From positions 1 to 15,546 of the IMG/VR virus record IMGVR_UViG_3300003848_000002: a DNA stretch of 15,546 nt. One strand, given 5' to 3'. Source of the DNA: a virus (taxonomy: Duplodnaviria > Heunggongvirae > Uroviricota > Caudoviricetes). The notes under the pieces are model-generated. The model was not told where the DNA came from. It saw only the letters and a program-made list of their open reading frames with translations, and searched no databases. Numbering within the stretch: the stretch's first letter is position 1; each line of letters opens with the position of its first letter. This document shows, piece after piece, positions 1 through 15,546 of the stretch. The position numbers were made by a program, and so were the translations under genes.

Positions 1-1
1 T

Positions 2-1165
2 GGCCGACGCTGGGGTAAGTCTCGACTGTCAATTTCTAAAATTATTCGTGCGGCCGCTTCCGGCCGCAAACAGCGTGTTTGGTACGTAGCGCCAACGTAT
101 CAAATGGCCAGGCAGATTTTGTGGGATGACCTTCAGGAGACAATCCCGCGCAAATGGGTGGCTAAAAAGAACGACACCACAATGACGATCGTTCTCAAGA
201 ACGGCTCGGAAATTGCCCTAAAAGGTGCGGATAAGCCAGATACGTTGCGTGGTGTTGCGTTGAACTTTGTCGTGCTCGACGAGTTCCAGGATATGAAGCC
301 TGACACCTGGTACAAGGTATTGCGTCCAACGCTGTCTTCTACCCGCGGTGGTGCGCTGATTATCGGTACACCGAAAGGCTTCTCTGAGTTCCATAAACTT
401 TGGACGATCGGGCAAAACGAAGATTTGCAGAAGAAGGGGCAGTGGAAGAGCTGGCAGTTTGTGACAGCTGATTCACCCTTTGTTCCAGAAGCGGAGATCG
501 AAGCCGCGCGGAATGATATGGACCCTAAATCATTCGCTCAGGAATACCTTGCGTCGTTTGAGAACATGTCAGGTCGCGTGTATTACCCGTTCGACCGCAA
601 AACGCATGTTAAGGATGTGGCCTTCAATCCGAAGCTGCCTATCTGGGTTGGTCAGGACTTCAACATCGATCCAATGTCCTCGGTCATCCTGCAGCCGCAG
701 CCGAATGGTGAAGTTTGGGCGGTGGATGAGCTGGTACTGTATTCTTCAAACACCGCAGAGGTATGTGATGAGCTGGAACGCCGGTACTGGCGCTCGAAGT
801 CTCAGGTAACAATCTTCCCAGACCCTGCAGGCGCATACCGACAACATGCGCGCGGTGAATCGGATGTGGACATCTTTAAGGAGAAGGGTTTTCTGCGCAT
901 CGATCATCCGAAGAAGCACCCGCCGATCGCTGACCGTGTGAATGCAGTAAACCGTATGCTGATGACCGCGTCTGGGGATGTGAGACTTTATATCAGCCCG
1001 AAGTGTAAGGGGCTGATTGAATCGCTGGAAAAGGTAATCTACAAACCGGGTTCGCGTGATATGGACAAGTCAGGTGGTGTAGAGCATAGCGCTGACGCCC
1101 TCGGCTATCCAATTCATAGAAGATTTCCGGTTAAAAGTCGTGTTATTCTTGGTGGCTCTCGATAG
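2..1165 (+). CDS. terL: Terminase large subunit (5' truncated by window edge)
   Basis: The frame is open from base 2, which reads GRRWGKS (Walker A), so the ORF-track Met at 104 is internal. Also present: Walker B NFVVLDE, coupling motif IIGTPKG, RNase H-like nuclease acidic motifs GQDFNIDP and HSADALGY. Stop TAG 1163-1165. Confidence 0.95.
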   Translation, partial: GRRWGKSRLSISKIIRAAASGRKQRVWYVAPTYQMARQILWDDLQETIPRKWVAKKNDTTMTIVLKNGSEIALKGADKPDTLRGVALNFVVLDEFQDMKPDTWYKVLRPTLSSTRGGALIIGTPKGFSEFHKLWTIGQNEDLQKKGQWKSWQFVTADSPFVPEAEIEAARNDMDPKSFAQEYLASFENMSGRVYYPFDRKTHVKDVAFNPKLPIWVGQDFNIDPMSSVILQPQPNGEVWAVDELVLYSSNTAEVCDELERRYWRSKSQVTIFPDPAGAYRQHARGESDVDIFKEKGFLRIDHPKKHPPIADRVNAVNRMLMTASGDVRLYISPKCKGLIESLEKVIYKPGSRDMDKSGGVEHSADALGYPIHRRFPVKSRVILGGSR

Positions 1166-1182
1166 GTGGTTAACTACCTATC
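1161..1182. promoter_or_regulatory. 22-bp quasi-palindrome, copy 1 (GATAGGTGGTTAACTACCTATC)
   Basis: Differs from its own reverse complement at only 2 positions. Overlaps the terL stop, upstream of the portal. 20/22 identical to 4616-4637 and 18/22 to 2687-2708. Function inferred. Confidence 0.7.
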
Positions 1183-1219
1183 TTAAAGCGGTATTTATAT
1201 TAAATTGGGGTTTGGTCAA

Positions 1220-2788
1220 ATGGAATTGACTGACAAAGTAATCAAGGATCTGGTTAAACGCCGGCATCCTGAGTACGAAAAGAAAAAGGAGCATTGGGAC
1301 TTTATTTCGGCCACCTACGCGGGTGGCCGGGCATGGTTCGATGACAACGTTTTCCGCTATTTCAAAGAAGGTGATCAGGAATACAAAGAACGTGTAGAGC
1401 GAGCATACCGCTTCAACCACACGCGTGAAGTTGTAAACCTGATCAACAAATACATTTTCCGCGAAGATATTCACCGCACTGAGGAAGATGCACCTGAGTT
1501 CATCCGGGATTTCTGGCGCCGCGCGACACGTCAAAACGTTTCCGTTAACGAGTTCATGGCCGCCATCGATCTGCAATCCTCCATCTATGGGCGAATTTGG
1601 GTTGTGGTGGATAGCACAATGGAAGCTGGAGCTGAGTCGGTTGAAGACCAGAAGAAGCAGGATGGCCGCGCCTACGCTTACTGGATTTCACCGCAGCAGA
1701 TGCTTGATCTGGCATGGGATGACGACGGTAACTTGCTGTGGGCGCTGGTGGTGGAAGTCGCCCGTGATGATGCCGACCCGTTTACATCTACCGGACAGGA
1801 GTTCCAGCGTTATCGCTTGTGGACTCAAAACGAATGGTATCTGTTCCGCGAAGAAGTGAAGAAAGGTGGCCATAAAGGTAATGCTAAGGTTTACCTCGAA
1901 GATAGCGGTGAGCATAACCTGGGTGTTGTGCCGGTGTTCCCTGTTGACTGTATTGGTCAAAGCGAATCGCCATACTTCAGCCCATCGCTCATTGATGACA
2001 TCGCTTACCTTGACCGTGCGGTGGCCAACTACCTGTCGAACCTTGATGCAATCATTCAGGATCAGACCTTCTCCCAGCTGGCGATTCCAGTTCAGGCAAT
2101 GCTGCCGGGCGATGAGAACCACGGCAAGGTATTGGAAATGGGAACTAAACGAGTGTTTACCTTTGATGGCGAAGGTGGCTCGCAGCCGTTCTACATGTCG
2201 CCAGACCCAAAGCAAGCCCAGATGATCATCACCACGGTTCAGACTGTCATTAACGAGATTTATCACTCTGTTGGTGTTGCCGGTGAACGAACCAAGCAGG
2301 ACAACGCCAAGGGCATTGATAATTCCTCTGGCGCAGCCAAAGCATACGACTTCCAGCGCGTGAATAGCTTGCTGGTGACGAAAGCTGAACGTCTGGAACG
2401 TGCAGAGCGCCAGATGCTTGCCCTGGTTGGCAAATGGATGGGTGAAGAGCTGGAAGACGATCACACATTGGTTAGCTACCCGGAGAGTTTCGACATCCGT
2501 GGTTTGACTGACGAATTTGCTGTTGCTCAGCAGTTATCAGAGTTGCAGGCGCCGGAAAGTGTTCGTCGTTATCAGATGGAAATGCTCATCGATAAGATTT
2601 TCCCGAACGTCACGGAGAAAATGAAAAAGGAATTTGAGGCAGATCTCTTGAAATTTCCTCCAAAAAATGTATCTGTGGGTATTGAAAATAGGTTGTCAAC
2701 TACCTATGATAAGGCATCTTCTCAAGAAACCGAGAATACTTCTTCCCAAGGATCAGGGAACTCATCTGCTCAAGCAACCGAGCGATAA
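1220..2788 (+). CDS. Portal protein (~522 aa)
   Basis: Follows terL, typical size, SPP1/HK97-class portal-like sequence (RFNHTREVVNLINKYIF, GVVPVFPV, SLIDDIAYLDRAVANYLSNLD). ATG 1220 with GGGG at 1207-1210 is preferred over TTG 1205. The last ~40 aa are low-complexity S/T/Q/E. Confidence 0.9.
   Translation: MELTDKVIKDLVKRRHPEYEKKKEHWDFISATYAGGRAWFDDNVFRYFKEGDQEYKERVERAYRFNHTREVVNLINKYIFREDIHRTEEDAPEFIRDFWRRATRQNVSVNEFMAAIDLQSSIYGRIWVVVDSTMEAGAESVEDQKKQDGRAYAYWISPQQMLDLAWDDDGNLLWALVVEVARDDADPFTSTGQEFQRYRLWTQNEWYLFREEVKKGGHKGNAKVYLEDSGEHNLGVVPVFPVDCIGQSESPYFSPSLIDDIAYLDRAVANYLSNLDAIIQDQTFSQLAIPVQAMLPGDENHGKVLEMGTKRVFTFDGEGGSQPFYMSPDPKQAQMIITTVQTVINEIYHSVGVAGERTKQDNAKGIDNSSGAAKAYDFQRVNSLLVTKAERLERAERQMLALVGKWMGEELEDDHTLVSYPESFDIRGLTDEFAVAQQLSELQAPESVRRYQMEMLIDKIFPNVTEKMKKEFEADLLKFPPKNVSVGIENRLSTTYDKASSQETENTSSQGSGNSSAQATER
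2682..2710 (+). promoter_or_regulatory. Putative sigma70 promoter inside portal 3' end, with palindrome copy 2 (2687-2708) in its spacer
   Basis: TTGAAA (2682-2687), 17 nt, TATGAT (2705-2710), about 100 nt upstream of the scaffold ATG 2807. AATAGGTTGTCAACTACCTATG spans the spacer. Confidence 0.6.
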
Positions 2789-2806
2789 GGCGTAAAAAGG
2801 AATTTT

Positions 2807-3709
2807 ATGAATCTGTGGCAAATGATGATGGCTCGTCGTGGCCTGATGGACGTCGCTGGCAAGGAAGAGCTGGGCGGTGGTGGTGGTGGTGGTGAACCAA
2901 CTAAAGATCAACCGGGTGAACAGCCTGGTGGCGAAGGTGGCGAACACGACCCTGGCACTGATGGCGCACATAAGCAGGCACGTCAGCCGGAACTCGACGA
3001 TGAATACGCAGGTCTGTCGCAAGAAGAGCTGATCGCAAAACTGCGTGATGCCAAGAAGTCAGGCGCTGAGCTTTTGAAAGAGAGCATGAAGCGCAAGGAA
3101 AAACTGGCTGCTTATGGTGACATCGACCCTGAACGTGCTCGTCGTTTGGTGGATGCTGAAGCTGCGGCAGAACGTACCCGTCAAGAAGCGGAGCAAGCTG
3201 AGCTTGAGCGCCGTGGTGAATTTGACGCGGTCAAAAAGCAAATGGTTGCAGCCCATCAAACCGATCTGCAGGTAGAGCGAGATGCTCGTACCCAGGTTGA
3301 GGCTGAGAATGCCACTCTGAAGGCGCAGCTGCTGGAGATGACCGTAGGTGCATCTTTCTCTGGCTCTGCTTTCTTGCGTGACAAAGCACTGATGACACCA
3401 GCTAAGGCTCGTGTGATTTACGGCAACCATTTTGAAGTAGGCGAAGACGGCAGCGTTGTAGGTTACGACAAACCAGCTGGTCAGAAAGACCGTGCGGTGC
3501 TGGTCGATGGCCATGGCCAACCTCTCGCATTCGAATCAGCGATTGAGCGTATTTTGCGTGCAGATCCTGAAGCCGACGCTTTGCTGCGAAGCGAGGCTAA
3601 ACCAGGTGCAGGCTCACAAAGTAAGCCAAGCGCCAAAGTAACCACCCCGGTGAACAAGTCAACGATTGACAAGTTAACTGCGGGGCTGGGAAAAATCGTT
3701 ACAAAATAA
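2807..3709 (+). CDS. Capsid scaffolding protein (300 aa)
   Basis: Lies between portal and capsid. G/E/P-rich disordered N-terminus followed by a long E/K/A/R-rich coiled-coil-like segment. RBS AAAAAGGA at 2794-2801. Confidence 0.8.
   Translation: MNLWQMMMARRGLMDVAGKEELGGGGGGGEPTKDQPGEQPGGEGGEHDPGTDGAHKQARQPELDDEYAGLSQEELIAKLRDAKKSGAELLKESMKRKEKLAAYGDIDPERARRLVDAEAAAERTRQEAEQAELERRGEFDAVKKQMVAAHQTDLQVERDARTQVEAENATLKAQLLEMTVGASFSGSAFLRDKALMTPAKARVIYGNHFEVGEDGSVVGYDKPAGQKDRAVLVDGHGQPLAFESAIERILRADPEADALLRSEAKPGAGSQSKPSAKVTTPVNKSTIDKLTAGLGKIVTK
2876..2893 (+). repeat. (GGT)6 trinucleotide run within a 7-Gly tract
   Basis: GGC(GGT)6 at 2873-2893 encodes GGGGGGG in the scaffold N-terminus. Confidence 0.9.
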
Positions 3710-3735
3710 CATCTTAATCAAAAGGAATTGAAAAG

Positions 3736-4608
3736 ATGCCATTACTGCGAGACGAAGCTGAAAAGCTGTCTAACAACGAACTGGAACAGGGCGTAATCGA
3801 AACTATCATCGATCGCGATGACCTGTTTGCCGTTCTTCCTTTCATGAAGATCAACTCTAAGGCGTATCTGTACAACCGCGAAGATTCACTGTCTGAAGCC
3901 AGCTTCATTGACGTGAACGATGTGGTTCCAGAAGGCGCTGCAACGTTCACCGAGCATGTGGCTAAGCTGCGTATTCTGGCTGGCGACGTTGACGTTGATA
4001 AATTCCTGGCAACCACCATGGCCGACACCAATAGCCAGCTGGCTATCCAGGTTCGTTCCAAAGTGAAAGGTTTGGCGCGCGCATTCCGCCGCAACCTGAT
4101 CCAGGGTGACTCCACCAAAGATGCCAAATCCTTCGACGGCATTGCCAAACTGATGGCTGCTGATCAGGGCATTGTTGCCAACGCTTCCATGACCTTCTCA
4201 ATGCTCGATGAGCTGGTCGATGCCGTGAAAGATCTGGGCGCTGACTGCCTGATGGTTCGTTCTGAGCATATGCGCGCTTACCGTGCGTTGCTGCGTACCG
4301 TGAACGTCGGCCCGTCTGAAGTGATGATCGAAAACTTTGGTCGCCCAATGCTGACTCACAACGGCATTCCTTTCATCGTGAACGACTTCATCCCTGTTGT
4401 TGACGGCGCTGCCGACATCTACGGCCTGCATCTGTCCGAAGAGAACGGTCTGACCGGTCTGTACGGTGGTGATAATGCCGGTATCGTGGTTGAGTCCATC
4501 GGCACCGTTCAGAACAAAGACGCCCTGCGTACTCGCGTTAAGTGGTACTGCTCTCTGGCGAACAAGCACGATAAAGCGATCGCAGCGCTGAAAGGCGTTA
4601 AGATTTAA
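3736..4608 (+). CDS. Major capsid protein, HK97 fold (290 aa)
   Basis: Follows the scaffold. RBS AAAAGGA at 3720-3726. HK97-class capsid-like segments (LFAVLPFMKI, LAGDVDVDKFL, SFDGIAKL, GRPMLTHNGIPFIVNDFIP). Followed by a strong terminator. Confidence 0.9.
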   Translation: MPLLRDEAEKLSNNELEQGVIETIIDRDDLFAVLPFMKINSKAYLYNREDSLSEASFIDVNDVVPEGAATFTEHVAKLRILAGDVDVDKFLATTMADTNSQLAIQVRSKVKGLARAFRRNLIQGDSTKDAKSFDGIAKLMAADQGIVANASMTFSMLDELVDAVKDLGADCLMVRSEHMRAYRALLRTVNVGPSEVMIENFGRPMLTHNGIPFIVNDFIPVVDGAADIYGLHLSEENGLTGLYGGDNAGIVVESIGTVQNKDALRTRVKWYCSLANKHDKAIAALKGVKI

Positions 4609-4615
4609 TCTTAAT

Positions 4616-4637
4616 GGTAGGTGGTTACCTACCTATC
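4616..4637. promoter_or_regulatory. 22-bp quasi-palindrome, copy 3 (GGTAGGTGGTTACCTACCTATC)
   Basis: 20/22 identical to copy 1. Lies between the capsid stop and the terminator hairpin. Confidence 0.7.
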
Positions 4638-4650
4638 AACGATCACTAGC

Positions 4651-4679
4651 AAGGGTGGGCAAGTCGCCCACCCTTTTTT
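4651..4679 (+). terminator. Rho-independent terminator after major capsid gene
   Basis: Perfect 10-bp stem AAGGGTGGGC / GCCCACCCTT, loop AAGTC, T6 at 4674-4679. Confidence 0.85.
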
Positions 4680-4690
4680 ATGGAGTAAAC

Positions 4691-4900
4691 ATGGCAGACA
4701 AAAAAGTACGTATTACCGAAGAAGTGCTCTCGGATTACACGGGTCACATGTTCGGTGTGCAATTAGAGAATAGCGTTACCACCAGCCCGGTGAGTGAAGC
4801 CCGACAGAAGCGAATGCTTGCCGCCCTGCGCGGTGAGGTAGTTGAGGTAGCTGCAGCCGCACCTACAGCTGCCACCGATGCCGGCACCGGCACTGAATAA
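4691..4900 (+). CDS. Small hypothetical head-associated protein A (69 aa), paralog of the next gene
   Basis: ATG 4691 with GGAG at 4682-4685; the ORF-track start at 4655 falls inside the terminator stem. The first 52 aa align without gaps to the next protein (17 identities). Confidence 0.75.
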   Translation: MADKKVRITEEVLSDYTGHMFGVQLENSVTTSPVSEARQKRMLAALRGEVVEVAAAAPTAATDAGTGTE

Positions 4901-4909
4901 ATATAACTT

Positions 4910-4925
4910 GGCCGTCTAATCGGCC
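4910..4925 (+). other. Short intergenic hairpin GGCCG-TCTAAT-CGGCC
   Basis: 5-bp GC stem between the two paralogous genes; no U tract, function unknown. Confidence 0.35.
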
Positions 4926-4940
4926 TCTATGGGGACTCAT

Positions 4941-5375
4941 ATGAAAACTGCAAAAGTAAGACTGCTCGAATCCTGCTTCAAAGCCTATACCGGCATGCTG
5001 TGTGGCATCCAGTTTGAAGATGGCATCTCTGTATCAGAACTGCCATTTGTGGATCAGCAGCGTATTTGCTCATCTATGCGCGCAGAAACCATTGAGGGCA
5101 CCAATGTGTCTCCTTCTGGCATTTATAGCGAACGTCATGGGTTATCCGCTGACAACGTAAAAGAGACCTCTGCGCCGGTTAATGAGCGTATGGAGCGAGT
5201 GACCACGCAAGCCCATGTAAGCACTCAGCCTATGTTCTCTCGTGAAGAGCTGGAGGCGGTAGCCGATAGCGAAGGAATTGCCGGTTTACGCCAGATCGGA
5301 AATGAGCTGGGGGTAAAGGGCAAGGGCATCGTTGAGATGATTGAAGGCATTTTGAAAGCCCAGGGCGGTGAATGA
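4941..5375 (+). CDS. Hypothetical head-associated protein B (144 aa) with possible C-terminal HeH/LEM-like helical domain
   Basis: ATG 4941 with GGGGA at 4931-4935. The N-terminal domain is shared with the previous gene. The C-terminus LRQIGNELGVKGKGIVEMIEGILKA has a helix-extension-helix-like pattern. Confidence 0.75.
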   Translation: MKTAKVRLLESCFKAYTGMLCGIQFEDGISVSELPFVDQQRICSSMRAETIEGTNVSPSGIYSERHGLSADNVKETSAPVNERMERVTTQAHVSTQPMFSREELEAVADSEGIAGLRQIGNELGVKGKGIVEMIEGILKAQGGE

Positions 5376-6205
5376 TGGCTCAGCTCGGCACGTTTAAAAG
5401 CGGCGAAGCTGTTTCGCTGTCATTCACTCTCAATGTGCTAGACGCGGCAACCGCAACGTACACCCTGAAAGACGGCCGGGCGAACATTGTGGCGGAAGAT
5501 GTGCCAGTGGAATTTGAGGCTGGCCAGATGTCCGTCACTGTTGTCGTGCCAGCTGAATACAATCAGCTGGCAGATCGTGAACGGGATTTGCGTCGTTTGG
5601 TCTTGACGGTTAATGACGGCACTATTAATCACCTCACAGAGCAGCTGTATGTTCTGATGGCAGACTTTGAGCTGGCGGTTCCACGGCATTCGTTTGCCAC
5701 AATCGCCGACGCCCAGATGCAGGCAATCGACATGCTGAATGGTGATGCTTTGCTTGCCGATGGCGACAGCTTGATGCGTAAGCGTCTTATTGAGGCCACG
5801 AATCGCATTAAGACAATGCCTTTCTCAATTCGTCGAATCTTTGGTATCGATTATGACGATTACGATCGACCGCAAAACATGCTGAACGTCACCACAATGC
5901 CGTTTGGCGCAGCAGGACAGTACCGCGTTGATATGGTGGATTGGGATGAGCTGACCGATGAGGATTTTGCTGCATTCCCGGATGTCTTTAAGCGCGCTGT
6001 GATGTTGGCTGTGATCAACGAAGCGTGTGAAATTGCCAACGGCAATGATGTAGCTGCCGCGCGTGAAGATGGAATCCTGTCGGAGTCGATTGGCGAGACG
6101 ACCAACATGTACCGAACCGGCAAGAGCGCACCCAAAACGGTTGCCAGAACCACTTGGCGTTTGTTAGCGAAATACACTAATAACCGGTTTATCGTTCGTC
6201 GATAG
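5375..6205 (+). CDS. Head-tail adaptor-like protein with extra N-terminal beta-rich domain (~276 aa)
   Basis: Overlaps the previous stop (ATGATG at 5372-5377; either ATG is possible). C-terminal part has SFATIADA, LIEAT and ILSESIGETT motifs typical of head-tail adaptors. First ~100 aa are beta-strand-like. Confidence 0.7.
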   Translation: MAQLGTFKSGEAVSLSFTLNVLDAATATYTLKDGRANIVAEDVPVEFEAGQMSVTVVVPAEYNQLADRERDLRRLVLTVNDGTINHLTEQLYVLMADFELAVPRHSFATIADAQMQAIDMLNGDALLADGDSLMRKRLIEATNRIKTMPFSIRRIFGIDYDDYDRPQNMLNVTTMPFGAAGQYRVDMVDWDELTDEDFAAFPDVFKRAVMLAVINEACEIANGNDVAAAREDGILSESIGETTNMYRTGKSAPKTVARTTWRLLAKYTNNRFIVRR

Positions 6206-6314
6206 CCAATTGTCGTGCCAGCAGCCACCAGCATGGGGGCAGGGTTGAAGTCATCCTTGATGCACCCGCACCAGCTGAATGGCGCTGGCGCTGTTTATTC
6301 ACATGGAGGTGAGT

Positions 6315-6659
6315 ATGCACGTAGCCTGGCAAACTGAACTCGCTGTGTACCGCAAAGGCGGAATGAACATCTACGGCGAGTCGAAATATCAATTTGTTAG
6401 AAGCGCCAAAGTTGGCGTGGTGAACTTCACGGAAGGTGTTGTCCAGTCGTCCGTAAGGGCTGATAGCTCTGGTAGTCGTGGCAAAGCTGACGTAGAGACG
6501 TTTAATGCTGTGTTAATTGTGCCCCTGGCTGCTGATGTTAAGCTGGATGACGTTCTGGTGATGTCTGGCACTAAGTTGCTGGTGGCGAGCGTAGAGCGTC
6601 GTTGGGGGCTTCGTGGGCGCCCTGGTCATCTGGAAGTCGGGGCAAACGTATGGGTCTGA
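6315..6659 (+). CDS. Head closure (stopper) protein (~114 aa)
   Basis: Strong RBS GGAGGTG at 6305-6311 before ATG 6315, preferred over 6279. Position after the adaptor, and the NIYGE and DDVLVMSG..LLVASV...GHLEV patterns, fit SPP1 gp16-class proteins. Confidence 0.7.
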   Translation: MHVAWQTELAVYRKGGMNIYGESKYQFVRSAKVGVVNFTEGVVQSSVRADSSGSRGKADVETFNAVLIVPLAADVKLDDVLVMSGTKLLVASVERRWGLRGRPGHLEVGANVWV

Positions 6660-7120
6660 GTTACGACGCTACAAAGTTACGACGCCAGGCCAATTCTCTC
6701 GATCAGCGTCAAAAAGCATTTAAGCGTTACCTGCTTCGCGACATGGAGAAGGTGGCTAAGGTGATGGAGCGATTGGCCAGAGCTATGGCGCCGATTGAAA
6801 CCGGATCACTTGAAAAGGCGATTTACGCGCGCGTGATCAATAACTTCTCTGAGGTGAAAGTCGAGCTGTATGTCTCCGGTGCAACATCTCGCGAGGGACA
6901 CCCGGGCGTGACGGTTGGGCAATATGCGGATTACATGCACAACGATCACTACCGGCTTGGCCGATTGTCGAGAATGAAGAGCGTCACCAACCCGCCGATC
7001 GAGGGAATGCGAGCGAGGGTAGGGCGTCTCTATATGGAGCGCGCGATTGAAATGGGCGAAAAACGGTTCAGGGAAGCTGTGACAGAAGCAGCGAGAAAGG
7101 CCGGATTCACAAGGGGGTGA
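6650..7120 (+). CDS. Neck protein, HK97 gp10-like (~156 aa)
   Basis: ARAMAPIETGSLEKAI matches the A..APVDTG.L..SI signature. ATG 6650 overlaps the previous gene and has GGGG at 6639-6642; the ORF-track start at 6602 is unlikely. Confidence 0.8.
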   Translation: MGLSYDATKLRRQANSLDQRQKAFKRYLLRDMEKVAKVMERLARAMAPIETGSLEKAIYARVINNFSEVKVELYVSGATSREGHPGVTVGQYADYMHNDHYRLGRLSRMKSVTNPPIEGMRARVGRLYMERAIEMGEKRFREAVTEAARKAGFTRG

Positions 7121-7121
7121 A

Positions 7122-7502
7122 ATGTTTATTGAAGTGTTTGCTAAATTTCTTCAGGACAAGAAGTTAGGCGTGATTGGTAAAGATACTTTCGCGCATCACA
7201 TGCCGGCTTCAGTCAAAAGCGGAATTTTGCTGGTGAATCCCAATACCGGTATTGCCATTGACCGCGAGCTTGATGGCTTTTATCAGGATGTTTTTACAGT
7301 AATCATCAGAGAGCCAACATTGTCTGCAGTGTCGGCCAGAGCTAACAAAATCATGGCCGTACTGCCTCTGCTTGATACAGAAGTCCAGGGCATTCGGTTT
7401 AAATTTGTTAAGCCTCTGTCTCTACCGATCATTTACCCGCAGGATGATGGATCGCTGTTCGAAGCTGGTATTCCCGTCGAATTTGCAGCATATCCAGTGT
7501 AA
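7122..7502 (+). CDS. Tail terminator / tail completion protein (126 aa)
   Basis: Directly upstream of the tail tube gene. N-terminal FLQDKKLGVIGKDTFAHHMP pattern typical of this class. RBS GGGGGTG. Confidence 0.7.
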   Translation: MFIEVFAKFLQDKKLGVIGKDTFAHHMPASVKSGILLVNPNTGIAIDRELDGFYQDVFTVIIREPTLSAVSARANKIMAVLPLLDTEVQGIRFKFVKPLSLPIIYPQDDGSLFEAGIPVEFAAYPV

Positions 7503-7510
7503 TCATCATT

Positions 7511-7565
7511 AAAATAGCTTCATGGTTACTTTTTTAAAGTAAAAAATAGCTATATACTTACTTTT
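7511..7565 (+). promoter_or_regulatory. AT-rich putative promoter/operator region of major tail gene with tandem 23-bp repeat
   Basis: AAAATAGCT-N6-TTACTTTT at 7511-7533 and 7543-7565; inverted repeat TTACTTT/AAAGTAA at 7526-7542; TATACT at 7553-7558 with no recognisable -35. Confidence 0.55.
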
Positions 7566-7583
7566 GCCGCAAGGAATGCGGCA
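7565..7583 (+). promoter_or_regulatory. Leader hairpin with AGGAA loop
   Basis: Perfect 7-bp stem TGCCGCA / TGCGGCA, upstream of RBS AAGGAG (7595-7600). Confidence 0.55.
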
Positions 7584-7610
7584 CTTAATGCAAAAAGGAG
7601 TTTGCAAACA

Positions 7611-8372
7611 ATGGCTAACACTCATGTTAAAAATATCAAATTAGGCGCTTGCAAAGTGTGTTTCGGTGGCCAGGATCTTGGCTACACTAAAGGCGGCGTT
7701 GAAGTTGAGATTTCTACCGAAACCCTCAAAGTCACCGTTGACCAGTTGGGTCAGACCACCATTTCCGAACTGGTGCAGGGTCGTAACGTGAAAGTTACCG
7801 CTCCACTGGCCGAAAGTGTTCTGGCGAACCTAGTTAATCTGATGCCTGGCTCGACCATGTCTGAAGATAAAAATACCCTGTCAATCAGCTCCGCTCAGGG
7901 CGTCAACCTCGTTGATGTTGCCCAAGAACTGATCCTGACGCCGCAGGACGGCACCGACTTCGTGCTGACTCTGCCGAAGGCCGCTACCGCGGGTAACTTC
8001 ACCATGGCCTACAAATCCGATGACGTTCGCGTGTTCTCCGTTGATTTTAACGCATACCCGGACGACGACGGCATTCTTGGAACCATGACCAACCCAAAGC
8101 CTAATGCTGGTGACGCATCTGTCGCAGTCACTGGCGTAGCTGTTAATCCAACCACGGCAAATATTGCAGTGGGCGGTACTACTCAGCTGGCCGCAGTATT
8201 TGCGCCTACCAACGCCACCGATAAAACCGGTACATGGGTATCGAGCAACACTGCTGTAGCTACTGTAGATAGCACCGGCAAGGTAACTGGTAAGGCTGCG
8301 GGTAATACCCAGATCACCTTCACCACCACTGACGGCGCGAAGACTGCTTCGGCGGCAATCACCGTCGCGTAA
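7611..8372 (+). CDS. Major tail (tube) protein with C-terminal Big_2 Ig-like domain (253 aa)
   Basis: ATG 7611 with RBS AAGGAG, preferred over TTG 7602. Tube domain LGYTKGGVEVEISTE. C-terminal ~83 aa (8121-8369: VTGVAVNPTT...TWVSSNTAVATVDSTGKVTGKAAGNTQITFTTTDG) is a classic Big_2 pattern. Confidence 0.92.
   Translation: MANTHVKNIKLGACKVCFGGQDLGYTKGGVEVEISTETLKVTVDQLGQTTISELVQGRNVKVTAPLAESVLANLVNLMPGSTMSEDKNTLSISSAQGVNLVDVAQELILTPQDGTDFVLTLPKAATAGNFTMAYKSDDVRVFSVDFNAYPDDDGILGTMTNPKPNAGDASVAVTGVAVNPTTANIAVGGTTQLAAVFAPTNATDKTGTWVSSNTAVATVDSTGKVTGKAAGNTQITFTTTDGAKTASAAITVA
8093..8135 (+). other. Candidate -1 ribosomal frameshift signal in major tail gene
   Basis: In-frame C_CCA_AAG (8093-8099), 6-nt spacer, 9-bp stem GCTGGTGAC / GTCACTGGC (8106-8114 / 8127-8135); -1 frame stop TAA at 8102-8104. 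Confidence 0.6.
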
Positions 8373-8378
8373 CACCTA

Positions 8379-8401
8379 AAGAGGCTCAGGACGAGCCTCT
8401 T
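8379..8401 (+). terminator. Hairpin after major tail gene (weak terminator or leader element; AGGAC loop)
   Basis: Perfect 9-bp stem AAGAGGCTC / GAGCCTCTT followed by GTTT (interrupted U tract). Confidence 0.55.
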
Positions 8402-8419
8402 GTTTAAATGGATTTGAAA

Positions 8420-8737
8420 ATGACCAAATTACTCGATCTGGATGCAATCTCGCCTCCACAAAAAGCAATCAAATTCGGCGGCAAGAAATACCCGATCGTC
8501 GAAATGACCGTTGGTCTGTTCGTCGCTATTAAGCAGATGGAAGGGAAGGATCTCTCCGCTCTGTCTATGGCCGATCAGGTAACCTCATACGCGGATCTGG
8601 TGCAGAAGTTACTGCCCACCGTTACCCCTGAAGCACTTGAAAAGCTGTCGCTGCCGCAACTGCAGCAGGTGTTCACCTTCGCCATGGAAGTTGTTGAAGA
8701 AGAGAACGAAAAAGCTGCCGGTGAAGAGGCAAAGTAA
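8420..8737 (+). CDS. Tail assembly chaperone G-like (~105 aa; alternative start 8408)
   Basis: Small acidic helical ORF between the tube gene and the tape measure gene. GGA at 8410-8412 favours ATG 8420. Confidence 0.8.
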   Translation: MTKLLDLDAISPPQKAIKFGGKKYPIVEMTVGLFVAIKQMEGKDLSALSMADQVTSYADLVQKLLPTVTPEALEKLSLPQLQQVFTFAMEVVEEENEKAAGEEAK

Positions 8738-8760
8738 TTACCCGCGATGAGTCCGGGCAG

Positions 8761-9090
8761 ATGGTGACGGTTTCCATCGATCTCGGATTCTATTTCAGTC
8801 GTGTTGTTGCTCACTATGCCGTTTCACCGAGAGAACTACTCCAGCTGCCGTTGGCCATGTTTTGGATGTTAAGTCGAAACATTGATCGTCTCCGGGCTGA
8901 AGAGGATGTCCGCAGTTTCCAGGTGGCAAGAGTCGCCCAGGCAGATGCGGATAGCGGCAAGGCGTTCATGGAGGGTTTGCAACACCGTATTGGAAGACCA
9001 GTCGTTACCGATAAAGTCTACGATCCAAGTTATGCGAAAGCAGACCCCGACGCCAAAGAGCAACTGATGAAAATTTTTGGCGCAGGATGA
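8761..9090 (+). CDS. Tail assembly chaperone T-like segment (probably expressed as a G-T fusion by -1 frameshift)
   Basis: In the -1 frame relative to G and open from 8725, so it overlaps the G 3' end. Only a weak RBS before ATG 8761. Ends next to the tape measure start. Confidence 0.75.
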   Translation: MVTVSIDLGFYFSRVVAHYAVSPRELLQLPLAMFWMLSRNIDRLRAEEDVRSFQVARVAQADADSGKAFMEGLQHRIGRPVVTDKVYDPSYAKADPDAKEQLMKIFGAG

Positions 9091-9097
9091 CAAGGGA

Positions 9098-12000
9098 ATG
9101 TCTGACAACGTAGAGTTTATTCTGTCGCTGGACGATAAAAAGTTCACCGCGGCAATCGACCGGGCGGGAAAACTGCTGGTCAGTTTTGGCGAGAAGGCCA
9201 CAAAGCCAGCCCAAAAAATCGCAACACTTGAGCGCTCTCTTGGTTCAGTCGCCGGGATTTTGGGGACGCTCGACAAAAAGCTGGAATCGGTCGCCAACGG
9301 TCTTCAGGACTTAGGCGCCGGTTTCGAGCTTGTCTCAAAGGCCATGCGCGACACCAGACAAGAGCTGGTGGCGTTCAATGCCAACCTCAAAACCTACACC
9401 ACTCGCATTGACGCTGCTGATAAAGCCACAAAAGGGTTTCATCATTCGCTGCAGGCTGTCCAATCTGAGCTGAGTGATTTCTCCGATTGGGCTAATCATG
9501 CTGGTCGCTCTGCATCATCATTTGGCCATGAGGTCAAACAAGCTAACACCGCAACCTCTGGCATGAGCACTCGTTTGTCCAACTCCAGCAAGAAAATGGA
9601 GAATTGGGCTGCATCGTCCACCAAAGCCGCCACCCAGATGAAAAAGGTCGTGGCGGAGATGGACGCGCTTATTAACCGCCAAAGAGAATTGGGCAATCTG
9701 CGAGCGGATGTACGTGGACCTGGCCGTGGTGGTTCCGGTGGTCGTTCGGGTCGTGGTGGTCGTCACTCAAGCGGCGGTCTGATGGACGGCATGAGAGGCA
9801 ATATCTTCATGCTCGGTGAAATCGGGGATGCAGCCTATACCGTTCAGCAGATGTTGTTTGGTTGGCAGGTGCCAATCGTCGAAGCAGCAGCCCAGATGCA
9901 GAAGATGCGCATCTTGCTTGAAGGCATGAACAAAGAAGCAGCCAACCCGAAGCTGGCTGCGACTAATGACATGAATTACATCGTGAACATGGCTAAAACA
10001 GCCCCGTTCGCAATGGAAGCGCTGACAGACGCATTCGTTAAATTCAAGTCAGCTGGCATCGATCCCGCTAATGGCTCTCTAAAGTCGCTGGTTGACTCTG
10101 TGGCTCGCTTTGGTGGCGATAGTGAGCTGTTGAAGCGAGCAGCTGTAGCAATCCAGCAGATGTCCGGTAAGGGCGTCATTTCGATGGAAGAGCTGCGTCA
10201 GCAATTAGGTGAAGCAGTTCCTACCGCGATGCAGGCAATGGCAGATTCCGCAGGCGTTACCATGGGGCAACTGACCAAGGCGATTTCTACCGGTACTGTC
10301 TCAGCGAAGCAGGGTTTAGAGCTGTTATTCCAGGGGCTTGATGCTCAAAGCCGTGGTGCAGCCGAAAATCTTATGCAGGCATACAGTGGGGCGCTGGCTC
10401 AACTCCAGACCTCATTCACTCTGTTTGCCGATCGTATTGGCCGTGCTGGCTACCTTGAATCAATCACTAAAGCCTTCAAAGAGTTGTCCAGTTACATGAA
10501 CAGCACTGACGGGAAGGTGTTTGCGCAGGATCTGGGCGAGGGGCTGTCCACTGCGGTAAACGCGCTAATGGATATGGCGAAGTGGGCGGAGCGTAACAAA
10601 GAGCTGCTTCTCACGCTCGGCCAGACTGCTTTAGCATTAATCGGCTTTAAAGTGCTGAAAGGTACTGTGACAGGGCTGGCCACTGCAGGTACACAAATGG
10701 GAGGCAGCTTCAAAAAAGCATTTGAGGTCGTAAACGGCGCTGGTGCGAAAACAATCAGTGTAATTGCCGGTGTAGTTAAAACATTCCGTGATCTCGGCGG
10801 CACCGCGGCGATGATCATCTATGTAGGCGAGGCCATTAAGATGGTTCGCACCGCATGGCTGGCATTCCAGGCCGTGATTGTGGCCAACCCTGTGGGCGCA
10901 GCAATTACCGCAATTGCTTTAGCGGTCGGTGGGTTAATCACCGTAATGTCATCGCTGCGTGACAAAACCGCCGAAACAGTAGCGGAGATTCGCAAGATCC
11001 CTGAAGCGATGACAGCGGCACAGCGATCTCAAATGACCGCTCGTATCAAGCAGCTAGAGAGCCAGAACAGCGGCGATCAGCAGACCCTTGATGCGATGAA
11101 GAGCGGTGGCCTTTCGTCTTCAGCAATTGGTGTTGATCAGAAGGCACTTCAGTCGCGGTTAGAAGCAAATAAGAAGGAGTTGGCTCAGCTTAAAGAGACC
11201 GTTGGTATGGGTGATAAAGCCCAATACGAGAACCTGGCGCGCGATATTGTCACCAAACGCCTGGAAGACGTAGACAACGGCATCAAAGCGGGGATGGCTC
11301 AGTACAGCACCACTACTCTTAAGGACGCACGCAATAAGCGCACGGTGCTTTCGCAAGACCAGAAAATGTCTCCATCTGAGAAAAGCGCGCAGCTGGAAGC
11401 AATCAACGCTGCCGATCGCGACGCTCATCTCAAGCCATTCCTGGATGGGGCAGACAAAACCCAGAAGATCGTCGATAGCCTTGGGCAAGAGGTTGTTCGA
11501 ATTACGAAGCTGCTGGAAAACCCGAACCTGAATGACAGCGACCGCTCGCGTCTGCAAGGTCAATTGAATGGCCAATCTCAGGCATACAACACCGCGCAGG
11601 AATCACTCAGCAGTTTACAGGGGCAAATTAAGAACATCCGTGAACAATCTGGTAAGGGCTTGCAGATGCTGGATGGTTCTTATTATACCGGTGTTGGCGG
11701 TACCAAAAAGCAAGATGATCGCCTGAACTCACTGTTTGTAAATTCCCAGCTCGGTACTGGCAAACAAACCCGAATGAATCCAGACGGCACAATCATGCGT
11801 GATATTGCCGGCGATGCTGTAAAGGGTGATGCCCAGCTGAAGGCTAACACTAAGCTGCGTTCTATCTACGGCGAAACCATTAAGATGGAGCAACTTACCG
11901 CAGACCAGCGCGAGAAGATTTCTTCCATCCTGACCGCGGCAAAGCTGAAGGATGAGCAAAAAGCCCAGCGCGCAGCTGAGCGAGCGGGTAAATCTGCTGA

Positions 12001-13675
12001 ATCAGCGGCTAAGCGTGAGGAGAGTGCGCGTCAAAAGGCAATTAAAGCCAATGAGACGTGGATCGGAAGAGCGGAGCAGATGGCCGGCCAGTTGGGGTTG
12101 TCATCGAAAGCGAGCGTTGAGTTCGACCAGAACATTCAGGAAGTCACCAAGCACCTGACTGAGATGGCTAACGCAGTGCCAAGCGATACGCTTTCCAAAG
12201 GGATGATCGACAACGCCAAAACCATGCTGGCGTTCATCAACCAGAACAAGGACGCCTATTCCAAGCGGCTGAATCAAGACGCTGCCGAACAGAGTATTGC
12301 CAAGTTCGCTCCGATGGCCAACAAGGTGATCAGCTCAGGCTACACCCCGGATTATCAATCTACGGCGGCCGAGTGGAATAAGAAGTTTAACGAAAGCCTG
12401 GCTTACCTGCAGAGTCAGTCGAAGAACGCTCAAGACCAGGGCATGAAAGAGGTGTACGACCGTGCAATCTCACAAATGCTGGCTGGCCGAAATAAAGCGT
12501 TTATTGCAGAGGTTGGCACGTCTCAGCAGAAATTGGCGCAGGAGTACAGCGATGTAGCCTCGCAAATGGAATCTGTGTGGACGAGCTGCTTCGAAAATCT
12601 GACTGATAAGCTGACCGAGTTCGTCAAAACAGGCAAGTTCAGCATCGCTGATTTTGGCGATTACATCTTTGACGAAATGTTGAAGGTTAGCACCAAAGCA
12701 CTGGTTGTTGAGCCGCTTATGCAGTCGCTGGGCAAGGGTACAAACTCAGGAGCCAGTTGGGGCGATAAACTGTCGGGTGCCAAAGATGCGGTTATGGGGA
12801 GCTTCACTAAAACCCAGCAATCAAGCTCGCCAGTTGAGGCAATGTCTTCACCAGCCAGCGCCGGTAACGACTCTGGCAGCATGTTTGATGGGCTAAAGAA
12901 CTCCTTCAAGTCACTGACCACATCCTTATCGGATCTGGCGTCATCAGGTTTGAAAAGCCTGAAAGATGGCTTCAACGAATTGACGGGCAGTACCAAAAAC
13001 TCGACAACCGCGGTGACGCAAAATGCAGTCTCTACTCAAGAGGCGACATCTGCAACTCGTGGATTCACTTTGTCAGCAAGCACGGCTGTAACTGCGATCG
13101 GTGCGACGATTTCAGCGCTGGGCGCTGCTACAGGCAATAAGTGGATGGGGTATGTAGGGGCGGCCGCGAGCATTATGGGGTTGGCATCATCTGCGTATGG
13201 TGCGATGTCCTCTGCCGGTTGGACAGGAAACTCGGCCAGCACGGTGCAGGATGGAACCGAAGGTTTTCAGGTCAAGCCAAACGCCAATCAGTTTCAGGTG
13301 ACGGCACACGCCAAGGGCGGGGTGTTCGGTCCAGACGGTGTGGTTCCTCTCAAAAAGTACGCCAAAGGCGGTATCGCCTCATCCCCGCAGCTGGCGTTGT
13401 TTGGCGAGGGCAGTCACAAAGAGGCGTATGTGCCACTCCCAGACGGGCGTTCGATCCCGGTGACGTTTACTGGCGGTGGCGAGGGTGCTGGCGGCGACAG
13501 TGTGGCGATTTCTATCACTGTTCAGAATTACGGTGACGGTAGCAGCAAGTCATCTGAGAACTCGGACAACGGCTCTCAGTGGAACGATATGGCTCGCAAA
13601 GTTAAGGCGGTCGTGCTTGACACACTGACCGACGAAAGCAGACCGGGCGGCATGTTAAGCAGTACAAGCAAATAA
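9098..13675 (+). CDS. Tail tape measure protein (~1525 aa)
   Basis: Longest ORF, Ala/Gly/Ser-rich helical composition, tape-measure domain (AKTAPFAMEALTDAFVKFKSAG...AIQQMSGKGVISMEELRQQLGE), hydrophobic central stretch, C-terminal HAKGGVF...FGEGSHKEAYVPL motif. ATG 9098 (AGGA at 9084-9087) is preferred over TTG 9077. At the lambda rule of ~0.15 nm per residue this implies a tail of roughly 230 nm (inference). Confidence 0.95.
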   Translation: MSDNVEFILSLDDKKFTAAIDRAGKLLVSFGEKATKPAQKIATLERSLGSVAGILGTLDKKLESVANGLQDLGAGFELVSKAMRDTRQELVAFNANLKTYTTRIDAADKATKGFHHSLQAVQSELSDFSDWANHAGRSASSFGHEVKQANTATSGMSTRLSNSSKKMENWAASSTKAATQMKKVVAEMDALINRQRELGNLRADVRGPGRGGSGGRSGRGGRHSSGGLMDGMRGNIFMLGEIGDAAYTVQQMLFGWQVPIVEAAAQMQKMRILLEGMNKEAANPKLAATNDMNYIVNMAKTAPFAMEALTDAFVKFKSAGIDPANGSLKSLVDSVARFGGDSELLKRAAVAIQQMSGKGVISMEELRQQLGEAVPTAMQAMADSAGVTMGQLTKAISTGTVSAKQGLELLFQGLDAQSRGAAENLMQAYSGALAQLQTSFTLFADRIGRAGYLESITKAFKELSSYMNSTDGKVFAQDLGEGLSTAVNALMDMAKWAERNKELLLTLGQTALALIGFKVLKGTVTGLATAGTQMGGSFKKAFEVVNGAGAKTISVIAGVVKTFRDLGGTAAMIIYVGEAIKMVRTAWLAFQAVIVANPVGAAITAIALAVGGLITVMSSLRDKTAETVAEIRKIPEAMTAAQRSQMTARIKQLESQNSGDQQTLDAMKSGGLSSSAIGVDQKALQSRLEANKKELAQLKETVGMGDKAQYENLARDIVTKRLEDVDNGIKAGMAQYSTTTLKDARNKRTVLSQDQKMSPSEKSAQLEAINAADRDAHLKPFLDGADKTQKIVDSLGQEVVRITKLLENPNLNDSDRSRLQGQLNGQSQAYNTAQESLSSLQGQIKNIREQSGKGLQMLDGSYYTGVGGTKKQDDRLNSLFVNSQLGTGKQTRMNPDGTIMRDIAGDAVKGDAQLKANTKLRSIYGETIKMEQLTADQREKISSILTAAKLKDEQKAQRAAERAGKSAESAAKREESARQKAIKANETWIGRAEQMAGQLGLSSKASVEFDQNIQEVTKHLTEMANAVPSDTLSKGMIDNAKTMLAFINQNKDAYSKRLNQDAAEQSIAKFAPMANKVISSGYTPDYQSTAAEWNKKFNESLAYLQSQSKNAQDQGMKEVYDRAISQMLAGRNKAFIAEVGTSQQKLAQEYSDVASQMESVWTSCFENLTDKLTEFVKTGKFSIADFGDYIFDEMLKVSTKALVVEPLMQSLGKGTNSGASWGDKLSGAKDAVMGSFTKTQQSSSPVEAMSSPASAGNDSGSMFDGLKNSFKSLTTSLSDLASSGLKSLKDGFNELTGSTKNSTTAVTQNAVSTQEATSATRGFTLSASTAVTAIGATISALGAATGNKWMGYVGAAASIMGLASSAYGAMSSAGWTGNSASTVQDGTEGFQVKPNANQFQVTAHAKGGVFGPDGVVPLKKYAKGGIASSPQLALFGEGSHKEAYVPLPDGRSIPVTFTGGGEGAGGDSVAISITVQNYGDGSSKSSENSDNGSQWNDMARKVKAVVLDTLTDESRPGGMLSSTSK

Positions 13676-13685
13676 GGAGTGGGGA

Positions 13686-14018
13686 ATGTCACGGACGACA
13701 TTTACCTGGTTCCCGTTGTTTGATTCCGAGAAGGAGGTGAAGCCGGAAGTAACCCGGCTCGCCTTCAACGAAGGGTATGAGCAACGTGTAACCAGTGGTT
13801 TGAACTGGCGCAAATCCAGCTGGGATCTGCAATTCCAGGGTACACGAACTGAGATGCAGGAGATCGACGACTTCCTGTATGCGCGCGGCGGGGTGGAATC
13901 ATTTGACTGGATTTCACCAAACGGGCAGAAGGTTGTCGTGGTGAGCGATAGCCATAAGGTCAAAAACTCACGAGGGTACGCGACCTTGACCACAACTTTC
14001 CGCCAAGTATTTGAGTAA
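13686..14018 (+). CDS. Distal tail protein, lambda gpM-like (110 aa)
   Basis: TFTWFP, FNEGYEQRVTSGLN, IDDFLYARGGVESFDWISP match the lambda gpM family; RBS AAGGAG at 13674-13679. Confidence 0.9.
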   Translation: MSRTTFTWFPLFDSEKEVKPEVTRLAFNEGYEQRVTSGLNWRKSSWDLQFQGTRTEMQEIDDFLYARGGVESFDWISPNGQKVVVVSDSHKVKNSRGYATLTTTFRQVFE

Positions 14019-14022
14019 CAAA

Positions 14023-14060
14023 AGCCCTCCAAGGATGGGGGGCTAATATTCAAGGATGAA
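14023..14060 (+). promoter_or_regulatory. Gene L leader with two CAAGGATG elements, each in a hairpin loop
   Basis: AGCCCTCCA-AGGA-TGGGGGGCT (14023-14044) and TTC-AAGGAT-GAA (14049-14060). The second overlaps the RBS of ATG 14069. Confidence 0.55.
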
Positions 14061-14068
14061 GATAGAAA

Positions 14069-14767
14069 ATGGAAACTATTGTATCGAGTATTCAGTCGCT
14101 CCAACCGAGTGCGCTGATTGAAGTGTTTGAGCTGGATATGTCAGTAACTACCAGCGGTGGGAAGCTGTATTTTCATGCAGGCACCAACGAACTTTCTGAA
14201 CCAATTATCTGGCAGGGGGTAACCTATAAACCATGGCCAATTGCGGCATCTGGTTTCGATAAAAATGGCCAGGGCAAGTTACCGCGACCAAAACTGCAGG
14301 TGAGTAACCTCGATGGAATTATTTCGGCTGAAGTGCAGTCGAATGAGGATTTGATCGGCTGTAAGCTGATTCGTCGAGTCACGCTCGCTCGATTTTTAGA
14401 TGCTGCCAACTTTACTGAGGGCAACCCAACAGCTGACGCGAACCAGCATTTTGCCGATGAGATGTGGTACATCGACCAAAAGACTTTTGAGGATCGGGAG
14501 ATTGTTGAGTTTGAGCTTGCCTCAGCCTTCGATCTGATGGGGGTTATGCTACCCAACCGCCAGATCGTCAAAAACTCATGCCAGTGGCAGTATCGAAGCG
14601 CTGAGTGCGGTTATACCGGTCCCTACTTTGACAAAAATGACGCTCCAACCAAACTGGCCAGCGCCGACTATTGCACCAAACGATTGTCATCGTGCCGTGC
14701 TCGGATTAATTACTTTGCCAATGGCATCATTGCGTTTGGCGGGTTCCCCGGAGCAAACCGCGCATGA
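14069..14767 (+). CDS. Tail tip protein, lambda gpL-like (232 aa)
   Basis: LIEVFELD, WQGVTYKPWPIAASGF, PRPKLQVSN, VEFELAS, FGGFPG motifs. Four Cys in C-x8-C-x21-C-x6-C (codons at 14579, 14606, 14672, 14693), matching the Fe-S ligand arrangement known for lambda gpL. Confidence 0.92.
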   Translation: METIVSSIQSLQPSALIEVFELDMSVTTSGGKLYFHAGTNELSEPIIWQGVTYKPWPIAASGFDKNGQGKLPRPKLQVSNLDGIISAEVQSNEDLIGCKLIRRVTLARFLDAANFTEGNPTADANQHFADEMWYIDQKTFEDREIVEFELASAFDLMGVMLPNRQIVKNSCQWQYRSAECGYTGPYFDKNDAPTKLASADYCTKRLSSCRARINYFANGIIAFGGFPGANRA

Positions 14768-15540
14768 TGAAAAATGAAATGATGAATGAAAAGCTGCTTG
14801 GCGCTATGCGCCTTGCCGCTTTACAGGAATATCCGAATGAGGCTTGCGGCCTGCTTATTAATACGAGAGCGAATAAGTATGAGTTAATTATTTGCCGAAA
14901 CGTCGCTGATGATCCTGAAAACTATTTTGTCATGCACGCCGAAGACCAAATTGCAGCTGAGAAAGCTGGCGAGGTGGTGGGCGTTTGGCATTCGCATACT
15001 GACGAGGACAATCAGGCGTCTGAGGCAGATGTGTCTGGTTGTGAAGCCTCAGAGTTGCCGTGGTTTATTATCAACATCAGCAAAAATTACAATCCTGAAA
15101 TTGATGCAGAGTTTCGTTTTAGTGATGTAAATGTGATCAAGCCATCTGGATTTGAAATGCCTTATGAGGGAAGACCTTACGCATTCGGGGTATTTGATTG
15201 CTGGTTGCTGTGCCGAGATTATTTAAAGCGAGAGAAAAATGTGGCTATTGGCGTCTGCCCCGAGTTGCATATCCCATCGTGGTGGGAAAAGGGGGTTGAT
15301 ATTTTAAACGACAACTTCCAATCACAGGATCTTGTAAGATTACCACCGGGAACCCCACGTCAAAATGGCGACATTTTCTTCATGCAGTTAGCATCGCAAG
15401 TTCCTGATCACTGTGCAGTTTACATTGGCGATGGTATGATATTGCATCATCAAATGGATAGATTGAGCTGTAAAGCAATTTATGGCGGGATGTACGAAAA
15501 GCACACTACGCACCATTTGAGACACAAGGATTTAATGTGA
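14764..15540 (+). CDS. Tail assembly protein, lambda gpK-like (JAB/MPN + NlpC/P60; 258 aa)
   Basis: ATGA overlap with gene L. Intact JAMM motif E(NEACG)...HSH-x7-S-x2-D; NlpC/P60 PYAFGVFDCW, DHCAVY and LHH. Confidence 0.92.
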   Translation: MMKNEMMNEKLLGAMRLAALQEYPNEACGLLINTRANKYELIICRNVADDPENYFVMHAEDQIAAEKAGEVVGVWHSHTDEDNQASEADVSGCEASELPWFIINISKNYNPEIDAEFRFSDVNVIKPSGFEMPYEGRPYAFGVFDCWLLCRDYLKREKNVAIGVCPELHIPSWWEKGVDILNDNFQSQDLVRLPPGTPRQNGDIFFMQLASQVPDHCAVYIGDGMILHHQMDRLSCKAIYGGMYEKHTTHHLRHKDLM

Positions 15541-15546
15541 GGGAAG

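Follow-up and report, generated by a model that had tools for sequence, protein, structure and literature searches.

A slippery heptamer at the tube-Ig junction of SSU5-type tail tube genes, with Ig-adding use in sister lineages and possible truncating use in an in-frame lineage

The tail tube gene and its interdomain junction

The DNA analysed here (the window; 15,546 nucleotides) is part of a 79.5-kb IMG/VR virus record and carries the structural module of an SSU5-type phage-plasmid. The closest named relative is plasmid pCP102 of Enterobacter sp. CP102, with 97.6% identity to the window in the tail protein. The major tail (tube) protein gene (Table 1) encodes 253 aa in the zero frame according to the ORF list, and it is flanked by the tail terminator gene (PF12691) on one side and by the chaperone and tape-measure genes on the other. 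The protein comprises a tube domain (aa 1-160), a linker (aa 161-171), and a Big_2 Ig-like domain (aa 172-248; Pfam Big_2 match, E = 1.2e-17), with Big_2 being read in the zero frame, and it was assigned to PHROG 1280/885. The AlphaFold model of the 253-aa protein has a mean pLDDT of 80.5; since residues 163-168 are its sole internal stretch of low confidence, Pro162-Lys163 is predicted to lie at the start of the interdomain linker. A Foldseek search with the model retrieved the tail tube of Mycobacteriophage Douge (8zdj_S; E = 1.2e-11), and also T5 pb6 and lambda gpV (7t4f_A; E = 2.2e-10). The combination of a tube fold with an Ig fold, and the gene order terminator, tube, chaperone, and tape-measure, are those of a lambda-gpV-like protein. 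A second Big_2 gene that could have donated the linker was not found in the window.

Table 1. Features of the tail tube gene and its junction (positions in the window).
Feature	Position	Strand	Basis
Major tail (tube) protein gene	7611..8372	+	ORF list, Pfam, PHROG, AlphaFold, Foldseek, gene neighbours
Weak SD-like GGA, 11 nt 5' of the heptamer	8079..8081	+	sequence
In-frame slippery heptamer C_CCA_AAG (Asn161 wobble base, Pro162, Lys163)	8093..8099	+	sequence
Clade-specific 22-nt segment, missing in the frameshift-dependent sister clade	8100..8121	+	junction comparison
TAA stop in the -1 frame, one codon past the shift site	8102..8104	+	sequence
Predicted RNA hairpin with a 7-nt loop and 13 pairs between 8104-8116 and 8124-8137, bulged at 8126	8104..8137	+	RNAfold

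The zero-frame codons from position 8091 read AAC CCA AAG CCT AAT, so that C_CCA_AAG forms an in-frame X_XXY_YYZ heptamer. The original prediction, which had been made from the window alone, placed this heptamer at the tube/Big_2 junction, and both its frame and its position at the linker were confirmed. It also held that a -1 shift would give a 164-aa tube-only protein ending in TNPKA in place of the 253-aa form, and the sequence agrees: the -1 frame reads CCC AAA GCC TAA. In the pCP102-type relatives, a change of AAT to GAT (Asn to Asp) turns the -1 TAA into TGA, and the stop is retained. The window contains 16 in-frame X_XXY_YYZ sites in 4,896 codons (approximately 19 expected), among which the one at 8093, located on a domain boundary, is followed by the most stable fold. 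The same heptamer was found at 2206 in the middle of the portal gene, as had been pointed out in the original prediction, and there the downstream fold is just -3.6 kcal/mol, that is, no structure. An Ig domain in an alternative frame past the slippery site, as in the frameshift-added Ig-like domains of phage structural proteins (Fraser et al. 2006), is not present in the window; the arrangement shares with dnaX a -1 stop within a few codons and a predicted product without the C-terminal domain, the tube-only form being the normal one in relatives. Transcriptional slippage was ruled out on sequence alone because the A-run is only three bases long.

The hairpin downstream of the heptamer was predicted by RNAfold to have a free energy of -16.0 kcal/mol when folded alone (0.47 kcal/mol per nt). 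It begins 4 nt 3' of the heptamer, and its G-C core begins after 6 nt. Folding of the 61-nt context gave -21.2 kcal/mol (z = -2.67; equally stable shuffles, 1/200), and z ranged from -2.4 to -2.7 across the estimates. A stem of 9 bp, extendable by 2, had been proposed beforehand; the stem itself was recovered, although it is larger, with 13 pairs at the above energy. In the seven distinct members of the window's clade, 100% of the cells were paired (13/13 pairs in each). Six pairs of the stem differ on one side through G-U pairing and none is broken, three further changes are located in the loop, and no double compensatory change was found among the seven distinct members. The chance that all stem substitutions preserve pairing is approximately 1 in 16 (p approximately 0.06), because four of the six substitutions had a one-in-two chance of being tolerated. 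The conservation of the hairpin, which resembles a selected stimulator, is the sole positive hint of selection in the window's clade.

An upstream SD-like stimulator was also considered. The weak GGA named in the original prediction was found at the position given, but the Gly codon at this place varies among GGA, GGG, GGT, and GGC in the homologs, the frameshift-dependent ones included. A conserved SD stimulator is thus not supported, and the candidate, for which GGA alone is present, was rejected. The 22-nt segment directly 3' of the heptamer puts Big_2 in the zero frame and gives the linker Pro-Asn-Ala-Gly-Asp-Ala-Ser. The 5' arm of the hairpin lies wholly within this segment, and the 3' arm consists of the Val-Thr-Gly codons. 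The residues Val-Ala-Val-Thr-Gly-Val are encoded at 8121-8138 in the window versus directly 3' of the heptamer in the sister clade (clade P, see below). Because the 22-nt indel places Big_2 in frame, a -1 shift in the window would truncate the protein.

Homologous genes and the frameshift-dependent lineages

The comparison covered approximately 200 homologous loci of SSU5-type phage-plasmids from plasmids, phage records, IMG/VR, and metagenomes, with 59 distinct junction sequences. Clade A, to which the window belongs (7 distinct junctions; protein identity, 97.5-100%), has Big_2 in frame, and every member carries the heptamer, the -1 stop, and the hairpin. Clade P (13 distinct junctions; tube domain 83-88% identical to that of the window) has Big_2 in the -1 frame and includes Klebsiella plasmids (accessions NZ_CP065827 and NZ_CP017931; names K. 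pneumoniae KpPF25 p2 and K. oxytoca pCAV1015-111) and many IMG/VR and metagenome contigs; a second, divergent lineage, represented by locus L199, has the same frameshift-dependent layout. Clade B (SSU5, Y. pestis pMT1, S. Typhi pHCM2-type plasmids, and many E. coli and Klebsiella plasmids) has Big_2 in frame through a different, shorter linker (Pro-Lys-Pro-Val-Lys/Glu...). Two independent deletion variants are tube-only (L004, ending in GPKL, and L078, ending in GPKR), and thus the family has evidently also lost the Ig domain outright in some members. All of the more distant relatives (Photorhabdus, Xenorhabdus, Pectobacterium, Acinetobacter plasmids, Pseudomonas phage nickie, and metagenomic homologs of 44-52%) are tube-only as well; the tube-only proteins of the relatives have 162-181 aa. 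Ig-only, mixed, and Ig-less states all exist in nature. The predicted truncating arrangement is not rare: it occurs also in Y. pestis pMT1, in the S. Typhi pHCM2-type plasmids, and in the SSU5 family generally. A search of 5.8 billion proteins for more divergent members of the window's clade gave one 90% cluster only (P0001, 37 members), and no in-frame Ig homolog between 68% and 98% identity was found among these proteins.

The junction in clade P and L199 reads NNC CCA AAG TAA/TAG, followed by an intact Big_2 ORF of 86-89 codons in the -1 frame. In clade P, the zero frame ends at Lys163 and gives a 163-aa tube-only product. The loci with Big_2 in the -1 frame are L002, L003, L117-L129, L174, and L199. 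Their -1 ORF matches Big_2 with E values of 1e-16 to 1e-20, and its dN/dS of 0.13-0.3 (at dS of 0.5-1.6) indicates purifying selection. From the order of their frames, clade P and L199 must undergo a -1 shift at C_CCA_AAG for the tube-Ig form to be made. The possibility that the frameshift-dependent genes are sequencing errors or pseudogenes was rejected because of the 13 distinct junctions, the intact -1 ORFs, and the above dN/dS values. Note that the gene tables of the plasmids list no CDS for the frameshift-dependent tube genes.

Three further observations were made on the recoding signals of clade P. The three synonymous sites of the heptamer changed 0, 0, and 0 times on the clade P tree versus a third-position mean of 1.83 (18% of third positions invariant); the residue before Pro varies (Ala, Ser, or Asn), and its codon ends in C every time. 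The codons after the heptamer (GTG ACG G) are likewise frozen. The predicted RNA structure starts 7 nt past the heptamer, with 97.9% of the cells paired and with covarying pairs (e.g., CG:7, UA:5, UG:3), and its covariation score was matched by 0/500 shuffles. By these comparative criteria, the predicted frameshift in clade P is real. No variation in the heptamer is seen in either of the two frameshift-dependent lineages or in clade A. In addition, the chaperone gene G of the family reads NNA AAG with a stop at once and an ORF of approximately 118 codons in the -1 frame; such a chaperone G/GT shift on A_AAG plus stop in these phages indicates that the ribosomes of their hosts slip on AAG. According to these comparisons, recoding of the tail tube gene in the SSU5-type family pivots on this tube-gene heptamer.

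A maximum likelihood tree of the tube domain, L199 included, was reconstructed with IQ-TREE, with the Ig-less genes of Photorhabdus as the outgroup. Clades A and P grouped together, and L199 was the sister of clade B. The AU test rejected the monophyly of all in-frame forms (p = 0.017) and that of all frameshift forms (p = 0.002); both rejections together imply that the architecture switched at least twice at this one heptamer. The ancestral state was ambiguous with the FastTree topology, and the IQ-TREE topology slightly favoured a frameshift-dependent ancestor (two steps versus three). Placing the window's clade as the sister of all clade P costs 0.27 lnL (AU, p = 0.49), and the ancestor is then ambiguous. 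Moreover, the protein P0021 is a mosaic with a clade-A-like N-terminal half and a clade-P-like C-terminal half, which indicates recombination inside the gene and weakens the tree-based inference of the ancestral state. If the ancestor was frameshift-dependent, the heptamer of the window would be a leftover; if its Big_2 was in frame, ribosomes must have been slipping at the ancestral site before the derived clades arose, since these would otherwise not have retained the Ig domain. Thus, judged from the sequences, the window's heptamer descends from a frameshift-supporting site whichever way the switch ran.

Readings of the heptamer in the window

We prefer a reading to which we give about an even chance: the heptamer in the window may be a competent, tolerated, and unselected slippery site, through which a few percent of the subunits would be tube-only. 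Under this proposal, standard decoding in the window's lineage, in which Big_2 was fused by the 22-nt indel, would give the 253-aa tube-Ig protein, and in an Enterobacteriaceae host the heptamer that is the best in E. coli, together with the -16 kcal/mol hairpin, would send a minority of the ribosomes to the -1 frame. The shifted ribosomes would stop one codon later and release the 164-aa tube-only subunit. This subunit would be approximately the main 163-aa tube protein of clade P with one additional Ala, and it corresponds to the sole form in the distant relatives; it would co-assemble harmlessly. Since the 164-aa product equals the 163-aa product of the sister clade plus Ala, slippage is mechanistically plausible and the subunit would be functional. 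The tube-only protein, being the zero-frame product in clade P and the sole form elsewhere, is by this comparison functional in the relatives. A site with a harmless by-product would be neither needed nor quickly purged.

The level of shifting, approximately 0.5-10%, was extrapolated from published E. coli reporter values. Among the -1 heptamers measured in E. coli, C_CC.A_AA.G gave the highest efficiency, and it reached 54% with the IS3 pseudoknot (PMC4066793). With the moderate stimulators of IS911, the motifs gave up to 112-fold over a background of 0.037%, and without stimulators up to 10-fold over a background of 0.055% (PMC4066793). The hairpin of the window, at 0.47 kcal/mol per nt, lies within the range of the stimulatory hairpins of the IS3 family (0.45 +/- 0.12). 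From the reporter values and this IS3-like hairpin energy, a few percent of tube-only subunits would be a reasonable expectation.

A second reading, which we regard as possible but doubtful, is a selected, dnaX-like truncation, in which the heptamer and the hairpin are maintained for a fixed fraction of Ig-less tube subunits. A related and equally tentative suggestion concerns the sister clades: they would make the same pair of proteins from the same heptamer with opposite logic, the hairpin of the window's lineage would stimulate removal, and through the indel the proportions of Ig-bearing and bare subunits along the tail would have been reversed, as a natural and selected exchange of roles. 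Several features are in favour of selection, namely, the rank of the heptamer as the best in E. coli, the suitably spaced hairpin (z of -2.4 to -2.7) with its 6/6 pair-preserving substitutions, the immediate -1 stop that outlasts a non-synonymous change, and the product that equals the main protein of clade P plus Ala. For efficient sites, the idea that the roles can be reversed by a small indel is accepted (PMC5009743), and an in-frame ancestor, which the trees allow, must already have shifted for derived Ig expression.

The synonymous sites of the in-frame clades bear directly on selected truncation. In clade B (62 distinct sequences), which is the only sufficiently diverse in-frame clade, the three synonymous sites of the heptamer changed 5, 4, and 2 times versus a mean of 3.0 on the tree, and the heptamer was lost independently at least four times. 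Gly-Pro-Lys is encoded as GGT CCT AAA, GGC CCT AAA, and GGT CCC AAA in several lineages, and further junctions read ACG CCT AAG, ATG CAC AAG, and GGC CAA AAG. The heptamer is thus unconstrained and repeatedly lost there. The in-frame variant L201, with an acidic linker of approximately 30 residues, has no Pro-Lys at all. The relation between the heptamer and downstream folding in clade B is mixed and confounded with phylogeny: the lineages with GGC CCA AAG often fold well (z to -5), and the Klebsiella lineage with CTC CCA AAG does not (z near 0), so that this relation carries no weight in the readings given here. Across the orthologs, as judged from the neutral loss in clade B and from L201, the truncating arrangement does not appear to be maintained by selection. 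The original prediction had proposed that a dnaX-like shift tunes the density of Ig along the tail, and it had itself named homologs that keep Pro-Lys in non-slippery codons as evidence to the contrary; such codons are common in clade B, and selection for a truncating, density-tuning frameshift is not supported, being contradicted in the best-sampled in-frame clade, where the heptamer sites change at the background rate. What stands of the proposed recoding role is the position, at which the sister lineages are predicted to shift and which is probably still slippery in the window, and not the selected truncation.

In the window's clade, 72% of the third positions are invariant, and it is too uniform for the synonymous-site test, so that the conservation of its heptamer is uninformative. 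The heptamer was kept since the split from clade P, but the probability that all three sites were kept by chance is approximately 0.13, because only approximately 52% of the same-residue codons are identical between the two clades. Selected truncation is further opposed by the lack of a conserved SD element and by a ratio of Ig-bearing to bare subunits that looks loosely constrained, given that Ig-only, mixed, and Ig-less states are all natural and that short-form-only tubes are tolerated in SPP1, whose tubes can be built from the short form alone (PMC6316719). Surveys also indicate that heptamers whose shift truncates are common, mostly without functional evidence: 57/69 conserved heptamer clusters of E. 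coli give shorter products without functional evidence (PMC4066793), and truncating heptamers make up 26% of the predicted high-efficiency sites in Gammaproteobacteria (2025 preprint).

According to a third reading, which we consider unlikely, no meaningful frameshifting occurs, and the heptamer is only the coding of Asn-Pro-Lys that came down from the common ancestor. The hairpin would then have arisen incidentally with the 22-nt insertion, for instance if template switching copied the neighbouring Val-Thr-Gly codons, or it would serve something else, such as mRNA stability or an inter-domain pause. With the codon usage of this phage, Pro-Lys after any codon would read C_CCA_AAG by chance in approximately 4.5% of cases (CCA, 0.33; AAG, 0.51; third-base C, 0.27), the in-frame heptamers of the window occur at the random rate (16 in 4,896 codons), reporters without stimulators reach approximately 0.5% at most, and the 5' arm of the hairpin is entirely inside the clade-specific insertion. 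Against these points, close relatives with similar hosts express a selected -1 ORF by way of the same heptamer, a stable hairpin at 4-6 nt is a classic bacterial stimulator, and the chaperone G/GT shift of the same phages uses A_AAG plus stop.

Significance and comparison with known systems

Programmed frameshifting is a well-known source of Ig domains on phage tails and heads; such shifts have been described only as additions, and their evolutionary origin is usually ascribed to chance. What is new here is the toggling between in-frame and out-of-frame Ig at one heptamer within one gene family. The family offers a natural series at this heptamer, that is, Ig in the -1 frame (two lineages), Ig in frame next to an intact heptamer (the window, Y. 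pestis pMT1, and SSU5), Ig in frame with the heptamer decayed, and Ig deleted. This series makes testable the gain, loss, and reuse of recoding signals, and whether the ratio of Ig-bearing to bare subunits on the tail matters. As for annotation, the in-frame genes with the heptamer may give an unannotated second product. In our literature searches, we found no description of a truncating frameshift in a tail tube protein and no report of a frameshift of any kind for SSU5-type phages, the frameshift-dependent tube gene included.

The nearest comparison is between clade P and the window. The two share an orthologous gene, the heptamer at the same codons, Big_2, and two predicted products; they differ in that the shift of clade P adds Big_2, whereas that of the window would remove it, and there is no homology between their RNA structures 3' of the heptamer. 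Chance probably determines whether an Ig extension is in frame or frameshifted, and a small change is enough to swap the product that depends on the shift (PMC5009743). Two forms with and without a C-terminal surface domain are likewise found in SPP1 (gp17.1/gp17.1*), Lactobacillus A2, and Listeria A118 and PSA (PMC6316719, PMC5009743). In these systems, the shift (+1 in the tails of SPP1, A118, and PSA; -1 in A2) extends the protein, and none has been described as truncating with an in-frame domain.

Lambda gpV has the same two-domain architecture and fold (7t4f_A) with Ig decoded in frame, and its sequence identity to the tube protein of the window is approximately 19%. No slippery heptamer is known at the junction of the two domains in lambda V. 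The lambda G/GT chaperone frameshift resembles the present site in that ribosomes shift by -1 on ..A_AAG within a tail gene of the operon, but it concerns another gene, extends the protein, and is required for tail assembly. In E. coli dnaX (tau/gamma), a -1 shift on X_XXA_AAG with a hairpin approximately 6 nt away is followed by a -1 stop after one codon, with loss of the C-terminal domains, as would be the case in the window. However, dnaX has a strong upstream SD-like stimulator, an efficiency of approximately 50%, and a proven conserved function, whereas the window is without the SD element.

Tube genes with Big_2 in the -1 frame

In four related loci, the zero frame of the tail tube gene ends at CCA AAG TAA/TAG and the Big_2 ORF continues unbroken in the -1 frame downstream of the stop (Table). 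This frameshift-dependent layout was present in two phylogenetically separate lineages, the Klebsiella-type clade P and that of L199. The plasmid gene tables contained no CDS at these genes; as the tables omit pseudogenes, this absence does not equal RefSeq status.

Table. Coordinates of features at the tube and chaperone genes (L-numbers, related loci).
Feature	Position	Remark
Frameshift-dependent tube genes	L002:1983-2252; L003:1983-2245; L118:500-766; L199:1983-2250	
Big_2 deletion variants	L004:1981-2000; L078:1681-1700	L004, E. coli pNT1F34-108k
In-frame variant	L201:1201-2040	protein P0022, 279 aa
Stable imperfect hairpin straight after heptamer	L007:1090-1150; L012:1090-1150	pMT1/pHCM2-type, clade B
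Chaperone G end, A_AAG + stop	window 8729-8737	same site in ~170 related loci

Probable recombination, deletion and divergence in the tube gene

The mosaic tube protein P0021 (163 aa; ENA contig, 628 nt) resembles the window's clade in its N-terminal ~95 residues and the frameshift-dependent clade in its C-terminal part and ...APK stop. Its sequence indicates recombination inside the tube gene between the in-frame and frameshift-dependent forms. Big_2 was mostly or partly lost in two independent natural events, by deletions between short AAAGC(C) repeats, and 164-aa tube-only genes remain (ending GPKL in L004 and GPKR in L078). The L201 variant, nested within the SSU5 clade, retains a divergent Big_2 in frame, preceded by an acidic Gly/Ser/Asp/Pro-rich linker of ~30 residues in place of Pro-Lys and the heptamer.

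In some in-frame members of clade B (the SSU5 clade) with the intact heptamer, the hairpin was unusually stable (-22.5 to -26.4 kcal/mol; z = -3.3 to -5.0), and folding was weak (about -12 kcal/mol) in lineages with broken heptamers; the Klebsiella CTC CCA AAG lineage was an exception to this pattern.

Host of the window's clade

Among the loci compared here, Enterobacter (pCP102) was the only named host of the window's clade. A 50-kb contig (L013, DALYYK010000001.1) that matches the tube gene of the window at 99% identity was deposited within a 'Candidatus Fimivivens sp.' MAG; this placement may be a binning artefact.

The chaperone G/T site

In the window and ~170 related loci, NNA AAG TAA/TAG was in every case the end of the chaperone gene G, the codon preceding AAG being GCA, GTA or GGA, and T runs on from there as a -1 ORF of 118-121 codons. 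The distant relative L190 has a canonical G_GGA_AAG at this site. The G/T site, an A_AAG tetramer directly against the stop and not a canonical heptamer, is alike in design to the tube/Ig site of clade P.
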